Sequence record: OZ196285.1
DNA length: 64,000 bases
Strand: one strand, 5' to 3'
A program made the position numbers and the translations under genes. The notes beneath the pieces were generated by a model. The model had not been told where the DNA came from. It did not search any database and saw only the letters and a list, made by a program, of their open reading frames with translations. Every line of letters begins with the position of its first letter. The first letter of the stretch is position 1. This document shows, piece by piece, positions 1 through 64,000 of the stretch.

Positions 1-151
1 CTAAGTGCTTGCCAAGAACTCGTACACGCTACTTACGATGATGACACTCACTCTTTCGAATGTGTCGTCGAAACTGTTACACAAAACGGCACTGAAGTAG
101 ATGAGTTCAGCCTGAGCGCATCACACGTCGAAACTTATATGGGAATCTAAC

Positions 152-334
152 ATGACTACTATCGTATTACCATCTTACCTAAGTCACGTGATCGTCGATG
201 AAAACACTATCACCATCGACTCTGCACGCGATAAAGCATTAGTCGTTGACTGGCTTACAAGCAATAAAGCTAAGTTCACTATCACCACTAAAACAATCAG
301 CCGATGTGTTATACACGTAAAGAGACTCAAATGA
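152..334 (+). CDS. hypothetical early protein
   Basis: 60-aa ORF with GGGA RBS; overlaps next ATG. Confidence 0.7.
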   Translation: MTTIVLPSYLSHVIVDENTITIDSARDKALVVDWLTSNKAKFTITTKTISRCVIHVKRLK

Positions 335-714
335 ATATGAAAGGACTGCTGCAACAACTCAATAGCACTGAAGAAGCTATAGCTGATATGTTTGGTCTCG
401 ATGAACTATGGCATAAGCTAATAGACTGTACTGGCTACAAATTCACATTCAATATCTGTACTGATGATGTTAAAGATGCATATACAATTCGCAATCAAAT
501 AAGCGAAATCACATATGGCTTTAAAACAATACCTGATATCGATAAAGGCAATTGCTATAGCATTGAAGTATACGGCACTAGTGTATGGTTCGATGAAGAG
601 AAACGATATGTACTCGTCGTAGCCGACTCGAACGGCGAACAAAACATGTATCTCTTCGACATGCAGAACAACAACAATCAAGAAGAATCAGAATACATCG
701 AACAACAATACTAA
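331..714 (+). CDS. hypothetical early protein (acidic C-terminus)
   Basis: ORF 304..714; ATG at 331 overlaps upstream TGA. Confidence 0.7.
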   Translation: MNMKGLLQQLNSTEEAIADMFGLDELWHKLIDCTGYKFTFNICTDDVKDAYTIRNQISEITYGFKTIPDIDKGNCYSIEVYGTSVWFDEEKRYVLVVADSNGEQNMYLFDMQNNNNQEESEYIEQQY

Positions 715-723
715 AATAATTTC

Positions 724-772
724 AAAAAAAGCGCAAATAACCATTGCGCTTTTTTTTCGTCTGATGTACAAT
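724..772 (+). promoter_or_regulatory. terminator-like hairpin fused to sigma70 early promoter
   Basis: AAAAAAAGCGCAA/TTGCGCTTTTTTT inverted repeat; -35 TTGCGC 744-749, 17 bp, TG-TACAAT 767-772. Confidence 0.75.
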
Positions 773-803
773 AACTGCAAACAAGAGAACAAGAGATTGC
801 ATT

Positions 804-953
804 ATGCTTATCATATCTTCACTAGTGCTAACACTCATTGCTATAATGATGATAGTACAATCACTAAAGTCATTCAGCTTTATCATGTTCGCTCTAAGCG
901 CACTTATAGGCTTTATCGCTTATGTTCTACTAGGCATGGGGATGCTATCATGA
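804..953 (+). CDS. small two-helix membrane protein (49 aa, below ORF-track cutoff)
   Basis: Manual translation MLIISSLVLTLIAIMMIVQSLKSFSFIMFALSALIGFIAYVLLGMGMLS; ATGA overlap with next gene. Confidence 0.65.
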   Translation: MLIISSLVLTLIAIMMIVQSLKSFSFIMFALSALIGFIAYVLLGMGMLS

Positions 954-1120
954 TCGCACTCACTGTAATAATTGCTATCATGATAACGATTCTTCTGTTC
1001 GATAACTTCGATAGCATTCTCAATAGAACAGAACGACAAATACTACTGATCTTTCTCACTATCGCGTCTGTCATCAACATCGCTAATGTAGCTGTGTTAG
1101 TAAAATATGGAGTATCATAA
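950..1120 (+). CDS. small membrane protein
   Basis: Hydrophobic 3' part of ORF 764..1120; ATG 950 coupled to upstream stop. Confidence 0.65.
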   Translation: MIALTVIIAIMITILLFDNFDSILNRTERQILLIFLTIASVINIANVAVLVKYGVS

Positions 1121-1350
1121 TGAAAGCTCAATCTCAACTCACGGCTACTTGCGTCGATGTATGCTCACCGCGTATAGACAAACCAAGCTCAAATGAAACT
1201 CCTACTGGGCTCACTGTTGGCAAAGATTACGTCGTTCACATGTATAACGCCAACAATGATAACAATAAAGCTGAACCAATGATTCGTATCACTAACGATA
1301 ACAATCAACGTGCGTCATACGTCGCTAGACGCTTCAACATTAAGAGCTAG
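1120..1350 (+). CDS. hypothetical protein
   Basis: 76-aa ORF, TAATG coupling. Confidence 0.7.
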   Translation: MKAQSQLTATCVDVCSPRIDKPSSNETPTGLTVGKDYVVHMYNANNDNNKAEPMIRITNDNNQRASYVARRFNIKS

Positions 1351-1473
1351 TCGAAACTAAGAGCATCGTCGCTTAACACAGCTAACAGCTCTTAGAATCG
1401 CTGTCAGAAGCTCTCAGACGTGATTTTCTATAGAGCAAATGATAATGTTTTTAATATCACGCACCACGCCTCG

Positions 1474-1591
1474 TTATCCACAGCGTGTTGTGTATAACTA
1501 CTGAATAACTCTCAGTGAATTGTGGATAACTTATTGATAGTCTGAGAGTAAAACAGAAATCAGTGGATAAGTCTGTGGGCAATGTGGATAA
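1474..1591. promoter_or_regulatory. cluster of DnaA boxes
   Basis: TTATCCACA 1474-1482(+); TTATACACA 1489-1497(-); TTATCCACA 1521-1529(-) and 1583-1591(-); near matches 1562-1570 and 1574-1582; intergenic. Confidence 0.8.
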
Positions 1592-1786
1592 GAAAATACA
1601 GTTACAGAAATTGGTGGAGTGTCGTGCGCTCCGAGTAAGACAGAATTACTCAGAATAAGTCTAGATTGGCTGCGTTCAGTCGCGGATGGTAGACGATTTC
1701 GAAAAGGCGAAGACCACCCGCGGTAATGTCTAAGCACATCAAACAACATAAGTCAACCGATTCGAGAATGGTAGAGGATAATTGAA

Positions 1787-2374
1787 ATGAAGAAGATAAT
1801 TGAAGAGAAGTCGTTAGAGGCAGAGAAGTGCATCATTGACGTAGGTGAAGTGTACCCATGCCGAGTGCATAGCGGTGGTCACAATTACACTGGTCGTTTG
1901 CATCGTGTTAAGCATAGCGTATTGCCATTGACTGGTGATTTTGCAGCACCGATTTACTTGTTAGAGCATGGAGAGCATGTATCACGCTTGACTGAGTATG
2001 GTTTGAACGAGTTCAATGCTCAGAAGTCGCCTTCCGTTGAGTTAAAGGTTGATGGTGAGTGGTACAATTGCGTGTGGTCAAGTACGATGAATCGTTTGTA
2101 TTACATGCGCGTGCCGCCATCGAGAGAGAAGTTAGAGCCTTGTAAGGTTGGTGATCGATTATGGTTGAATCAGCGATTGGTATCTCATGCCGATTCTTCT
2201 CAGTTAATGCCGCAGGTTGAATCTAAAATCGTATTAGTGTACGATAAGCAGCTAGTAGTCGATGCAAAGGGTAAACTAGTGACATTTAGTTTAGCTGTGC
2301 AGCGTTCTAAGAGTATCGTGAGTGATTGCGGTGAATATGAATTAAGTCATGCCATGCATGTATCGAGTGAGTAA
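1787..2374 (+). CDS. paralogue family B protein (C-terminal S[DT]C motif)
   Basis: IVSDCGEYEL shared with 2904, 3481, 7534, 8105. Confidence 0.75.
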   Translation: MKKIIEEKSLEAEKCIIDVGEVYPCRVHSGGHNYTGRLHRVKHSVLPLTGDFAAPIYLLEHGEHVSRLTEYGLNEFNAQKSPSVELKVDGEWYNCVWSSTMNRLYYMRVPPSREKLEPCKVGDRLWLNQRLVSHADSSQLMPQVESKIVLVYDKQLVVDAKGKLVTFSLAVQRSKSIVSDCGEYELSHAMHVSSE

Positions 2375-2748
2375 TGAACAGAACAGCACGAAACACATTA
2401 CGCGTAGTAGCAAACGACATGCTATCAGAAGAGCGTGTATTGTCGAACAGATCAGCATTCAGTTGTATTCTATTGGCTAATCGTGTTCACAGAATACACT
2501 TGAACAGCGCATTAGGTGCAGTAGAAGAGAGTGATGCGCATGATTACGTTGAATCTCTTGGTAAGTTGTTTGTATCGTACGTCAAGTTGAATCCAGATGT
2601 GTTGGGATTTGAGTTGAATCAAATGCCACCAGCGCGTGGTGCATTTGTTCATATGTTTGCTACTTACGGTAAAGATGACGTGTACGACAGTGATGAGCGA
2701 TTTGTATTAGCTCGTAAAGCATGGTTAAAGTTCGTAACGGAACAATAG
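2374..2748 (+). CDS. paralogue family A protein
   Basis: FSC...FVH...RKAWLKF motifs. Confidence 0.75.
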   Translation: MNRTARNTLRVVANDMLSEERVLSNRSAFSCILLANRVHRIHLNSALGAVEESDAHDYVESLGKLFVSYVKLNPDVLGFELNQMPPARGAFVHMFATYGKDDVYDSDERFVLARKAWLKFVTEQ

Positions 2749-2757
2749 GAAAAGACA

Positions 2758-2904
2758 ATGGTAACTTGTGCAATTTTTTACATGGCTCGTGATATGAGCT
2801 ACGGCGACCGTCCTAGTGATTTATATCTTGGTACGGTTATGATTGATTTAGCGATTGTAGCGGGTATTGCTGCATTCGCATGTAAGCTAGTGGGGTTATA
2901 CTAA
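2758..2904 (+). CDS. small membrane protein (48 aa)
   Basis: Manual translation; GGA RBS; TAATG overlap with 2904. Confidence 0.55.
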   Translation: MVTCAIFYMARDMSYGDRPSDLYLGTVMIDLAIVAGIAAFACKLVGLY

Positions 2905-3491
2905 TGTACATAGTTGGTACAGAGAAGAAAGAAGTAACGACGCAGCATTTAGTGCCTGATGGTACCCTTGTGCGAGTTGAAGATCGTTACAAGAATCACA
3001 ATGGTAATTTGACTTTCATCAAGAAGGGTTCTTTGCATGGTGTTACTGAAGACATTTACCTTGTTGGTGATACGCGTCGCATTCACGTTATTGACAAATC
3101 GACTATTGATGGTCTAGGTAAGACTGGTGATACTATCATCAAAGCGCGAGTAACGGAACATGATTGGGTTAAGTGTATCAATCGCCAAGGTCGACTTGCT
3201 TATGAACAGACTGCATCTGATTTCGTTGACGCTTATACGCCAATTGAGATTGGTCTAAAAGTGCCGGTAAGTCGAAAGAACCCAGACGTAGCCTTTCAAG
3301 CTGAAGTCGTGTTCATCGGTGAAACTCAGTTCATTGTTCAGTCTGACGGTGCATTGTACATGTTCTCTGACATTGGTTTGCCAATTAAGGGTGCTATGCA
3401 GTCTGATTGTGGTATCTTGCAGTTAGGCGTGAAGTACAGTCGCAATAAATTCCCTGTATTGAGTGAAGAAGGTGCTGTCGATGCTACTTAA
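2904..3491 (+). CDS. paralogue family B protein
   Basis: MQSDCGILQL motif. Confidence 0.75.
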   Translation: MYIVGTEKKEVTTQHLVPDGTLVRVEDRYKNHNGNLTFIKKGSLHGVTEDIYLVGDTRRIHVIDKSTIDGLGKTGDTIIKARVTEHDWVKCINRQGRLAYEQTASDFVDAYTPIEIGLKVPVSRKNPDVAFQAEVVFIGETQFIVQSDGALYMFSDIGLPIKGAMQSDCGILQLGVKYSRNKFPVLSEEGAVDAT

Positions 3492-4038
3492 ACAACAAAA
3501 CACCGTGTCTGAGCGACATGTAGCTGTTGTACACTCAGGTGACAAAGTTCGAATGTTCTCTAGTGGTGAATGTTACGAAGGTAAGATTTACAATCTTGAT
3601 GAGCTTGATGGTAATCTTGATGATGTATTTGTAATTGCCACAGAGAAAGGGCCTATTACACTAGTGGTGAATGACAATGACAGCATTGCCGTGCATTCGC
3701 CATTGATTGGTGAGAACTGGACAATGACAGTTGAGCACTCGCCAACGGTGTGGTATACGTGTACTGTCAAGAATGGTGTAATTTGCTATTCGTACGTCAA
3801 AGACACGTCAGGTTTCGAGTACGTTGAGATTCAGACTGATCAAACGTTCGATATGGCTAGTGTAGGTACTCAAGCGAAGTTCGATGCTGCTGTTCGTCTA
3901 GTTAGTTCGAATCAACTTGTGCTTGAGCATGGTTTAACGAAACTGGTGATGTTCACGCTAGTTGGTAAGGGTGCTTTTAATGCTATTACCAGTGATTGCG
4001 GTAAGTACAGAATAAGAGGCGATTACAAAGTCTCATAA
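3481..4038 (+). CDS. paralogue family B protein
   Basis: ITSDCGKYRI motif; start may be 3463 or 3481. Confidence 0.75.
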   Translation: MLLKQQNTVSERHVAVVHSGDKVRMFSSGECYEGKIYNLDELDGNLDDVFVIATEKGPITLVVNDNDSIAVHSPLIGENWTMTVEHSPTVWYTCTVKNGVICYSYVKDTSGFEYVEIQTDQTFDMASVGTQAKFDAAVRLVSSNQLVLEHGLTKLVMFTLVGKGAFNAITSDCGKYRIRGDYKVS

Positions 4039-4046
4039 AACTACAA

Positions 4047-4083
4047 AAAAAGGGTTGCATTGTGCAGCCCTTTTCTGTATTCT
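4047..4083 (+). promoter_or_regulatory. terminator hairpin fused to sigma70 promoter
   Basis: AAAAGGGTTGCA/TGCAGCCCTTTT; -35 TTGCAT 4055-4060, 17 bp, TG-TATTCT 4078-4083. Confidence 0.75.
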
Positions 4084-4114
4084 ACGTAAATCGAAACGAA
4101 CAAGAGAACACTAT

Positions 4115-4504
4115 ATGACTATTTTAGAGCTATTTCAGAAGAAAGCACGTATGCTACTTGAAGACGAAGGGTTCCTATCTTCTATGAATCAGTACACTTG
4201 CCATGAAATGCGTGACTACGCGATTGACCATGCGTCTGTATCTGACTACTTGTCAATCTATGACGAAGTGCAAGCACTTGGTGATGGTTTCCGTAAATTG
4301 CTTCTTACTGCGCCAGTCTCTACGGTTGGTTTTGAACTGTCCACCAGCACTATCGAGATTCTTGAGAGTGACGGTTGTACTGCGTTTGTACACGCTCTGA
4401 CGTACGGTGGCGACGACGAGTGTATGACTGAAACTGAAGCAATGCGTCGATTCGTAACTGGTCGTAAAGCTTGGTTGAACTACATCATTAATGCAGAGGC
4501 ATAA
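4115..4504 (+). CDS. paralogue family A protein
   Basis: YTCHEM...CTAFVH...RKAWLNY; ATG 4115 follows leader motif. Confidence 0.8.
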   Translation: MTILELFQKKARMLLEDEGFLSSMNQYTCHEMRDYAIDHASVSDYLSIYDEVQALGDGFRKLLLTAPVSTVGFELSTSTIEILESDGCTAFVHALTYGGDDECMTETEAMRRFVTGRKAWLNYIINAEA

Positions 4505-4505
4505 T

Positions 4506-4877
4506 ATGACTACATTAGAGCTATTTCAAAAGAAAGCACGTGAGCTGATTCAAGACAAAGAGTTCTTGTGTGATGATAGCGCGTATTCTTGTCACATCAT
4601 GCGTGATTATGCCTCAAACAAATTGCCGTTCAATGATGCGCATCAATTGATCGACGAACTTGGTGATGAGTTTCGCGAGAAATTACTTGCTGATTCGGTT
4701 GGCTTAGTCGGCTTTATACTAAACGCAGATAGCCGTGCTGAATTGTCAGATGAAGAAGAGCCTTGTACTGCGTTCGTACACACCTCTAGCCAACTTTATA
4801 ATGGCGAATACTGTACTGAGCGTATGGCTGCTGCTCGCACAGCTTGGTTGCAATTCATCATCGATTACGAGGGATAA
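4506..4877 (+). CDS. paralogue family A protein
   Basis: YSCHIM...CTAFVH...RTAWLQF. Confidence 0.8.
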   Translation: MTTLELFQKKARELIQDKEFLCDDSAYSCHIMRDYASNKLPFNDAHQLIDELGDEFREKLLADSVGLVGFILNADSRAELSDEEEPCTAFVHTSSQLYNGEYCTERMAAARTAWLQFIIDYEG

Positions 4878-4878
4878 C

Positions 4879-5262
4879 ATGATCAATCTTATTTTCTTCA
4901 AAGAGAAAGCTACTGAGCTTCTTAGACAGACCCATCTCCATGAATTGCGCGATTACTACACGTGCATTGAAATGAAGAATCACGCCAGAGAACAATTATC
5001 ATGGGATGGTGAAGACGACTTGAATCGTGTTAGCAAAGACATGGACAAGTTAAACACCAAGTTTGTAAACGAGCTGAGATTCAATGCACTCGACACTATC
5101 GGGTTTATTCCCTGTCAAGACGCATATGACGCATTCGCTGATTTCAACTGTACTACGTTCGTACATGCGTGCGTAGAGGGTCTTAGTGGCGATGAGCGCA
5201 CAGAAAAATTTGCTCACGTGCGTCGAGTATGGTTACAATTCGTTATTGACTACGAGGAATAA
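4879..5262 (+). CDS. paralogue family A protein
   Basis: YTCIEM...CTTFVH...RRVWLQF; ATG 4879. Confidence 0.8.
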   Translation: MINLIFFKEKATELLRQTHLHELRDYYTCIEMKNHAREQLSWDGEDDLNRVSKDMDKLNTKFVNELRFNALDTIGFIPCQDAYDAFADFNCTTFVHACVEGLSGDERTEKFAHVRRVWLQFVIDYEE

Positions 5263-5264
5263 AC

Positions 5265-5663
5265 ATGGACGTTGAAATTATAGACGATAGCGACATCATC
5301 GAAATGAAAAGTCGCATTCTGGTAATTGCTCAAGAGCTTATAAAAGACCGCGACTCATTAGCCAAGATTAATTTTTACACTTGCCATGAATTCGAATGGG
5401 CTGCTCACTTACGTATGGATCGATTGCGCAAGCCTGCTGATGATCTAGTGCATGAACTTGGTCGTGGTTTTATCGATGCTGTACTAGCAGGTGACATTGA
5501 TCTAGGCTTTGTGCTAGAGCAAGGCGCCATTGATCTTCTTTCTAACAAGAATTGCACGAGATCGTTTGTGCATGTTATGAAGCGCGGTGGTCATGACTTC
5601 GTAGATATTCGCATTCGTTGGGTCCAGTACGTGATTGATACGCTTATCGCTGAAGTGAACTAA
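5265..5663 (+). CDS. paralogue family A protein
   Basis: YTCHEF...SFVH...RIRWVQY. Confidence 0.75.
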   Translation: MDVEIIDDSDIIEMKSRILVIAQELIKDRDSLAKINFYTCHEFEWAAHLRMDRLRKPADDLVHELGRGFIDAVLAGDIDLGFVLEQGAIDLLSNKNCTRSFVHVMKRGGHDFVDIRIRWVQYVIDTLIAEVN

Positions 5664-5719
5664 AAGGTTGCAGAGAGTGATACATTCGTGTATCATTCTC
5701 TTACTGACTTAACGGAGAA
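5663..5719 (+). repeat. 57-bp direct repeat copy 1: sigma70 promoter with TTCG-loop hairpin and RBS
   Basis: Identical to 6863-6919; TTGCAG 5668-5673, 17 bp, TATCAT 5691-5696; GAGAGTGATACA-TTCG-TGTATCATTCTC. Confidence 0.85.
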
Positions 5720-5724
5720 ATATT

Positions 5725-6330
5725 ATGAAATTTGAACAATACGAACTAGTCACCTCGATATCAAAAGGTGCTAATTCACGAGTAGCGGCAGGCGAAATTG
5801 GTACGATTGCATATGCTACTAACAGCGTTGTGTTTATCTACTGGCATAATCTAAAAAAGATTACGCGCCAAACATCAAAAGCGTTTAGCATTCAACGTGC
5901 GACATACTTCTCATCGATTGAAGTGTCACATGAAGAAGTTGATAACGCATATTCGGTGTACAAAGAGAAGGCGAACGCGAAGGCGAATATAGCTTTAGCT
6001 CAGAGACGCAATGTCAAGCGTATGTCAACTCAAGAAAAATCTCAAACGACTATTGTCGAAACACCGGCATTAGATACGCCATTAGGTGCAGTGAGCGCGT
6101 TGCTAAACGACGTTGAATTCACACCAATAGAGCAATCAATGATCTTAACTGGTATTATGAACATCCTCAAACGTTTCAATGATCATGCAAGCATTGATGG
6201 TACGTTATTTGTATCAGGGTCGGCTATTGATAAAGCCAATGAACTCTCAGCACAACTTGATGCTATTAATCGCAAACTAACAGAACTAGGCATCACGCCT
6301 GAACAATTGGCACACATGAGAGGTGACTAA
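5725..6330 (+). CDS. hypothetical early protein
   Basis: 201-aa ORF with GGAG RBS. Confidence 0.75.
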   Translation: MKFEQYELVTSISKGANSRVAAGEIGTIAYATNSVVFIYWHNLKKITRQTSKAFSIQRATYFSSIEVSHEEVDNAYSVYKEKANAKANIALAQRRNVKRMSTQEKSQTTIVETPALDTPLGAVSALLNDVEFTPIEQSMILTGIMNILKRFNDHASIDGTLFVSGSAIDKANELSAQLDAINRKLTELGITPEQLAHMRGD

Positions 6331-6864
6331 ATGAACAAATCAGTCAATGTCGTGCGTTCTCTAGCGGGTGTATACATGCCAACAACGTATGAACTTGCTC
6401 AGAACTTCTATGATGCTAATGTACAGCATTCAGATACGTATGTCGATTCGGTACGTCGAACGGTCGCTAAAGAGCTTCGCGAAGGTGTTGAGAGCGGGTT
6501 ATTGTCTCGTGTGCAAGGTAAGAAATTCATCGGCTCGACTAAATTCGCTCATCGTTATACGTGTCGAGACTACGCCAATAAAATCGGTCTAGTGAACATC
6601 GGGTATAAAGATACTCATGCACCGTCTATTCGAACTGGTGTTATTGCGCTCATTGAAAAGTGCATCGCAGAAATGGTAATTGACAAGACGTATCGACATA
6701 AGAAATTCACGTCTAACGCAAGTGGTGTATTGTCGGTGATGTCTTATATTCATGAGCAAAAGACTACAGCGGCACAAATGCTTGTTCATAGTCACGGTCG
6801 TACTCTTGAAAAAAACGTCAAGTATGTTGTTCGTAATCATCGCGGCATATTAGATGACAAATAA
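6331..6864 (+). CDS. hypothetical protein
   Basis: 177-aa ORF with GAGG RBS. Confidence 0.7.
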   Translation: MNKSVNVVRSLAGVYMPTTYELAQNFYDANVQHSDTYVDSVRRTVAKELREGVESGLLSRVQGKKFIGSTKFAHRYTCRDYANKIGLVNIGYKDTHAPSIRTGVIALIEKCIAEMVIDKTYRHKKFTSNASGVLSVMSYIHEQKTTAAQMLVHSHGRTLEKNVKYVVRNHRGILDDK

Positions 6865-6919
6865 AGGTTGCAGAGAGTGATACATTCGTGTATCATTCTC
6901 TTACTGACTTAACGGAGAA
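6863..6919 (+). repeat. 57-bp direct repeat copy 2 (promoter)
   Basis: Identical to 5663-5719, exactly 1200 bp downstream. Confidence 0.85.
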
Positions 6920-6924
6920 CGACT

Positions 6925-7302
6925 ATGAAACGCCAAGAGATTCTGAAACGCCTCAACTCTGCTGCCAAGACCTTGCTTAATGTCGAAGACATGCACGCTG
7001 ACACTAGCGAGTACAGTTGTTGTGTGCTGCAACGCCTTGTTGTTGACAGTGCTATTAGCGAGGGTATTAAGCTTAGACGTTTGCCAGTCATTAACTTGAC
7101 TGAAGAGCTTGGTTATCAGTTTCTATGTACAATCGTAGATTCGCCTGATAATCTTGGTCTAGATGTTGAAATCGAAGACCCGAAATCTGTCAGTACAGCA
7201 TTCGTGCATCATTTGTCGCTTGAGAACAACGTTATTCGCGAGTCAGTCTTTATTGCTTTACGTAAAGCTTGGTTAGAATTCGTCTCAACTTACGAGGGAT
7301 AA
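6925..7302 (+). CDS. paralogue family A protein
   Basis: YSC...TAFVH...RKAWLEF. Confidence 0.75.
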   Translation: MKRQEILKRLNSAAKTLLNVEDMHADTSEYSCCVLQRLVVDSAISEGIKLRRLPVINLTEELGYQFLCTIVDSPDNLGLDVEIEDPKSVSTAFVHHLSLENNVIRESVFIALRKAWLEFVSTYEG

Positions 7303-7306
7303 AAAC

Positions 7307-7534
7307 ATGTTTTTAAATTTTCTGATTTTCTATGGGCTGGTGGGCATACTAGCTTTTATCTACAACGTCTGCACAGACGCCATTGCCGAGTTCTATTTCA
7401 AAAAGCCGAACTCGACTTATTCACTACGCCATGCTGAGGTCTACAAGATCATTGCAATTGCATCTATTGCATGGCCCGTGGTCGCAGTGATTTACATTCG
7501 CGAGTTTATTCGTCCTTTACTGAGAAAAGTATAA
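7307..7534 (+). CDS. small membrane protein
   Basis: Two hydrophobic segments. Confidence 0.65.
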   Translation: MFLNFLIFYGLVGILAFIYNVCTDAIAEFYFKKPNSTYSLRHAEVYKIIAIASIAWPVVAVIYIREFIRPLLRKV

Positions 7535-8103
7535 TGAAAGTTATTCAGAATTCAAAGCCAGAAGAGCTATTAGTTGAAGTTGGTCAAGAACTGAAGTTAC
7601 GTGTAAATGCGTTTCTATCAGTCGATGTGATTCTTCATGATATGACCGACGTGCTTGGTGCAATTGACGGTAAGCCGCGCTACGTGATTTCATCACCAAA
7701 CAAGAATGACTTGAATCGAGTTGTTCTGAGCGAGTTCTACACGAAAGACGGTGACGTATACGGCTTCGATAACACGCGCATTCTAAGTGCTAGTTGCATG
7801 GTCGGTGATGTTCGTCAGCCGGTTTTCTTCAAGCATGGTGTATTGAAAGTGGTCAAGCCAGTTCTGCCAGAAGATGAACGCACTCATGAAATTGTCGTTG
7901 GTGATTCGTTCACTGGCAATTTAGATGGTCACGGTTATAACATCGCGTTTCATGTCATTCATGTTTCTCCGAACAGCATGACTCTATACAACAAAGTCTA
8001 TGGTCCGTTTAGCATTATGACGCCTGCTACAGGTGAAACATTAGAAAACCCTCAGAGTACGTGTAAAGCGTTCACGCTTGACGGTAAATTTAAGAGAGGT
8101 TAG
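7534..8103 (+). CDS. paralogue family B protein
   Basis: PQSTCKAFTL; TAATG coupling at 7534. Confidence 0.7.
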   Translation: MKVIQNSKPEELLVEVGQELKLRVNAFLSVDVILHDMTDVLGAIDGKPRYVISSPNKNDLNRVVLSEFYTKDGDVYGFDNTRILSASCMVGDVRQPVFFKHGVLKVVKPVLPEDERTHEIVVGDSFTGNLDGHGYNIAFHVIHVSPNSMTLYNKVYGPFSIMTPATGETLENPQSTCKAFTLDGKFKRG

Positions 8104-8104
8104 A

Positions 8105-8683
8105 ATGCACATTTACAGAGACGTAGAAACAAAGACAACAGCTCAGGTTAAAGTCGAGCTAGATGATGTCATGTGCGCTACTATTCAGTTTGACAATCGT
8201 ACCGTTACGGGTCAATTGACTACAGCTATGCTTGGTGAGGTGTCTTTGCCTCTAGTGATTACTGACGACAACGAAGCAATCGTGTTTTCGTTAGACTCGA
8301 ATTACATGTACCCGCGTGCTAACAACAAGCCGTATAAAAAGCTATTGCTTCAGTTCAAGAGCATCGCAGGGACTTATGCCGCATCTATCACACCCGATGG
8401 CATTACCGTTTGTCGTCCCGTCGCTCATACGAATAAAGACTGGTGTACTGTAAACACGGGTGGTAACAAAGAGATCATGGTTGTTCTTGGTGCGGCTAAT
8501 GAGACGATGAAGTGTGACGTTGTATTTGCTTCGCATCGTTCAATTGCAGTACGTACGCCTACGGGAACGATATTAGCATTCAATTTACCATATGGCGAAC
8601 CAACTGCCGTAAATTTACGCAGCACATGCCGTAATTATTACTTGCTTGATGCTGTACGTACAAGCGAACCAGAAAAGGGTTAA
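8105..8683 (+). CDS. paralogue family B protein
   Basis: LRSTCRNYYL; GAGG RBS. Confidence 0.7.
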   Translation: MHIYRDVETKTTAQVKVELDDVMCATIQFDNRTVTGQLTTAMLGEVSLPLVITDDNEAIVFSLDSNYMYPRANNKPYKKLLLQFKSIAGTYAASITPDGITVCRPVAHTNKDWCTVNTGGNKEIMVVLGAANETMKCDVVFASHRSIAVRTPTGTILAFNLPYGEPTAVNLRSTCRNYYLLDAVRTSEPEKG

Positions 8684-8686
8684 AAC

Positions 8687-9016
8687 ATGTTTGGAAGAAA
8701 AGATTACAATCGCTACCTTGTTTGTATTCAATACAAGAGTGGTGCAAAGAACGCGTTTTGGGTAACACGTTTTTCTATTGATAGAACTGGCCGTACCAAT
8801 CACTACATGTGGAATGAAGCTGAGTGTCCGTTTAGTGAGACGCAGAATCTCGATAAGCTGAGAGATTTAGCGACGACCGTATCGCAGCGTTTAGACTCTG
8901 CTAATGTATTGATGTGTGATAGTGTAGTTTCACTGAACGTTGATGATGTCAGCAGCGTATGGACGGTTTGTACAGTTGAAGGTAAAGACGGTGATGAACC
9001 AGAGCCGAAAAAATGA
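8687..9016 (+). CDS. hypothetical protein
   Basis: 109-aa ORF in operon. Confidence 0.7.
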   Translation: MFGRKDYNRYLVCIQYKSGAKNAFWVTRFSIDRTGRTNHYMWNEAECPFSETQNLDKLRDLATTVSQRLDSANVLMCDSVVSLNVDDVSSVWTVCTVEGKDGDEPEPKK

Positions 9017-9189
9017 TCATCGTATTGCTTTATTTGACAGTAGCATTTATGTTCTATGCGTACTGCGTAGTTTATGATTACGTTAAAGTGGGTTGGACAG
9101 GTGGTCAGAAATTTCCACTTAATTGTTTGGCGACGAGCCAACCACAACAACGACGGACGAAGATGCCGTTCGTGACGTTGCTCACTTGA
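9013..9189 (+). CDS. small membrane protein (58 aa)
   Basis: Manual translation MIIVLLYLTVAFMFYAYCVVY...; ATGA overlap upstream, TGATG overlap downstream. Confidence 0.55.
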   Translation: MIIVLLYLTVAFMFYAYCVVYDYVKVGWTGGQKFPLNCLATSQPQQRRTKMPFVTLLT

Positions 9190-9707
9190 TGAATTCTACT
9201 GAGACGGAGATGGTTAATTTCTGGCTTAAAGATTTCGAACGGTCGACTTATCTGTATCGTGACTTGTGGTATGGTATTGCTACACGCAATCGATATGGGG
9301 ATGCGTCAGTCAAGCGACTTGACAGTGAACTGCCGTTCTGTGATGTGATTGCGCAACTCGTTAAATCTGAGGCGCGTATTCGTATCAGCGTCAAAGGTAC
9401 ACTTACAAATCAGTGGCGTCGTGCATATGGCATTACACTAGCTGAACAATGTGGTTACGTTGCACCGCCTGCTGAATCAAAAGGCGAAGACGAGGTAGAA
9501 CAGATTGAAATTGACGGTGACGCGCCAATTGCACCTGCTGAGTACGATGTTCTAATCGAGAGTGCGCGTGAATGTAAGCGTGCTAAACATGCACTACTGA
9601 ATCTTACAAAGATCGGTGACCCGATCACTAAGAGTCAGCGAACTGAAATCAACAATCTAGTTATCGATTGTAAAATGCAACTGCTCGAAGACGAGCTGAA
9701 CAAATAG
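9189..9707 (+). CDS. hypothetical protein, paralogue of lipoprotein 24395..25117
   Basis: ELPFCDVIAQLVK, ECKRAKHALLN, LVIDCKMQLLEDEL shared. Confidence 0.7.
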   Translation: MNSTETEMVNFWLKDFERSTYLYRDLWYGIATRNRYGDASVKRLDSELPFCDVIAQLVKSEARIRISVKGTLTNQWRRAYGITLAEQCGYVAPPAESKGEDEVEQIEIDGDAPIAPAEYDVLIESARECKRAKHALLNLTKIGDPITKSQRTEINNLVIDCKMQLLEDELNK

Positions 9708-9715
9708 GAAATATC

Positions 9716-10192
9716 ATGACTGAACCAACACATGGCTATGCAGCCAACCCAACTAATGCTGAAGTGAATGAACTTTTAAAAGAGCTTGGTTGTGAGAAAA
9801 CAGAATCGTTGCACAATGTACATGGCGTTCATGACGTTGAGATTGATCGACTTATCGAAGCAACTATGAGTGATGACGAGCCTACGTTCGAACGTCACAA
9901 CGACCCATTAGTGACTGAGGCGCAAAAGATCAGATTTCATTTGGCTAAAGCAAACGCGACTGAAGTGAATTATCGTGGTAAAACATACTACTTCATTGGC
10001 AAAGATCCACTTAATTCTGAATACGTGCATATTCTTGACCCGACCAATCAAGTGTCTACGCGTGTTCCTGCGTCACATTGCTTCACTGGTAAAGAATTCA
10101 ACGAAGCAACTGCTATTTCTAGACGCTATCCTGGTCATCTATCAGTGAGCGACATGGCTCGACTGATTCGAGAAATCCGAAACGAATCATAA
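9716..10192 (+). CDS. hypothetical protein
   Basis: 158-aa ORF, AGGA RBS. Confidence 0.7.
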   Translation: MTEPTHGYAANPTNAEVNELLKELGCEKTESLHNVHGVHDVEIDRLIEATMSDDEPTFERHNDPLVTEAQKIRFHLAKANATEVNYRGKTYYFIGKDPLNSEYVHILDPTNQVSTRVPASHCFTGKEFNEATAISRRYPGHLSVSDMARLIREIRNES

Positions 10193-10212
10193 ACGTGAAT
10201 TGTTGTCTGTTC

Positions 10213-10218
10213 TAAATA
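10213..10218 (+). promoter_or_regulatory. T4-like late promoter (TAAATA)
   Basis: Same hexamer precedes tail-fibre genes and endolysin in this window. Confidence 0.6.
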
Positions 10219-10249
10219 TGAATATATTTCTAACATTAGGACATTCAAC

Positions 10250-10807
10250 ATGCCAATGCAATCATCGGGTGCAATCTCGCTTGACGACATCCAAAATTAT
10301 TTTGGCGGTGAGCCATCTATAGGCATCACTGAGTATTATCGCGGCGGTGCATATGTACCTGACATTACAGAAAACGCAGGTATTCCTACTAGCGGTCTAA
10401 TCGACATGAATGACTTTTACGGTTCAATGCGTCTGACTGCGGTGAATACTAGTCGCGATACAACTATCTCAACAACTGCATCACGTTCGACTGGTTACAG
10501 TTCAACATGGAGCACTGGTTACACTTCATCATGGGGTACGGCTCGCGGTACTTCGCGTGGGACAAGCCGCACCACTTCTTGGACAACGACGTGGTCAACA
10601 GAGACCACATGTAGTAAAGGTGGGTGTGGTAGTCGAAACACTTCGCGCACCACTTCACGCGGTACGAGTTACACGACTTCATGGACGACTTCATGGACGA
10701 CTTCACGCAGCACTTCGCGAAATACGTCTCGTGCAACTACGCGCGATACCACATACTCATACGATACGACATACACGACATCGTGGGATACACAAACACC
10801 GGAATAA
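10250..10807 (+). CDS. Ser/Thr-repeat protein with phage adhesin/fibre-tip-like N-terminal domain
   Basis: N-terminal SSGAISLDDIQNYFGG...EYYRGG...IPTSG.I.MNDFYG; residues 66-183 are T-S-[RWY]-x tetrad repeats around CSKGGC. Confidence 0.8.
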   Translation: MPMQSSGAISLDDIQNYFGGEPSIGITEYYRGGAYVPDITENAGIPTSGLIDMNDFYGSMRLTAVNTSRDTTISTTASRSTGYSSTWSTGYTSSWGTARGTSRGTSRTTSWTTTWSTETTCSKGGCGSRNTSRTTSRGTSYTTSWTTSWTTSRSTSRNTSRATTRDTTYSYDTTYTTSWDTQTPE

Positions 10808-10809
10808 TC

Positions 10810-11031
10810 ATGACAGAACAGCGAATAGAACATCTTGAAAATGAAGTCAAACGTATGAGCGCCGAATTGTCGCGTGCAAACGACATCATTAAAAACTTGA
10901 ATGAAAGTCAGACTCTATTAATGGAGACGATCATTGAACACATCGCGTCACTTGAAGCTGAACGAGATCAGCTTCTTCGGAGTTATGACGATGGTATGAA
11001 GTCAATAATTAACAAATACAAAAACGAATAA
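10810..11031 (+). CDS. small coiled-coil protein
   Basis: Heptad pattern; ATG 10810 after upstream TAA. Confidence 0.65.
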   Translation: MTEQRIEHLENEVKRMSAELSRANDIIKNLNESQTLLMETIIEHIASLEAERDQLLRSYDDGMKSIINKYKNE

Positions 11032-11038
11032 GGGACGA

Positions 11039-11899
11039 TTGCACGTGAACAATAACAACTTTCGTAGTGAAATGACGGGCTTTAATAATGCATGTCGAAT
11101 TGGTAAGTTAGTGTTGAACGATACGCGACCCTTTGAATTGTGCATGAAAGCTATTGACGAACTGCAACACAACGGCATTGATTGTCAATTTGACATGTCA
11201 CATGATGATGGTGGTGATGTATCTGCGGCAGAGTGGGTATCTCAGTTGCGTTCATTTTGTATTCGATATCTAAACATCGATGTTCAATGTCGTGCATTGA
11301 TTGCATCGTTCTACGACAACAAATCTGACCTTGATATTAATTTCTCAAGCAACTCAGTTGACAAGTACAAACTGAGTTCACTTGCTCCTTGTTTCGAGCA
11401 TTACAAGCGCGTTGTATTTCTTGGTGGCACTAATATCTTACACGACCAGATGGATCTCGATAAGATTGAGTACATCATGAATGCAGACTCAAGTGTCGTC
11501 ATTAAGCCACACCCACTAACTAACGTCAGTGACATGAAAATGTTGAGTGAGCGATTTGGGAGTGAGCGAGTGCTGTCGAACAAGATCAATGGTGTTCAAT
11601 TGCTTTCACAGTGCGAACACGCGTGGGTGCCATCTAGTTCTGAAATGTGGTTCACGTGTGTTATGAATAACATTGATTTTGATATCATCACGCGTGATGC
11701 CGTTGCGCGTCGTGGGCTGTATTACCCGATGATCAATGCAATGAATGTGATTCATGCCGACACTGGTATTGACAAAAAGACAATCGCGTCCAAGATTATC
11801 ACGTCTCCATCATCGGGGATATACACATCTTACCATTCATTCAAATACTGTCATGCGAATTTTATCGAAAACGTTCGCATGTGTGGTGGTGACATATGA
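11039..11899 (+). CDS. KpsS/KpsC-like (capsule-synthesis family) glycosyltransferase-like protein
   Basis: VVIKPHPL motif followed by LLSQCEHAWVPSSSE, matching the GT-B HP...vNS pattern. Confidence 0.55.
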   Translation: MHVNNNNFRSEMTGFNNACRIGKLVLNDTRPFELCMKAIDELQHNGIDCQFDMSHDDGGDVSAAEWVSQLRSFCIRYLNIDVQCRALIASFYDNKSDLDINFSSNSVDKYKLSSLAPCFEHYKRVVFLGGTNILHDQMDLDKIEYIMNADSSVVIKPHPLTNVSDMKMLSERFGSERVLSNKINGVQLLSQCEHAWVPSSSEMWFTCVMNNIDFDIITRDAVARRGLYYPMINAMNVIHADTGIDKKTIASKIITSPSSGIYTSYHSFKYCHANFIENVRMCGGDI

Positions 11900-12543
11900 T
11901 TAACATAGACATACATACGTACATCTACAGTGTTCATGATTTAGACCAATTGCGGGTGCTCAGTAAGTCGTTTGAACTTACTCACCCTGACAACGATGGT
12001 GGTGTAATTTGCATAGTAGCCGATGAAATAGAAGTGTCGTCGTTGCCTGAAATTCAGAACGTTCGATATACGAAAACATACCCTACGGGTCGGTACATAT
12101 TCTTTTCCGTTGAACAGTTCTTCATGAACAAGTTGTATTCTCTAGTCGCAAGAACAAAAGACACTTGCGGGTTGTTGTCGTATTATCATGATGATGAGAA
12201 GAATGACTTTCGCATCGTCAACGACATTGAGGCTGATCTACCACACGAGTTCAGTAATGTGAATTTCACAATCGAGCCGCACGCAGATCGTCTAATGTAT
12301 TACAAGATTCTGAAGCACATGCGTGATGTTGTGACGTTGAATACTCGCAAGTTTAATCCTAGCGATACGTCTCAAATCAACAGCATATACACGCTTACGT
12401 TTCCGTGGGAAATGTATTTCAATGTTTTGCGACAATGCGACGGGGTTTCTGAATCGTTTAAATCCGATGTAGTGTTTAACTGTAAGCGGTTTTCACATAG
12501 TATATGGTACAGATACAGCAATATTCTGAACATAGGTGAGTAA
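11896..12543 (+). CDS. hypothetical protein in modification operon
   Basis: 215-aa ORF, ATGA overlap. Confidence 0.75.
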   Translation: MINIDIHTYIYSVHDLDQLRVLSKSFELTHPDNDGGVICIVADEIEVSSLPEIQNVRYTKTYPTGRYIFFSVEQFFMNKLYSLVARTKDTCGLLSYYHDDEKNDFRIVNDIEADLPHEFSNVNFTIEPHADRLMYYKILKHMRDVVTLNTRKFNPSDTSQINSIYTLTFPWEMYFNVLRQCDGVSESFKSDVVFNCKRFSHSIWYRYSNILNIGE

Positions 12544-12545
12544 TT

Positions 12546-13247
12546 ATGAAACAGATACACGAAGTGGCATTGGTGTCTGGACTTGATAGCATTGTTCTTT
12601 ATGAAATGTTGTCGAAAAATAACCCAAACATATTGCCCGTTTATTTCAAGTGGGGGTTTGATATTGACGATGCAGAAATTGCCAAGCTCCCTGAAGGGAC
12701 AGTCATTCATGAAATCCCCGAATACTTAAAATTCGATGTTGATATCGGTTCGCGTGAGTGTGTCAATCTTGATGGGCGTGACACGATTATGATGAACATG
12801 ATCATGCACATTTATAAGCCAAGTGTGATTTACAAAGGCACGATACTGAACGATGAATCATATGTCGAGTCGAATTTCATGTTCACTCAAAAGATCGCTC
12901 ATACATGGAGTTTAATCAACCGCAAAACGACGGAGATTAAGCACCCGTTCCAAACAAAAAGTAAGCGCGATGTGATTATGCTTGCTGAGGCGATGGACAT
13001 CAACCCATTAGATTTTCAATATTGCTACAATGAATCGGGTAATTGTGGGTATTGTAACAAGTGTCGGATGACGCGCCTATTGAGTATGTACACGTCGAAT
13101 CCAGATATCGATTTCTTGAATAAATTCAAGGCTGAGTGCGAAGACGAAACAGTTCGTCTCACCGGTAATTACATAACACAGACCGATGATGTCGTCGGTG
13201 AAATAACTCGACAAATTGAGGGAAAATATGAACATACAATATCATAG
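12546..13247 (+). CDS. QueC-like PP-loop ATP pyrophosphatase
   Basis: VSGLDS PP-loop, HPF...SKRDVI, CY...CGYCNKC zinc motif. Confidence 0.75.
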   Translation: MKQIHEVALVSGLDSIVLYEMLSKNNPNILPVYFKWGFDIDDAEIAKLPEGTVIHEIPEYLKFDVDIGSRECVNLDGRDTIMMNMIMHIYKPSVIYKGTILNDESYVESNFMFTQKIAHTWSLINRKTTEIKHPFQTKSKRDVIMLAEAMDINPLDFQYCYNESGNCGYCNKCRMTRLLSMYTSNPDIDFLNKFKAECEDETVRLTGNYITQTDDVVGEITRQIEGKYEHTIS

Positions 13248-13905
13248 CATCGGCGGGCGACACTTAATTGTGATCGATGATGCATTCACATCCGATGAAT
13301 TGAAGTTCATCACAGATACAGTAGACGCGATATCAGAGTCTTTGTGGCAAGAAGGTCACGATGACAACTTGTTGCGGTATAGTGGCATTCACGAACTGAA
13401 CGTAATAAACGGGACCGACGATCCGAACAGTGTCATCAAAGGCGACTGTGTGTTTCTCAACGCTCTAGGTGCTCCTCACAAAAAGATTTGCTCTATTGTA
13501 GACAATGTGGTGTATAGCGCGTTCTCAACTAAAAGCATCGTCACGTCCGAAGATCGTGAGCGCATCTTCTTTGACAAGAACGAGTTTTTTTGCCGAGTTT
13601 TACGTTATATGCCGGGATATTACGACCAATGTGCAGATGACGATTTGTTCTTGCATACTGACATTTCAACTGGCGTGATGTTCACCCCATTCGAAAACAC
13701 AATCGATCATCAATGCACGTATTATTACGAAGATGATAAATTCGAAACTCCCGTGCTTACACTTGAACATAAACCCGGTCGGTTGGTTGTGTTTGATGGT
13801 CGTATTGTTCACGCACCTAATCGATGTGACAACTCGACTCGTTACGCGATGTCGATGCACAACGATCACGATTTGCAAAAATATCTAGGTGCATTTAGTG
13901 AGTGA
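13228..13905 (+). CDS. 2OG-Fe(II) oxygenase
   Basis: HTD...KPGRLVVFDG.IVH...TRY facial triad and 2OG Arg. Confidence 0.8.
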   Translation: MNIQYHSIGGRHLIVIDDAFTSDELKFITDTVDAISESLWQEGHDDNLLRYSGIHELNVINGTDDPNSVIKGDCVFLNALGAPHKKICSIVDNVVYSAFSTKSIVTSEDRERIFFDKNEFFCRVLRYMPGYYDQCADDDLFLHTDISTGVMFTPFENTIDHQCTYYYEDDKFETPVLTLEHKPGRLVVFDGRIVHAPNRCDNSTRYAMSMHNDHDLQKYLGAFSE

Positions 13906-14797
13906 TTTAATATCGGATACTGCCGATAATATGATTCACGTGTATGATGATGAACTATCGGCAGCTCAGTGGTACTTCGGCAGTAGAACTTGCGATTTCT
14001 ACTTATACGGTATTAAAGAATTACGTGCTTCTCTATCGCAGTACCCGTTCATAGATGTTCAGTCACGCTCGGATGGTGATTTGATACGAGTGGGTGAGCC
14101 TGCAATTACGATTACAATTCGTCGTGCTAGTGTATTGAAGTATGGGAATATGATCGAAACGTTGTTGTATAATACCGTATGGTATCGTTCGACAGTCGGT
14201 ACTATTTTGATAGGCATGAAAGACACGTTGATTCGTAATGGGTTTAGTGTGTATTCAGCATTCCCTCAGACAGGTCGCGCTAGTGTGAATCATGAGCAAA
14301 CGCTGGTTGCAAATGAAATGTTCGAGCGTGTGTTTTATAAACTCGGTACAGAACTACGTTCTGTTGCAACACACAATGAAATATTGATGACATCTGAGCG
14401 CTTTTGTTTGCAGAATTATCGAAGTGTGATGGCAGATACTTATGATATTGCGAACTTTTGCGAACTGTGTCATGAACTCGATTATACTGGCAACATCATG
14501 ATTGATTCATCGCCTATAATTGAAAACATCGATTACGTATTATCTCACACGAACAACACGATTAGTCAAGTTGAATCGATTACTATCAACGAGTGGCATG
14601 AACTAGTCGAACATTATAGTGGGAATAAACGTCTGACGTTCGGCATAGGAAGTTGTTGTTTCACTAACATTTCGCGTGATACATTTGGGCTTGTCTTCAA
14701 AACATGCGCAATTGAACGCAATGGAAAATGGATCGGTGTGAGTAAACAGACATCAAATAAAAAAACACACAATGGTTATGTGGGTAAGTTATCATGA
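13889..14797 (+). CDS. divergent nicotinate/nicotinamide phosphoribosyltransferase-fold protein
   Basis: TGRAS, THNE, ADTYD, FGIGS, ISRDTFGLVFK align to NadV motifs DFGARG, EHS, MDSYD, FGMGG, DRDTQRFAMK. Confidence 0.65.
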   Translation: MHLVSDLISDTADNMIHVYDDELSAAQWYFGSRTCDFYLYGIKELRASLSQYPFIDVQSRSDGDLIRVGEPAITITIRRASVLKYGNMIETLLYNTVWYRSTVGTILIGMKDTLIRNGFSVYSAFPQTGRASVNHEQTLVANEMFERVFYKLGTELRSVATHNEILMTSERFCLQNYRSVMADTYDIANFCELCHELDYTGNIMIDSSPIIENIDYVLSHTNNTISQVESITINEWHELVEHYSGNKRLTFGIGSCCFTNISRDTFGLVFKTCAIERNGKWIGVSKQTSNKKTHNGYVGKLS

Positions 14798-15798
14798 GAA
14801 AATATTGCATTGCGCCTTTTGCATCACCTGCGATTACGCCAGATGGATTTAAGGTATGTTCATATCCCGGTCAGAAAGTATATGACGACATTTCATTCTG
14901 GAATAGTGAAGAGATAATGGAAATGCGTCGAACGATTCGTGAGGGCGGTACACCTGAATCTTGTATTGAATGTCGCAAAGGGCGAGACGGGTTGGTATGC
15001 TCGGCAAATCCAGATGACGTTCGCGATGAATACGTCCCGTTGAATTTTAAAAACTTGTTTATTGCACGCAGTAATAAGTGCGATATGGCATGTGAAATGT
15101 GTTCTTCTACAATATCACACACGTACGACAAGGTGCATGGTGATGGGAGCGTGGGTGTAATCGAGAACAATATCGATTTGACCCCCTATCTCCACGAGAC
15201 AACACACGCAGCAATCAGCGGCGGTAACCCTGTGCTTGATAATAAGCTTCTTGATATCATCGACGGATTAGACGCTGACCGTCTGCGCTCTATGTTCTTC
15301 ACTAGCAACGGAAGTGTATTCCCTAAGTCATTCATTGATTCGATCAAGCGTCTATCAAAGACTGATATCAGCTTGATATTTTCAATTGATGGGCCCAAAT
15401 ACGTAAATGAAGTCGTGAGGGAAAGGAGTCGTCAGCAACGATTCTACGATACATTTCAACGCGTGATGCAGGATGTCATCGAACACGAAAATATATTCAT
15501 GTGTATTGAGTTCACCGCAACAAACAAGACGGTATCGCATCTTTCTGATTTGTATGACGAAATGATGTTTATGCTATCGACGGATGAATTGTCGAGAGTG
15601 AAATTCATTTTCAACGTGTGTAGCTCGCCAGTACATCTTTCTGCAATGCATCTTACGGCAGAGCAAGAAAACTCAATCACGAAGCAATTGTCGTATTTTG
15701 AGCATGTACTCAGAACCGCGCCGACTGAATTGGCTAGTGTGATGCATAGTAGACTGTACGATTTTGCAGAACGTTACAACGAGCAGCGAATACTATAG
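14794..15798 (+). CDS. radical SAM protein with N-terminal SPASM/twitch-like Cys cluster
   Basis: CDMACEMC, SGGNP, FFTSNGS, FSIDG; N-terminal YCIAPF...CS...CIEC. Confidence 0.9.
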   Translation: MRKYCIAPFASPAITPDGFKVCSYPGQKVYDDISFWNSEEIMEMRRTIREGGTPESCIECRKGRDGLVCSANPDDVRDEYVPLNFKNLFIARSNKCDMACEMCSSTISHTYDKVHGDGSVGVIENNIDLTPYLHETTHAAISGGNPVLDNKLLDIIDGLDADRLRSMFFTSNGSVFPKSFIDSIKRLSKTDISLIFSIDGPKYVNEVVRERSRQQRFYDTFQRVMQDVIEHENIFMCIEFTATNKTVSHLSDLYDEMMFMLSTDELSRVKFIFNVCSSPVHLSAMHLTAEQENSITKQLSYFEHVLRTAPTELASVMHSRLYDFAERYNEQRIL

Positions 15799-16884
15799 AA
15801 TAATAGTTCGTTCGACCATAGAGGCGAGCAAAGGTGACACTGTTTTCAGTTCATCGATGTTTGCCTTTTTTATTGTCTCGTGGCAAAACTCTACCCACTT
15901 GACGTGTTCATATCTTGAATTTCGTTGTATTCCGACTAATTCATTATAGGCGCGGCGAGTTGTCATGTTGTTTTGCAACGCCTCGTACTTTTCAACCATT
16001 GCGTTTATGAATTCGGGTGGTGCATTAAACAGAGACATGCGCTCAGGCATAACAATAAATCCAACCCCGAGTTCAATATCATCGTGTAATTCTGAAAGCT
16101 CATCAAATCGTTCGATGTTGTACATGGTCATTGTTGACAATAATGACACATCAATATGTGTGGATAGATTCTTCGAATCGTTTATGAATGTGTTCAAACG
16201 ATCATAGTTTATAAACTTTCTCTGAAAGTTGTTTACTGATTCCACCCCGTCGATTGAAATTACTAGTCGAACATGTTTGCCGCTGAAGTGGAGCTGCATT
16301 AGTCGTGTGAATATACACGACCCGTCACGCATCTTGCTAGTATTGCCGTTTGTTACTATGGTGATTTCTTCGGCTCGGCTTCTGTCAAGCGCGTCAAAGA
16401 TTTCAACCCCTCTTTCCATGTCTTGGATATTCCCGCCTAATATGCGAATCGATTCTACGTTGGTGGATTGTTCGATTGCAAACAAACACTCATCTACGTT
16501 GTCGATTTTATTCGTCGTCTTGCTATACGTGCGTGAATATGCTCGGCTGAACTCATCACCGCACATAATACAAGCACCTGAGCACTCATTAGATGGGTAT
16601 AAAATCAAATCGCGCACTTCAGATATCTTCATTTCTAGTTTAGCTTCAACGTTTCGTTGAAATTGAATGTGCATGTTTGTAGCGATACACGATTGGCACG
16701 CTTGGGGTAATGATTTGACATCGTGGTCGACCATTGATTGTCGAACTTGAGTGATTGTGTCGTGGTTAAGCGCGTCGTGTATGTTGTCAGCTTCATATCG
16801 TATGTATGACATGCAGCATGAGCTATAAGACTGAGCAGCGATACCGAAGTCAGTGAATGGCGCAGAGCAAAGTGGTTTATTCAT
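15793..16884 (-). CDS. radical SAM protein with N-terminal SPASM/twitch-like Cys cluster
   Basis: CSGACIMC, LGGN, TNGN, ISIDG; LCSAPF...CCM...CQSC. Confidence 0.88.
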   Translation of the reverse strand: MNKPLCSAPFTDFGIAAQSYSSCCMSYIRYEADNIHDALNHDTITQVRQSMVDHDVKSLPQACQSCIATNMHIQFQRNVEAKLEMKISEVRDLILYPSNECSGACIMCGDEFSRAYSRTYSKTTNKIDNVDECLFAIEQSTNVESIRILGGNIQDMERGVEIFDALDRSRAEEITIVTNGNTSKMRDGSCIFTRLMQLHFSGKHVRLVISIDGVESVNNFQRKFINYDRLNTFINDSKNLSTHIDVSLLSTMTMYNIERFDELSELHDDIELGVGFIVMPERMSLFNAPPEFINAMVEKYEALQNNMTTRRAYNELVGIQRNSRYEHVKWVEFCHETIKKANIDELKTVSPLLASMVERTIIL

Positions 16885-16926
16885 TATGTTTAATCTCAAT
16901 CTATGTTCGTCTATAATTATTGTGAG

Positions 16927-16932
16927 TATTTA
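16927..16932 (-). promoter_or_regulatory. late promoter TAAATA for minus-strand radical SAM
   Basis: TATTTA on + strand in 44-bp divergent gap. Confidence 0.55.
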
Positions 16933-16943
16933 GGAGTAAAAAA

Positions 16944-17882
16944 ATGAACAAATTAATATCATTCAATCGAGTAGACTCGTCATATGACTATCTAGTCGAG
17001 AACAATCTAGCGAATGTTCCAACTGTGATGCAATCTCTGTACAACATGATGACTACACTAGAAATTCCCGTTCAGTACAACGCGTCTGTGTCTAACAGTC
17101 AGAACTTGCTAGTGGGCGTTTGCTTTATGCAGCATTCGTACGAGAATGATCGCGAACACTTCAACCGGGTGATTGACAATATCGCTCTCACTCGGCGCGT
17201 ATTGTTAGTTTTCAATTCATGGCAAGTTCGACAATCAATCGAATGGTTTAGGAGAGTGCGACATGAGCTAGACAAACGCACTGAGCGCGTTCTTAGTAGG
17301 TTGTTTGATGCAAGCGAAGCATTTGTACCCGTGTACTTCAATCACGATGTGAGTGCGATAGAGAGCGCGTATGGGTATAGAGTGTTGCCGTACAATCCGT
17401 GTACATTCATTGATTCTTCGTCATACGGGACAATGACGACACACAAAGACCGAAAGGTTGTGTATGGCGAACTAGATTTGAATTTGGCATCAGCATTTAC
17501 AAGCAGATTTGATATCCCAACCGACGAATTTGTTATGTTCAATTTTCGCAACGTGATTGATGAGCGCGATCTTGTTGAGAATCACTACTCGCGGTCGTGG
17601 TTTGTATTGATGCCAAGTCACATAGGTGATACAGCAGGGATGGGGTTCTGGCGTTCCAAAGTACAGCACGCGATTAACGTTGGATCTATCATCATCACGG
17701 ATGAGCATGAGGCGAAACATCTAGGTGAATCGTTCGCGTATACGTACTCTCAACTTGTAACTAAGAGCGACGACGAGCTACAACGCATCGCAGAGGAGCA
17801 AAGATTAGAGTTCGAACATAATCTCTCACGAAGGGCTGCATTGACACAATTCAAACTTACTATAAAGAGTATCGAGTTATGA
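16944..17882 (+). CDS. putative GT-B glycosyltransferase-like protein
   Basis: C-terminal YSRSWFVLMP...WRSKVQHAINVGSIIITD resembles GT-B donor-binding segment; weak. Confidence 0.4.
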   Translation: MNKLISFNRVDSSYDYLVENNLANVPTVMQSLYNMMTTLEIPVQYNASVSNSQNLLVGVCFMQHSYENDREHFNRVIDNIALTRRVLLVFNSWQVRQSIEWFRRVRHELDKRTERVLSRLFDASEAFVPVYFNHDVSAIESAYGYRVLPYNPCTFIDSSSYGTMTTHKDRKVVYGELDLNLASAFTSRFDIPTDEFVMFNFRNVIDERDLVENHYSRSWFVLMPSHIGDTAGMGFWRSKVQHAINVGSIIITDEHEAKHLGESFAYTYSQLVTKSDDELQRIAEEQRLEFEHNLSRRAALTQFKLTIKSIEL

Positions 17883-19204
17883 GAACTGTATTGGCTATTC
17901 CGATGGCTGGGCGTGGTGAACGTATGGGTGATATTTCCCGTGTCGTACCTAAAGGGTTGATCAACTATCACAATCACACATTTTTATATCACATTTATCA
18001 ATATTACGATGGTCAATTTGACGAGTGTGTGGTTACTGTAGCTTCAGAGTTCAAGGATATGCTGACGCAGTATGCACATAACTTTGGACTAGAATTGACG
18101 ATAGTCATTGACGATTCGTACAATGGAAATTCGGTGATTCTTGAAAGCATCGACGCTGACACTGTGATATTGAATTGGTGTGACGTTGTGCCAGTTGATG
18201 TTGATGTTCGGAATTTGAGTGACGGGGTGACGGTATTTACGAAGAGCGGCACTGGTCGGTATGTATATGACGGGAGCGTTGTTGAAACTGCGGTTGACGC
18301 GGGTGATTTCTGTGGGATATATGCGCTGCACAACACGCCCGAGTATAATCTTGTGTGGGGTGATTTCGTCGATGTCATGCAGGCAAACTCATTTGATGTG
18401 TCATTGCGTGCATGTGATGTTGTCGATTTGGGGTCTGCTGATAAACTCGCCCGCACTCAAGAGTCGCTACCGACATGTCGTTACTTCAACGAGATTGAGT
18501 TTGATGATGACACAGTGACAAAACGAGCGTCTGGCGAAGAAGGGACGTTTAAGATACGGCAAGAGATATCGACGCTACTCGAAAGACGTGTTGGGTACGT
18601 CGAGTTATTAGAACACGATGAGAGTTCGTACACGATGCGTCGCGTTGATGGTAGAATCCCACGTCAAATCAATGCTCCTATGATTAACGAGGGTGATGAT
18701 GTGTGTGTTGAGTCGATCCGACGTGAGATCACACATCGAATTCTGAGCAGAATGCGTGACATTGAATGTTATGTCGGTATTAATTCTGAAGATTTGGTGA
18801 GCGGGGTCAAACGAATTGAAGAGTTTGTCATTGAAAACACGACAAAATTCTACGATATTCACGGGGATTTGGTGTGTGATAACGCGATTGAAACTATCGA
18901 CGGTGACATTGTTTTAATCGACCCTCGTGGATTTTTCGGTCATTCGAAGCGCGGGCCAATCGAATACGACACAAGCAAATTCTTGTATAGTGTCAACGGG
19001 TACTATAAATTCAATTATGACGTTTTGTATGATGGTAATCACGCTCGTTATGACAATCACAGCGACATGTCACTGTTGGAAGAAGCATGGGTTGCGACAC
19101 ACTGGTTGGCGTTGGCTGGCTTTTTTAAGAATAACCCAGCCAAAGCAATCGGTGCGTATCATATCGGGATGTGTAAGATGAATCGTGTTATAGAAAAGCT
19201 GTAG
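17879..19204 (+). CDS. nucleotidyltransferase fused to APH/choline-kinase-like domain
   Basis: IPMAGRGERMG...PKGL N-terminus; HGDL..DN...IDPRG...YDTSK C-terminus. Confidence 0.85.
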   Translation: MRTVLAIPMAGRGERMGDISRVVPKGLINYHNHTFLYHIYQYYDGQFDECVVTVASEFKDMLTQYAHNFGLELTIVIDDSYNGNSVILESIDADTVILNWCDVVPVDVDVRNLSDGVTVFTKSGTGRYVYDGSVVETAVDAGDFCGIYALHNTPEYNLVWGDFVDVMQANSFDVSLRACDVVDLGSADKLARTQESLPTCRYFNEIEFDDDTVTKRASGEEGTFKIRQEISTLLERRVGYVELLEHDESSYTMRRVDGRIPRQINAPMINEGDDVCVESIRREITHRILSRMRDIECYVGINSEDLVSGVKRIEEFVIENTTKFYDIHGDLVCDNAIETIDGDIVLIDPRGFFGHSKRGPIEYDTSKFLYSVNGYYKFNYDVLYDGNHARYDNHSDMSLLEEAWVATHWLALAGFFKNNPAKAIGAYHIGMCKMNRVIEKL

Positions 19205-19751
19205 CGTGAGCAAGTGCCGATGATTGATTGTTGTGCCTGTCTACGTGCAAGCAGCATATCTCGGGGAAGTTCGTTTTGATATCATTTATGTTCTCGATTC
19301 GGTCGTCGATGAAGAATTCAATATCATGTCGTTTCTGTAGATCTTTTATGTACACTGACTTGTTTTCATGGAATTCGATACTGATCAGCTCGTCTATCAT
19401 GTGCGGGAACAATGCACTTAGATTGAATTGTCTATTGCACCATGCAGTTCGACTCCACCCGAACTTGGTAAGCGCGATTATCTTGTGCGTCTTTGAAAGT
19501 CGCTCTAATGTCGAGTACGCGTCTTCGTATGCAGGCATATACTTTGCACTGTCGTGTTCAGTGTATGCAGCTATGAGCTTTCTTGTTTCGTCTGTTGATG
19601 TGTTCTTAAACATTTCGTGTGCGTGTATGTCAGTGTTGATCAGTGAAAGGTCGTTGAGCTTGTGTTGGAGACCAAGCTGAGTCATGAAGAATGGGAGATT
19701 AGATTTCCAGTTCAGAAGTACGCCATCCACATCAATTATAAGGGTTTTCAT
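19188..19751 (-). CDS. HAD-family phosphatase, 5'(3')-deoxyribonucleotidase-like
   Basis: IDVDGVLLNW, LTK, FIDDRIEN. Confidence 0.85.
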   Translation of the reverse strand: MKTLIIDVDGVLLNWKSNLPFFMTQLGLQHKLNDLSLINTDIHAHEMFKNTSTDETRKLIAAYTEHDSAKYMPAYEDAYSTLERLSKTHKIIALTKFGWSRTAWCNRQFNLSALFPHMIDELISIEFHENKSVYIKDLQKRHDIEFFIDDRIENINDIKTNFPEICCLHVDRHNNQSSALAHATAFL

Positions 19752-19788
19752 TATAAATACTCATAGGGTTTTAAAGTGAGTATTTATA
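19752..19788. promoter_or_regulatory. inverted repeat with TATAAATA late promoters on both strands
   Basis: TATAAATACTCA 19752-19763 / TGAGTATTTATA 19777-19788. Confidence 0.7.
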
Positions 19789-19936
19789 GCATTCGAAAAA
19801 TAAATGAAAAAAATGTTAGAATTCTATTGACAGCCCTTCTAAAAAATGTAATTATGTACACATCAGCTCAACACTGAAACGAAAAACAAAAACTTAACGA
19901 TAACAAACAATCAATCATCAAAAAAGGAAACATCCT

Positions 19937-20128
19937 ATGAAAACTCTAAAAACTATCGCACTAACAGCTATCCTTTCAATCGCTTCTGTATCTGCTTTCG
20001 CAGGTGGTACAATGGGCGGAAACCCTGGCTTCGAAATGTGTAAAATCGGCGCAATCAAATGTGGCGTACCAATGAAAGCAGAGACGAAAGAATCTACTGA
20101 CGTTGTTGAAGTTAAAACTGAAAAATAA
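19937..20128 (+). CDS. small secreted protein (signal peptide, two Cys)
   Basis: MKTLKTIALTAILSIASVSAFA/GG; upstream TTGACA 19827; own terminator. Confidence 0.75.
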   Translation: MKTLKTIALTAILSIASVSAFAGGTMGGNPGFEMCKIGAIKCGVPMKAETKESTDVVEVKTEK

Positions 20129-20146
20129 TCATTAACGTGATTACCG

Positions 20147-20178
20147 AAGCAACGTTCAAATCGAACGTTGCTTTTTTT
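20147..20178 (+). terminator. Rho-independent terminator
   Basis: AAGCAACGTTC/GAACGTTGCTT followed by T run. Confidence 0.85.
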
Positions 20179-20250
20179 ATACGTGTTTAACATCACGTAA
20201 GATGCGTTTATAATAAACGCTCAATCAATCGCATATTTGGGGAGTCCATC

Positions 20251-21807
20251 ATGCAAACATCTAAAAACGTAATTACCGAATCTCTTGAAAACGCATTTAA
20301 CGTACAAGACATTTTCGGCGCACCTAGTAACATCGTAACAGCAGTAGATAGCTATAAAGTATCGCACTGGCTACAATTTCCCAAGAAGCTTGAGATCAGC
20401 CAGTATTACGTCGAGTCACGCGGTGGCAAATTCGACAAAATCATGATTGACGGAATCGCGTACATGTGTCGCATTCTTGAACGTGGCGTTCGTAAAGGCG
20501 ATGTGAAATACGCGAAACGTCTATTCAAAAAGCACTTTGGTTCTGAAGTGTTCAATGAAGAAGGGTTTAACATCATCGTGGATGAACTTGACGGCAAGCT
20601 ACCGATTAAAGTTCGTGCAGTAAAAGAGGGCACAGTCGTGCCAGTTAAAAACCCCATTCTGACAATTGAGAACACAGATAAACGATTCGGCTGGCTACCT
20701 GGCTACCTTGAAACGTTCATCTTGCGTGCTATTTGGTATCCGACAACAGTGGCAACAATCTCTTTTGAAGTTAAGAAAATCATTCGCAGTTTCATGAAAA
20801 AGACTGTTGATGAAGAACTTATTCCTCAATTAGAGCCTTTCAAACTTCACGATTTCGGTGCACGTGGTGTATCAAGTGGCGAGTCAGCAGCAGTTGGTGG
20901 CGCAGCACACTTGAAAAACTTCTTAGGCACAGATACTGTCGAAGCTTTGGTTGCCGTAGAAGCAATCTATGGTGAAGATCTTGAAGACTTCATCGCGGGA
21001 TTCTCGATTCCCGCACGTGAGCACTCAACAACTACAATCTACAAAGAAATGGGCGAAGACCTAGCGTTCTTGAACTCGATTGAAAACTGGGGTGGCGGTC
21101 TATACGCATGTGTAATGGATTCATACGATTACGATGCGGCAATGGAACGTGTATCAACAGGTCGTTTCAAAGAACTGATTATCAGCAAAGGCGGTACTTT
21201 CATCGCTCGACCTGATAGTGGCGTACCAGTAGATGTTGTAATGCGCGGTCTTGAAATTCTTGGCAAGAATGTTGGTTACACTATCAACAGTAAAGGCTAC
21301 AAAGTCTTGCACCCTAGCTACAGAATCATTCAAGGTGACGGTGTGAATATCGAAGAGATTCGACGCATTCTAGACTTCATGGAATCGAAGGGCTGGTCTG
21401 CCGAGAACATTGCATTCGGTATGGGTGGTGGCTTGCTACAACAATCTGACCGTGATACTCAACGTTTCGCGATGAAGATGTCGGCTGCTATCGTTGCAGG
21501 TGAATATGTTCCGGTGTTCAAGATGCCGAAAACAGACATCAGCAAAGCATCAAAATCTGGTTTCTTGGATCTAATCGCAGTTAAACCTGACGAAGAAAAT
21601 CCGGCTGCTCGTGGCTACGTGACTGTCTCTACTGAAAATTACGAGAATCGCGTACACCCTCAGAGTGTTATGGAAACTGTGTTCGAAGATGGCGTGACTG
21701 TGGCTAAGTTTAGCCTTGCAGCAGCACGCGAACTTTCAGACAAACAAGCAAACTTCATGAACGAAAGTGAGTGGAAAGTTGCTAAAAAGGTACGCATTAC
21801 TGAATAG
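20251..21807 (+). CDS. nadV: nicotinamide phosphoribosyltransferase
   Basis: DSYKVSH, LHDFGARG, IPAREHS, RPDSG, IIQGDG, FGMGGGLLQ. Confidence 0.95.
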   Translation: MQTSKNVITESLENAFNVQDIFGAPSNIVTAVDSYKVSHWLQFPKKLEISQYYVESRGGKFDKIMIDGIAYMCRILERGVRKGDVKYAKRLFKKHFGSEVFNEEGFNIIVDELDGKLPIKVRAVKEGTVVPVKNPILTIENTDKRFGWLPGYLETFILRAIWYPTTVATISFEVKKIIRSFMKKTVDEELIPQLEPFKLHDFGARGVSSGESAAVGGAAHLKNFLGTDTVEALVAVEAIYGEDLEDFIAGFSIPAREHSTTTIYKEMGEDLAFLNSIENWGGGLYACVMDSYDYDAAMERVSTGRFKELIISKGGTFIARPDSGVPVDVVMRGLEILGKNVGYTINSKGYKVLHPSYRIIQGDGVNIEEIRRILDFMESKGWSAENIAFGMGGGLLQQSDRDTQRFAMKMSAAIVAGEYVPVFKMPKTDISKASKSGFLDLIAVKPDEENPAARGYVTVSTENYENRVHPQSVMETVFEDGVTVAKFSLAAARELSDKQANFMNESEWKVAKKVRITE

Positions 21808-21836
21808 TGTGACGTAGATCACGCAAAACGCTAACA

Positions 21837-21871
21837 AAAGGGTTGCTTCGGCAGCCCTTTTTGCGTATTAT
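21837..21871 (+). promoter_or_regulatory. terminator hairpin fused to sigma70 promoter
   Basis: AAAAGGGTTGC-TTCG-GCAGCCCTTTTT; TTGCTT 21843-21848, 17 bp, TATTAT 21866-21871. Confidence 0.75.
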
Positions 21872-21910
21872 AGCTCTATCGAAACAAAACGACTAAACAG
21901 AGAGAACATT

Positions 21911-22234
21911 ATGCGCCTAACTACTTCAATGACTAAAGCACAGAAAGTTAAAGTAATCGCTGGCTACAACTTCGAACGCGAAACTGGTCAAAGCCAATAC
22001 AAATATCGCAACGGTACTTTCAACATGGCAGGTGGTGATACAGCTCGTCGTCTTAATCTTCTTTCTACTCTAGTAACTGGTCTACCTATTACAGTGTTCG
22101 AAGCAACTCTTGAAAACTTCAATGACGTTGTTGAAATGCAAAGCGATGTTGATGAGTTTTTCGATATGCACACTCGTCCACTTGAAGAGCAAAACGCTCA
22201 CGGTAAAAAACTTCTTGAGAAATGGTCAAAATAG
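21911..22234 (+). CDS. hypothetical early protein
   Basis: 107-aa ORF after leader motif. Confidence 0.75.
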   Translation: MRLTTSMTKAQKVKVIAGYNFERETGQSQYKYRNGTFNMAGGDTARRLNLLSTLVTGLPITVFEATLENFNDVVEMQSDVDEFFDMHTRPLEEQNAHGKKLLEKWSK

Positions 22235-22237
22235 TTA

Positions 22238-22266
22238 TTGACTATCACCACGAAAAAGCCGATAAT
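22238..22266 (+). promoter_or_regulatory. sigma70 early promoter
   Basis: TTGACT, 17 bp, GATAAT. Confidence 0.7.
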
Positions 22267-22302
22267 ACTTGTATTGAAACGAAGCACACAAGAGAGCACA
22301 TT

Positions 22303-22578
22303 ATGACTACAGAAACTAAACTAAACATCAAACAACGTACTCACAATTTCGACGGTGAGAAAGAGACTATTTTCACTGTAAATGGCTGTAATATCATCTA
22401 CTGTGTGTTTCGAAGCGAAGGTCGTCGCTGGGGTTATCAAGTAATTTCATTCGCGGCAGGTGATAACGCTAAAGTTGTCTACACTGGTTCTTCTTGGGCA
22501 GACATTCGCAGCAAAGCACGTAAGCTTGCTCCTGCGCTTTATGCACGCCACGCAGCACATCACGGGCTAACAAAATAA
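22303..22578 (+). CDS. hypothetical early protein
   Basis: ATG 22303 after AGAGAGCACATT leader. Confidence 0.7.
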   Translation: MTTETKLNIKQRTHNFDGEKETIFTVNGCNIIYCVFRSEGRRWGYQVISFAAGDNAKVVYTGSSWADIRSKARKLAPALYARHAAHHGLTK

Positions 22579-22823
22579 TGTTCTCAATTCTAGCACATCA
22601 GCATCACGTACAGTTCGTTCTTGAAAGTGTATCTGCGAACGGCTTTCCTAAGTATCGTCGCATGTACACGTTCAATCACGACTTAATCACAACATTCGCG
22701 ACACGCGAAGCAGCTCAAGAAATGATCGATGAATACGATCCCGACCCTGAAGCTTGCTTGCCGTGGCGCATTTACGAATTCTCTGAACTTGAAAAGAAAG
22801 TTTACTTTAAAAATCGCAAATAA
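22578..22823 (+). CDS. hypothetical protein
   Basis: TAATG coupling. Confidence 0.7.
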   Translation: MFSILAHQHHVQFVLESVSANGFPKYRRMYTFNHDLITTFATREAAQEMIDEYDPDPEACLPWRIYEFSELEKKVYFKNRK

Positions 22824-22832
22824 GGAATATTA

Positions 22833-24068
22833 ATGGGCTCATTCAACACAACTTGCGCAATCACTAATACACCGATCATGGAAGGCGACGCTGCTCGTGT
22901 GTTCTTCTTGGTGATGGATGCGTATGCAATGAATCGCAAATGTGCGTTCTTCAATCATAGTCAAATGGGTTCATCTTGCTACCCTTATGACCACTTCAAA
23001 GTCGTCGGCTACCCTATGAAAGGCGTGTACGCTGACTACAATCGCTATGAGTTCGACACTGATCTTGAAGCACTGAACTTGAAAATCATCAACAAAATCT
23101 ACGTGCCTAATAAAGTCGAAGAAGGCAAAACGCTCGATGATTACAATAGCTATCATGACTATATGAACATCGATGAGCTTACATGTATGCAAGAATTGCA
23201 AGACATGGAACATTCTGGTGCTCTACGTGTTAAAACATGGGCGGGTCCTAGCGCGATTGTTAAAATGGCGATTCACGAATCTGTGTATCAGATGATGATC
23301 GGTGGCACTTGGACTAAAGGTTGGGGTGATAGTGCTGTAACGTACACACACGCGTCGAAAGTAGCAGATGCAGTGAAACGCTACGGGGCTGCTGCAAACC
23401 CAGAAGACGCACTTTCTGAACGTGGTAAAATGCGTGTTGAAATGATCCGCGCCAAAATTGGCGAAGAAATCGACGGCAAGCCGTTCACTGAAGAAGATGC
23501 AGAAGCTCAAGTGAAATTTTTCATTGATATGAACAGCCATGATATTTCGACTGGTAGCAATGACGATTTCTTAATTGAAACGCACCCGAAGCGTGACATG
23601 GCAGATGCTGAAGAAGATACACTTGTCGAGTCTATCGCCTGCGCGTATTACGGTGCACGCATGGCAAGCACGTGGATGCAGTGTAACAACTATCAATTCA
23701 AACCTGCTGTTCTCGGTGGTCAAGACTACGAAATGATGCCACATGCGAATCGTCTTCGTAAGCTTGCAGACATCGTTGAGAAACTGCAACGTGAAGACGA
23801 AGAATCTGTGTCACTAGAGATTCGACGTACGACTACGAAAGTGCTCAAGCTATCGGCTCTGAAAGAGCGTTTCGACAGTTGGTACGATGAGTCTGACGAC
23901 GAATACAAAGACTATCTAGCTGCTGTACGCGACTTGCTAGACGGTACGTTGAACCCAAGCGATGCGATTTACGTTGTCGGTGACGGCTCTGTGTTCGACA
24001 AGTTCGTCGAAGGTTACGACGTTCTTGGTCACGATGTTAAACAAGGTGATGTAATTAATATCGAATAA
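22833..24068 (+). CDS. hypothetical protein (411 aa)
   Basis: Long ORF, AGGA RBS. Confidence 0.8.
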   Translation: MGSFNTTCAITNTPIMEGDAARVFFLVMDAYAMNRKCAFFNHSQMGSSCYPYDHFKVVGYPMKGVYADYNRYEFDTDLEALNLKIINKIYVPNKVEEGKTLDDYNSYHDYMNIDELTCMQELQDMEHSGALRVKTWAGPSAIVKMAIHESVYQMMIGGTWTKGWGDSAVTYTHASKVADAVKRYGAAANPEDALSERGKMRVEMIRAKIGEEIDGKPFTEEDAEAQVKFFIDMNSHDISTGSNDDFLIETHPKRDMADAEEDTLVESIACAYYGARMASTWMQCNNYQFKPAVLGGQDYEMMPHANRLRKLADIVEKLQREDEESVSLEIRRTTTKVLKLSALKERFDSWYDESDDEYKDYLAAVRDLLDGTLNPSDAIYVVGDGSVFDKFVEGYDVLGHDVKQGDVINIE

Positions 24069-24071
24069 ATG

Positions 24072-24113
24072 TTGACACGGCAACAAGATGGCTGTAGTAT
24101 CTATCTTGTTGCC
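24072..24113 (+). promoter_or_regulatory. sigma70 promoter overlapped by inverted repeat
   Basis: TTGACA 24072-24077, 17 bp, TAGTAT 24095-24100; GGCAACAAGAT/ATCTTGTTGCC. Confidence 0.7.
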
Positions 24114-24128
24114 TAATTGAGGTGACTT

Positions 24129-24398
24129 ATGAACAATCAGATGATACTTCGTATTACGAACATTTGGATGCATCGACGCGCATATGATGTGCTCTTCATG
24201 CAGCCTGCAAAGTTTCGTAAGGAGGCTCACGCAAAATGGGATGAGCGTCGCAAAGAATTTTGGTATGTCGCAGGGCGATTAAATCCTGAATTTTTTAGTA
24301 ACTGTCCCGACGGATATGTGTTATCATTGCACTGCGCGCCAGTTGCGCGTAATGCATCACAATTTTTCTTTTTAGAATATGTAAGGAAGACATCATGA
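24129..24398 (+). CDS. hypothetical protein
   Basis: GAGG RBS. Confidence 0.7.
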   Translation: MNNQMILRITNIWMHRRAYDVLFMQPAKFRKEAHAKWDERRKEFWYVAGRLNPEFFSNCPDGYVLSLHCAPVARNASQFFFLEYVRKTS

Positions 24399-25117
24399 AC
24401 AAATTAATGACTATCGCAGCAATCGCAGGCTCAATTCTTCTAACGGGCTGTTCGCCAGACACCGTTGAGACAGTTGGGAACTCGAAGCTGAACGCTGTAA
24501 TCCCTACGCTGTCAGTGACAGAACGCGCTATGCTTGACAAATATGTCGATGCTGCATACTCAAGTCGCTACGACAAGACGTACGCTGCAATGGCTCGTTC
24601 GCGTATCGACTTCGGTAAGCCAATCACTGAGCGTTCAGATACAGAAATTCCTTTCTGTGACGTGATCTCTCAAGTTGTCAAAGATGAAGATGACGCGGGC
24701 ATGGACGGTAAGTGGTACTCACTAAACGGCCAGTGGGAAACCACATACGGCATCACACTCGAAGAACAGTGTGGGAAACAAGGTGCGATTGATTTAGCAC
24801 TTGAGCGTGAACTAGCAGCACAAGCTAAAATTGAACAACTGAAAGCGAAAGCGAAAGTGATTCAAGAAGAGCAAATCGCTGAACTGAAAGTCGAGAAGAT
24901 TGAAGAATCTGTCGTGGTAATTTCTGACGACGTATTGCTTTCTCCTGCACTTGTTCGTGAACTTCGCGAGTCAGTTAAAGACTGTGGTCGAGCTAAACAC
25001 GAGCTGCTAAACACGATTTCAGCAAACGAAGACTTGACTGTATCTCATTACGATAAAATTCAAGGTCTAGTGCTACAGTGTGAAATGCACTTGCTTGAAA
25101 CTGAACTGAATCTATAA
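24395..25117 (+). CDS. lipoprotein
   Basis: Lipobox LTGC; paralogous to 9189..9707. Confidence 0.75.
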   Translation: MNKLMTIAAIAGSILLTGCSPDTVETVGNSKLNAVIPTLSVTERAMLDKYVDAAYSSRYDKTYAAMARSRIDFGKPITERSDTEIPFCDVISQVVKDEDDAGMDGKWYSLNGQWETTYGITLEEQCGKQGAIDLALERELAAQAKIEQLKAKAKVIQEEQIAELKVEKIEESVVVISDDVLLSPALVRELRESVKDCGRAKHELLNTISANEDLTVSHYDKIQGLVLQCEMHLLETELNL

Positions 25118-25239
25118 CGTGAACTAAATCACAAAAAGCCTCTTAAATGAGGCTTTTTTAGGTTTAATGGTTGTGCATTACCATGAAAACACTTAATATA
25201 GCTCTATAGAAACGAAAATCACTTATAGAGAGAAGCATT

Positions 25240-25743
25240 ATGTTCCATAAAACAATCACAGTACGCAAAGAAGTAGAAAAAATTCGTCACGTTTGCGTAG
25301 ATGATCATCTATTCGTTGCAACTGAAGCCGAGAACTTCATCGGTAAATCAATTCACGTCGACCGTCACGCGAAACTAGTCGTTATCATCAACGAATCGCA
25401 CGAATCATTCACGCTTGTGAATGGTCGTTGTAACGGTGCTAAGATTACGCAAATTCTGGTGTCGAACACTCGCACTGAAAAGGCACACGTTAAAGGCTTT
25501 GAGAACTTCAACTATACAGTGAAGAAAACTGAATCAGTACGCGAAGAAGTGCCAGTCGAAGTTGGTGATGAACTTGAAATGTGGCGTGACAATGATAATC
25601 ACGCAATGACTGTTGTCTATGTGTCATCAACTAAGATGATACTAGTAAACACATACTCAGAAGAAGAAGAAGTTTACGTCTGTACTGAAAGGTCATGGGA
25701 TGGTCTTGAACCACAAGATTCAATCTCATTTGTCTCTAAGTAG
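25240..25743 (+). CDS. hypothetical early protein
   Basis: Promoter TTGTGC 25171/TAATAT 25194; leader motif. Confidence 0.75.
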   Translation: MFHKTITVRKEVEKIRHVCVDDHLFVATEAENFIGKSIHVDRHAKLVVIINESHESFTLVNGRCNGAKITQILVSNTRTEKAHVKGFENFNYTVKKTESVREEVPVEVGDELEMWRDNDNHAMTVVYVSSTKMILVNTYSEEEEVYVCTERSWDGLEPQDSISFVSK

Positions 25744-25748
25744 AAACG

Positions 25749-25777
25749 AAAAAAGCAGCCAATTGGCTGCTTTTTTT
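25749..25777. terminator. bidirectional terminator
   Basis: A6-GCAGCC-AATT-GGCTGC-T7 between convergent genes. Confidence 0.85.
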
Positions 25778-26831
25778 AGTTCACCATCTTAATGGCGATT
25801 TTGTTGTCCATGTATGACATTTTCTGTTCGAACTCAACATCATATTCAGGTCGGTGCTCGTATTCGACCGAAAGCATTTCTTTCAGACATCGATACAATT
25901 CAGACTTGTAATACCCCTCTGGCATTGTCTGCATTTGCTTGTACTGCGCTTGCATTGCTTCTTTGATGATCTGAGGGTCCATGAACTTGATCGACATTTC
26001 TCGCGGTGCCTTTACAGTACCGAAGTCAACGAATACTTGCGCTTTCTCTGCAACTTGAATGAAGTCATAGATCGTATCATAGCTCATGCGCGATAGCGTG
26101 TGGTGCATACACAAGTGTTTGCTGTGCTCTTTAAGTAGCGGCACGTTAGCTAACATCAAGTCATGGTCGATGTTCTGACGAATGTATTCGTTACGTTCTT
26201 TACCACCGTCACAAGAGATTGTGAACACGATACGATGCTTGTATTCTTTGCAGATTGCTAGAATTTTCTTAGCAAGTGGCGTATGCAATACAGTGCCGTT
26301 CGTCAGAATGAACACTTCAGCTTTAGTATCTTCAAGCACTTCTTTCAGTACGTCGATGGTGCGCTTGTCCATAAAGGGTTCACCTCCATACAAAACAACA
26401 GTCTCGACGCCTTTCGGTATGCTGAAATCAAGCTGCTTGTAATCGTACGTATCTTCAATGTCATACAAGTCCATGTACGTCTTGCTGTTCTTGCCGTAAC
26501 ACATACGACATGCAAGGTTACATTTGTTTGACATTAGAATTTGAATCGTGCGCGGGTGTTCTTCTAGTGCTTCATACTCAAAGTATTTCTGATCAGACAG
26601 TTCACCGTAGCTCATACACTCTTTGCAGTATTCTGGTAAAGTGTCGTATTCGAACATCTTCTCGCGATGTTCATTGATGATGTCTGACGACCACCAATCT
26701 TCAACATTTGGGAATGGCTCAGAAAGCTGAGAACAGCAGATGTGATACCCGTCTGGCTTCGCATCGCGTGTGTTGAATGGAGAGCCGCAAAGCGGCTTCT
26801 TGCCATCTTTAAATCCAAATTTATCAATCAT
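25776..26831 (-). CDS. radical SAM protein with N-terminal SPASM/twitch-like cluster
   Basis: CNLACRMC, YGGEPF, LTNGT, ISCDG; LCGSPF...ICCS...CKEC. Confidence 0.92.
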   Translation of the reverse strand: MIDKFGFKDGKKPLCGSPFNTRDAKPDGYHICCSQLSEPFPNVEDWWSSDIINEHREKMFEYDTLPEYCKECMSYGELSDQKYFEYEALEEHPRTIQILMSNKCNLACRMCYGKNSKTYMDLYDIEDTYDYKQLDFSIPKGVETVVLYGGEPFMDKRTIDVLKEVLEDTKAEVFILTNGTVLHTPLAKKILAICKEYKHRIVFTISCDGGKERNEYIRQNIDHDLMLANVPLLKEHSKHLCMHHTLSRMSYDTIYDFIQVAEKAQVFVDFGTVKAPREMSIKFMDPQIIKEAMQAQYKQMQTMPEGYYKSELYRCLKEMLSVEYEHRPEYDVEFEQKMSYMDNKIAIKMVN

Positions 26832-27103
26832 TATTTGAACTCGTCTAGTAAATTCTGAAACTCACTGTCGCGTTCTGCATCAATCGAACCAGTCATCAGC
26901 GTCTCTAGTGCTGACATCGACATGATTGGTGGGACAACAGGTCTAAGATCTTCTAGAATGAAAATGATTGATTCCATTGGAAGATCATTCTCCACGATCT
27001 CTGGTGGTAGTGTGTGCTTGTATACGCAACCATCACCCCAATCGATAACGACTGCGTGTTCCCATTTGTCTATTTCAATAATTTTAAAGTTAGGCTTTTC
27101 CAT
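26831..27103 (-). CDS. small acidic hypothetical protein
   Basis: Coupled to both neighbours. Confidence 0.7.
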   Translation of the reverse strand: MEKPNFKIIEIDKWEHAVVIDWGDGCVYKHTLPPEIVENDLPMESIIFILEDLRPVVPPIMSMSALETLMTGSIDAERDSEFQNLLDEFK

Positions 27104-28109
27104 GTTTTAATCCCCAGAGTTGTTCCCAGTGTATATTCGTATCTTCTCGATACTTATCAATATTGAATTTTTCGTGTGGTGTGCTCATTACATCGCGAGC
27201 TACTTCCGCTAAGTTACTATTGTTTATATCGGCAAATTGAACCGGAAAGATGAAGTCTCGCGTGTACGGTGCATCGTATTGCAGTAAGCATGGAATATGC
27301 TGACTCGCTTCTAGAACTGCGTAAGGCATAATCTCGATGTGCGACATGTGCAGCAGCAACTTGCTTTTCATCATATGCGCGATTACTTTCTCTCGTGGCT
27401 GACATACGTGAGACGTACAATTCATATTTGCTGGTGATGTTATCTCTTCTGTACTGAATACATGAACGTTAAACCCGCTCTTAGACAGCGCACGAAGCAT
27501 TTCAGGGATCTGCTTGCGTTTGTATGCCCCAGATACGATAACCACGTCAGACGATTCAGCAGCGTCTAATTCACTTTGTGAAATCTCTGGTAGTCCGAAC
27601 GGCTCATATGCTGTTACGTGTTTTCCGCCAATCAGATTTTCACCCCAATATTTGATGCCGTCAGACTGTGCGATGTTCGTGACTAGACTATCAATCGACA
27701 TCATTTGCTTCCATTGTTCTAGACAGTAGATTCGGTTGATGTCCATGTACTTCTTGTACGACTCAGGCACGATCAAGTCACCGAAGTGGTGTTGATTGTA
27801 GCATTTGCGCTTTGCTTCGATGCAAGCACGTAACGCTTCGAATGAATGAGTGTAAATGATTGTATCGTCGTCTAATGAACGAATAACCATCGCGTTTGCT
27901 TTATAGTCATCAAACGAACGATTTGTGAGTACGTGTTCGCAGCCAAAGTCCCAATGTTTCGCATGAGCGCATTGCTCATCCCCTAGAACGATTACTTTCA
28001 CATCACAATCATACGATTTCATTAATCGAACGTGGTCTTGAATGAACGTATATATGCCACCACCGATGCCCATCATGAAATCAGTGACTACATAACGAAT
28101 CTTTTTCAT
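27090..28109 (-). CDS. GT-B (GT4-like) glycosyltransferase
   Basis: GIGGGI N-terminal loop; HMSHIEIMPYAVLEA (ExxxxxxxE) motif. Confidence 0.8.
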   Translation of the reverse strand: MKKIRYVVTDFMMGIGGGIYTFIQDHVRLMKSYDCDVKVIVLGDEQCAHAKHWDFGCEHVLTNRSFDDYKANAMVIRSLDDDTIIYTHSFEALRACIEAKRKCYNQHHFGDLIVPESYKKYMDINRIYCLEQWKQMMSIDSLVTNIAQSDGIKYWGENLIGGKHVTAYEPFGLPEISQSELDAAESSDVVIVSGAYKRKQIPEMLRALSKSGFNVHVFSTEEITSPANMNCTSHVCQPREKVIAHMMKSKLLLHMSHIEIMPYAVLEASQHIPCLLQYDAPYTRDFIFPVQFADINNSNLAEVARDVMSTPHEKFNIDKYREDTNIHWEQLWGLKHGKA

Positions 28110-28179
28110 TAATTTGTTGACTCCTCGTGTGCTATTGTGTAGACTGTATTTTATCGCATACAACCCTTGAGTTAAACAG

Positions 28180-28383
28180 ATGAGAATACTTTCACAAGAC
28201 TTAGTACGACTACGAGTAGAAGAACTCCCGTTTGTGCGTTTAAGTGTTGATCAGGAGCGTAAAATATGCGAGTATTTAAACACGTTAGACGACGAGACAA
28301 TTTACTCGTTAGAAAAACACACCGAGACTGCCGATGGCGCTCGAAAAATACTAAAATTCTTATTGAAAAAGATTGGAGATTAA
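28180..28383 (+). CDS. hypothetical protein
   Basis: 67-aa ORF. Confidence 0.55.
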   Translation: MRILSQDLVRLRVEELPFVRLSVDQERKICEYLNTLDDETIYSLEKHTETADGARKILKFLLKKIGD

Positions 28384-28387
28384 TGAT

Positions 28388-28849
28388 ATGGCTTACGAAT
28401 CAGTTTTTAATGGCGAGAATCGCTACAAAGTTCTACGTGAAGGTCGCGACTACATTAACAAAGTAGCGCACAGACATGGCGCAGTTGATAAAGGCATTTA
28501 CGTGACAATTGACTATCATGTCATTGATCGCATAATGGATCATGAGTTTCCCGCTCGTGTTTTCGAAATAATCGTTGGTCGATTCATCAAAAATCACCAA
28601 GACGAAATCTTGAAGCTTGCAAACATGCCTGCTGAAGAGCGTCCGAAGCACATTAACGTGTACGGCAACAAGCCAGACTCGCCTTACATGGTCGGCGTGA
28701 CAATTAACAAAGCTGCGACGGGAAAAGTTTATGTTAATCTTCGCACATGTTATAAAGAACGTAACAGTAAATATCGTCAACGAATCATCGAAGCATATAA
28801 AATTCGTGTGAAGACCTCTGAAGAGATTGAAGCCGAATTGAACGCTTGA
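28388..28849 (+). CDS. hypothetical protein
   Basis: GGAG RBS. Confidence 0.7.
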   Translation: MAYESVFNGENRYKVLREGRDYINKVAHRHGAVDKGIYVTIDYHVIDRIMDHEFPARVFEIIVGRFIKNHQDEILKLANMPAEERPKHINVYGNKPDSPYMVGVTINKAATGKVYVNLRTCYKERNSKYRQRIIEAYKIRVKTSEEIEAELNA

Positions 28850-28925
28850 TTTAGATCAATAAATAGAAAACAATCAAACTGTGCCTAGTGCGCAGTTTGT
28901 CATTTTAACAACAGGGGAAGTATTG

Positions 28926-31151
28926 ATGCTTGTAGTGAAGTCTTCGGGAATCACCGAAGAATATGAAGAACGTAAGCTTGTAAGAGTGCTATCAGATGCG
29001 TGTGAAAACACATCAGTTAACGCTTATGACTTACTAGAACGTGTGAAGAGCCAACTTTCAGACGGCATGACGAGCAAAGACATACAACGCGCAGCAGTGA
29101 AAATCGCTGCTGATAGCATTTCAGTTGACGAGCCAGACTATCAATATGTCGCGGCTCGTTTAGCTATGTATGGTCTTCGCAAAGATGTATATGGTCAGTT
29201 TGACCCAATCCCATTCAAAACTCTAATCGAAAAGAATACAGCAATCGATGTTTACGATTCTGAGATTCTTCAAAAATGGAATCACGAAGAACTTCGTATT
29301 CTGGAAACAAACATCATGCACGAACGCGACTTCGACTTCGCATACGCAGGCGTGATGCAATTCAAAGAGAAATACCTTTGTAAGAATCGCGGTACGAGCG
29401 AAATCTATGAAACACCTCAATACGCGTACATGCTTATTGCTATGTGTCTTCACCAAGATGAAAAAGAAGATCGTATCAAGCACACAATCGACTTTTACAA
29501 CGCGGTATCAACTCAGAAACTTTCATTGCCAACACCGATCATGGCGGGTGTTCGTACGCCAACACGTCAGTTCAGCTCATGTGTTAAAATTGAATCGGGC
29601 GATTCGCTTGATTCAGTGAACAAAGGCGCTGCGGCAATCGTGAAGTACATCAGTAAACGTGCAGGTATCGGCATCAATGGCGGTCGCATTCGTGCGGAAG
29701 GCTCTGTTGTTCGTGCAGGTGAAATTCGTCACACTGGCGTAATCCCGTTCTGGAAACACTTTCAAACAGCAGTAAAATGTTGTTCTCAAGGTGGTGTGCG
29801 TGGCGGTGCTGCAACTCTAACTTACCCTCTGTGGCATTTAGAAGTTGAAAAGCTACTTGTTCTGAAAAACAACAAAGGCGTTGAAGAAAACCGTATTCGT
29901 CACCTAGATTACAGCGTGTCAATCTCTCAATTGATGCTGAAACGACTAGTGAACGACGAGTATATCACTCTATTCAGCCCAGATGAAGAAGCAGGGAGCT
30001 TGTATGAGCTGTATCACGTCGATCCCGTTGCTTTTGAGCAAATGTACCTAAAACTAGAAGCCGACCCTACAGTGCGTAAGAAGCGCATTAAAGCGACTGA
30101 ATTATTCAGCGTCTTTGGGCAAGAGCGTGCAGGTACTGGTCGAATCTACCCGATCTTCGTTGACAACTTAAATGCACAATCGCCATACATCGAAGCTATC
30201 AAGCAATCGAACTTGTGTATGGAAATTGCATTGCCGACTTACCCTCTTGGTACTCAAGAAGAAGAAATCGCGCTTTGTACACTTGCTGCATACAACTTAG
30301 GTGCAATCGAATCGCCAGATGAATTCGCCGTATTAGCGCCAATCGTTATGCGTGCTCTCGACAATCTACTTGATTATCAAGACTATCCGGTTGCTGCTGC
30401 TGAAATCGCGAAGAAACGACGCGCACTTGGTGTGGGTATCACGAACTTTGCTTACTTCTTGGCTAAGAACTTTGTTGGCTACGATGCATCAGCGAAATAT
30501 CTTGTGCATGAGTGGATGGAAGCGATGTCGTTCTACAACATCAAAGCATCAAATCAGCTTGCAAAAGAACGTGGCACAAACGAATGGCATAGTCGTACTC
30601 GCTGGGCTCAAGGAAAATTGCCCGTTGATTGGTACAACAAAAACGTCGATAAGCTGATTGCTCCGAAATACAAGCTTGACTGGGATGGTCTACGTCGTGA
30701 TGTGTGGGATCACGGTATGCGTAACGACACGACTTCTGCATTCATGCCATGTGAAAGTAGCTCACAAATCTCGAACAGCACGAACGGCATTGAGCCGCCA
30801 CGTGGTCTTGTATCAACTAAGCAGTCGAAAGACGGCGTGTTTAATCAAGTTGTGCCAGAAGTTGATTTGTTGAAAGACGAATACACGCTTGCATGGGATA
30901 TGACGAAGCAAGGCATGGAAGGTTACTTGACGCTTGTTGCGATCATGCAAAAGTTCGTTGATCAGAGCATTTCTGCAAACGAATATCATGACCCGAGTAT
31001 CACTGAGAGTGGTAAAATCTCAATGGAAGGTCTGTTCAAAATTCTCGCGTTCTGTAGCCACTACGGTATCAAGACGCTTTATTATTCAAATACTCGTGAC
31101 GGTGCCGATGGCAACGAAAGCGATGATGATTGTGATGGTTGTAAGGTGTAA
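28926..31151 (+). CDS. nrdA: class Ia ribonucleotide reductase alpha subunit
   Basis: ATP cone VVKSSG; TPIMAG..TPTRQFSSC; QSNLCMEI; KTLYY; C-terminal CDGCKV. Confidence 0.97.
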   Translation: MLVVKSSGITEEYEERKLVRVLSDACENTSVNAYDLLERVKSQLSDGMTSKDIQRAAVKIAADSISVDEPDYQYVAARLAMYGLRKDVYGQFDPIPFKTLIEKNTAIDVYDSEILQKWNHEELRILETNIMHERDFDFAYAGVMQFKEKYLCKNRGTSEIYETPQYAYMLIAMCLHQDEKEDRIKHTIDFYNAVSTQKLSLPTPIMAGVRTPTRQFSSCVKIESGDSLDSVNKGAAAIVKYISKRAGIGINGGRIRAEGSVVRAGEIRHTGVIPFWKHFQTAVKCCSQGGVRGGAATLTYPLWHLEVEKLLVLKNNKGVEENRIRHLDYSVSISQLMLKRLVNDEYITLFSPDEEAGSLYELYHVDPVAFEQMYLKLEADPTVRKKRIKATELFSVFGQERAGTGRIYPIFVDNLNAQSPYIEAIKQSNLCMEIALPTYPLGTQEEEIALCTLAAYNLGAIESPDEFAVLAPIVMRALDNLLDYQDYPVAAAEIAKKRRALGVGITNFAYFLAKNFVGYDASAKYLVHEWMEAMSFYNIKASNQLAKERGTNEWHSRTRWAQGKLPVDWYNKNVDKLIAPKYKLDWDGLRRDVWDHGMRNDTTSAFMPCESSSQISNSTNGIEPPRGLVSTKQSKDGVFNQVVPEVDLLKDEYTLAWDMTKQGMEGYLTLVAIMQKFVDQSISANEYHDPSITESGKISMEGLFKILAFCSHYGIKTLYYSNTRDGADGNESDDDCDGCKV

Positions 31152-31152
31152 T

Positions 31153-32274
31153 ATGAAGACAATTTTTAATAGAGAACAAGTTAATCACCTAGATCAGCCG
31201 TTGTTCTTGGGCGAAGCTCCGAACATTTCTCGCTTCGAAACTGTGAAACATCAAGTTTTCGAACAACTAACAGAGAAACAGCTTTCGTTTTTCTGGCGTC
31301 CCGAAGAGGTCGATCTGACTCTCGACGCTCAGGAATTCGAACGTATGCCTGAACACTGGAAGCACGTGTTCACGCAGAATCTCAAGTACCAGTCGCTGCT
31401 TGACTCAGTACAGGGTCGAGCACCTAACGTAGCATTGCTGCCTATTGTTAGTGACGTATCGCTTGAGAACTGGATCACCACTTGGGCGTTCAGTGAAACT
31501 ATTCACTCGCGCTCTTACACGCACATCATGCGAAACTTGTATGCAAACCCTAGCAAGGTGTTTGATGAAATCATTCTTGATGACTCAATCATGACGCGTG
31601 CTAAAGCTGTTACTGAATACTACGACCGTCTGATTGAAGCCGTGTCGATTCGTGATGAGCTTACGCGTATGAACGTCGATGAAGCAATCGTGCTTATGCA
31701 AGAATCTAAAATCAAAGAGCTGCTTTACTTGTGTATGCACGCAGTAAACGCGCTTGAAGCTATTCGCTTTTACGTGTCGTTCGCGTGTACGTTCAACTTT
31801 GCAGAGCAAGGCATCATGGAAGGCAACGCGAAAGTCATGAAGCTTATCGCTCGTGATGAGCAGTTGCACTTGAAAGGTACACAATCTCTAATCGCTATCT
31901 GGCAGAACTACGGTGATGACCCTGAAATGGCTGAAATTGCCGAGCGTCTTCAGCCTGAAGCTGAGAAGATCTTCATTGAAGTAGCAGAGCAAGAGAAAGA
32001 ATGGGCTCATACGCTATTCAAAGACGGCACTGTACCTGGCTTGAATGCACAGATTCTGTGTGATTACGTTGAATATCTAACGTTTAGTCGCATGAATTCT
32101 GCGGGTCTGAACTGTCCATATGTGCGTCGTAAGCACCCGATCCCGTGGATTAAGAAGTGGCTAAATAGTGATTCAGTGCAAGTAGCAGCACAAGAAGCAG
32201 AACTTAGTTCTTACCTAGTTGGTCAAATCGACTCAACTGTTCGACCTGAGTTCCTAAAAACGTTAGAGGTATAG
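31153..32274 (+). CDS. nrdB: class Ia ribonucleotide reductase beta subunit
   Basis: FFWRPEE, LDSVQGR, ETIHSRSY, LEAIRFY, RDEQLH. Confidence 0.97.
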   Translation: MKTIFNREQVNHLDQPLFLGEAPNISRFETVKHQVFEQLTEKQLSFFWRPEEVDLTLDAQEFERMPEHWKHVFTQNLKYQSLLDSVQGRAPNVALLPIVSDVSLENWITTWAFSETIHSRSYTHIMRNLYANPSKVFDEIILDDSIMTRAKAVTEYYDRLIEAVSIRDELTRMNVDEAIVLMQESKIKELLYLCMHAVNALEAIRFYVSFACTFNFAEQGIMEGNAKVMKLIARDEQLHLKGTQSLIAIWQNYGDDPEMAEIAERLQPEAEKIFIEVAEQEKEWAHTLFKDGTVPGLNAQILCDYVEYLTFSRMNSAGLNCPYVRRKHPIPWIKKWLNSDSVQVAAQEAELSSYLVGQIDSTVRPEFLKTLEV

Positions 32275-32275
32275 A

Positions 32276-32572
32276 TTGTTGTTAGAAATATTCGGTTGGG
32301 ATGCAGCAGATTTTCGCTGTGTTCCTTGCTTGAAGGCTAAACGTTTAGCTGAAACACGCGGGCTTATTTACGATTTCATCCCGCTTGCAAAAGAGAAAGT
32401 GACTGAAGATCACGCAATTAATCGTGAAGAACTAGAAAGACGTATGCAAGAGAACTCACTAGAGCTAAAAACGCTCCCACAAGTGTTCTTTGACGGCAAA
32501 CATGTGGGTGGCTTTGATGACTTCAAAGAAATGATACACTCACTTGAAGAGCGCCGTTGGAATCAGATGTAA
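32276..32572 (+). CDS. nrdC: glutaredoxin (T4 NrdC-like)
   Basis: CVPC, TLPQVF, HVGGF; TTG start. Confidence 0.85.
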   Translation: MLLEIFGWDAADFRCVPCLKAKRLAETRGLIYDFIPLAKEKVTEDHAINREELERRMQENSLELKTLPQVFFDGKHVGGFDDFKEMIHSLEERRWNQM

Positions 32573-32582
32573 AAACTAAACA

Positions 32583-32618
32583 AAAGGGTTGACTTCGGTC
32601 AACCCTTTCGCGTATTCT
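32583..32618 (+). promoter_or_regulatory. terminator hairpin fused to sigma70 promoter
   Basis: AAAGGGTTGAC-TTCG-GTCAACCCTTT; TTGACT 32589-32594, 18 bp, TATTCT 32613-32618. Confidence 0.7.
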
Positions 32619-32644
32619 AGAGGTCAATAAACAGAGAGAATATT

Positions 32645-33220
32645 ATGAAGAAACTATTATCAATGCTGCTAGCCGTATGTTCATTCACCGCATCAGCCGC
32701 GTCTCATCAATGTGAAGTCAAATTCAATGGCGTTAAGTTATCAGATGAGCAATGGTACAACGTGCGTGGTGTGTTCGTGAACGGTTGGCTTGATGATCTT
32801 AGTTGGTCGCTTGCTGCTATCACTATCGTTGAGTCGAGTGCGGGTTTAGACCTAATCAACGACGTGTCGAAAGACTACGGTTTGATGCAGAACAACATCA
32901 AGACAGCGACTACACGCTTGAAGCGTTGGGAAAAAGCAGGGCGTGATTTCAGTCCATATGACTTGAATAACCCTGAAGATGTCAAAACGATTCTTGTTTC
33001 TAAGCCTGAAATCTCTGTTCAACTAGCAATTGAAGAGCTGCGATACTGGAAGAAAGTCCGCGGTGAGCATAATTGGAAAGTTACGTGGGCAAGCTATAAC
33101 GGTGGTTGGTATCTAGACAAAGCGTGGCAGCCCGTTGCCGAAGCGTATTCTAACAAGATAGCTGCTACTATTCGTAAACTTAAACCGTGCGCTAACGAGC
33201 TTACAAGAGGTCTACTATGA
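32645..33220 (+). CDS. secreted lytic transglycosylase (SLT/lysozyme-like, T4 Vs.1-like)
   Basis: Signal peptide; VESSAG, YGLMQ, SYNGG. Confidence 0.75.
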   Translation: MKKLLSMLLAVCSFTASAASHQCEVKFNGVKLSDEQWYNVRGVFVNGWLDDLSWSLAAITIVESSAGLDLINDVSKDYGLMQNNIKTATTRLKRWEKAGRDFSPYDLNNPEDVKTILVSKPEISVQLAIEELRYWKKVRGEHNWKVTWASYNGGWYLDKAWQPVAEAYSNKIAATIRKLKPCANELTRGLL

Positions 33221-33477
33221 TTACTGAAACTCTACGAACGAACATACGCTCTATCACTAACGAGAATTGCACATACAACATTCGATATGCATTCGCTATG
33301 TTCGAAGAGCATGACTTTGGACTCATCGACGCTGATATCGACGGTGATACTATCAATTCAATCGAAATGCTGCATGAACAAACGCAAGTCGTCGTTATAT
33401 TAAAGCCAAACGCATACTTTGGGTCAAATGTCACTGTAACAGAAGACCCACACAACATAACTAAAGGTGAAAAATGA
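33217..33477 (+). CDS. hypothetical protein
   Basis: ATGA overlaps. Confidence 0.65.
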   Translation: MITETLRTNIRSITNENCTYNIRYAFAMFEEHDFGLIDADIDGDTINSIEMLHEQTQVVVILKPNAYFGSNVTVTEDPHNITKGEK

Positions 33478-33653
33478 TTTCCGCATACATCGTATCAGCA
33501 TGGATAGTGCTGACTGAACCAAAACTGAAGCGCATATTCTGTATATTCAATTGGCATACATGGGACTATAAGAAAGGCGGGCATCGTGAATGTCGTCATT
33601 GTGGCAAAGGTCAAAGCTCTTACAAGGTCGGAGGTGATTCTGGCTGGCATTAA
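33474..33653 (+). CDS. small zinc-finger protein (C-x4-H...CRHCG)
   Basis: Manual translation, 59 aa. Confidence 0.55.
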   Translation: MISAYIVSAWIVLTEPKLKRIFCIFNWHTWDYKKGGHRECRHCGKGQSSYKVGGDSGWH

Positions 33654-33682
33654 TCTTTTTTGAAATAAATCGAACAAAGTGG

Positions 33683-33720
33683 TTTACAAGGTGTAGCTAA
33701 AAGCCTAATATAGCTACATC
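33683..33720 (+). promoter_or_regulatory. sigma70 promoter overlapped by inverted repeat
   Basis: TTTACA, 17 bp, TAATAT 33706-33711; GTGTAGCTA/TAGCTACAT. Confidence 0.65.
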
Positions 33721-33758
33721 GAAACGACATCGACTAATCAAAAAAGAGAGAACATTAC

Positions 33759-34763
33759 ATGCAAGCAATCATCGCAAACGCACTATACCGCAACACTGAA
33801 GTAAACGGCACTTTCACTCTAATCGAAAAATGCTGGAATAGCTCAGACGCTGCGCCTAAAAACGGTCGCATGAAAATCATGCTAGACGGTGCTGTTCGTA
33901 CGATTCGTGTAAACAAAGAAGACGTACAATACGTTGATGAAGCTGACGCGTCTCAAACGCCTGTTGCTGCACTTGCTCCTGTAATCGAAGCAGAAACCAT
34001 TGAACAAATCGAAGAGCGCATCACTGAGGCGTTCGACGCAATGGACATCTTCACTGTTGGTGCTATCGCAGGTCACGTTAAGTCACTTATCATTTCTGGT
34101 GCTGCGGGTGTTGGTAAAACATTCACACTTGAAAAAGAACTGAATCAAGCTGAGGAAGATGGTCAAATCGACTTCAAAAAAGTAGCAGGTACTTGTTCTG
34201 GTATCGGTCTTTTCACTAAACTGTGGGAATGTCGTAAGCCTGGTTCTGTTCTTCTTCTAGATGACGTAGACGTTTTCAAAGACGAAGATCAACTAAACTT
34301 GCTGAAAGCTGCACTTGATACGGGTGATGAGCGTTGGGTATCGTGGATGAAGGCAAGCTCTTATCTAGAAGATAAAGGTATCGAACAAGAATTCTTGTTT
34401 GAAGGTACAGTAATCTTTATCTCAAACAAAGACTTCGACCGTGAACTGCAAGCAAATACTAAGCTTTCTCCGCACTTCGATGCTCTAATCTCACGTAGTA
34501 TCTACCTTGATCTTGGTGTTCACACTAAGGAAGAAATCATGGTACGTATCAAGCAAGTTGTTGCGAACACGTCAATGCTTGAAAACGTTGGTATCGATGC
34601 TGAACAAATCGGCGAGTTACTAGCGTGGATCGAAACTCATATGCTTGAGCTACGCACTTTATCTCTACGAACTTGTCTACAAATCGCAAATATGATGCTA
34701 ACATCACCTAACAAATGGGAAATGCTTGCTAAAATGACAATGTTAAGTAAAAAGCGTAAATAA
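33759..34763 (+). CDS. AAA+ ATPase
   Basis: GAAGVGKT, LLLDDVD, FISN, SR finger. Confidence 0.85.
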   Translation: MQAIIANALYRNTEVNGTFTLIEKCWNSSDAAPKNGRMKIMLDGAVRTIRVNKEDVQYVDEADASQTPVAALAPVIEAETIEQIEERITEAFDAMDIFTVGAIAGHVKSLIISGAAGVGKTFTLEKELNQAEEDGQIDFKKVAGTCSGIGLFTKLWECRKPGSVLLLDDVDVFKDEDQLNLLKAALDTGDERWVSWMKASSYLEDKGIEQEFLFEGTVIFISNKDFDRELQANTKLSPHFDALISRSIYLDLGVHTKEEIMVRIKQVVANTSMLENVGIDAEQIGELLAWIETHMLELRTLSLRTCLQIANMMLTSPNKWEMLAKMTMLSKKRK

Positions 34764-34807
34764 TAAATGAACGGGGCTTACGAGCCCCATTTTCACAGTG
34801 AGGTAAA

Positions 34808-36094
34808 ATGGAGAGAACACTTACAAGTATTGTAAATGATGAAGCTCTTGAATATGCGATGTACACGATTGAGAATCGAGCAATTGCCAATGGCATTGAC
34901 GGTTTGAAGCCGGTGCAACGCTTTGTGCTTTATAGCGTTCTGAGAGACGCTGCGACATCGTATGATAAAGTTGCTGCTCTAGGTAGTGCTGTATCAAAGA
35001 TTGGTTACAATCACGGCGAAACATCTGCTCAAGACGCGTTAGCTTTGATGGCTGCTGAATGGCGTCAGAACATGCCAATCATTGACGGTCGTGGTAACTT
35101 TGGTTCACGTATGATTCAAGAATCAGCGTCAGCGCGTTACGTATACGCTCGACTACATTCAAACTTCTCGAATCTGTACAAAGATATCAAGCTATCGCCA
35201 GAACACAAAGATTTTGAACATGTGCCGCCGCAGTTCTACGTGCCAGTTGTACCGATGATTCTTGCGAATCACGTTCAAGGCATTGCGACTGGTTTCGCGT
35301 GTAACATACTGCCGCATGACCCTGCATGGATCAAGAAAGCAGTTGTTGAATATCTCAGTGGTAAAGAGATTAGCGAGCCAGTGATCAAGTTCCCTTGCTT
35401 TGATGGTGACATCATCAAGACTGATCATAACAAGTATATGCAGGTCGGCAAAGTCGAGACTAGTGGGTTGACTGCTGTCGTTACTGAAATTCCGACATCA
35501 TTTGATCACACAAAATACTTGGCAGTGCTTGACAAACTCGTAGAATCGGGTAAAATCAGTAGCTATGTTGATGAGACAAGTTCAAAGTTTCAGTTTAGAG
35601 TTCGATTCAAACGCGGTGCTCCTATGACCGAGAAGTTTATCAACACGACGCTGAAACTAACGAGTGCTTACACTCAGAACTTGAACATCATCGACGAGAA
35701 CTACAATATACGACATTTCGACGACGTGAGAGACATCGTGAGGTGGTTTGTTGATTATCGACTAACGTTTCTACCGAATCGCATCGCAGACGCAATACAA
35801 ACGTCTACGCACGATGTGAGTGTGTCAGGTGCGAAAGTTGAATTCATCAAACAAGTTGTTGGCGGGTCAATCGTTCTTCATGGTAAGAAACGTGCTGAAC
35901 TAATCAAAGAACTGAAAGAGCAAGAGATTTTCGAACCTCATGCAAAAGAACTTCTAAATATGTCGGTTGATAAACTAACTGACGATGAGATCGCGAAGCT
36001 CGAAAAGGAATCTGCTGCTGCAAGTAAAGAACTAACGTATTGGCAGAACACGACGCCAAAAAAAGAGTTTATCAAAGACTTAAAAGGTATATAA
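34808..36094 (+). CDS. 52: type II topoisomerase medium subunit (T4 gp52, GyrA-like)
   Basis: DGLKPVQR, YNHGE, GNFGS, SARY catalytic Tyr. Confidence 0.95.
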   Translation: MERTLTSIVNDEALEYAMYTIENRAIANGIDGLKPVQRFVLYSVLRDAATSYDKVAALGSAVSKIGYNHGETSAQDALALMAAEWRQNMPIIDGRGNFGSRMIQESASARYVYARLHSNFSNLYKDIKLSPEHKDFEHVPPQFYVPVVPMILANHVQGIATGFACNILPHDPAWIKKAVVEYLSGKEISEPVIKFPCFDGDIIKTDHNKYMQVGKVETSGLTAVVTEIPTSFDHTKYLAVLDKLVESGKISSYVDETSSKFQFRVRFKRGAPMTEKFINTTLKLTSAYTQNLNIIDENYNIRHFDDVRDIVRWFVDYRLTFLPNRIADAIQTSTHDVSVSGAKVEFIKQVVGGSIVLHGKKRAELIKELKEQEIFEPHAKELLNMSVDKLTDDEIAKLEKESAAASKELTYWQNTTPKKEFIKDLKGI

Positions 36095-36336
36095 TGAACA
36101 ACATAATCGTGAATAACGGTTTTGTTCAAGCTTCAGATAAAGAGACGCTATTCGGCGATGAAGACGTGATGATCGTTGAGCCGATGTCTCTGACTGACTT
36201 AGTTTGTCAGCTCGGCTTGTTCAAATCGAAGTCACAAGCACGTCAATCGAATCGCGTAGGTGATATACCTAGCGGTTACTCAGAGTTCAAGGGCAATAAG
36301 AAAACGCCTTTGTACGTCTGGAATCCCACAGAATAA
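36094..36336 (+). CDS. standalone S4-like domain resembling TyrRS C-terminus
   Basis: LTDLVCQLGLFKSKSQARQ. Confidence 0.5.
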   Translation: MNNIIVNNGFVQASDKETLFGDEDVMIVEPMSLTDLVCQLGLFKSKSQARQSNRVGDIPSGYSEFKGNKKTPLYVWNPTE

Positions 36337-36346
36337 GGTGAATAAA

Positions 36347-37216
36347 ATGCAAGTACGTTGGACGGAAATGTTCTACTCAATTCAAGGCGAAGGCAAGTAC
36401 ACTGGTCAGGCTAGTTTGTTCTTTCGCTTCTGGGGCTGTAACTTAGAGTGTCATGGCTTCGGTCAAGACGACCCAACTGATCCTGACACGTACGAGCTTG
36501 ACTTCAAAGAGTACGACCCGAAAGCACACAACGTGCAATCAGTTGAAGATTTGCCAGTCTGGTCTAAAGGCTGCGATTCAAGCTACACATGGGCGAAAAA
36601 ATACGCGCATCTAGCTTCGAAATCTGAAGTGAAAGACGTATGTGAAGCTATGCTTGACAAGCTACCGGGTCGTCGTTGGGGTGATATTCATCTTGTATTA
36701 ACTGGCGGTGAGACTATGATGAATCAACAGTCTATCACTGCAATGATTACGTACTTTGCGGGAATTGGCAATTTCCCGAAGAATGTAACAATTGAAACTA
36801 ATGGCACTAAGAGAATTACCCCATCGTTCGGTGATTTGATTGAATTAGTCGCACCGTATACGAAAATTAGTTTCAGCGTATCTTTCAAGCTTTTCAACGT
36901 TACTGGCGAATTGTCAGAAAAGGCTATAATCCCGAGTGTAGTGAACGGCTACGCACGCTATGCAGAAACATGGCTCAAGCCCGTTGTCGTCGATACTGAC
37001 GCATGTTGGGATGAGCTTGATACTCACATTGCTCAATACAAAGATTGTACAGCATTGCACAACGTACCGGTATATATCATGCCATGCGGGGCAACGCAAG
37101 AAGAGCAAGAGAAAGAGAACTACATGGCGTCGATAGCTAACAAAGCACTAGCACGCGGTTATAACGTCTCAGTTCGCGCACATGTGTGGATTTGGGGTAA
37201 TGCAGTCGGCACATAA
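36347..37216 (+). CDS. queE: QueE-like radical SAM (7-carboxy-7-deazaguanine synthase)
   Basis: EMFYSIQGEG, FRFWGCNLEC...GCDS, LTGGE, IETNGT, SVRAH. Confidence 0.85.
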   Translation: MQVRWTEMFYSIQGEGKYTGQASLFFRFWGCNLECHGFGQDDPTDPDTYELDFKEYDPKAHNVQSVEDLPVWSKGCDSSYTWAKKYAHLASKSEVKDVCEAMLDKLPGRRWGDIHLVLTGGETMMNQQSITAMITYFAGIGNFPKNVTIETNGTKRITPSFGDLIELVAPYTKISFSVSFKLFNVTGELSEKAIIPSVVNGYARYAETWLKPVVVDTDACWDELDTHIAQYKDCTALHNVPVYIMPCGATQEEQEKENYMASIANKALARGYNVSVRAHVWIWGNAVGT

Positions 37217-37246
37217 GTGTCATTTTAACTTGAAAAGAGAGAAACA

Positions 37247-37555
37247 ATGATTTTATTTGGTCACATCGTAGGTACATTAGGCATGATTCTTATCTGTCTG
37301 GCATTTTGGTTCGTAACAAGCGAGAAATACGGCCCGAAACACAACACGTATCTGTGGACGAACATGACAGGCGCTGTATTGCTGACAATCAGCTTGCTTA
37401 TCAACTTCAATCTAGGCAGCTTCATGATTGAGCTATTCTGGATTGCAATCTCAGGTAGTGCTCTGTACGAGAACTACAAAGGTAAGAAATTGAGCGTCAC
37501 GCTAAACGAAAAGTTCAATATTTTCGGCACTACTGAGCGCGGTGGTCCGAAGTAA
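37247..37555 (+). CDS. three-helix membrane protein (CBU_0592-like)
   Basis: G..LI..AF...Y...N..GA.LL..S...NF...F.IE.FW..IS. Confidence 0.6.
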   Translation: MILFGHIVGTLGMILICLAFWFVTSEKYGPKHNTYLWTNMTGAVLLTISLLINFNLGSFMIELFWIAISGSALYENYKGKKLSVTLNEKFNIFGTTERGGPK

Positions 37556-37625
37556 ATAGTTTACATTCACTGCCGATTCGCGTATAATTCACTACGAATC
37601 GGCAGACATAACGGAGATAGTCACA

Positions 37626-37787
37626 ATGGCTAAGAAAAAGAAGAAGCAAGTAAACAAGCCACGCGATTTTGTGGCTAAACACATGAACACGTTCTGTCAT
37701 TCTACGGTCGAAGAAGATCGCAAGAAGAAAGAGAAACGCGGTCAATCACGAAAAGAGAAACACAAGGGAAAGATTTATGGGGACTGA
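37626..37787 (+). CDS. small basic protein common in T4-like phages
   Basis: Manual translation ...FVAKHMNTF...EDRKKKEKRG...KHK. Confidence 0.65.
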   Translation: MAKKKKKQVNKPRDFVAKHMNTFCHSTVEEDRKKKEKRGQSRKEKHKGKIYGD

Positions 37788-38103
37788 TCAGCAAACTGAT
37801 TTTCTAGAAGACTGGCCACAAGCATCGGTGGGATTTCCTGATATCCCAAAGAAAGCGCCGTTCGTACCTGAGAGTGACGACCATCAATTCTTCGCTGACT
37901 GTAGCGCGTTTGATTGGTATTACAACTTCTCAGACGATCATTCTGTGTGGAAGCGTGGTGAGAGTGGCATTCGAACATTGAAGAGTCGTATCACGAGCGA
38001 CAAACGTCAACAAATCTTCGATGACTGGAACACGTACAAGTTCTCGGGTGTTAACTTCGGTACTGAGCAAACGCCACAGCCGGTTTGGTCTGACTATGCA
38101 TAA
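37777..38103 (+). CDS. hypothetical protein
   Basis: 108-aa ORF. Confidence 0.65.
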   Translation: MGTDQQTDFLEDWPQASVGFPDIPKKAPFVPESDDHQFFADCSAFDWYYNFSDDHSVWKRGESGIRTLKSRITSDKRQQIFDDWNTYKFSGVNFGTEQTPQPVWSDYA

Positions 38104-38365
38104 AGACGTACTCGGTAACGTAATCGAAATGAAAGACATTGTGTTTCGTCTATCTAAAGAACGATTGTGTGTTGAGCCGTGTATTGTCTCTGGCTTTACG
38201 AAATACAAAGTTTTATTGAACGATGGCTTGCAGTGTGATCCTAATCGCGTTGTAGTCGTCACTGAACAAATTCAAAATAACGGTATCGATCTCTGGTCTA
38301 ATGTGTTAGAATTCAAATATCGTCAATCAATCATCAAAGGCTACAAACGCCTTAAACAAAAGTGA
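38096..38365 (+). CDS. hypothetical protein
   Basis: ATG 38096. Confidence 0.6.
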   Translation: MHKDVLGNVIEMKDIVFRLSKERLCVEPCIVSGFTKYKVLLNDGLQCDPNRVVVVTEQIQNNGIDLWSNVLEFKYRQSIIKGYKRLKQK

Positions 38366-38372
38366 GCAAAAC

Positions 38373-38645
38373 ATGAACATCATTCAAAAACTAATCGCAT
38401 TCTTCACTGGCACTCCACGTACTCCTGAAGATATCATCGCTGACATGAACAAAGGTGCAGTTGAGCTTCGTGAGCGTGCAGCGTTCGAGAAAGAACAAAT
38501 CGCGACTAACGTAGCAGAAGTTGAGCGCGTGCGTAAAGAAGTAGAAGCAAAAGAAAAAGAACTTGGCGAGAAGAACGCGGTTCATGCTGAATCGATTGAA
38601 CGCTCTGAGCGCGTTGCACAGCGTTTTGATGATCTGACAGCTTAG
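38373..38645 (+). CDS. coiled-coil hypothetical protein
   Basis: Heptads. Confidence 0.7.
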   Translation: MNIIQKLIAFFTGTPRTPEDIIADMNKGAVELRERAAFEKEQIATNVAEVERVRKEVEAKEKELGEKNAVHAESIERSERVAQRFDDLTA

Positions 38646-38646
38646 T

Positions 38647-38724
38647 GCTAATGAGTGATTAATCACTCATTAGCCGTAATATTAGCCCTTAATGAGTGAA
38701 AAACTACTCATTAAGGGCTTTTTT
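38647..38724. repeat. tandem inverted repeats with TAATGAGT core; second doubles as terminator
   Basis: 28-bp perfect palindrome 38647-38674; 14-bp arms 38684-38697/38706-38719 plus T run. Confidence 0.85.
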
Positions 38725-38760
38725 GTTTCTGTCATAAATACATTAAAAATGGAGACAACA

Positions 38761-39867
38761 ATGAAAAAATTCTCAGTGATGCTCGAAGAAATCATGCTAC
38801 TTGAGGTGAAGATTCGCGGCAGCAAACCCCGTGAGGGATCGCACGTTCTTTCGAACGGCAAAAACGTCTACGTATGGAACAATGAACGCGAGTTTGAACG
38901 AATTGTACCATTCATCAATCGCGATTTAGGCACAGATTTCGATGCTGAAGACGACATCGATATGTGGTATGACGAGGGTTCGAAAATCGTATACGGCACT
39001 ATCGAGCGCGGTGCATTACAGATGCCGGGCGAAAGCTCATATAAGCCGAGTTCAGGCGACAAGCAAACAGCCAAAGTTCTGAAAGCTCTTGGTTTGCACT
39101 CAACTGGTCGCAGACTTTCGACATTCACGAACGACTATCACGATCAGCACGATCATGAATTCGAGACGCGTCGCGATGAGTTCAACAAAGCTCTTGGCAA
39201 GAAAACGTTTTATCATGGCACATGTACGACGTACATCGAAGACATGCTCAAGGTCGGCATCAAGCCCGATTCAGGTTCTACACAGTTCGATAACATCATT
39301 CACAGTGATAAGGTGTTCATCACGACTGAACAAGACAAAGCAATGTTTCACGCGACGACTGCTGCAAACAACAACAATTCGTTCCCTGTTATCATCACGA
39401 TGTCTATTCCAGATGAATCGAAACTCGTGAGTGATTATGACGTTGTTATCGATACATTAGGGGCTGACTCAGAAGAAGCTAGTGAACTAGGCTACGCTGA
39501 CATTTGGTATCAAATGCCAGGTACGCGTGGCAACGGCCAGAAAGCAATCGGTGACGATCTAACAAGCCGTTACGGTAAAAAGATTGACCGACTGAGCACT
39601 GACGTAGGTATTTTCGGCTACAAGGGACGCATCCCTGCTAGTTTCTTCAAGAAGCTTCTTGCAGATACTGACGTAATCGAAGACGCAATGTACGAAAACT
39701 ATTTCGAAATCGGTGAAGAATTCTCGTTAGCTGAAATGCAAGCAACTGAAGCAGGCAACCATCGTCAATTCGACTATTGGGATGAAAAGCGCCCAGACCG
39801 ATTCGTATCTGACTTAGAAGACAGATGGGATGAAATGGTAGAAGAGAACGAAGACGAAGATTATTAA
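38761..39867 (+). CDS. late protein with ADP-ribosyltransferase-like HGT domain
   Basis: FYHGT...MLKVGIKP...VFITT...AMFHA; TAAATA 38735. Confidence 0.5.
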   Translation: MKKFSVMLEEIMLLEVKIRGSKPREGSHVLSNGKNVYVWNNEREFERIVPFINRDLGTDFDAEDDIDMWYDEGSKIVYGTIERGALQMPGESSYKPSSGDKQTAKVLKALGLHSTGRRLSTFTNDYHDQHDHEFETRRDEFNKALGKKTFYHGTCTTYIEDMLKVGIKPDSGSTQFDNIIHSDKVFITTEQDKAMFHATTAANNNNSFPVIITMSIPDESKLVSDYDVVIDTLGADSEEASELGYADIWYQMPGTRGNGQKAIGDDLTSRYGKKIDRLSTDVGIFGYKGRIPASFFKKLLADTDVIEDAMYENYFEIGEEFSLAEMQATEAGNHRQFDYWDEKRPDRFVSDLEDRWDEMVEENEDEDY

Positions 39868-39911
39868 ATAATAGGGAGCCGTTTGGCTCCTTTTTTTATT
39901 GAGGTAAGAAA

Positions 39912-40391
39912 ATGTACAAATGTAAATATTTTGAAATTTATGAGCTAGTCACACCGCAAATGTATGAAGCATGGGGCGAGAAGTGTTGGCAGCTTTTTGA
40001 TGAACGCGTTCTAATCACGCTAGACGCTCTCAGAGAAGAGTTCGGGTCTTGCGTTGTGAATGACTGGAAGTGGGGCGGATCGTTCGATGACAGCGGTTTT
40101 AGAGACGTTCACTTCTATAGTTCAGTGGATGCGTACTTGAAAAGCCGTTCGCAGCACAAATACGGTCGTGCAATCGACGCGAAGTTCAAAGTGCCTGCTC
40201 ACGAAGTGCGTAAATTCATTCTTGAGAACCCAACGCTGTTCCCACACGTGAAGTTCATAGAGACGGGTCCATTGAAAGATGGGCGCGCTATGTCATGGGT
40301 TCACATCGACGTACGCAACGGTGATTTGATTTGTTGGTCGCCTAAGGAAGGCGTTATCAGCGCACAGTCTGTGATTGAACGCAAACTTTAA
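39912..40391 (+). CDS. endolysin, peptidase M15 family
   Basis: SQHKYGRAID, WVHID; TAAATA 39865-39870. Confidence 0.85.
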   Translation: MYKCKYFEIYELVTPQMYEAWGEKCWQLFDERVLITLDALREEFGSCVVNDWKWGGSFDDSGFRDVHFYSSVDAYLKSRSQHKYGRAIDAKFKVPAHEVRKFILENPTLFPHVKFIETGPLKDGRAMSWVHIDVRNGDLICWSPKEGVISAQSVIERKL

Positions 40392-40463
40392 GTTTAACAG
40401 AGTTGACATTGACGCTATGATGTATTTGTCAACTCGACAACTCACAACTAAAAGGTCTACTAC

Positions 40464-41177
40464 ATGGGCAAGAAAAAACCTTCAGAAGATCCTCGTAACT
40501 CACAAAAAGTTGAATTACTTTCTTTCAATCAAGAGCAATACGCAAGCGCGATTGAAGAGGAAGTCAAAGAAGATGGCTCAGGCGCATTCGTCTTTGCAAT
40601 CGGTTCGGCTGGTACGGGTAAAACATGGTTAGCGACAACATTGGGTGCTGATTTATATTCAATGTTCGCGTACAATCAATTCTTGATCTTGAAGCCAACA
40701 CTTTCGTGTGGTGAAGAACTTGGCTATTTGCCGGGTACTCTTGAAGAGAAAATGGAACCGTGGATTCAAACAGTCACGCAGCCGTTGAAAGACCGTCTGG
40801 GTGCTGACAAGTTCAAATGTGATTGGAACAAGCGTATTCACGCAGAGCCTATTCAGTTCGTTCGTGGTAAAACGTTCGATAACTGTTTCATTGTAGTCGA
40901 TGAAGCTCAAAACTTAACGAAGACTGAAATTGAAACTATCATGACTCGTATCGGTGAGAACACGAAAATGGTGTTCTGTGGCGACTTGAAACAAGACGAC
41001 CACAAGCTAATCTACCGAACAGGCAAGAAAGAAATCAGCGGTCTAGCATGGATGGTGAACGAGATTCGTCGTCAGCAACGTGCAGGTATTGAAATCATCG
41101 AATTCACTAAAGAAGATGTTGTTCGTTCAGGTGCTTGTAAAATGGCATTAGACATCATCGACACAGCAGGGGATTAA
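40464..41177 (+). CDS. phoH: PhoH-family ATPase
   Basis: GSAGTGKT, LGYLPG, VRGKTF, VDEAQN, TRIG, GDLKQ. Confidence 0.95.
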   Translation: MGKKKPSEDPRNSQKVELLSFNQEQYASAIEEEVKEDGSGAFVFAIGSAGTGKTWLATTLGADLYSMFAYNQFLILKPTLSCGEELGYLPGTLEEKMEPWIQTVTQPLKDRLGADKFKCDWNKRIHAEPIQFVRGKTFDNCFIVVDEAQNLTKTEIETIMTRIGENTKMVFCGDLKQDDHKLIYRTGKKEISGLAWMVNEIRRQQRAGIEIIEFTKEDVVRSGACKMALDIIDTAGD

Positions 41178-41491
41178 TGAAAACACTGATCAATAACAAG
41201 ACAGTGAAGATCACAGACTCTGGCAACTTCAATAAGCTTGTCAGAGTCTGGTTCGATAAAGACGGCGTTGAAATTGTCGGTCTATCTCTCGATGAAGACG
41301 ATATCGTCAACATCAAAGAGTACAAAAACTTGACCGTACCGGGCGGGGTACACACGCTCATTGCCAAAGCCGTCGAAGGCACTGTTTACACTTCAACAGT
41401 TCTAGGTCGTCTGATATTCAATCGGAAAGACGCATCATACAAGATGAAAGAAGACCGACATCGAATTCAGTTCACTGAGAATCTGAAATGA
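41177..41491 (+). CDS. hypothetical protein
   Basis: TAATG coupling. Confidence 0.7.
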   Translation: MKTLINNKTVKITDSGNFNKLVRVWFDKDGVEIVGLSLDEDDIVNIKEYKNLTVPGGVHTLIAKAVEGTVYTSTVLGRLIFNRKDASYKMKEDRHRIQFTENLK

Positions 41492-41593
41492 TAAAAGCGC
41501 CTACGGGCGCTTTTTTGTTTAGAACGAGCACTATATACACTATAATGAAGAACGAGACTTCACAACAAAAGCCACAGAACATCGGGGAGTTGA

Positions 41594-42325
41594 ATGGAAC
41601 GAACAGAAATCGTAATTCCGACGACTAGCGTTAGAAATGCGGGTTACGAGTTTGAAGTAATTGACACAAGCAAGCTAGATCACTTTCATGTACGTTGCGT
41701 AACGAATACATTGTACGACAATCAGATTCAAGGTTCTAAACTAGACGGCTTTCGTGCCGAAATAACTTTAATGGACGCAGAATCACTAATATTCTTGAAC
41801 TCAATGAATCTTTATGCTAACTTTACTGAGTCGAACCGTGCAAATAATGGAATGAAGCGAATTAAGTCGGCTCGACATGATTATTATCACTATTATCAAC
41901 AACAAGAGGACTGGTTTAAAGGCATACTCAAACAACACAAGATTACAGTAAAATACCCCGGCGGAGAAACACGAAAGAAGCTTCCCAAGTTCTACACGTG
42001 TGGTCTGCGTTTGTCGAATGTAAGACGTTCGGCAGATAAAGCGTGCGCGATGCTCGTTCTCGACGAGTGCGGCAAGCCGTTGGTCTATGCTTTTGCAATC
42101 GGTAAACTTAGGTACGTTGTGGATGCTTATGATAGAACTATCAACGTTAACTGCCCTGCTCAAATAGGGAAAAGAACAGTTGACGTAATCGAATGTTTAG
42201 ATTACAATGACGGAGACGATTGGAATGACGAAAATGAGCTAGAAGAGACTCATAAAAAGATTGTTATTCCAGATGTATCCGATTTAGACAAAGTATTAAT
42301 GTCACTAGATGAAGAAGAGCTTTAA
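41594..42325 (+). CDS. hypothetical protein
   Basis: GGGGAG RBS. Confidence 0.7.
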   Translation: MERTEIVIPTTSVRNAGYEFEVIDTSKLDHFHVRCVTNTLYDNQIQGSKLDGFRAEITLMDAESLIFLNSMNLYANFTESNRANNGMKRIKSARHDYYHYYQQQEDWFKGILKQHKITVKYPGGETRKKLPKFYTCGLRLSNVRRSADKACAMLVLDECGKPLVYAFAIGKLRYVVDAYDRTINVNCPAQIGKRTVDVIECLDYNDGDDWNDENELEETHKKIVIPDVSDLDKVLMSLDEEEL

Positions 42326-42638
42326 TTATATGATGAACGAACAGCCAGTAACAAACTACACCGATATGTCAGAACTAGCACTAGACATCGCAGCTTATGC
42401 TTCACTATTAGTAAAAATGGGTCACTGCGATTGCGTGACGAATCAAAAACTTTTCGTTGAAATGTGCAACGAAGCAGGCTTTAGAACAATTACAGGTAAA
42501 GAATTCAGTCAAATGTCATTCAGAAAGATGTTTTTCCGATTACCGAAACGAATCAAAGATGAAGTACGCAAGATTTTCGAATGGGGCGACAATGCACCAG
42601 GCGAATCTCTATTAGAATCAGTTTATAATGTACATTAA
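42309..42638 (+). CDS. hypothetical protein
   Basis: 109-aa ORF. Confidence 0.7.
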   Translation: MKKSFNYMMNEQPVTNYTDMSELALDIAAYASLLVKMGHCDCVTNQKLFVEMCNEAGFRTITGKEFSQMSFRKMFFRLPKRIKDEVRKIFEWGDNAPGESLLESVYNVH

Positions 42639-42646
42639 GAGGCAAC

Positions 42647-42940
42647 ATGAATTTCGAAAGAGCACTAGAAGCAATTAAAGACGGGCTGCGCGTGCAGCGT
42701 GAGGGTTGGAACGGTAAGGACATGTTTGTTGTTCAGATGCCGGCTCTATATCTGCCGCCATACAACACACAAGAACCCGGTCCTAAAGTGAACGACCGTA
42801 CTGCTAAACACATCGGCGAAGATACGCCACTTGACTGTCAGCCGTATATCGCGTTGTTTACTCAAGACAAACTATGGCAACCTGGGTGGTTACCCTCTCA
42901 AGCAGATCTGTTTGCTGAAGACTGGGAAGTTTTAGATTAA
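42647..42940 (+). CDS. DUF2829 / Tad2-like anti-Thoeris sponge protein
   Basis: MNF..ALEAIK.G.RV.REGWNGK.MFV...W.PSQADLFAEDW. Confidence 0.8.
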   Translation: MNFERALEAIKDGLRVQREGWNGKDMFVVQMPALYLPPYNTQEPGPKVNDRTAKHIGEDTPLDCQPYIALFTQDKLWQPGWLPSQADLFAEDWEVLD

Positions 42941-42983
42941 AAAAAAAGGCGTGAATCTGTAATATCAGGTTCACGCCTTTTTG
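42940..42983. terminator. bidirectional terminator
   Basis: A-run GGCGTGAA...TTCACGCC T-run between convergent genes. Confidence 0.8.
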
Positions 42984-42995
42984 TTGGTCACTACT

Positions 42996-43559
42996 TTACT
43001 GTTGGTCAGATAATTTCTCTACCCTAGCATCCAATTTTTCGATTTGCGCCTTTAGCATATCTGCTTCAGAACTCGTGAAACGGTCTTCGTTAACTGCGTC
43101 TAGGCGTGTGTTCACTCTCGCCAAGTCTGCTGCGAATTCACCGTCTTTCGCATTACGCGCATCGATTTTGATGCCTAATTCTCTCTGAGATTCATGCAGT
43201 GTGGCAATGTTGGCACGCAAACTTACGTCTGCTGCTGTAGTTGTCACACGAAGAGATTCAACACTTGTTTCTAGTTTGCCGTATGAAGCAAGCAACTGAT
43301 CTTGCTTATGTCCAATCGCTGCTTGTTGCCCTTCGAGTGAAATAAGCTGCTGCGCTTGCGTTGCATTGGTTAATTTAATGTCGCCAATCTCTTGCACGAT
43401 TTTAGTGTTTAGCTCAATGGTGGTAGCGCCTTGGTCTTGTAAAACTACAAGAGCCTCTTGCATCCCACCATAGCTTGTCGCTACACTCAATGAAGATATA
43501 GATAGAGGAATAAGAATCGTCCCTACAATTGCTAAAACGCCTTGCCAGAACTTTGTCAT
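42996..43559 (-). CDS. membrane-anchored coiled-coil late protein (possible lysis component)
   Basis: N-terminal TM, long coiled coil; TATAAATA 43603-43610. Confidence 0.6.
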   Translation of the reverse strand: MTKFWQGVLAIVGTILIPLSISSLSVATSYGGMQEALVVLQDQGATTIELNTKIVQEIGDIKLTNATQAQQLISLEGQQAAIGHKQDQLLASYGKLETSVESLRVTTTAADVSLRANIATLHESQRELGIKIDARNAKDGEFAADLARVNTRLDAVNEDRFTSSEADMLKAQIEKLDARVEKLSDQQ

Positions 43560-43605
43560 AGTATTGGTTCCTATGTATTATTTACTCTTATGTCTTCAAA
43601 CGTAT

Positions 43606-46600
43606 TTATAAGCGGAAAAGTTTCTTCCACCACGGCTTTTTAAGCTCTTGTACTTCGTTCTGAAGCGTATTGACAGTTTCGTTAAGCTCTTTAATCGATT
43701 CGATTATAAGACCGCTTAGATTGCCGTACGCGACTGATTTGATGCCATCCGCGTCGTTATTATCGGCGCGAACCGCTTCAGGCAGAACTTTCTCAACTTC
43801 TTGAGCAATCACACCCGTTTCACGCGTTGTCTTGTCTTCGTGCAATGACAATTTCTTGTCGTAAACATACCCGCCAAGTTGCATGATCTTCTCTAGTGGA
43901 TTTTCGATGCGCTCGATGTTGCTTTTCAGGCGAATATCAGAGTAAGCAGTTACGTTGCCAGTTGCAGTAAAGTGCCCTGCATCATCGAACGTAAATCGAG
44001 TCGTTGATCCGTCACGAACATACCAGTTACCAATACCGCTGTTCAAGTCAGTGTACATGTGAGAGCCATTACAGAAGAACTCGACATCATCACTTGAACC
44101 GAAACGCATGATATCGTTATCAGCCAAATCGATTGCTGTACGAACACTCAACGTTCCATTAACCGTCATGCTACCAGTTATCGTACCGCCAGTTAGCGGT
44201 AAGTATCCCGCGCCTGACAGAGGAGCAAAACGCGCATCAGCTTCAGCTTCTGTGTAGTAACGACCATCATGTGTATGCGAATCGTTAGCAACTGCAACAG
44301 TGATCGAAGCGTTCGCTGAACCATCGAACAAGACTGAACCACTAGCATCACCTGCTAATGAAATCGTACGGGCTGTATTCAACTTAGTTGCTGTTCCCGC
44401 ATTTCCGTTCAGTGCACCTTGGAATGTGTTTGCTAACACCGTACCAGTAGACGCTTGAAATTTGAAACTAGAAGTGTCATACAAGGCGTTACTGTTGTTA
44501 TGCCAAACTACAGGATAGAACGTAGATGACGTTGAGTTAGAAACAGTTACTTTGCTTGCAGCATCTAATATTCCAAGATATTTCGCACTCAGTGCAGTAG
44601 TACCCTCGTAAATCGAGTTCGCGTACAGTTGACTGAATCTCCATGTACTTGTACCTAGAGCACCCACCCCATTCGAATGTGGCAATAGGCCATCACTCGT
44701 TATACGCACATATGCAGTTGTTGAATTACTTCTACCGGTCATTTGACGATATGTACTTGAATCGTTAATGCCCATGTAATTGGTGTGCGCGTGACTATCG
44801 TTAGCAACAGTAACGGTCAGAGTTTTGTTAGCTGATCCGTCAATCGAAACTGAACCACTTACATCACCGTTAAGCGTGATCGTACGAGCTGTTGTCCATT
44901 TATCAGCATTCGGATGATAGTTGTCTGCAAACAATCTTTCCCATGATGACCATGTCCCGTTATTTTGACCGCGAACATACCAAGCGTTGGTTCTCCAGTC
45001 ACTTGCTTGCTGCGTCTGCCACGAAACACTATATGAGTTCGTTTGAATCGCGTGATCTTGTCCCGAAGGTGCGTTACTTGCATCGGCTCCAAGATAACGA
45101 ACTGAGAACCCGCCAACATCACCTACTGTGTCTGCGTTGACTGTTGATTTATCAGCCAAGAACGCATCAAATCTATCATGCGCGTGACTATCGTTAGCAA
45201 CAGTAACGGTCAGAGTTTTATTAGCTGATCCGTCAATCGAAACTGAACCAGTCGCATCGCCACTTAACGTGATCGTACGAGCTGTTGTCCATTTATCAGC
45301 ATTCGGATGATAGTTGTCTGCAAACACACGCTGTGTGTTGTTTGCATAAATCTCGCCCTCTGCATACGTTGCGTCGCGAGTAACCCAGAAAGAACGTCGG
45401 TTGATAACATGACCAGTCGTATCACTCGCAGTTGAATGCAACACACTGAATGAATCATTATCGTCATTTGCAGAGATTACAACCGCAGCATGACCGTTAT
45501 CAGGGCCCCACAATGAAAGACAGTTGTTCGAACCTGGGATTAAACCATCGCCCGGGTTTGTGCTTCTGGTAATGTACGCGCCAGTATCGAATAGTAGCGA
45601 ATTAACACCCAATATAAGCGAACCCGTCATTGTATCGCCTGATTTAGACACGTAGCGAGCGTTCGATTCTGCTTCTGTGTAGTAACGACCATCATGCGTG
45701 TGCGAATCGTTAGCAACAGTAACGGTCAGCGTTTTATTAGCTGATCCGTCAATCGAAACTGAACCACTTACATCACCGTTAAGCGTGATCGTACGAGCTG
45801 TTGTCCATTTATCAGCATTCGGATGATAGTTGTCTGCAAACACACGCTGTGTGTTGTTTGCATAAATGCTACCAGTCATGTACACGTTATTGCTTTCTCG
45901 TGCACCGCTCATTACAAGATGGTCGGCTCCCCCAGTTCTACGCCACAACTGCCAGTCGTTCACGTCACCATCATACTTCAAGAAAGCACCATGCTGTCCG
46001 CTATCTTCAGTCATACGCAATTCAGAATCGGTGTTTGCAGTTGCATTCAAGTGAAGTAATGAGTTTGCTTTAGTGATCGTCAGATTACCCGTCATCGAAT
46101 CACCAGACTTAGAAACGTATCCCGCACCATTAATAGGCGCGAATCGTGCATTAGCTTCTGCTTCTGTGTAGTAACGACCATCATGAGTGTGCGAATCGTT
46201 CAGAACAACAACTTCTAGTGTTTCGTTTTCAGAACCATCGATTGAAACTGAACCAGTTGCATCGCCTGAAAGACTTAGTGTTCTTGCTGTTGTCCATCTA
46301 TCCGCATTCGGATGGTATGTGTCGGTGAAGAACATGCGCCAGTCTGCCCATGTGCTTTCATCAGTCGCTACACGAGTGCCAACGTTGCCGTTATCACCGA
46401 ATGCGAATTGCAAACTACGACCACCACTCGATCCCTGCCATGCATCGAAGTTCATCACTCGGTGGTATGTGCCACCTCCATGAGTAAAGCCGTCAATCGT
46501 GTTGTACTTGAAGTGATACTCAACACCATCACCGTAGTCGCTTGGTAGATAATCAACACTTCGGCTATCTTTGCGCGGTAGAACATCAGCTCCACCCGCC

Positions 46601-47418
46601 CCTTGACCAACTCTCATGTATCGAGTATCGTGCGTATGCGAATCGTTTACAACTGAAACGATCAGTGTTCGATTAGACGAACCATCGATTGAAACTGAAC
46701 CAGTCGCATCGCCACTTAACGTGATCGTACGAGCTGTTGTCCATTTATCAGCATTCGGATGATATGCATCGTGAAATACATCATTGCCCTTGTACGTGAT
46801 GCTCATCGCGTTCACGTCAAACGTCGAGCCATCACTACCGACACGAAATGCGTTGTCTGTTCGAACAACTGACGATCCGAAGTAAATACCGCTCGTGAAA
46901 TCAAGCTGATCGTTGATTCTCAGCCATGCATCATATCCGCGCATAACAGTTTTATCGTTAATCGATAGATCATCGACGAACAATTTAAACTCATTGCTGT
47001 ACAGAGAAACACGCGTATTTGATGTACTACCTTCACGAAACGAAACGAACCCACCATCATTGACTAAAAACCAGTTTTGAGCATTAGAGCCTGAGTTATC
47101 AGTCAGCGTTAGTCGTGGCGAGCTACCCTGTATTTCAATATCATTCGCAGCAACAGTCAATTTACCAGTCATCGTGTCACCATCGCGCTTCATGTACCCC
47201 GATGGTACAGTATCAGCAAAACGCGTGTCTGCTTCTTCTCTGGTATATGCTGACGTACTGCCTCCGTTACCAAGCTCACTCGGTAACGGAGTGTCGTGTT
47301 CTGTGAAGATTTTATAGCCGCTGTAGCGAATTGTCTCGCCTTGTGTATCAAAGCGTAAATTCCCCCCATGCCATACTATGTTACCGCCAATCGCAGTAGT
47401 TGACTTTAATTCTGCCAT
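43606..47418 (-). CDS. long tail fibre with C-terminal S74 autocleaving chaperone
   Basis: Six WTTARTI.L.GD..GSVSIDGS...NDSH.H modules; SDIRLKSNI...GVIAQEVE. Confidence 0.9.
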   Translation of the reverse strand: MAELKSTTAIGGNIVWHGGNLRFDTQGETIRYSGYKIFTEHDTPLPSELGNGGSTSAYTREEADTRFADTVPSGYMKRDGDTMTGKLTVAANDIEIQGSSPRLTLTDNSGSNAQNWFLVNDGGFVSFREGSTSNTRVSLYSNEFKLFVDDLSINDKTVMRGYDAWLRINDQLDFTSGIYFGSSVVRTDNAFRVGSDGSTFDVNAMSITYKGNDVFHDAYHPNADKWTTARTITLSGDATGSVSIDGSSNRTLIVSVVNDSHTHDTRYMRVGQGAGGADVLPRKDSRSVDYLPSDYGDGVEYHFKYNTIDGFTHGGGTYHRVMNFDAWQGSSGGRSLQFAFGDNGNVGTRVATDESTWADWRMFFTDTYHPNADRWTTARTLSLSGDATGSVSIDGSENETLEVVVLNDSHTHDGRYYTEAEANARFAPINGAGYVSKSGDSMTGNLTITKANSLLHLNATANTDSELRMTEDSGQHGAFLKYDGDVNDWQLWRRTGGADHLVMSGARESNNVYMTGSIYANNTQRVFADNYHPNADKWTTARTITLNGDVSGSVSIDGSANKTLTVTVANDSHTHDGRYYTEAESNARYVSKSGDTMTGSLILGVNSLLFDTGAYITRSTNPGDGLIPGSNNCLSLWGPDNGHAAVVISANDDNDSFSVLHSTASDTTGHVINRRSFWVTRDATYAEGEIYANNTQRVFADNYHPNADKWTTARTITLSGDATGSVSIDGSANKTLTVTVANDSHAHDRFDAFLADKSTVNADTVGDVGGFSVRYLGADASNAPSGQDHAIQTNSYSVSWQTQQASDWRTNAWYVRGQNNGTWSSWERLFADNYHPNADKWTTARTITLNGDVSGSVSIDGSANKTLTVTVANDSHAHTNYMGINDSSTYRQMTGRSNSTTAYVRITSDGLLPHSNGVGALGTSTWRFSQLYANSIYEGTTALSAKYLGILDAASKVTVSNSTSSTFYPVVWHNNSNALYDTSSFKFQASTGTVLANTFQGALNGNAGTATKLNTARTISLAGDASGSVLFDGSANASITVAVANDSHTHDGRYYTEAEADARFAPLSGAGYLPLTGGTITGSMTVNGTLSVRTAIDLADNDIMRFGSSDDVEFFCNGSHMYTDLNSGIGNWYVRDGSTTRFTFDDAGHFTATGNVTAYSDIRLKSNIERIENPLEKIMQLGGYVYDKKLSLHEDKTTRETGVIAQEVEKVLPEAVRADNNDADGIKSVAYGNLSGLIIESIKELNETVNTLQNEVQELKKPWWKKLFRL

Positions 47419-47488
47419 GTTTTTAATCTCATTTGTGCATTTACATGTATTTAGCAGACATAAAAAAAGCCCCGACGGGGCTTTTTAG

Positions 47489-50410
47489 TTAATTAAACAG
47501 TTTACTGTATATTTTTTTGTACCACGGAGTTTCAAGTCGTTCAACTTTTTCATTAAGCTCCTTGATTGATTCTACTAACAAGCCAATCATGTTTCCGTAA
47601 GCTACAGATTTGATGCTATCGGGGTCGTTAGCGTCAACGTGTACCGCTTCAGGCAGAACTTTCTCAACTTCTTGAGCAATCACACCCGTTTCACGTCTCG
47701 TCTCGCTCTCGCTCATAGAACGCTTCTTATCGTACGTGTAGCCACTAAGCTGTTTGATCTTCTCTAGTGGATTTTCGATGCGCTCGATGTTGCTTTTCAG
47801 GCGAATATCAGAGTAAGCAGTTACGTTGCCAGTTGCAGTAAAGTGTCCTGCATCATCGAACGTAAATCGAGTTGTCGAACCGTCACGAACATACCAGTTA
47901 CCGATGTCACTATTCAAGTCAGTGTACATGTGGGAGCCATTACAGAAGAACTCGACATCATCACTTGAACCGAAACGAAGAATGTCATTATCTGCTAAGT
48001 CAATCGCAGTGCGAACACTCAACGTACCGTTCACCGTCATACTACCAGTTATCGTACCGCCAGTTAGCGATAAGTATCCCGCACCGTTAATAGGTGCGAA
48101 TCGTGCATCAGCTTCAGCTTCTGTGTAGTAACGACCATCATGTGTATGCGAATCGTTAGCAACTGCAACAGTGATCGAAGCGTTCGCTGAACCATCGAAC
48201 GAGACTGAACCACTAGCATCACCTGCTAAACTGATTGTTCTTGCTGTTGCAAGCTTCGATGCGCTTGATGCGTTGCCAATGAACGACGCTGCTGTTACCG
48301 ATCCACGAAATTCCCAGTTGTTTGAGTTGTATTTGTTTCTAGCCGTCCAGTTATCATCAGAACCTGCTCGGTTAAACAGTGTGATGTAGTCTGAGCCAGA
48401 GCCAGAGCCAGTCGGAGTACCGTCACCGTTGTACTCAAGACCACCACCATGAGTTGAAGACTGACCCACATAAATTCGACCAGTACCTTGCGACCCACCC
48501 ATTGCTTGAATATTAGCCACGCCCGCATCGTCACAAATCACATTTAGTGTTGATGATGTGCCTGCATCGATAGTCATACTACCCGTCAGCGATCCACCCG
48601 TCAGCGGTAAGTATCCCGCACCATTAATAGGTGCGAATCGTGCATTAGCTTCTGCTTCTGTGTAGTAACGACCATCATGTGTATGCGAATCGTTAGCAAC
48701 TGCAACAGTCAAAGTCTTGTTCGCTGAACCATCAATTGAAACTGACCCACTAGCATCACCTGCTAAACTGATTGTTCTTGCTGTCGCCCATTTGCTTGCC
48801 GTCGTTGCGTTACCAGTCAATGCACCACTGAATTTTGTTGCAAAAACAGTCCCAGACGATCCTTCAAACTGAACACCAGTATGACTATACATTAAGCCAT
48901 TAACGTCAACAGTCATCGGGTATTTACCGCTGAACGTCGTTGTGATATCAACTCGATCTGCTAATGCTGCATGAGTTGCTTCGTTCACATCGACTGTGAT
49001 ACTCGCGTTAGCTGAACCGTCCCATGATACTGAGCCAGTTGCATCACCAGTAAGACTTAATGTTCTTGCAGTTGTCCATTTATCAGCATTCGGGTGATAG
49101 TTGTCCATGAAAATACGCTGAGATGTTGCGTCGGACGTTGTATTACTCGTATTGTTTTTATACGCATAATGTAGTTTATCAATGTTGCTAGTATCCGTCC
49201 ATAATGAATGTCTGAACTTAGACCCCCCGTTATGACCCCACTGAATCCAGTTGATGAAATCATTACTAGGTGCCCCAGAAACATTAGATGCCGACCCGGT
49301 TCTAAATTCGTCAGTTTGCGCGTTCCAGTCTGCGTTTAACGGGTCGATTCTAGTATGTAAGTGACTATCGTCTGCAACTACGACATTGATACTTGCATTA
49401 GTTGATCCGTCAATCGAAACTGAACCACTAGCATCACCAGTAAGACTCAACGTTCTTGCAGTAGCCCATCGACTTGATGTTGAAGCATTACCACTTAATG
49501 CGCCGTATACCGTATTAATGTACGCACTACTAAACCTCCAAGAAGATGTACCCAAAACACTGCCACCAGAAGTGCCAGATTTATAGGGAAGCAAACCGGA
49601 TGCAGGTGTACAAATATAAGTATTTGCATTAGTCTTACCACGAATTTGATAATAAGACCCAGATGGGCTTAATGTATCACCCCGAGCATATCTAGTATCA
49701 TGTGTATGGCTATCATTTGCAACTACAGTTGTAATCGTAGTAGTTTTATTCCCAGTGCCATCCACGCTCATTGATGCCGAACCCGTAACATCGCCCGTTA
49801 ATGTAGTTGTTAATGTTCTCGCAGTCGTCCATTTATCAGCATTCGGGTGATAGTTGTCCGCAAACACGCGTTGCGTGCCACTTGCGTAGATGTTACCACC
49901 AACGACAATATGTAACGGGTGCGACGTTGAACTCGTGTCTTCGAAAAACAAGGCTTGACCCGACGTATTCGGCAGATTACCATCAGTTATTTCGTGACGA
50001 ATTCTCGCGTTCTGTGTTGAGTCGGATACGAAATTAATCGTTGCATCTATAGCTGTACTAGTCGATGTAAGCGACAAGAATGGAGAATTCCCGTATGCTT
50101 CAATTCCGTATTCAAGAACACGCAATTTGCTCCCTTTCAAGTCAAGAACGTTGCTTGAAGATGCATCGAAACGAGCGTCGTAATCAGACGCGCCGCCTGA
50201 GATATGAAAGTCGATGTATCTACCGACTTCCATAACCCCGTTTGTTCCTATGACTGGAATCATTTCAGTATCTGGCGTTCCATCAGTCCCGAAAAGACCG
50301 CCAGTCGCAACTACAGCACCGTTTAGCGTATTCAAGATCACATCGTTTAAAGACGTAACCCCTGTTACGTCTATACTACCGTAAACCGTAGTAGGGCCTA
50401 ATTTAGCCAT
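47489..50410 (-). CDS. tail fibre with C-terminal S74 chaperone
   Basis: Five copies of same module; near-identical C-terminus to 43606..47418; TATAAATA 50444-50451. Confidence 0.9.
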   Translation of the reverse strand: MAKLGPTTVYGSIDVTGVTSLNDVILNTLNGAVVATGGLFGTDGTPDTEMIPVIGTNGVMEVGRYIDFHISGGASDYDARFDASSSNVLDLKGSKLRVLEYGIEAYGNSPFLSLTSTSTAIDATINFVSDSTQNARIRHEITDGNLPNTSGQALFFEDTSSTSHPLHIVVGGNIYASGTQRVFADNYHPNADKWTTARTLTTTLTGDVTGSASMSVDGTGNKTTTITTVVANDSHTHDTRYARGDTLSPSGSYYQIRGKTNANTYICTPASGLLPYKSGTSGGSVLGTSSWRFSSAYINTVYGALSGNASTSSRWATARTLSLTGDASGSVSIDGSTNASINVVVADDSHLHTRIDPLNADWNAQTDEFRTGSASNVSGAPSNDFINWIQWGHNGGSKFRHSLWTDTSNIDKLHYAYKNNTSNTTSDATSQRIFMDNYHPNADKWTTARTLSLTGDATGSVSWDGSANASITVDVNEATHAALADRVDITTTFSGKYPMTVDVNGLMYSHTGVQFEGSSGTVFATKFSGALTGNATTASKWATARTISLAGDASGSVSIDGSANKTLTVAVANDSHTHDGRYYTEAEANARFAPINGAGYLPLTGGSLTGSMTIDAGTSSTLNVICDDAGVANIQAMGGSQGTGRIYVGQSSTHGGGLEYNGDGTPTGSGSGSDYITLFNRAGSDDNWTARNKYNSNNWEFRGSVTAASFIGNASSASKLATARTISLAGDASGSVSFDGSANASITVAVANDSHTHDGRYYTEAEADARFAPINGAGYLSLTGGTITGSMTVNGTLSVRTAIDLADNDILRFGSSDDVEFFCNGSHMYTDLNSDIGNWYVRDGSTTRFTFDDAGHFTATGNVTAYSDIRLKSNIERIENPLEKIKQLSGYTYDKKRSMSESETRRETGVIAQEVEKVLPEAVHVDANDPDSIKSVAYGNMIGLLVESIKELNEKVERLETPWYKKIYSKLFN

Positions 50411-50446
50411 ATATGTTTTCCCAATAAGTTATGTATAATGAGTTAT

Positions 50447-53400
50447 TTATACCTCGTTGAACTCAAACGTGTTCGTAGACCCATCAGATTTAATTCGCGT
50501 TGCATTGTTTTCATACTCACCTAGTGTGTTGTAACAACTGACAATAGGCGTATGTTCAGCGCCTGCACACAACTCGGCAATCGAGGGTTGAGTCCCATCC
50601 ATCACATCAACTCGCGGTCTATGATAATTCTGAATCGTGTTCGCATCAGTAGAATAATACAAAAAGCTTCGATGTGTATTGCTCGTCGAGCCCGCCTTGC
50701 TGCGAAAGTTGGATGATATATTGCCAATCTTCTCGCCATTGACGTTGTATATGCCATAATCGGTATATGTGTTTGTGTCAGTCGTACCCGCTGCATACAA
50801 ATAAGCAACGACTAAAAACCACTCGTTGCCATTTGGCAAATTACCAGACGATATAAAGTATGGGTTGGTATTTGCAGACCCACTGAGATTTTCAGTATGC
50901 GACCCACTACACCCCAAATACCAACTACCGTTGCCCGTAACTTCTCGTTGAATCCAATTTGTATATCGATGATGCTTGGTAGAATCAATCGCGACTGTCT
51001 GACCGTACCATCCACCATCACTACTGCTTGTCCCGCGAGTCATACCTTGCCATACAACATCATGGTCACCCCACGGATTTTTCTTTATAGTTATCAAATT
51101 CTCAATAGGATCAGATGTGCCGAATCCGCCATCATCACCGATAACCCACGTCGAATAGTCCAACAACGAAGGCTCAAAATTCGTTTCAATCAGCTCGCCT
51201 GCATGAACAACTCCGTCACGAGTAACACCCGTGTCGTGGTAGCCGCCGGTCACGAATCGCGAATTTGTGTAGTAAACAATCGACCCGCTTTCGTTATATC
51301 GCCTTCCCTCTGCGAATTGAGACAGCAATTCACCGTTCTTGATGCCCATGAATCCCCACGTTCCGCGTGATGCAATTGCGTGATCCTCAGTAACCCCAAA
51401 ATACTTCAAGAATGTTTCTCTAAGTTGACCGTTCTGAGTCGTACTAGCATCACATCGAGCAGCAGTCATCAACCATCCATCTTCCATATTGTCCATTGCA
51501 TGAATCAGCCAGTCAGCAGCTTCTTGAGCAGAGTCAGCGATATCATTTGCAGACGCAACATAAACAGTGCCGTCGAACTCATAATACTGAGTAGTCGTGC
51601 CCGAATATGTATCCAACGAACCGTAGCCGCGCAACGTCATGCTTTCGTCGTAAATACAGAAGCTAATGCCGCGACTACTAGACTGATAACCTTGCTTAAC
51701 GCCATTGATAAACGTACCGGTATTTCCTGATGAGCTACTGCGAATTTCGATTTCTAAATCGCCATCGCTATCCCAACCCTCAACGAACTCAGACGCACAA
51801 AAAACACCCGTTTCAACAACAGACGCTCGGACTCTAGACAAACGATTGATCTTCTCTGCTGATAGCTCTGACGCATATACTCGAACATCAGATACGTGAC
51901 CCTCATTCATCTTGCGATATTCGTAGCTACCACTAGCACCCGCATCGTAATTGATCATTAGTCGATACGCAGCGCCCGGGTTGGTATTTACGTTCTCGCC
52001 AGTTCCTTCAAGAACGCCATCGACGTATGTTTTGTAAACGCCATCAGCGTACGACATTGCAAGGTGATGCCAAACGCCATCAGAGACTTGACTCGTGCCC
52101 GTTGCAACTTGCTTGTCTGTACCAGTCGAGCTATCACCATACAAATGACATGCTAGTACGCCCCCTTCGATTTGCATCGAATTTAGAACATTGTTACCGG
52201 TTCTACCACCAAACAATAAGAATACAGCCGAATCGGTAGTTTTTACCCACAACGAGCGAGTAAACGCAGGCAATGTTGCTAGATAGTCGTTCTTGAACTT
52301 AATTGAGTTGAAATGTCCATCAGCAGACGGTCGAATGTAATAACCACTGGCACCAACTGCTGCATCAGAACTCCATCCAGCGGTTGTCGAATCAAGATAC
52401 GCATCGTTGCCATACCCCGAACGGTCGTAGACCGCATCAGATTGTATGTCTTGTGGTTCACGTGCCAACGTATCAGACTGAACAGCAACAGAACGAGCAA
52501 ATTTGTACCAGTATGAATTCCCATCACTCGCACCCCCAATTCGCGATGTCAATTTCAAAATATCAGACGAATCAGTCGTGCGATGTGACTGAAACATGTA
52601 TCCTGTTTTCGTTATGAATTCTTTCGTTCCTGATTTGGTTCCGTCACCAACACCCTCATTTTGATACGAAATGAAGTACAAATGATCGCGATATGAGGGA
52701 TCATTTGTGGCGATCAATTCTACACCAAATGTATATGGTGTATCTGATTTCATATCAGTCACATTGAGCGAGTTCGTGTACCAGCTACCCACATCACCTG
52801 TCGTAGTTACAGTAAACGTACCATCGTCATTATTCACAACAGAATTGCGATAATGATTCCCACTAGCGTGTCCATCGCTCAGATTCAATCCGAACAGTGG
52901 AGCACCGCTCAGATGAACAATTTTCGCGTCTAAAATTTCATCCAATTCGAGGTCTGTGATGCAATGATCGTAAATTCGAACATCATTCATTTTTCCATTA
53001 GGGCGATAACTCGAACTCGAACTATTCGTTACAGACCAGTTGAACAACTCAAGATATTCTTCAGTATATGCAAACGACGAATACGGCTGAGTTTTTTCGA
53101 TTACCCCGTCAACGAGAAGTTCAAGTTTTGTGCCGTCATAACGATAAGTTAAGTGACGCCACGCCCCGCGCAAATCACTAGTTCCGTAATAAGCGTTGTA
53201 TGTTCGACCTGTACCACTCCCCGTGCTACACCCTATGTAAATCTCGCTACTATTGGTTCGCTTCATTAACCCAAGGCATGGGTTCGAATTCGCGACGTGA
53301 TTATGTAGAGTTACCAGCCCATTCGCAGTATTCGTATGAGCACTACCTCCACTATAGAACCACGCTGTCATTGTAAATTCTTTAGTAAGCAAGATCTTAT

Positions 53401-53575
53401 TATCAGAACGGAGCAAATCTACGGTATTGTATGTAATTCTTTCATGACAACGACCGATTTTACCGCCAGTCGCTGAAGCGATATTAGCCTCGCTCCCGAC
53501 TAATGACAAGTGGTTTGCATTCCCACTTTTATCGTGTAAGTCCCCGTCTAGTGGGTACCATGCTATTAATGACAT
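50447..53575 (-). CDS. LamG/concanavalin-like multi-domain tail adhesin
   Basis: LIAWYPLDG, WRHLT..YDG, G.MNDVRIY and second WHHLAM...SDVRVY. Confidence 0.85.
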   Translation of the reverse strand: MSLIAWYPLDGDLHDKSGNANHLSLVGSEANIASATGGKIGRCHERITYNTVDLLRSDNKILLTKEFTMTAWFYSGGSAHTNTANGLVTLHNHVANSNPCLGLMKRTNSSEIYIGCSTGSGTGRTYNAYYGTSDLRGAWRHLTYRYDGTKLELLVDGVIEKTQPYSSFAYTEEYLELFNWSVTNSSSSSYRPNGKMNDVRIYDHCITDLELDEILDAKIVHLSGAPLFGLNLSDGHASGNHYRNSVVNNDDGTFTVTTTGDVGSWYTNSLNVTDMKSDTPYTFGVELIATNDPSYRDHLYFISYQNEGVGDGTKSGTKEFITKTGYMFQSHRTTDSSDILKLTSRIGGASDGNSYWYKFARSVAVQSDTLAREPQDIQSDAVYDRSGYGNDAYLDSTTAGWSSDAAVGASGYYIRPSADGHFNSIKFKNDYLATLPAFTRSLWVKTTDSAVFLLFGGRTGNNVLNSMQIEGGVLACHLYGDSSTGTDKQVATGTSQVSDGVWHHLAMSYADGVYKTYVDGVLEGTGENVNTNPGAAYRLMINYDAGASGSYEYRKMNEGHVSDVRVYASELSAEKINRLSRVRASVVETGVFCASEFVEGWDSDGDLEIEIRSSSSGNTGTFINGVKQGYQSSSRGISFCIYDESMTLRGYGSLDTYSGTTTQYYEFDGTVYVASANDIADSAQEAADWLIHAMDNMEDGWLMTAARCDASTTQNGQLRETFLKYFGVTEDHAIASRGTWGFMGIKNGELLSQFAEGRRYNESGSIVYYTNSRFVTGGYHDTGVTRDGVVHAGELIETNFEPSLLDYSTWVIGDDGGFGTSDPIENLITIKKNPWGDHDVVWQGMTRGTSSSDGGWYGQTVAIDSTKHHRYTNWIQREVTGNGSWYLGCSGSHTENLSGSANTNPYFISSGNLPNGNEWFLVVAYLYAAGTTDTNTYTDYGIYNVNGEKIGNISSNFRSKAGSTSNTHRSFLYYSTDANTIQNYHRPRVDVMDGTQPSIAELCAGAEHTPIVSCYNTLGEYENNATRIKSDGSTNTFEFNEV

Positions 53576-53586
53576 TGTTTACCGCC

Positions 53587-55227
53587 TTATGCGAAAATAA
53601 AATCGATTGATTTAGATGTCGAATTGTATTCAATCGTTGCAGCCCCATCGTCGAAGTTCATTTCAGAACGACCATCGTGTTGCATAGGGCTGCCGTTGTA
53701 TGTTACTGCGTCGGCTGAACTTGCACTCGTTGTTGAGTCAATACGCAGTGTGTTTTTAGAACCTGCGCCTGCACGCAACTCGATTCCTTCAGTTGCACCA
53801 GTCCCGTCTAAGTCAGCTTGAATGATCACACTTGCGTTCGACTGCAACGTAGGTGATGAATTACCACCCATCAGATTCAAAAAGTATCCGATTGACGAAC
53901 CAACGATAGAGTTAGTACCAATCGTCAAGTTACCAGTCATCGAATCACCAGTCGCATTCACATAACGGCTGTCTAGCTTCGACGTGTAGTTACCCATGTG
54001 GATAAGATCGTGACCGTTGAACTCAACTCCGTTAATGTCCGTCCCTCCGCCGCGAACGCGCAACGTGTTCAGACCTGCTTTTAGATTTAAGTATCGTGTT
54101 GCTTCGTTATCATTAGAATCGGCTTCAATTGTGATATCACCGACCGATTGCATATCAATCGACGTGGTATTGAATTTCAGATTATACGATGCATTCGAAC
54201 CCTCAAGACCATGACCGACTTCAAACCGAATATCAGTGCCTTTCATGTCAAGGTCGCCTGCGGTAGTGAATTCCCAGTTGTCACCACTCACTTTATTACC
54301 ACGAAACGCAACTAATGAACTATCATCCCCATCCCCGATGTAAATCGTATCTGAGTATATGTATGTAGTCGGTGCGCCTGACTGAATGTAAAAATTACCG
54401 CCAGTGAATGCTGTTCGACCATCAGAGTCTGTATAGAAATACCCGTTGCCTTTATCGCCAAGATAAACTCTAGGCGCGACCAGCGCAGTGTCAGAACTCA
54501 CGTCCCCGTCGAACGATGCTGCACCGTTGCCTAAATTAAATTCAATTCGCGATATATCAAGGTCGCGGTCGATGAATCGCAGCAGCTTAGAAACGCTGTA
54601 GTCAATACCTGCGATGTATGCAGAGTTTTGAAATTGCAATTCAGATGAGTAAGACGTACCATTATCTTGCAGAACTATGTCATCAGTAAATATAACTTTA
54701 CCAGAGAACGTGTTATCGCCATCAGTACCTGCATAACGCGAGTCAAGATACGTCGTATAGTTGCCAGTATGAAGCATTTTGCTCGTAGATGAACCGTCGT
54801 AATAATCGAAATTACCGTCATGATCGAATTTCCACGATTTATTCGAATTAGTCGATTGAATCATGAACTCATTGCCGTCAGTCCCTGACGTACTACCCAG
54901 ATATGTCAAATTCCATGCATACGTAGAATTACCCATGCGAATCCACGCATCAGTGCCACCAAGAGTGTCGCCACTGCCATCAGATACGCCACCATCAATT
55001 GACAACGCAAGTCCTGTTTTGTTTAGATGCAGCGGGCCGCTCATCGAATCGCCTGCGCGTTTAACAACAGATTCAGTCAAGCCGGTATGCGGGTCTGGTT
55101 TGTCGTTCTCAGTGTAAATTTTATAGCCGTCGTAACGAATCGAATCGCCCTGTGGATCGAAACGTAAATTCCCTCCGTGCCATACTATGTTACCGCCAAT
55201 CGCGGTAGTTGACTTTAATTCTGCCAT
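53587..55227 (-). CDS. tail fibre (proximal/connector type)
   Basis: N-terminus shared with 1270-aa fibre; YVNATGDSMTG; C-terminal TIEYNSTSKSIDFIFA; TAAATA 55267-55272. Confidence 0.8.
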   Translation of the reverse strand: MAELKSTTAIGGNIVWHGGNLRFDPQGDSIRYDGYKIYTENDKPDPHTGLTESVVKRAGDSMSGPLHLNKTGLALSIDGGVSDGSGDTLGGTDAWIRMGNSTYAWNLTYLGSTSGTDGNEFMIQSTNSNKSWKFDHDGNFDYYDGSSTSKMLHTGNYTTYLDSRYAGTDGDNTFSGKVIFTDDIVLQDNGTSYSSELQFQNSAYIAGIDYSVSKLLRFIDRDLDISRIEFNLGNGAASFDGDVSSDTALVAPRVYLGDKGNGYFYTDSDGRTAFTGGNFYIQSGAPTTYIYSDTIYIGDGDDSSLVAFRGNKVSGDNWEFTTAGDLDMKGTDIRFEVGHGLEGSNASYNLKFNTTSIDMQSVGDITIEADSNDNEATRYLNLKAGLNTLRVRGGGTDINGVEFNGHDLIHMGNYTSKLDSRYVNATGDSMTGNLTIGTNSIVGSSIGYFLNLMGGNSSPTLQSNASVIIQADLDGTGATEGIELRAGAGSKNTLRIDSTTSASSADAVTYNGSPMQHDGRSEMNFDDGAATIEYNSTSKSIDFIFA

Positions 55228-55295
55228 TGAAAAATTCCCAATTTATGAAAATAAGATATATGACAGTATTTAGTATAGCCGAAAAAAAGGACGCC

Positions 55296-55826
55296 TTAGC
55301 GTCCTTTAGTTTTTTTATATTTCGCTTTCTTATTCTTTCGATTAATCTTGCGAACTTCTTTTCGTTTAGCGATTTTATCAGCTCTTCGCACTGCATCGTA
55401 ATCAGCAGCACAAGACGCTGCAAACGCATCAGGCTTGAATACAGGCTCCTGACCTACATAACCCAAGATCGTGCCCTTAGCTTCGTTATACGCAATGCTA
55501 GACTTATGTTTCGGGTCAGGATTGATATCGACGTGAACTTCAAAGCCACGAGGACCGCACATTGGCTTAACGCGCAACGCACATTCACCTGCTTTGTAGA
55601 CTTCATTCATTAGACGACTGCGAATACCGTCAGTCGCGTTCATGTATGCAGGTTCAGTTTCAACCATCTTGAAGACTTGAGCACCTTTACTGCCTTCCAA
55701 GTGAATTATGATTACAGTCGCATAACTGATTAAATCACTCTTTCGCTTACTGTCACATCCGACATAAATCGTGCTGCTCGGGTGACTATTGCATATCGCT
55801 GTTTCTATTGCTTCCCAATCAAACAT
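55296..55826 (-). CDS. RNase H-like YkuK (DUF458) family protein
   Basis: IYVGCDS, RLMNEV, EVHVDIN, FKPDAFAASCAAD. Confidence 0.8.
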   Translation of the reverse strand: MFDWEAIETAICNSHPSSTIYVGCDSKRKSDLISYATVIIIHLEGSKGAQVFKMVETEPAYMNATDGIRSRLMNEVYKAGECALRVKPMCGPRGFEVHVDINPDPKHKSSIAYNEAKGTILGYVGQEPVFKPDAFAASCAADYDAVRRADKIAKRKEVRKINRKNKKAKYKKTKGR

Positions 55827-55870
55827 TGTTCACCTCACAAAAAAGGCGGCATGAAGCCGCCCCATTCTAG

Positions 55871-57319
55871 TTATACTGCGTACCGGTCGATACCAACAGT
55901 CTTCATCATGATCTTCACTGGCTCAAGCTCGCCATCAAGTAAAGAAGTCAGGATAGATGGACTACAACCCGACACAAGTGCCGTACCTGCCTCACCCGTT
56001 TTCACTGGTACGTTGTCTAGACGACCGCGAATGTTCCAGAACGCTAGTTGCGGCATTTCGTAGCCCGCTGCTGCGTATTGAGCTTTGATAGCATCAAAGT
56101 TTGTTTCTGTGCGGCTTGGCCAACCACCACCGCATTTCGCAGTGTTGAATTCCATGTCAGACATGATCAACATCTTCGTAGGCATTTCAGATTGTGGCAA
56201 GTTTGCACGCTGCGCACGCTCCAATAGCACTTCGAAACACTTCTGAATATCAGTGCTCATGTTCTCACCAGAACGACGCATGTTAGCAAGACGCGTTGAC
56301 AGTGTATCACCAACAAGCTTGTGGAAATGTGGATCGCCTGAGAACGAAATGAACTGATCTTTGAAGATACCTTCGTTACGTTCAGCTACGTAGACACCAA
56401 GAGACATCGCTACGTCCATACAAGTTGTAACAGTGCCCTGTGAATAGCAGCTACCTTGTTCTGAGTTAATCGCACAATTCATTGAGCCAGACACATCAAC
56501 AACAGGGATGATGCGCTCGTCAGACCCTTCCATGTAATTCGGAAGTGCTTTCCATTGCTGATCTGCTACACGTGAATCGCCCATTCGTACGCTGCGAACA
56601 ACGTCGTAAGGGAAGACTGCACCTGCATTGATCTTAGCTTCGCCTTTCTCAAGCTTGTTGATGTACTCACCGTAGTTCTCAGCCGCGTTACGACCGAATG
56701 CTTTCTGATAACGCGCAGACGCTACAGATGGCAACTTACCGAAGTCGATCTCGTTCCAGTTCTGTGAACACATTTTCTGTTCAACAGTGTCAGACAGCGT
56801 AGAAATGACCTTACGCCATTGCTTCGATGTCACGCCAAGCGCCTTGATAGTGCGCTTAAACACGATACCGTTTTTACTCTTCTCACGAGGGAACCACTTC
56901 GCAGCCAGTGCGTTTTTGCCGTTCACGATTGCATTTGCCCATAGAGCAATTGCATCAGACTCAAGAGGAGTACCGAACGCAGTCACTAAGTCATCGAAAC
57001 GACCTAATTCTGGCACCTTGTGCATTACAGCACGTGCAACGTCAGGGTTTTTCGCGATAAGTTCAGCGAAAATGCGACGGAAAGTACCGCGCTCACCTGC
57101 ACCACCGCGCACGTCGCGAGACCATAGCAAGATACGTGTTGCTAGTTCAGGGTTTTCACCGTATGCGCGATTGAACGCATGTACTGAATCTTTGTTACCG
57201 CGCATTGCTGCTACAGTAAAGAACAAGTTCAGACACTCGTTACCCGAAGTGCTGTGTGTAATTGCACCGTTTGCTGTACGTGCGTCGTTTGTGCTCATTG
57301 CGTTCATAAATGCTGACAT
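55871..57319 (-). CDS. TROVE/Ro60-like vWA protein (DUF2828)
   Basis: TANGA...CLNLFF, RDVRGGAGER, GRFDD, LAAKWFPRE, DVSGSM MIDAS, IMSDMEF; start 57319 with AGAGG RBS. Confidence 0.85.
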   Translation of the reverse strand: MSAFMNAMSTNDARTANGAITHSTSGNECLNLFFTVAAMRGNKDSVHAFNRAYGENPELATRILLWSRDVRGGAGERGTFRRIFAELIAKNPDVARAVMHKVPELGRFDDLVTAFGTPLESDAIALWANAIVNGKNALAAKWFPREKSKNGIVFKRTIKALGVTSKQWRKVISTLSDTVEQKMCSQNWNEIDFGKLPSVASARYQKAFGRNAAENYGEYINKLEKGEAKINAGAVFPYDVVRSVRMGDSRVADQQWKALPNYMEGSDERIIPVVDVSGSMNCAINSEQGSCYSQGTVTTCMDVAMSLGVYVAERNEGIFKDQFISFSGDPHFHKLVGDTLSTRLANMRRSGENMSTDIQKCFEVLLERAQRANLPQSEMPTKMLIMSDMEFNTAKCGGGWPSRTETNFDAIKAQYAAAGYEMPQLAFWNIRGRLDNVPVKTGEAGTALVSGCSPSILTSLLDGELEPVKIMMKTVGIDRYAV

Positions 57320-57395
57320 TGTGTATTTCCTCTTAAATAATATGCTGTAAAATGTCTTATGCGTTGTATTATACACACGTTTTTACGAGTGTAAA
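57315..57395 (-). promoter_or_regulatory. sigma70 promoter and structured leader of TROVE-like gene
   Basis: TTTACA 57395-57390, 16 bp, TG-TATAAT 57373-57368; leader AGACATT-TTACAGCA...AGAGG...AATGTC pairs over the start codon. Confidence 0.7.
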
Positions 57396-57418
57396 CAACA
57401 TTTTCAAGTTTTTTTTAA

Positions 57419-57739
57419 TTATCGCTGCATCGGATTTCTGCGAGTAAATGCCGTACCATTCTTGTGTACTTCGACAAGAATATTACCTGCTGTACCGTAA
57501 CTCGCACGAACAGTACGATACCCGTATTTCTCAAACCAATTGCGAATGATCGTCGCTCCACGCTTGTCTGTGTCAATTACATGAACTGGCACTTTGAACG
57601 TAATCGGAAACACCTGATTCGCTTCTACTGCTGCCATAAATTCAGTTTCACACTTTGACGTGTAGTGGTCGGTCAGTGTTTTACGCTCATCAGCAATGCG
57701 CGTTTCGATTGCATCTTGAAGTTTGGTATATTCAATCAT
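57419..57739 (-). CDS. hypothetical protein
   Basis: 106-aa ORF in operon. Confidence 0.7.
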   Translation of the reverse strand: MIEYTKLQDAIETRIADERKTLTDHYTSKCETEFMAAVEANQVFPITFKVPVHVIDTDKRGATIIRNWFEKYGYRTVRASYGTAGNILVEVHKNGTAFTRRNPMQR

Positions 57740-57744
57740 GGTGA

Positions 57745-58068
57745 TTATCCATTATTCTCGCGAATTAACAGAGTCACGTATGAGAATGATACCGCGTTGT
57801 ATTCACGATAATCTGCGTCATGGCGACCGAATTCAGCGTCGAAGTTAAAAAATCCCTCATCACGAAGCACTTCATGAATAAGTGTCATGTATTCCGAACA
57901 CGCATCGCTTTGTGAGTCAAGTGTAATTTGCATTTTCAAAGGGAATCGATATCCCTTTGACGAGTCAATCAAATCTGCAATCGATTTGCGTAGCTTGACT
58001 GTGAAGTCAGTTGCACGCTGAGAACGATTGTCTTTGACTTTCGAAACTAAGTTGTCATATAAACTCAT
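57745..58068 (-). CDS. hypothetical protein
   Basis: 107-aa ORF in operon. Confidence 0.7.
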   Translation of the reverse strand: MSLYDNLVSKVKDNRSQRATDFTVKLRKSIADLIDSSKGYRFPLKMQITLDSQSDACSEYMTLIHEVLRDEGFFNFDAEFGRHDADYREYNAVSFSYVTLLIRENNG

Positions 58069-58361
58069 GATTGTACCTTAGGCAGCATTGAAACTGTCAG
58101 TTTAGGTTCGTTAAGACGACCGCGAAATTTCACAAGCATTCGGTGACTGAAGTCGTCGGGATGCTCTTCAAGATGGGCTGCAAACTCCCACAGACGACAG
58201 TCGTTGCGCATTGCTCGACCGATAGTGTGATGATAAGCTGATAAGTCAGTCTCATCATTCAGAAACTGCTCACGCGCTTCTGGTGGGCTATTTTCCCAAA
58301 GTCCCTTCAACCAACGCTGACAGTGTGCAGCTAGAATATGTTTCACTAGAAATGTTTTCAC
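58065..58361 (-). CDS. hypothetical protein
   Basis: ATGA overlaps. Confidence 0.7.
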   Translation of the reverse strand: MKTFLVKHILAAHCQRWLKGLWENSPPEAREQFLNDETDLSAYHHTIGRAMRNDCRLWEFAAHLEEHPDDFSHRMLVKFRGRLNEPKLTVSMLPKVQS

Positions 58362-58729
58362 ATGTAATCCTTAATGTCACCAACAAAATGACGAATGCAT
58401 GAGCTATCAAGTCGAGGACGCGTGTCTTCTTCTGCAATAGCAGGTAAAATGTATTGATCATTAAAAGGCTGACCACTTGCCTTTGCGATTTCGAGCGCAT
58501 CACCGCGATTGAAATACTCACCGCAGAAATTCACAAACCCCTGCCCGCGATCACCGAGTTCACTTCGATGTCGAATCGTACAACCAAGCTCTTTAAGAGT
58601 CTTGATTATAGGCGACATGTTTCTACCAAAGTGACAGCTATCAACGACGACGAGATCTTTCACTGTACCGTCAGGGTACGTTACTTCAATCGCGTTCGCA
58701 GCAGCAGAGATTACATTAATATGTTCCAT
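58358..58729 (-). CDS. conserved phage protein (QGF...FNR.DA..IA..SGQ motif)
   Basis: Motif recalled from many phage hypothetical proteins. Confidence 0.7.
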   Translation of the reverse strand: MEHINVISAAANAIEVTYPDGTVKDLVVVDSCHFGRNMSPIIKTLKELGCTIRHRSELGDRGQGFVNFCGEYFNRGDALEIAKASGQPFNDQYILPAIAEEDTRPRLDSSCIRHFVGDIKDYM

Positions 58730-58730
58730 A

Positions 58731-59063
58731 CTATCTCCGTGTAAAAATTGAGCCTAACTGACTATACTTGTTGCTGTGTAGCAACATTTGTTTCATTCGA
58801 GCGAGTGCAACTGAATTGCTCGTCACTAGAACGATAGTTTTTGGAAAGTTACCGTGGTCGATAGCATAACTTAAAATATCATAACCTTCACCATCGTAAG
58901 TTCCCAAGTCGTTGTCCATGAACAGAGTGATGTCAGTCAAGTTCGTGAACTTAACGTATTTCATCCCATCTTCGAACGTTCGAATCGTGAGTTTTTCGTC
59001 ATCGAGAACGTGATCAGCAGTCATCTTGTTGATATCACGCAAATCATCGATTAGCACGTACAT
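58731..59063 (-). CDS. cyclic-phosphate-processing receiver-like domain protein
   Basis: LIDDLRD...RTFEDG...MDNDLG...EGYDIL. Confidence 0.65.
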   Translation of the reverse strand: MYVLIDDLRDINKMTADHVLDDEKLTIRTFEDGMKYVKFTNLTDITLFMDNDLGTYDGEGYDILSYAIDHGNFPKTIVLVTSNSVALARMKQMLLHSNKYSQLGSIFTRR

Positions 59064-59329
59064 ACATCAATCTCCACGGCATGTAAGTCTACAAGCCAAT
59101 AAGTTAAATCATAAGCAGAAGCTAAAGTCGGAGTATACGAAATCCAATAATGCATGTTATTAGACATCGATTCTAGATAGAACACTGCTTCGTCAGCAGA
59201 CACGCGATAGATGAATTCTGAATTCATGTACGCATCAACAACTTTAGTACGAGGATCGATGATAACATCGAACCCAGCTTGCGTAAACAAGCTTGCAATT
59301 GTCTCGTGTTCAGTCAGAAGTAATGACAT
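59051..59329 (-). CDS. hypothetical early protein
   Basis: TTGACA-17-TATATT promoter at 59390-59362; leader motif. Confidence 0.7.
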   Translation of the reverse strand: MSLLLTEHETIASLFTQAGFDVIIDPRTKVVDAYMNSEFIYRVSADEAVFYLESMSNNMHYWISYTPTLASAYDLTYWLVDLHAVEIDVCTC

Positions 59330-59390
59330 TTTCGTTTCTCTCGTTCGCTTCGATAAATACAAATATACAGATACAGTAAGGACTTGTCAA

Positions 59391-59768
59391 ATGAAAGATG
59401 AAAAAATCTCAAACTTTTGTGAATACCTAGAAGAGAGTTGGGTTGAACGTAAGTGGAAAGAGTTTAAAGATGGCGGCGAACAGCGCACGTTGAAAAGCTT
59501 AGGTAAGAAAATGACCAAGCTCAGTAAGACGATGAAGCAAGCTGAGAGCAACGAGAACCGCAAAAGATACGAAGCAGCAGAAATGAACTTCAAGAAGATA
59601 CGAATGGACGCTACTCACGCGCTGCGTACAGCCCAGAAAGTGTCGAAAGGAAAGAACATGAGCGTTGATATGTATGAGGCGCTTAAAGTCATTGAGAGTG
59701 AGCTACAGAGCTGGATTCAATATGCCAACGATGGTTTATTGAGATTAATGACGAATCAGTTAATTTAA
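59391..59768 (+). CDS. basic helical late protein
   Basis: TAAATA 59354-59359; NFCEYLEE leader. Confidence 0.6.
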   Translation: MKDEKISNFCEYLEESWVERKWKEFKDGGEQRTLKSLGKKMTKLSKTMKQAESNENRKRYEAAEMNFKKIRMDATHALRTAQKVSKGKNMSVDMYEALKVIESELQSWIQYANDGLLRLMTNQLI

Positions 59769-59770
59769 AC

Positions 59771-59798
59771 CAAAAAAGCCCGCATTGAGCGGGCTTTT
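59771..59798. terminator. bidirectional terminator
   Basis: AAAAAAGCCCGC-ATTGA-GCGGGCTTTT. Confidence 0.85.
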
Positions 59799-59801
59799 GT
59801 T

Positions 59802-60014
59802 TTAATGGTTATGGCGTAACTTGCGATTGATCGTTTGATCTACAACCGTGGAGTACATTAAATGTTCTTTATAATATTTCTCATCAACTCGATTGCATTG
59901 GAATTGTCGAAAGTCTTTGCGCAGTCTCGCAATGAATTTATTCAGTGCTTTGCGTACTTGGCAAACTTCGTTTAGTTCCATGCCTTTTAGCGTATCTTCA
60001 GAAAGTATTTCCAT
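59802..60014 (-). CDS. hypothetical protein
   Basis: GAGG RBS before ATG 60014. Confidence 0.6.
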   Translation of the reverse strand: MEILSEDTLKGMELNEVCQVRKALNKFIARLRKDFRQFQCNRVDEKYYKEHLMYSTVVDQTINRKLRHNH

Positions 60015-60044
60015 GATTGTTACCTCTAGGTTATTAGACATAAA

Positions 60045-60110
60045 GGCGGGGTCAGGACTCGAACCTAACGTGTAACCATTCCCACCACCGAGAAAGTTAC
60101 ACCATGCTGA
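60045..60110 (-). ncRNA. tRNA-like element (T-arm plus long hairpin, no canonical acceptor/CCA)
   Basis: TTAGG-TTCGAGT-CCTGA; GTGTAAC/GTTACAC hairpin. Confidence 0.4.
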
Positions 60111-60326
60111 CTAGTAAGCCATGCTTTGAAGACGTTTCATTCGTTCTTTAAGCTCAAGATCTTCAAGATCTACCGCTTCGACTTTCACTTCTTCTGTATC
60201 AGGCTTTTCATCTTGTTTTGATTTGAGACCGATATTGTCCCACAATGGACTATTACGCCAGTTGTCGTTATAGCCATTGCCAACGCCTCGACCTTGCCTT
60301 GCGTGTGATTTATTTGCTTGACTCAT
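60111..60326 (-). CDS. hypothetical protein
   Basis: 71-aa ORF, coupled. Confidence 0.6.
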   Translation of the reverse strand: MSQANKSHARQGRGVGNGYNDNWRNSPLWDNIGLKSKQDEKPDTEEVKVEAVDLEDLELKERMKRLQSMAY

Positions 60327-60568
60327 TATTCGTTTGACTTCTTCGTAACTTGTGAAGCAACAGCAGCAGTTGCACCCGCAGCAGCGACTTTAGCACCAGT
60401 CTTAGCAGCTTTACCCGCTTTCTTAGCACCAGATTTCACGCGATCAGACATTGAACGCTTTTTCTTTTCAGGCTTCTTCTTGTCATCGGAAGGCTTTTCG
60501 TTTTTCTCTTCTTCTAACTGCCCCATGAATTGATCAAATGTTTTGTCACTCATTGTGAGTTTCTCCAT
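60326..60568 (-). CDS. small Lys/Ala-rich late protein
   Basis: TAAATA 60585-60590(-); KTFDQFMGQLEE leader. Confidence 0.6.
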   Translation of the reverse strand: MEKLTMSDKTFDQFMGQLEEEKNEKPSDDKKKPEKKKRSMSDRVKSGAKKAGKAAKTGAKVAAAGATAAVASQVTKKSNE

Positions 60569-60587
60569 TGTGTGTGTATGAGTGTAT

Positions 60588-60965
60588 TTAGAATAACTTT
60601 TCTGTTACCACTAACTCAAGTTCAGAACTCATTCGAGTTTGAGTTGGGTTCATCAAAATTTCATCAATAGAGAATCGAGCACGCTTATTTGACATGTTCA
60701 ATGACATATCAAGCCAACGGTCGCGATTTTCATCAGTACCGAACCAACGACGCTGACCGCGAAGCTGTGGGCTGCTACGCTGCGAGAAGTCATTGACGAT
60801 AGAATACACGTATCGACCGTGAATAACGATAGCAGACAAGTGTGTAGTCGTCTTAACGACATTCTTAACGATAGTATCAGAATGACGCAACTCAAATAGA
60901 ACAGTCGCGTCGGGCATCTTAGAAATGCGTGCAATTTTGGCAGGTGAAACGAATTTCTCAAACAT
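60588..60965 (-). CDS. hypothetical protein
   Basis: GAGGA RBS. Confidence 0.7.
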   Translation of the reverse strand: MFEKFVSPAKIARISKMPDATVLFELRHSDTIVKNVVKTTTHLSAIVIHGRYVYSIVNDFSQRSSPQLRGQRRWFGTDENRDRWLDMSLNMSNKRARFSIDEILMNPTQTRMSSELELVVTEKLF

Positions 60966-61028
60966 GATTTATTCCTCTTTTGTTTTACTCAGCATCGCAC
61001 ATTACGACAGTTTTGTAAACCACAAAAA

Positions 61029-61053
61029 CAAAAAAGCCCCAATTAAGGGGCTT
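61029..61053 (-). terminator. terminator of tRNA operon
   Basis: AAGCCCC-TTAATT-GGGGCTT plus T run on minus strand. Confidence 0.8.
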
Positions 61054-61068
61054 ATTCGTGCAATAATC

Positions 61069-61260
61069 AGACATTCGTGAACAGTTTTAAAGTCTTTCGC
61101 ATAAATCACATTTGACTTTCATGTTTAACGATACATGAATCCCTAACGACGAATCGTCAGTCGTGCCTTCGAGCGTATTGCTTTAAATCACCGAGAAAGC
61201 GGCTATGCGTTGCTCTATTCTTTTAAGTAAGTTTTGTTAGTTGGTTGCAGTACAATGTCT
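61069..61260 (-). ncRNA. structured ncRNA A (Y-RNA-like candidate)
   Basis: Closing stem AGACATT/AATGTCT, GTACTGCAA motif; 45/58 ungapped identity with ncRNA B at 3' end. Confidence 0.7.
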
Positions 61261-61270
61261 TTTGCAAAAT

Positions 61271-61359
61271 TGGCGGAAGCACTGGGAGTCGAACCCAGAG
61301 AACGCTATTAACGTCCGACACCTTAGCAGGGTGCTGTCATACCATTAGACCATGCTTCC
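61271..61359 (-). tRNA. trnS: tRNA-Ser(GCT)
   Basis: Cloverleaf, CT-GCT-AA loop, long variable arm, G73, CCA. Confidence 0.95.
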
Positions 61360-61365
61360 GTAATG

Positions 61366-61442
61366 TGGTGCTCAACCCGAGATTCGAACTCGGACGTTCT
61401 AGTGTTTGAAACTAGTGACTCTGCCAATTGGCCTAGTTGAGC
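61366..61442 (-). tRNA. trnL: tRNA-Leu(CAA), short variable loop
   Basis: TT-CAA-AC loop, A73, CCA. Confidence 0.9.
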
Positions 61443-61448
61443 GATGTT

Positions 61449-61525
61449 TGGTACGCGTGGGCGGATTCGAACCGCCATCCCTGAGATTTTAAGCCTCATG
61501 CCTCTGCCAATTGGACCACACGCGC
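61449..61525 (-). tRNA. trnL: tRNA-Leu(TAA), short variable loop
   Basis: CT-TAA-AA loop, A73, CCA. Confidence 0.9.
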
Positions 61526-61527
61526 AT

Positions 61528-61601
61528 TGGAGCTCGTACAGAGAATCGAACTCTGACCGTGAGATTTGCAATCTCCCATACTACCGTTATACGATACGAG
61601 C
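61528..61601 (-). tRNA. trnC: tRNA-Cys(GCA)
   Basis: TT-GCA-AA loop, U73, CCA. Confidence 0.93.
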
Positions 61602-61616
61602 ATTAAAAATGTACTT

Positions 61617-61693
61617 TGGGGTGACCGACGGGGATCGAACCCGCATCTTCCGGAATCACAACCCGGAGGTATTTCCACTTCACCCACAGCCAC
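61617..61693 (-). tRNA. trnH: tRNA-His(GTG)
   Basis: TT-GTG-AT loop, C73, CCA; genomic -1 base is T. Confidence 0.93.
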
Positions 61694-61785
61694 ACCAAAG
61701 TACACTTCGGGACATATAACGTCTGTCAACCGGACTCATTTACGTGGGTCATTCGAGCAAAGCACAACTTTGCTAGTAAGTTTTC

Positions 61786-62013
61786 TTAACTGAGATAAAT
61801 TCTATCAGGAGAGAGTTCGCGATTAAACATTTTTCTAAAGAAAATTGCAACGTCATCACTAGTGATATTCGACTCGATTTGTTGTGCAAGCTCAAGCACT
61901 TTAACGCGCTTATAGCCTTTACGCCAACAATCAAACATCAATCGATCCATTTGCTTCAATTTCTCGACTTGGTTCGAGTGAACATACTCGTGGGTTTCTA
62001 ATAGCGAACTCAT
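61786..62013 (-). CDS. hypothetical protein in tRNA array
   Basis: 75-aa ORF filling inter-tRNA gap. Confidence 0.6.
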   Translation of the reverse strand: MSSLLETHEYVHSNQVEKLKQMDRLMFDCWRKGYKRVKVLELAQQIESNITSDDVAIFFRKMFNRELSPDRIYLS

Positions 62014-62033
62014 AATAAAAATCTCATAATAAA

Positions 62034-62107
62034 TGGTGTTCCCTAGTGGAGTTGAACCACTGACTCCTCTTTGTAAGAGAGGCGTATTCCCGTTATACTA
62101 AGGGAGC
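62034..62107 (-). tRNA. trnV: tRNA-Val(TAC)
   Basis: CT-TAC-AA loop, A73, CCA. Confidence 0.93.
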
Positions 62108-62112
62108 AGATT

Positions 62113-62188
62113 TGGAACGCGTAACGAGATTCGAACTCGTACTCTCGGTTTGGAAGACCGCAGTGCTACCGTTAAACACCATACGCGC
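62113..62188 (-). tRNA. trnG: tRNA-Gly(TCC)
   Basis: CT-TCC-AA loop, U73, CCA. Confidence 0.93.
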
Positions 62189-62484
62189 ATTGTAAGTTAG
62201 TCAGACGCATTGAACAAGTCTTGAATTGCTTTCAAGTTGGTCAACTCTACTTCAAGTGTTCTTATAAAGAACGGGTTGGTCTCTATTGAGAGACGATATT
62301 CAACATCGCGAATAAATCGACCGATGTTGCCCTTGCTTAGTGTAAAGTAGTCATGCTTCTTTCTCTTCGTTTGAGGTTAGTATTAGATGAACTTGTTCGT
62401 AAACTTCTTGCTCAATCAGCCATTGTTCGTAAACGTAGTCTGCATACAAAAGTGTTTCGTACATACTTCACCTATTTTAAAATG

Positions 62485-62561
62485 TGGTGGTGACTCTGAG
62501 GTTCGAACTCAGTACCAGCGGCGTATGAAACCACGACTTTACCATCATAAGCTAAGTCACC
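62485..62561 (-). tRNA. tRNA with CAT anticodon (elongator Met or Ile2)
   Basis: TT-CAT-AC loop, G1-C72 paired, CCA. Confidence 0.9.
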
Positions 62562-62704
62562 AAAGACGATATTTCTCATTTAATCTGCACACGGGCTAGA
62601 CACCATATTTTAATGGTCTGAGTGAAGAACCTCTGCACAACAATCCCGATCTAATTGCGTTATGTGGTGACTGTCACGAGGAATCGTATCTTCAAATTAG
62701 TATC

Positions 62705-62913
62705 AGGCAATCGCGAAATGTTTTATCGTCTTTTGCATAAATCGCTATTGACTATCTTGTGTATTCTGTACAAGAACATATCACATTTTCGCAAGTGAGG
62801 CTATCATATCATCACTGATATGCACGTCTTGTAATGCTTGAAGTGACACGTTTCCGCTCACCCGCACCAAGAGCCATCTTTGAGTTAGAAAGATTAGTTG
62901 CAGTACATTGCCT
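62705..62913 (-). ncRNA. structured ncRNA B (Y-RNA-like candidate)
   Basis: Closing stem AGGCAAT/ATTGCCT with compensatory changes relative to A; GTACTGCAA motif. Confidence 0.7.
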
Positions 62914-62956
62914 AGCGCACGTTTTAGCCGAAGCAAACGTGAACTCTAATTATGTG

Positions 62957-63032
62957 TGGCACGCCATATAAGATTCGAACTTATAACCCCGAATTTAGAA
63001 GATTCGTGCTCTTCCAATTGAGCTAATAGCGC
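62957..63032 (-). tRNA. trnR: tRNA-Arg(TCT)
   Basis: CT-TCT-AA loop, CCA. Confidence 0.93.
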
Positions 63033-63109
63033 ATCATTAAGAATCGAACCATAAGATCTTGTGACACGATGGTAGTAAAGAGAGTGTCTATCTCATGTGT
63101 TCGAAAATT

Positions 63110-63184
63110 TGGTGGACCGTAAGGGACTCGAACCCTTAACTCCGCCTTGCAAGGGCAGTGTATTCCCACTTATACTAACAGCCC
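63110..63184 (-). tRNA. trnA: tRNA-Ala(TGC)
   Basis: CT-TGC-AA loop, G3:U70, CCA. Confidence 0.95.
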
Positions 63185-63190
63185 AAATTG

Positions 63191-63400
63191 TTATAACTTG
63201 ACGACGTTAATAACTCTCCAAGAGAACAATCCGTCAAGATCTTCTGCCGACTCACCTGTACATGCAGAGAGTTCAGCAACAACTTTCGCCTCGATTTCAT
63301 CGACGCTTAGTGAATCATCTACGATATACGCTTCTTCGTTGTTATTACCACCGAACGCGCCATTAAAATCGTATTCACACCATACAGAAATGAATTTCAT
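63191..63400 (-). CDS. small acidic hypothetical protein in tRNA array
   Basis: MKFISVWCEYDFNG...; GGA RBS. Confidence 0.65.
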   Translation of the reverse strand: MKFISVWCEYDFNGAFGGNNNEEAYIVDDSLSVDEIEAKVVAELSACTGESAEDLDGLFSWRVINVVKL

Positions 63401-63424
63401 TATATATTCCAAAGTTGTAAAAAA

Positions 63425-63499
63425 TGGTGCACCCACTCAGACTCGAACTGAGATAGTCGGATTACAAAACCGATATAATTGCCTTTATATTATGGGTGC
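63425..63499 (-). tRNA. trnT: tRNA-Thr(TGT)
   Basis: TT-TGT-AA loop, C2:G71, CCA. Confidence 0.88.
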
Positions 63500-63504
63500 G
63501 TTAC

Positions 63505-63614
63505 TGAGTGTCGTTTATACCGCGTCTCCAAGACCTGAGCTACCAACTCAGCGTGAGATTCGAACTCACAACGTTTCTTGTATCGAAAGAATTTAAAATT
63601 GCTGTAAACACTCA
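63505..63614 (-). ncRNA. structured ncRNA C with circularly permuted tRNA module (YrlA-like architecture)
   Basis: Closing stem TGAGTGT/ACACTCA, TTACAGCAA motif, anticodon-like arm, T-arm GTGAG-TTCGAAT-CTCAC, closed acceptor-like hairpin. Confidence 0.7.
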
Positions 63615-63622
63615 ATGGTATC

Positions 63623-63697
63623 TGGAAGGGCTAACAGGATTTGAACCCGTACTCCGAAAGTCAAAGTTTCGTATGCTACCAGTTACATCATAGCCCT
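63623..63697 (-). tRNA. trnQ: tRNA-Gln(TTG)
   Basis: CT-TTG-AC loop, CCA. Confidence 0.9.
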
Positions 63698-63707
63698 ATT
63701 GTTTGTC

Positions 63708-63856
63708 AAGACATCTTACACGACGGCGTAAGTGAACGTTCTAATGGTTAGTTCAGAATCCACGTCATAATATTGATGCTATATTCGCGCCACTATCTGC
63801 TGATAGATATGTTATGCATCATCTATGCAGACTCTTCTTGCGCTGTAAATTGCCTT
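63708..63856 (-). ncRNA. structured ncRNA D (same family)
   Basis: AAGGCAAT-TTACAGC 5' arm pairs with TGTAA-G-ATGTCTT 3' arm. Confidence 0.55.
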
Positions 63857-63896
63857 CTTATGATATGAGACTGTCACTTCTCAAATCACGACAAAT

Positions 63897-63971
63897 TGGC
63901 GGTCCCGAAGGGAATCGAACCCTCATCTCAGCATAGACAGTGCAGCATAATTGCCATTATACGACGAGACC
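63897..63971 (-). tRNA. trnD: tRNA-Asp(GTC)
   Basis: CT-GTC-TA loop, G73, CCA. Confidence 0.92.
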
Positions 63972-64000
63972 TTTAAATTAAGTACAGTAATCGTTTTAGT

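What the first reader, a model, noticed from the sequence alone, without database searches (positions are those of the whole stretch)
61067..62913. ncRNAs A and B are paralogues with covarying helices and a conserved GATTTATGC loop
Seen: 61067-61124 and 62703-62760 align without gaps at 45/58 nt. There are two compensatory pairs in the closing stem and one in the next hairpin (plus strand TTCATGT/ACATGAA versus TCTTGT/ACAAGA). An (AAA/ATA)GTC...GAC stem encloses an invariant GATTTATGC. The central 110-130 nt are unrelated. Inference: a second conserved protein- or RNA-binding module specific to this subtype.
Basis: partly seen in the sequence, partly recalled or inferred. Interest (0 to 1): 0.7.

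Follow-up and report, generated by a model that had tools for sequence, protein, structure and literature searches.

The report
Phage Y-like RNAs with shared pseudoknot
Two ~200-nt structured RNAs in the tRNA operon of a KVP40-like Vibrio phage are true paralogues, and they appear to be long forms of an undescribed RNA family found next to Ro60-like protein genes in many unrelated phages, so they are probably that protein's partner RNAs.

Summary
Window 61067-61124 and 62703-62760 match 45/58 without gaps, and nothing else in the window reaches 34/58. Both RNAs lie on the minus strand of the tRNA operon of Vibrio phage F86, and both are conserved and syntenic in about 12 KVP40-like phages.

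The closing stem P1 covaries. The "invariant loop" GATTTATGC is not invariant in homologues. Its GA, plus the two bases before it, pairs with UCNN just 5' of the P1 3' strand (100% paired, three pair types at each of two positions). GUC/GAC can form as well, which gives an H-type pseudoknot stacked on P1.

A and B carry a wider signature: a 7-bp stem, then (U)AC(A/U)GCAA, an A-rich 3' side, and a G. I found this signature in small hairpins and tRNA-like RNAs beside DUF2828 genes in Vibrio, Escherichia, Campylobacter, Listeria, Mycobacterium and Sinorhizobium phages.

The F86 DUF2828 protein models as Ro60, and its own mRNA leader copies the stem plus motif.

Metatranscriptome contigs show a close homologue of RNA A (in a KVP40 relative) as a discrete, circularly permuted species.

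Best reading: these are Y-RNA-like partners of a phage Ro60-like protein, and the pseudoknot is a module specific to the A/B subtype. Protein binding is inferred, not shown.

The parts
61056..61270 (-). ncRNA A, predicted mature species (~215 nt). It starts directly 3' of tRNA-Ser(gct) at 61271-61359 and ends just before the terminator.
   Evidence: The ends are inferred by homology from the KVP40-relative RNA contigs, which run from CCA+2 to 13-14 nt past P1. Synteny and conservation hold in ~12 phages.
61254..61260 (-). A: P1 5' strand, AGACAUU. It pairs with 61069-61075 (AAUGUCU).
   Evidence: RNAalifold on alignment A1. Covaries against the B copies.
61244..61253 (-). A: family motif GUACUGCAAC, directly 3' of the P1 5' strand.
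   Evidence: Conserved in every family member.
61118..61139 (-). A: hairpin UUCAUGU-(loop)-ACAUGAA. With its closing bases the loop reads GUAUCGUUAAAC, which is conserved.
   Evidence: Homologous hairpins in KVP40, nt-1, L041 and 1.081.O have changed stems.
61077..61118 (-). A: pseudoknot module.
- S1: AAGUC 61114-61118 pairs with GACUU 61090-61094.
- S2: GUGA 61106-61109 pairs with UCAC 61077-61080.
- Exposed loop L2: UUUAUGCGAAA 61095-61105.
- A-rich L3: 61081-61089.
   Evidence: Pair counts, RNAalifold, coordinates.
61030..61051 (-). Intrinsic terminator of the tRNA/ncRNA operon: GCCCC-UUAAUU-GGGGC followed by a U run.
   Evidence: Read directly from the sequence. The equivalent hairpin plus U run follows A in all homologues.
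62705..62913 (-). ncRNA B, measured from P1 to P1 (209 nt). It lies between tRNA-Arg(tct) at 62957-63032 and tRNA-Met at 62485-62561.
   Evidence: Syntenic in all KVP40-like phages examined.
62897..62913 (-). B: P1 5' strand AGGCAAU (62907-62913, pairs with 62705-62711) followed by the motif GUACUGCAAC (62897-62906).
62755..62822 (-). B: three covarying hairpins.
- GNRA-capped CAUAUCA/UGAUAUG, 62805-62822.
- UCAC/GUGA, 62781-62798.
- UCUUGU/ACAAGA, 62755-62775.
   Evidence: RNAalifold on A2 found 17 pairs with changes on both sides. Coordinates.
62713..62754 (-). B: pseudoknot module.
- S1: UAGUC 62750-62754 pairs with GACGA 62726-62730.
- S2: GCGA 62742-62745 pairs with UCGC 62713-62716.
- L2: UUUAUGCAAAA 62731-62741.
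- L3: 62717-62725.
63505..63614 (-). Third family member, 'C' (110 nt), between tRNA-Gln and tRNA-Thr. P1 is UGAGUGU/ACACUCA and the motif is UUACAGCAA. It has a T-arm (GUGAG-UUCGAAU-CUCAC) followed by a D-arm-like hairpin (CUGAG-UUGGUAG-CUCAG).
   Evidence: Stem-plus-motif scan. The covariance model built only from other phages' elements scores it 26.6 bits, E=0.0012. Syntenic copies occur in nt-1, 1.081.O and L041.
55871..57319 (-). Gene for a Ro60-like protein (Pfam DUF2828 + DUF7788; HEAT-repeat ring plus vWA domain), 482 aa.
   Evidence: Pfam scan. AF2 model with pLDDT 82. The seven best Foldseek PDB hits are all Ro60, E from 4e-9 to 4e-5.
57315..57396 (-). Promoter and leader of the Ro60-like gene.
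- -35 GUUUAC at 57391-57396 and -10 UAUAAU at 57368-57373.
- Leader AGACAUU-UUACAGCAU at 57342-57357.
- GACAUU (57351-57356) can pair with AAUGUC (57315-57320), which contains the start codon.
   Evidence: R1 scores it 17 bits, E=0.09, but with a different 3' partner for the stem (AGUGUCU at 57231-57237). The same arrangement occurs in six other lineages.

Best explanation
RNAs A and B are stable, structured non-coding RNAs cut out of the phage's tRNA operon transcript.

They are long forms of an RNA family with a fixed core:
- a 7-bp closing stem (P1) formed by the two ends;
- the single-stranded motif (U)AC(A/U)GCAA directly after the 5' strand;
- an A-rich ...AAAAC stretch before the 3' strand;
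- a G after the stem.

This core is the likely docking site for the phage's Ro60-like protein (DUF2828 plus vWA), in the way that canonical Y RNAs present a short 5'-strand motif in their closing stem to Ro60.

The family is modular.

That block is an H-type pseudoknot:
- Helix S2 (NNGA/UCNN) stacks end-to-end on P1.
- Helix S1 ((U/A)AGUC/GAC(G/U)(A/U)) crosses it.
- An 11-nt loop (UUYAWGNNAAA) is left exposed, and the A-rich strand lies along S1.

I infer that the pseudoknot is the effector part specific to the A/B subtype. It would either fix the geometry of the docking site or recruit a second factor to the bound protein.

The protein probably also represses its own translation, by binding the copy of stem plus motif in its mRNA leader, which hides the start codon.

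**Shown:** paralogy, the helices, the family signature, its position next to Ro60-like genes, and the Ro60 fold of the protein.

**Inferred:** protein binding, autoregulation, and the role of the pseudoknot.
For: **Structure**
- P1 and S2 are predicted independently in both families and both covary.
- For the pseudoknot model, 0 of 500 shuffles reach the observed covariation score, and slid controls collapse.

**Family**
- The stem-plus-motif signature recurs on the tRNA strand in F86, KVP40, nt-1, 1.081.O, D479 and L041.
- It lies directly beside DUF2828 genes in Felixounavirus, Campylobacter CP30A, Listeria LMLPA3, Mycobacterium Lumos and Sinorhizobium phiM7.
- In 15 minimal elements from these phages, all 7 P1 pairs covary and none is broken.
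- A model built from them finds F86 RNA C at E=0.0012 and the Ro-like leader at E=0.09.

**Protein**
- The protein has the Ro60 fold.
- Bas63 gp130, whose authors also describe it as structurally similar to Ro60, lies directly upstream of tRNA genes (PMC11482910).

**Parallel with known Y RNAs**
- YrlA RNAs carry a short 5' motif, lie within 4 kb of Ro60 on the same strand, and at least one per genome is tRNA-like (PMC4201824).

**Leader mimicry**
- Seen in seven lineages. In D479, where the Ser codon differs, the stem is relocated to AGAAAU/AUUUCU.

**Expression**
- RNA-library contigs cover exactly the RNA A homologue of a KVP40 relative, at higher depth than the flanking sequence.
Against: - No binding data exist.
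- The covariance model of minimal elements does not recover A or B. Their 190-210-nt inserts and the F86 variant ACUGCAA defeat it, so their membership rests on the hand-read signature.
- No Rfam family, including the Y RNA models, matches.
- The motif differs from the canonical Ro60 site.
- A and B (190-270 nt) are larger than characterised Y RNAs.
- 1.081.O RNA A lacks the pseudoknot entirely, so the module is dispensable there.
- The S1 core never varies, so S1 rests on one clade-level change.
- The leader's 3' strand is partly fixed by the Met-Ser codons.
- The Aeromonas phiAS5 leader and the Felixounavirus leader lack the motif.
Confidence: 0.6

Rival explanations
1. A and B are processing or 'punctuation' structures of the tRNA operon. 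In this view the stems and the ACAGCAA motif guide a ribonuclease that separates the tRNAs, or they protect transcript ends. The RNAs would be stable by-products with no trans-acting partner, like the functionally unassigned RNA C and RNA D of T4.
For: - All members sit between or after tRNA genes.
- The 5' end of the RNA A homologue in the KVP40 relative lies 2 nt after the CCA of tRNA-Ser.
- T4 has stable RNAs of unknown role at the same map position, after tRNA-Arg(UCU).
Against: - The same stem plus motif sits in the mRNA leader of the Ro60-like gene, outside any tRNA context.
- In Listeria and Campylobacter phages the elements form their own small cluster right at the Ro60-like gene.
- The strong conservation of a pseudoknot and its loops is more than end protection would need.
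- T4 RNA C and RNA D lack the signature.
Confidence: 0.15
2. A (and perhaps B) act chiefly as substrates or decoys of RNA end-joining. The processed ends, held together by the P0/P1 stems, are sealed by a phage RNA ligase into a circle. The circle then resists exonucleases or soaks up a host nuclease or defence factor. The Ro60-like protein would be secondary.
For: - Three RNA-library contigs of 295-297 nt are rotations of a 267-nt circle that equals the RNA A homologue of a KVP40 relative. The joint runs from 5950 back to 6219, and the contig ends overlap by 30 nt.
- The ends flank a helix, GCAAUA/UAUUGC.
- KVP40 Rnl2 circularises RNA in vitro (PMC4344496).
- The Listeria phage Ro60-like gene lies beside RtcB and RNA ligase genes.
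Against: - The evidence comes from one environmental sample, from assembled contigs only, at depth 5-7.
- A tandem DNA duplication in that phage, or a library artefact, is not excluded.
- There is no signal for B.
- It does not explain the leader mimicry or the family-wide motif.
Confidence: 0.12
3. The conserved pseudoknot is a ligand-sensing (riboswitch-like) or attenuator element that controls termination or downstream expression.
For: It is a compact pseudoknot with highly conserved loop bases. In A it lies ~20 nt upstream of a terminator.
Against: - Nothing lies downstream of A in the operon to be regulated.
- In B the same module is followed by other hairpins and a tRNA.
- The module is locked to P1, which is formed with the far 5' end.
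- No Rfam riboswitch matches.
Confidence: 0.03
4. The regions encode small proteins, as annotated in the F86 record.
For: The deposited record lists 'hypothetical protein' CDSs over both regions. ORFs of 35-51 codons exist there.
Against: - Substitutions are compensatory across helices.
- Homologues differ by 1- and 2-nt indels inside the most conserved block.
- The KVP40, phi-ST2 and 6E35.1a records annotate nothing there.
Confidence: 0.01

Closest known systems
Bacterial and phage Y RNAs of the YrlA type, the partners of Ro60/Rsr (Chen et al. 2014, PMC4201824); also Yrl1/Yrl2 of Thermus phage phiLo (PMC12135203)
   Same: - Encoded within a few kb of a Ro60-fold protein gene on the same strand.
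- The closing stem is formed by the 5' and 3' ends.
- A short conserved motif sits on or next to the 5' strand.
- Several different RNAs occur per genome.
- At least one has a T-arm followed by a D-arm (RNA C here, and its counterparts in Felixounavirus and Lumos).
- The gene neighbourhood is linked to tRNA and RNA repair.
   Different: - The protein belongs to the DUF2828/DUF7788 family, not Pfam TROVE.
- The motif is (U)ACAGCAA rather than GNCGAAN(0-1)G or GGUCCGA.
- No Rfam model matches.
- A and B are two to three times longer and carry a pseudoknot not described for Y RNAs.
- The mRNA-leader copy of the site has no described counterpart that I know of (from my own knowledge).
- Binding is untested.
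T4 RNA C (species 1) and RNA D (species 2)
   Same: - Small stable RNAs of unknown function in the tRNA cluster of a T4-type phage.
- They come directly after tRNA-Arg(UCU), as B does.
- T4 RNA C ends in a T-arm-like hairpin, as F86 RNA C contains one.
   Different: - No sequence similarity.
- No closing stem followed by ACAGCAA.
- No pseudoknot block.
- As far as I know T4 has no DUF2828 gene (from memory, not tested here).
H-type RNA pseudoknots (for example in frameshift signals and small riboswitch aptamers)
   Same: Two crossing helices, with an A-rich strand able to lie in the groove of the first helix and one helix stacked on a neighbouring stem.
   Different: - An 11-nt loop separates the two helices where classical examples have 0-1 nt.
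- The context is a trans-acting stable RNA, not an mRNA.

Membership tests
Y RNA / YrlA (Ro60 partner RNAs) | Bound by a Ro60-family protein in vivo | not testable with these tools
   Only indirect evidence is available: co-location and leader mimicry.
Y RNA / YrlA (Ro60 partner RNAs) | Encoded near a Ro60-fold gene and on the same strand | tested here: met
   A lies 3.7 kb and B 5.4 kb upstream of the Ro60-like gene on the same strand. In five other phage groups the elements lie within 0-2 kb.
Y RNA / YrlA (Ro60 partner RNAs) | Closing stem made by the 5' and 3' ends, with a short conserved motif on the 5' side | tested here: met
   P1 covaries. The motif CAGCAA is invariant in the 15 aligned minimal elements.
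Y RNA / YrlA (Ro60 partner RNAs) | Canonical Ro60-site sequence (GGUCCGA or GNCGAAN0-1G), or a match to the Rfam Y RNA models | tested here: not met
   No Rfam match even at E up to 10. The motif is different.
Y RNA / YrlA (Ro60 partner RNAs) | tRNA-like domain (T-arm followed by D-arm) | tested here: not met
   Absent from A and B. Present in sibling RNA C at 63505-63614 and in its Felixounavirus and Lumos counterparts.
Stem + ACAGCAA RNA family next to DUF2828 genes (defined here) | A 7-bp stem, NUAC(A/U)GCAA immediately 3' of its 5' strand, an A-rich stretch before the 3' strand, and a G after it | tested here: met
   A has AGACAUU-GUACUGCAAC ... UAAAAC ... AAUGUCU-G. B has AGGCAAU-GUACUGCAAC ... 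UAAAAC ... AUUGCCU-G.
Stem + ACAGCAA RNA family next to DUF2828 genes (defined here) | Significant score with a covariance model built from independent members | tested here: not met
   R1 finds RNA C (E=0.0012) and the leader (E=0.09) but not A or B. The model cannot span their long inserts, so the failure is uninformative about homology.
T4 RNA C / RNA D | Sequence or structural similarity to the T4 species 1 or species 2 RNAs | tested here: not met
   I read the T4 sequences and found no shared motif or closing stem. Only the map position is alike.

The most novel reading that the evidence does not exclude
The Ro60-like DUF2828 proteins encoded by hundreds of phages (711 records in the phage collection) have their own, so far undescribed class of Y-like partner RNAs, recognisable by a covarying stem followed by ACAGCAA.

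In KVP40-like phages this class would have three further properties:
- It has diversified into minimal, tRNA-like and pseudoknot-bearing long forms.
- The protein controls its own translation through a leader copy of the site.
- The long form A is joined into a circular RNA after being cut out of the tRNA operon.
Probability: 0.4. Interest if true: 0.85.

Novelty: new variant of a known kind. Interest (0 to 1): 0.75.

Why it matters
Ro60-like proteins are widespread in large lytic phages, and one of them (Bas63 gp130) was reported to counter a bacterial defence system. Their RNA partners are unknown, and the authors of that report could only guess that some 'tRNA genes' might be Y RNAs.

A sequence signature that pinpoints candidate partner RNAs in Vibrio, Escherichia, Campylobacter, Listeria, Mycobacterium and Sinorhizobium phages makes the question directly testable. 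It gives defined RNAs, a defined motif to mutate and a likely autoregulatory site.

It also assigns a function to unannotated or mis-annotated stretches of phage tRNA clusters.

Finally, it raises the possibility of a DNA-encoded circular RNA in a T4-type phage.

Tried and rejected
- **Rfam.** Searches at gathering and at permissive thresholds on the window, RNA C and the Felixounavirus region found only tRNAs.
- **Single-sequence folding.** Folding energies of A and B are not exceptional (z = -0.65 and -0.98), so thermodynamics alone says nothing.
- **Exact-pattern scans for the pseudoknot block.** The IMG/VR scan returned only KVP40 and VH7D plus chance hits in coding DNA. The JGI metagenome scan returned only chance hits.
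- **IMG/VR scan for AAGAC-N4-TACAGCAAA.** It gave 122 matches. Fifteen passed my stem filter. Six of those lie in a conserved coding region and are probably chance. The other nine look genuine: one is in L077 and eight are in the Felixounavirus-like contigs L091, L101, L109 and L143.
- **Covariance model of minimal elements.** It did not recover A or B.
- **A partner for the exposed loop UUUAUGC.** I looked upstream (for example CGCAUA in F86 A) and in the ACAGCAA motif. Any pairing is not kept in homologues, so I rejected it (judged by eye).
- **A P0-type extension of P1 in B.** None is consistent across phages.
- **T4 RNA C/D homology.** Rejected.
- **Protein-coding reading.** Rejected because of indels and compensatory changes.
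- **Promoter reading of the Felixounavirus elements.** TTGACA overlaps some of them, but this cannot explain the stem covariation.
- **Literature.** Searches found no description of these RNAs. The KVP40 genome paper was not available.
Full report
**Where this is.** The window is part of Vibrio phage F86 (100% identity to OZ196285.1), an outlying KVP40-like Schizotequatrovirus (PMC12028318). The last 3 kb hold 13 tRNA genes, all on the minus strand, so the finding must be read on that strand. RNA A (about 61056-61270) follows tRNA-Ser(gct) and is followed by an intrinsic terminator at 61030-61051. RNA B (62705-62913) lies between tRNA-Arg(tct) and tRNA-Met.

**Checking the observation.** The two 58-nt stretches match at 45/58 without gaps. 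No other 58-mer in the window, on either strand, reaches 34/58, so chance is excluded. Single-sequence folding energies are unremarkable. No Rfam family matches.

**Homologues.** Both RNAs are conserved and syntenic in KVP40, phi-ST2, ValKK3, VH7D, V09, VS1, nt-1, 1.081.O, the D491s and K566 groups, and a metagenomic relative, L041. None of the records I opened annotates them as RNA. The oyster-phage records place 'hypothetical protein' CDSs over them.

**Structure.**
- RNAalifold, run separately on 11 A and 11 B sequences, predicts the closing stem P1 in both sets. It also predicts a 4-bp helix, NNGA/UCNN, that continues P1 directly.
- I aligned the module from 19 sequences and counted the pairs of a pseudoknot model.
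  - S2 is paired in every sequence, with GC/CG/GU at one position and CG/AU/UA at the next.
  - No shuffle reaches the observed covariation score, and sliding the partner by one to three columns destroys the signal.
Its outer pair switches from U-A to A-U in the F86/D491s A clade, where the neighbouring A.G also becomes A-U.
- Both helices can therefore coexist as an H-type pseudoknot.
- The 'loop' sequence differs in most homologues and is GAGUAGAG in L041 A.
- B also has three further covarying hairpins, one of them GNRA-capped.
- 1.081.O RNA A lacks the whole module.

**A wider family.**
- Directly after the P1 5' strand, A and B carry GUAC(A/U)GCAAC.
- I scanned for a 7-bp stem followed by this motif. 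The scan found more elements on the tRNA strand:
  - a 110-nt RNA in the window (63505-63614, 'C') with a T-arm followed by a D-arm-like hairpin;
  - 58-87-nt hairpins in KVP40, nt-1, 1.081.O, D479 and L041.
- Their stems differ completely in sequence, but all keep the motif, an A-rich stretch before the 3' strand, and a following G.
- The loose form of this scan has a background of about 9 hits per shuffled window. Weight therefore rests on strand, position and the stricter features.

**The protein link.**
- The same AGACAUU-UUACAGCA sequence opens the leader of ORF 55871-57319(-), just after a sigma-70-type promoter. Its GACAUU can pair with AAUGUC, which contains the start codon.
- The ORF is a DUF2828 + DUF7788 protein.
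- Its AlphaFold model (pLDDT 82) has Ro60 structures as its seven best Foldseek hits in the PDB, over the full length.
- A tblastn search finds homologues in 711 phage records, some annotated 'Ro-like RNA binding protein'.
- The leader copy of the site is kept in VH7D, 1.081.O, L039, L040 and L041. In D479 the second codon differs and the stem is rebuilt a few bases upstream. D485 and CZ01, which have a homing endonuclease inserted upstream, keep UUACAGCA between the ribosome-binding site and the AUG.

**Across unrelated phages.**
- The stem-plus-motif elements lie immediately beside the DUF2828 gene in E. coli Felixounavirus AYO145A and related IMG/VR contigs.
- The same is true in Campylobacter phage CP30A, Listeria phage LMLPA3, Mycobacterium phage Lumos and Sinorhizobium phage phiM7.
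- The Felixounavirus and Lumos sets each include a T-arm/D-arm form.
- In an alignment of 15 minimal elements, all seven P1 pairs covary and none is broken.
- A covariance model built from them, with filters off, ranks F86 RNA C first (E=0.0012) and the leader second (E=0.09). It cannot span the long inserts of A and B.
- Rfam has no match for any of these elements.

**Comparison with known Y RNAs.**
- Chen et al. (PMC4201824) describe YrlA RNAs as follows:
  - they lie within 4 kb of Ro60 on the same strand;
  - they carry a short 5' motif (GNCGAAN0-1G) thought to be the Ro60 site;
  - they contain a T-arm/D-arm domain.
- Their survey covered only genomes annotated with a TROVE domain.
- The present family parallels this design with a different motif and a different branch of the protein fold.
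- The PhageMaP preprint (PMC11482910) noted that Bas63 gp130 is Ro60-like and lies directly upstream of tRNA genes, and guessed that Y RNAs hide among them.
- I found no paper describing these RNAs.

**Expression.**
- No RNA run holds F86 itself.
- For KVP40, three seawater metatranscriptome libraries from one sample hold 295-297-nt contigs at about 94% identity. These contigs cover exactly RNA A, from 2 nt after the CCA of tRNA-Ser to 13-14 nt past P1, upstream of the terminator.
- The three contigs are rotations of one another. Their ends overlap by 30 nt and the joint runs from the 3' end back to the 5' end. This is what a 267-nt circular molecule gives in a k=31 assembly.
- The two ends flank a further helix, P0 (GCAAUA/UAUUGC; GUAAAU/AUUUAC in 1.081.O).
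- KVP40 Rnl2 can circularise RNA in vitro (PMC4344496).
- This evidence is suggestive only. It comes from one sample, from contigs rather than reads, at low depth, and a tandem duplication in that phage's DNA is not excluded.

**Verdict.**
- The larger result is that A and B belong to a modular RNA family tied to phage Ro60-like proteins.
- I put 0.6 on the Y-like partner model as a whole.
- Confidence is about 0.95 that these are structured non-coding RNAs and about 0.85 that they belong to the stem-plus-ACAGCAA family.
- Confidence is much lower (about 0.35) for any specific role of the pseudoknot.

Noticed in passing
window 63505-63614 (-): A third family member, 'C'. It has stem UGAGUGU/ACACUCA, the motif UUACAGCAA, and then a tRNA T-arm directly followed by a D-arm-like hairpin. 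It sits between tRNA-Gln and tRNA-Thr, and syntenic copies occur in nt-1, 1.081.O and L041. Neither ARAGORN nor Rfam calls it.
   Followed up: partly
L014 5949-6219 (-) (KVP40 RNA A), runs X21-X23: RNA-library contigs of a ~94% relative are circular permutations of exactly RNA A (a 267-nt unit with a 30-nt end overlap). This suggests either a circular RNA or a tandem copy.
   Followed up: partly
window 55296-55826 (-): An RNase H-like (PF04308, YkuK-type) gene lies immediately downstream of the Ro60-like gene. The pair is kept in CZ01, 1.081.O, L038, L039 and L041. This protein is a possible second component of the system.
   Followed up: no
window 62918-62941 (-): A hairpin capped by GCUUCGGC lies between tRNA-Arg and RNA B. 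The same UUCG-capped hairpin is conserved upstream of B in most KVP40-like phages aligned.
   Followed up: no
window ~62565-62650 (-): A conserved block sits just upstream of tRNA-Met: GGUUCUUCACUCAGACCAU...AUGGUGUC...GCCCGUGUGC.GAUUAAAUGAG. It is shared with KVP40, phi-ST2 and D491s. It contains a hairpin, and its nature is unknown.
   Followed up: no
L024 628-1218 and L025 625-1218 (phages D485, CZ01): A GIY-YIG homing endonuclease gene is inserted, on the opposite strand, right upstream of the Ro60-like gene. It replaces the promoter and stem of the leader but leaves UUACAGCA between the ribosome-binding site and the AUG.
   Followed up: partly
L162 6016-12584 (Listeria phage LMLPA3): The Ro60-like gene is followed within 6 kb by a phosphohydrolase, an RtcB-type ligase, a 'tRNA amidotransferase' and a second RNA ligase. 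It is preceded by the tRNA cluster and three stem-plus-ACAGCAA elements. This neighbourhood resembles an RNA-repair locus.
   Followed up: no
L037 ~1233-1550 (Vibrio phage D479): A ~320-nt member with stem AGACAGU/AUUGUCU and motif GUCCAGCAAAC. It has many GGAAAUAG-type hairpins and no pseudoknot block, so it is a different long form.
   Followed up: no
window 60966-63100; record OZ196285.1: The deposited F86 annotation lists 15 'hypothetical protein' features across the tRNA/ncRNA region, including over RNA A and RNA B. These look like over-calls.
   Followed up: no
L042 6947-6990 (Felixounavirus AYO145A): The promoter region of the Ro60-like gene holds an 8-bp inverted repeat, GACAGACU...AGUCUGUC. 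On the opposite strand it reads AGACU-UUAGAGCAAC, which resembles the family signature. Its meaning is unclear.
   Followed up: no

Follow-up and report, generated by a model that had tools for sequence, protein, structure and literature searches.

The window analysed here, a 64-kb stretch of the genome of the KVP40-like Vibrio phage F86, carries an array of thirteen tRNA genes with which four non-coding RNAs (A-D) are interleaved. The array extends past the window end (position 64000), where a fifth RNA (E) crosses the boundary, and a gene for a DUF2828 protein lies 3.7 kb from RNA A and 5.4-6.7 kb from RNAs B-E; the mRNA leader of this gene contains a further copy of the module that the RNAs share. 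The five RNAs, the leader copy and the gene are all on the minus strand (Table 1). ARAGORN and the Rfam tRNA model (RF00005) found only the 13 flanking tRNAs, none of which overlaps A-D. RNA A closes the tRNA operon, and the terminator-like hairpin that follows it probably marks where the tRNA/ncRNA transcription unit ends. A previous reading of this DNA from its letters (the sequence-only reading) had each RNA begin just after a tRNA, which does not always hold, since the distance from the preceding tRNA ranges from 8 to 43 nt. Element content also varies among relatives: D is known only from F86 and the 6E35/D484/K566 group, and an additional element, F, only from KVP40, nt-1 and VH7D. The tRNA arrays of KVP40-like phages are insertion hot spots, for example for homing endonuclease genes.

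Table 1. Coordinates of the RNA elements, the DUF2828 gene and associated features in the F86 window.
Feature	Position	Strand	Description
DUF2828/DUF7788 protein, 482 aa	55871..57319	-	Pfam; PHROG 850 'RNA-binding protein'
Module copy, DUF2828 mRNA 5' leader	57314..57357	-	(A)GACATT, TTACAGC, 3' arm AATGTC(A)
Sigma-70-like promoter, DUF2828 gene	57368..57395	-	TTTACA, 16 nt, TATAAT; conserved in relatives
Terminator-like hairpin, intrinsic type	61034..61053	-	With T-run; 16 nt 3' of RNA A
RNA A, 192 nt, long class	61069..61260	-	Closing stem AGACATT/AATGTCT, GTACTGCAAC motif
Thirteen tRNA genes	61271..63971	-	RNAs A-D interleaved; context
RNA B, 209 nt, long class	62705..62913	-	Closing stem AGGCAAT/ATTGCCT, GTACTGCAAC motif, then G
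RNA C, 110 nt, reduced tRNA-mimic class	63505..63614	-	Closing stem TGAGTGT/ACACTCA, TTACAGCAA
RNA D, 149 nt, divergent member	63708..63856	-	Imperfect closing stem, TTACAGCGC
RNA E 3' end, short class	63986..64000	-	Continues to 64048 beyond the window; 63 nt in total

RNAs A, B and C share a perfect 7-bp Watson-Crick closing stem whose 5' arm is followed by one spacer base and then TAC(A/T)GCAA, with stems and coordinates as the sequence-only reading had claimed. At the RNA level, the module thus reads as a stem, a spacer base, U-N-C-N-G-C-A-A and a G past the 3' arm (in RNA A, the G at 61068, immediately beyond the arm). A strict module, defined as seven Watson-Crick pairs, the motif and the G after the 3' arm, occurs three times in the window, always on the minus strand and always in the tRNA array, vs a mean of 0.2 (maximum 2) in 200 shuffles. 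Across lineages, the 5'-strand motif follows the consensus N-U-N-C-A/U-G-C-A-A, stem pair 2 is G-C in 40/40 sequences and the conserved G is the one directly after the 3' arm; the bulged G that had been described before this arm is real, but restricted to the KVP40-like lineage. The G-U pairs that had been assigned to the stems of B and D reduce to one in D, and B has none within its 7 bp. Closing stems comprised 34 distinct sequences and reached a covariation score of 0.945 (vs 0.198 in shuffles), G-U pairs being tolerated and other mismatches nearly absent. Single-sequence folding energies of the F86 elements were not significant (z = -0.6 to -1.6); the support for these RNA structures is comparative, not thermodynamic. 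When F86 was compared with the 6E35/D484 group, nt-1, KVP40 and VH7D, compensatory changes appeared for B, C and D both in the closing stem and in internal hairpins. The closing stem of RNA A and the leader stem are invariant and show no covariation of their own, and because of this the compensatory changes of RNA A are confined to its internal hairpins. A family of structured non-coding RNAs, as first suspected from the sequence, is thus supported.

The RNAs of this family fall into three size classes: short A-rich hairpins of ~55-65 nt, mid-sized tRNA mimics and long RNAs of 200-280 nt. RNA A, which has orthologues in 6E35, K566, nt-1, KVP40 and VH7D with five compensatory pairs, is paralogous to RNA B through a common 3' block. 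RNA B has ten covarying pairs in total, including stem pair 3, which is G-C in F86 vs A-U in 6E35, nt-1, KVP40 and VH7D. No homology of the A and B interiors to long-class RNAs of other phages was detectable. Inside RNA C are one V-like and one T-arm-like hairpin (the latter with the loop GTTCGAATC), a hairpin whose TTGGTA loop resembles a D-loop, and a small hairpin referred to as the third; covariation supports the T-arm-like and the D-loop-like one and, by inspection, the third. A clear acceptor-like hairpin is absent from RNA C, which matches neither the Rfam tRNA model nor the YrlA model, and RNAs A, B, D and E lack any tRNA-like domain. RNA D, which the sequence-only reading had treated like the others, is an imperfect copy: its stem has 6 bp, one of them G-U, then a bulged A and one further pair, and its motif is altered (TACAGCGC where A-C have ..GCAA), with a UACA that could base-pair with UGUA close to the 3' end. 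In the 6E35/D484/K566 group, the D stem is clean (AGATAAT/GTTATCT, then G) and seven compensatory pairs are found. RNA E (L002 9049-8987) combines the stem AGTAATC/GATTACT, the ATTCTGCAAAC motif and an A-rich loop. It scores 36.1 bits (E = 5.7e-8) against R1, a covariance model of the module that was trained without Listeria or Mycobacterium phage sequences, and its orthologues in nt-1, KVP40 and VH7D carry a U-A to C-G compensatory change.

The copy in the DUF2828 leader, which had been spotted 3.7 kb away from the array (57357-57314, AGACATT TTACAGC ... AATGTCA), is kept in six of seven KVP40-like phages, and R1 gives weak matches exactly at the KVP40, 6E35 and nt-1 leaders. Its loop contains the Shine-Dalgarno sequence and its 3' arm the ATG (57319-57317). 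As for the protein itself, existing annotations of DUF2828 homologues say merely 'RNA-binding' or 'Ro-like' and name no RNA partner. Pfam (E <= 0.01) detected only DUF2828 and DUF7788 and left TROVE unmatched, and a phmmer search of PDB sequences returned no Ro60, including that of Thermus phage phiRo60. An AlphaFold2 model (pLDDT 82, pTM 0.80), however, predicts a Ro60-like ring built from helical (HEAT-like) repeats, with a vWA domain after it. Foldseek comparison of this model with the PDB gave Ro60 for all top eight matches (1yvr, 9kop, 9l5y, 2i91, 9nf8, 1yvp and 2nvo), full-length and with E = 2e-8 to 2e-6, at moderate TM-scores (0.46-0.63). The MIDAS motif (DxSxS ... T ... D) is intact, residues D275, S277, S279, T356 and D388 being invariant in 54 homologues. 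Homologues occur in 711 phage records in one collection and number more than 7,500 in metagenomes; phages of Staphylococcus and Enterococcus also have them.

The connection between the module and the DUF2828 gene was examined in 80 unrelated viral contigs that encode a DUF2828 homologue (1.28 Mb). Under a full definition, which required 7 bp, G-C as the second pair and the 3' G, 102 modules were found on the DUF2828 gene strand and none on the opposite strand. At least one strict module was present in 59/80 loci and at least two in 21/80, with one to six modules at the loci that have them; the 21/80 loci that lack a strict module include many with 6-bp variants or short flanks. Downstream of the DUF2828 genes (78 IMG/VR regions), the motif occurred 140 times vs 12.6 in shuffles, and the motif with flanking arms 99 times vs 4.8. 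The first kb downstream contained 102 gene-strand modules, vs 2-9/kb on the other strand except for a single bin of 16 at 6-7 kb upstream. Modules usually start 25-70 nt past the DUF2828 stop codon; tandem copies are frequent, and so are positions among tRNA or tmRNA genes. In F86, by contrast, the RNAs are 3.7-6.7 kb away from the gene. The same association was seen in cultured phages: modules are linked to the DUF2828 homologues of coliphage Bas63, Listeria phages P100 and CKA15 and mycobacteriophage Faith1, and R1 finds the copies adjoining the P100, CKA15 and Faith1 genes with E = 1e-7 to 6e-4. In Bas63, where gp130 shares 42% identity with the F86 protein and has the same Pfam domains, the modules occupy gaps between tRNAs. 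Altogether, the link to a TROVE-like gene that the sequence-only reading had drawn from one genome is supported, more strongly than that genome could show, by physical linkage to DUF2828, in viral contigs and cultured phages alike, and by a Ro60-like predicted fold. The notion of several payload RNAs per protein holds as a matter of genome architecture, in the number of modules per locus and in their short, tRNA-mimic and long classes.

This distribution bears on what the module could otherwise be. It might do no more than act in cis on the DUF2828 mRNA, as an operator or UTR element that regulates translation or stability, its tRNA-array copies being decoys or relics rather than functional RNP subunits; the leader copy does overlap the Shine-Dalgarno and AUG, and modules are mostly in the gene's own 3' UTR (or, in CKA15, the 5' leader). 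We consider this unlikely, since other copies lie kb away in separate tRNA operons, orthologous and with compensatory changes across KVP40-like phages, since as many as six copies occur per locus, and since large conserved structured payloads, full tRNA mimics among them, would be needless for a simple operator. The elements might instead be processing or stability structures of the tRNA operon, or by-product RNAs like T4 species 1 and 2, which would work with host RNases and be unrelated to DUF2828. They are indeed interleaved with tRNAs in F86, Bas63, L047 and L064 (and modules occur inside tRNA and tmRNA arrays of further phages), a 7-bp terminal helix with an unpaired purine resembles an acceptor stem with its discriminator base, and T4 rnaC/rnaD sit at the same end of the tRNA cluster, with a T-arm in rnaC. 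Yet a module follows the DUF2828 gene in L013, L037 and L080, where the ~20 kb of locus examined contain no tRNA, and in most lineages it is placed directly past the gene's stop codon or in its leader. Conversely, the 6-kb T4 tRNA region, which has no annotated DUF2828 gene, gave no R1 match at E <= 1; to our knowledge, the conserved single-stranded motif is not a determinant for RNase P, Z or E. A role independent of DUF2828 is thus quite improbable. Finally, it is very improbable that the paired arms are not RNA stems but inverted repeats, acting at the DNA level, at the termini of small mobile insertions that target tRNA arrays: such arrays attract homing endonuclease genes and elements D and F do differ between relatives, but the strand bias is absolute (102 vs 0), the motif is on a single arm, G-U pairs are tolerated with almost no other mismatch, internal hairpins covary, tRNA-like T and D arms exist and no target-site duplications were noticed.

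A relationship to Ro60/Y-RNA systems fits these features better. Ro60 proteins take up Y RNA on the outer surface of the ring and the ends of single-stranded RNA in its central hole. Ro60 binds the closing stem of Y RNAs, the other end of which is an effector or tRNA-like module (PMC4201824). The F86 locus parallels bacterial Ro60 (Rsr)/Y RNA, and YrlA (RF02553; PMC4201824) in particular, in a predicted vWA ring protein, in RNAs whose 5' and 3' ends pair as a closing stem with a conserved 5'-strand motif beside it, in a variable second module (in many members a permuted tRNA mimic: V, T, acceptor-like, D) and in several RNAs per protein, on the same strand and near the gene. The YrlA order (V hairpin, T-arm, acceptor-like hairpin, D-arm) is found in the mid-sized RNAs of L037, L047, L064, Bas63 and Faith1. 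Against such RNAs, the Rfam YrlA model scored 38.2 bits (E = 2.4e-6) and 21.7 bits, below its gathering score of 69 bits, and it aligned solely 3' of the phage-module motif and found no CGAA; it did not match the F86 elements even at E <= 10. Several features set the phage family apart: its protein is DUF2828/DUF7788 and not Pfam TROVE, it adds ~55-65-nt A-rich hairpins and 200-280-nt classes, its RNAs are interleaved with tRNA genes and a KVP40-like copy lies in the gene's own translation-initiation region. Instead of GNCGAAN0-1G, the bacterial Y RNA motif, the phage module has U-N-C-A/U-G-C-A-A, a second stem pair that is always G-C and a G after the 3' arm, and the canonical Ro-binding motif, be it the bacterial one or the bulged GGUCCGA helix of animals, is absent from the module; the distinct motif that had been asserted from F86 is borne out across the family.

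Phage precedents exist. The Ro60 of Thermus phage phiLo, phiRo60 (PDB 9KOP, 9L5Y), binds the phage Yrl RNAs as well as host PNPase, and counter-defence by engaging host PNPase has been proposed (PMC12135203). It is likewise a phage ring with two partner RNAs (Yrl1/Yrl2) beside its gene, and its structures are the second and third best Foldseek matches of the F86 protein; phiRo60, however, is a recognised Ro60 homologue whose Yrl RNAs carry CGAA, whereas the F86 RNAs use another motif. True homologues of the F86 protein are Bas63 gp130 (PhageMaP preprint, PMC11482910) and CKA15_055 (PMC12282133), which corresponds to P100 gp165 (~33% identical to the F86 protein). The former resembles Ro60 in structure and acts against the ppl defence (PMC11482910), and the latter was matched to Rsr by HHpred (PMC12282133). 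Both studies noted the Ro60/Rsr similarity and guessed at nearby Y RNAs, leaving the RNAs unnamed (PMC11482910; PMC12282133). One of the two took some annotated tRNA genes as Y RNAs, whereas the modules are in the inter-tRNA gaps; the other proposed an abundant ~490-nt transcript, which has no module, whereas three modules lie directly upstream of the CKA15 gene, in the 5' leader. A gp130 plasmid, with RNA elements on the construct unreported, restored plaquing of T7, a different phage, on a ppl host (PMC11482910); therefore, the anti-ppl activity of gp130 may not require phage RNAs. The T4 rnaC/rnaD analogy, offered by the sequence-only reading as an alternative, is positional: these are also small stable RNAs at the distal end of a T4-type tRNA cluster, but no closing stem with the motif was seen in them and R1 gives no match there at E <= 1. 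An Rfam search gave no rnaC or rnaD match in the 64-kb window, and neither Rfam nor the literature searched yielded a family or a paper describing the module RNAs. We know of no DUF2828 protein in T4.

Taken together, A, B, C, E and probably D, along with the leader copy, likely belong to a widespread phage non-coding RNA family that we propose to be the RNA partners of the Ro60-like DUF2828 protein, the association in F86 being suggested by genomic linkage. The locus is best read as a phage version of the Ro60/Y-RNA system that has diverged, uses a new recognition module and supplies several payload RNAs from each genome.

From this we infer the following scheme for binding, autoregulation, payload function and biological role. 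The RNAs would be co-transcribed with the tRNAs and then excised by tRNA-processing enzymes, after which the 5' and 3' ends of each RNA would close as a 7-8-bp helix. This helix, with N-U-N-C-A/U-G-C-A-A, the second G-C pair and the 3' G, would form a common protein docking site, a parallel to the conserved Y RNA stem that docks Ro60. The payload would be the variable interior, which in E is just an A-rich loop, in C resembles a tRNA and in A, B and D consists of larger folded domains. Depending on its payload, the ring may be steered or gated toward different partners or substrates, for example exoribonucleases or enzymes that recognise tRNA. In KVP40-like phages, the leader copy would sequester the Shine-Dalgarno and AUG, so that free protein could repress translation of its own mRNA. 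As to the biological role, the system most likely serves counter-defence during infection through surveillance or turnover of RNA.

A broader reading, which is possible but which we hold only tentatively, is that of a phage-wide programmable RNP platform, in which the ring would recognise its RNAs by a universal docking code made up of the helix, UNCAGCAA and the 3' G, and exchangeable payloads (tRNA mimics, long folded RNAs, bare hairpins) would set what it captures or blocks. The RNAs would be matured by the cell's tRNA-processing machinery and the protein would autoregulate through its mRNA copy. Such a platform would extend over T4-like Vibrio phages, Felixounaviruses, Listeria Pecentumviruses, cluster L mycobacteriophages and many uncultured phages.

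Ro60/Y-RNA particles are conserved between bacteria and humans, and what they do is still a matter of debate; few canonical phage cases are known. DUF2828 proteins are far commoner than canonical phage Ro60, and defining a partner RNA family provides a precise, searchable signature for them. With this signature, many 'hypothetical protein' calls between phage tRNA genes can be reclassified as RNA genes, and some of what phage tRNA arrays contain besides tRNAs is accounted for. Bas63 on E. coli K-12 and P100/CKA15 on Listeria offer model systems for which a counter-defence phenotype and transcriptome data exist, making testable how a Ro-type ring recognises RNA by a different code and what purpose tRNA-mimic payloads serve. 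If the platform reading is true, these phages would hold the main, previously unseen branch of Ro60/Y-RNA systems and a general RNA-based device for phage counter-defence.

The window spans bases 124001-188000 of Vibrio phage F86 (OZ196285.1), a KVP40-like member of the Straboviridae whose tRNA array extends past the window end (25 tRNAs in the fetched locus L002). The sequence-only reading had proposed four RNAs, A to D, between these tRNAs, each with a closing stem and a motif. This description stands for A, B and C but only in part for D, which carries a weaker copy of both (Table). The 64-kb window holds three copies of the strict module (7-bp stem, spacer base, motif, G after the 3' arm), every one on the minus strand within the tRNA array; the mean over 200 shuffles of the window was 0.2, and none of them contained three. 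D is an atypical member; in the relatives 6E35, D484 and K566 it has an unbroken 7-8-bp stem with a G after it. A fifth member, E, is a short hairpin. A and B are paralogues sharing a common 5' motif and a ~60-nt conserved block at the 3' end, and a terminator-like hairpin lies 3' of A. The interior of C holds three hairpins: one is T-arm-like (GTTCGAATC loop), another has a TTGGTA loop that resembles a D-loop, and the third is small. Folded as single sequences, the elements form their closing stems, with energies no better than those of shuffles. The proposed comparison with Rfam returned no described family for any F86 element, even at E <= 10; applied to the window, to C by itself and to seven other loci, with gathering thresholds as well as permissive E-values, it gave tRNAs and noise only.

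Coordinates of the candidate RNAs, the DUF2828 gene and associated features (L numbers are fetched phage or contig loci)
Feature	Locus	Coordinates	Strand	Description
RNase H-like gene (PF04308)	F86 window	55296-55826	minus	immediately 3' of the Ro-like (DUF2828) gene
DUF2828 ('TROVE-like') gene	F86 window	55871-57319	minus	482 aa; Pfam DUF2828 and DUF7788; PHROG 850 'RNA-binding protein'
Leader copy of the module	F86 window	57357-57314	minus	stem sequence shared with A, and TTACAGC
13 tRNA genes	F86 window	61271-63971	minus	tRNA array in the window
RNA A	F86 window	61260-61069	minus	perfect 7-bp Watson-Crick stem, spacer base, TAC(A/T)GCAA, G right after 3' arm
RNA B	F86 window	62913-62705	minus	as A
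RNA C	F86 window	63614-63505	minus	as A
RNA D	F86 window	63856-63708	minus	6 bp, bulged A, one more pair; GCGC in place of GCAA
RNA E	F86 window	64048-63986	minus	63-nt hairpin between tRNA-Trp and tRNA-Asp; truncated by window end
Non-coding segment, ~140 nt	F86 window	62564-62704	minus	B to tRNA-Met
G+C-rich hairpin	F86 window	62920-62952	minus	GCTTCGGC loop; between tRNA-Arg and B start
Short 'hypothetical protein' CDSs	F86 window	61002-61109, 62655-62798, 63776-63868		in public OZ196285.1; overlap A, B, D or terminator
Oversized 'tRNAs'	F86, L002	14188-14307, 14321-14441	minus	~5 kb past window end
Similar oversized 'tRNA'	L001	2657-2766
Homing-endonuclease gene	Vibrio phage D484, L004	15369-15959		directly upstream of DUF2828 gene
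RNA F, 87 nt	KVP40, nt-1, VH7D (L006, L003, L007)	L006 9933-9847, L003 7607-7693, L007 1260-1346		stem AGCTTGC/GCAAGCT, ATACTGCAAT
DUF2828 surroundings	Listeria phage P100, L089	9780-15227
~490-nt transcript	CKA15, L090	1708-2199 (record 26236-26727)		next to tRNA-Pro; own strong promoter
tmRNA genes	L047, L049, L057, L081	8605-9054, 16119-16479, 15822-16176, 17292-17661		1-3 kb upstream of module RNAs and tRNA-Met

Several other features of the array were seen. The non-coding segment next to B shares a part with KVP40, namely a block that ends in ..GGTGTC.AGCCCGTGTGC, and gave neither a module nor an Rfam match. The G+C-rich hairpin has a similar counterpart at the same place in KVP40 and may be a processing or stability element. 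The short CDS calls over A, B, D or the terminator are probably annotation artefacts; comparable calls cover C in D484 and K566, and lie over or beside inter-tRNA modules in Bas63 (bas63_0137/0138). The oversized 'tRNAs' of F86, of L001 and of KVP40 (tRNA-Pseudo-3/4/5) measure 110-124 nt and have normal acceptor, D and T arms, with a ~45-nt insert replacing the anticodon arm; the inserts of the two F86 copies hold TTCAGCAAT or TGCTGCAAAC, similar to the motif of the module. These 'tRNAs' may represent non-permuted tRNA bodies bearing the same docking sequence; a search with R1, our covariance model of the short members, did not flag them.

A, B, C and E have orthologues in 6E35.1a, nt-1, KVP40 and VH7D, and A, B, C and D are present in the D484/K566 group. 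That these are structured RNAs, as first proposed, is borne out by compensatory changes in the closing stems of B (pair 3, G-C in F86 and A-U elsewhere), E (U-A to C-G) and D (C-G to U-A), and by internal hairpins that covary among KVP40-like phages. RNAalifold found seven compensatory pairs between the two lineages of D (F86 vs 6E35/D484/K566), and all three hairpins of C show compensatory changes; the stems of A and of the DUF2828 leader copy are invariant. A further member, F, found in KVP40, nt-1 and VH7D but not in F86, shows that RNA content varies among close relatives.

The claim that the stem and motif recur in the leader of the TROVE-like gene also held: this copy, with its Shine-Dalgarno in the loop, its ATG in the 3' arm and a promoter (TTTACA-16-TATAAT) upstream, is kept together with the promoter in six of seven KVP40-like phages. 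The copy itself suggests translational autoregulation. The exception is D484, where the leader (module included) and the first codons are unlike those of the other six, apparently because the putative operator was lost naturally. Among neighbouring genes we found no conserved protein partner besides DUF2828: the PF04308 RNase H-like gene and the small upstream genes were rejected as such, being conserved in KVP40-like phages only, and the PF04308 gene is not in the same position in the other 78 viral contigs.

The proposed link between RNAs and gene was examined in 80 viral contigs, each encoding a homologue that shares 44-76% identity with the F86 protein. Nearly every contig has an element built in this way that begins ~25-70 nt past the DUF2828 stop codon, and the columns T..C.GCAA are at least 90% conserved over 78 downstream regions that are otherwise unalignable. 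Downstream counts reached 140 for the motif (12.6 in shuffles) and 99 for the motif with arms (4.8 in shuffles), with 34 different stem sequences among 68 distinct elements. The first kb downstream holds 102 modules on the gene strand, the other strand 2-9 per kb save for one bin of 16, 6-7 kb upstream. With the full definition (7 bp, <=1 G-U, G-C second pair, 3' G), 1.28 Mb of sequence held 102 modules on the gene strand and none on the other, and 59 of the 80 loci had at least one (maximum six). These counts, the central result of the analysis, support the link. Elsewhere among the contigs, modules also cluster amid tRNA and tmRNA genes, or stand as a tandem run of five upstream of the DUF2828 gene. 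In an alignment of 40 short members, flush-trimmed and re-aligned after MAFFT had put some 3' arms out of register, stem pairing reaches 98.9%, a figure true by construction as rows were picked for paired arms; the shuffles and opposite-strand counts are controls independent of that selection. The stem covariation score was 0.945 vs 0.198 in shuffles, the second pair was G-C in 40/40 and the base after the 3' arm was always G. Phage tmRNA genes were also seen upstream of module RNAs in four loci (Table).

R1, built from this alignment, recovered E of F86 (E = 5.7e-8); the long interiors of A, B and D are beyond its reach, and on C it scores only 14 bits. It also recovered copies beside the DUF2828 homologues in Listeria phages P100 and CKA15 and in mycobacteriophage Faith1 (E = 1e-7 to 6e-4), none of them used in building it, and matched nothing in the tRNA region of T4 at E <= 1. 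Faith1 has three modules 3' of gp55 (DUF2828 + DUF7788), CKA15 three with their own promoter upstream of CKA15_055, and Bas63 four in inter-tRNA gaps just 3' of gp130, whose product shares 42% identity with that of F86. In P100, genes annotated as an RtcB-type tRNA splicing ligase, an RNA ligase, a tRNA amidotransferase and a phosphoesterase follow ~1.3-6.7 kb downstream of the DUF2828 gene on its own strand, an RNA-repair neighbourhood that fits a role in RNA metabolism.

The RNAs fall into three size classes: short hairpins of ~50-70 nt with an A-rich loop, mid-sized (100-190 nt) and long (200-285 nt). Outside the KVP40 group, many of the mid-sized RNAs clearly are permuted tRNA mimics, with a V hairpin, canonical T-arm, acceptor-like hairpin and canonical D-arm following the module, which is the architecture of the bacterial Y RNA YrlA (PMC4201824); C of F86 resembles a pared-down member of this class. 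The Rfam YrlA model scored 38.2 bits (E = 2.4e-6) on one mid-sized mimic and 21.7 bits on that of Faith1 (gathering score 69). Both alignments begin after the new motif and contain no CGAA, in agreement with the earlier remark that the motif differs from the bacterial consensus. The mimics sit among copies more distal from the DUF2828 gene; a T-loop scan of gene-adjacent elements found none. Profiles of the other phages' short, mid and long classes (nhmmer) matched F86 and its relatives weakly, at the 5' module only, and the interiors of A and B had no detectable homology to other phages' long RNAs; a common AGAC..AAAAC patch close to the 3' end was discounted as too short.

An AlphaFold2 model of the DUF2828 protein, built from 54 homologues, reached pLDDT 82 and pTM 0.80. 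Against the PDB, the top eight matches were without exception Ro60 proteins (from Xenopus, human, Deinococcus (Rsr) and Thermus phage phiLo), full-length, with E = 2e-8 to 2e-6 and TM 0.46-0.63; later matches cover the vWA domain only. The MIDAS residues are invariant. By sequence, the F86 protein matched neither Pfam TROVE nor any solved Ro60; it appears Ro60-like by predicted fold, yet fails sequence-family membership.

Canonical Ro60 with CGAA-type Y-like RNAs is known in some phages (PMC4201824; PMC12135203), and the 2014 YrlA study searched genomes annotated with a TROVE-domain protein. For RNA partners of DUF2828 proteins we found guesses only, and no description of the module family in accessible papers or Rfam. 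A PhageMaP preprint (PMC11482910) reported that Bas63 gp130 is structurally Ro60-like and counters the ppl defence, and guessed that some annotated Bas63 tRNAs might be Y RNAs; a plasmid expressing gp130 restored plaquing of a different phage, T7, on the ppl host, and the preprint does not say whether the construct carried phage RNA elements as well. The CKA15 study (PMC12282133) matched CKA15_055 to Rsr and guessed that a ~490-nt RNA, reported as that phage's most abundant transcript, might be a Y RNA; this large ncRNA does not contain the module.

Three other explanations fit worse. Were the elements purely tRNA-operon processing structures or analogues of T4 rnaC/rnaD, the module would not be expected to track the DUF2828 gene, as it does even without a tRNA in the ~20 kb of locus examined. 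A purely cis-acting UTR operator would not account for distal copies kept with structured payloads, and DNA-level inverted repeats fit poorly with an absolute strand bias and tolerated G-U pairs. The best-supported reading, drawn from comparative genomics, is a divergent phage-specific Ro60/Y-RNA system in which one ring protein would serve several RNAs through a common docking module. This putative module would comprise a terminal helix with a G-C second pair, U-N-C-A/U-G-C-A-A on the 5' strand (the UNCAGCAA strand) and a 3' G, on RNAs that differ in their payload domains; in F86 the RNAs, embedded in the tRNA operon, would be freed by tRNA processing. We infer that the protein binds these RNAs, that the leader copy adjusts its translation, that the payloads are functional and that the system acts in RNA turnover or counter-defence, as hinted at by the Bas63 phenotype. 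Altogether, the initial observation is confirmed and its interpretation supported by comparison across genomes, and the RNA family appears to be both undescribed and very widespread.
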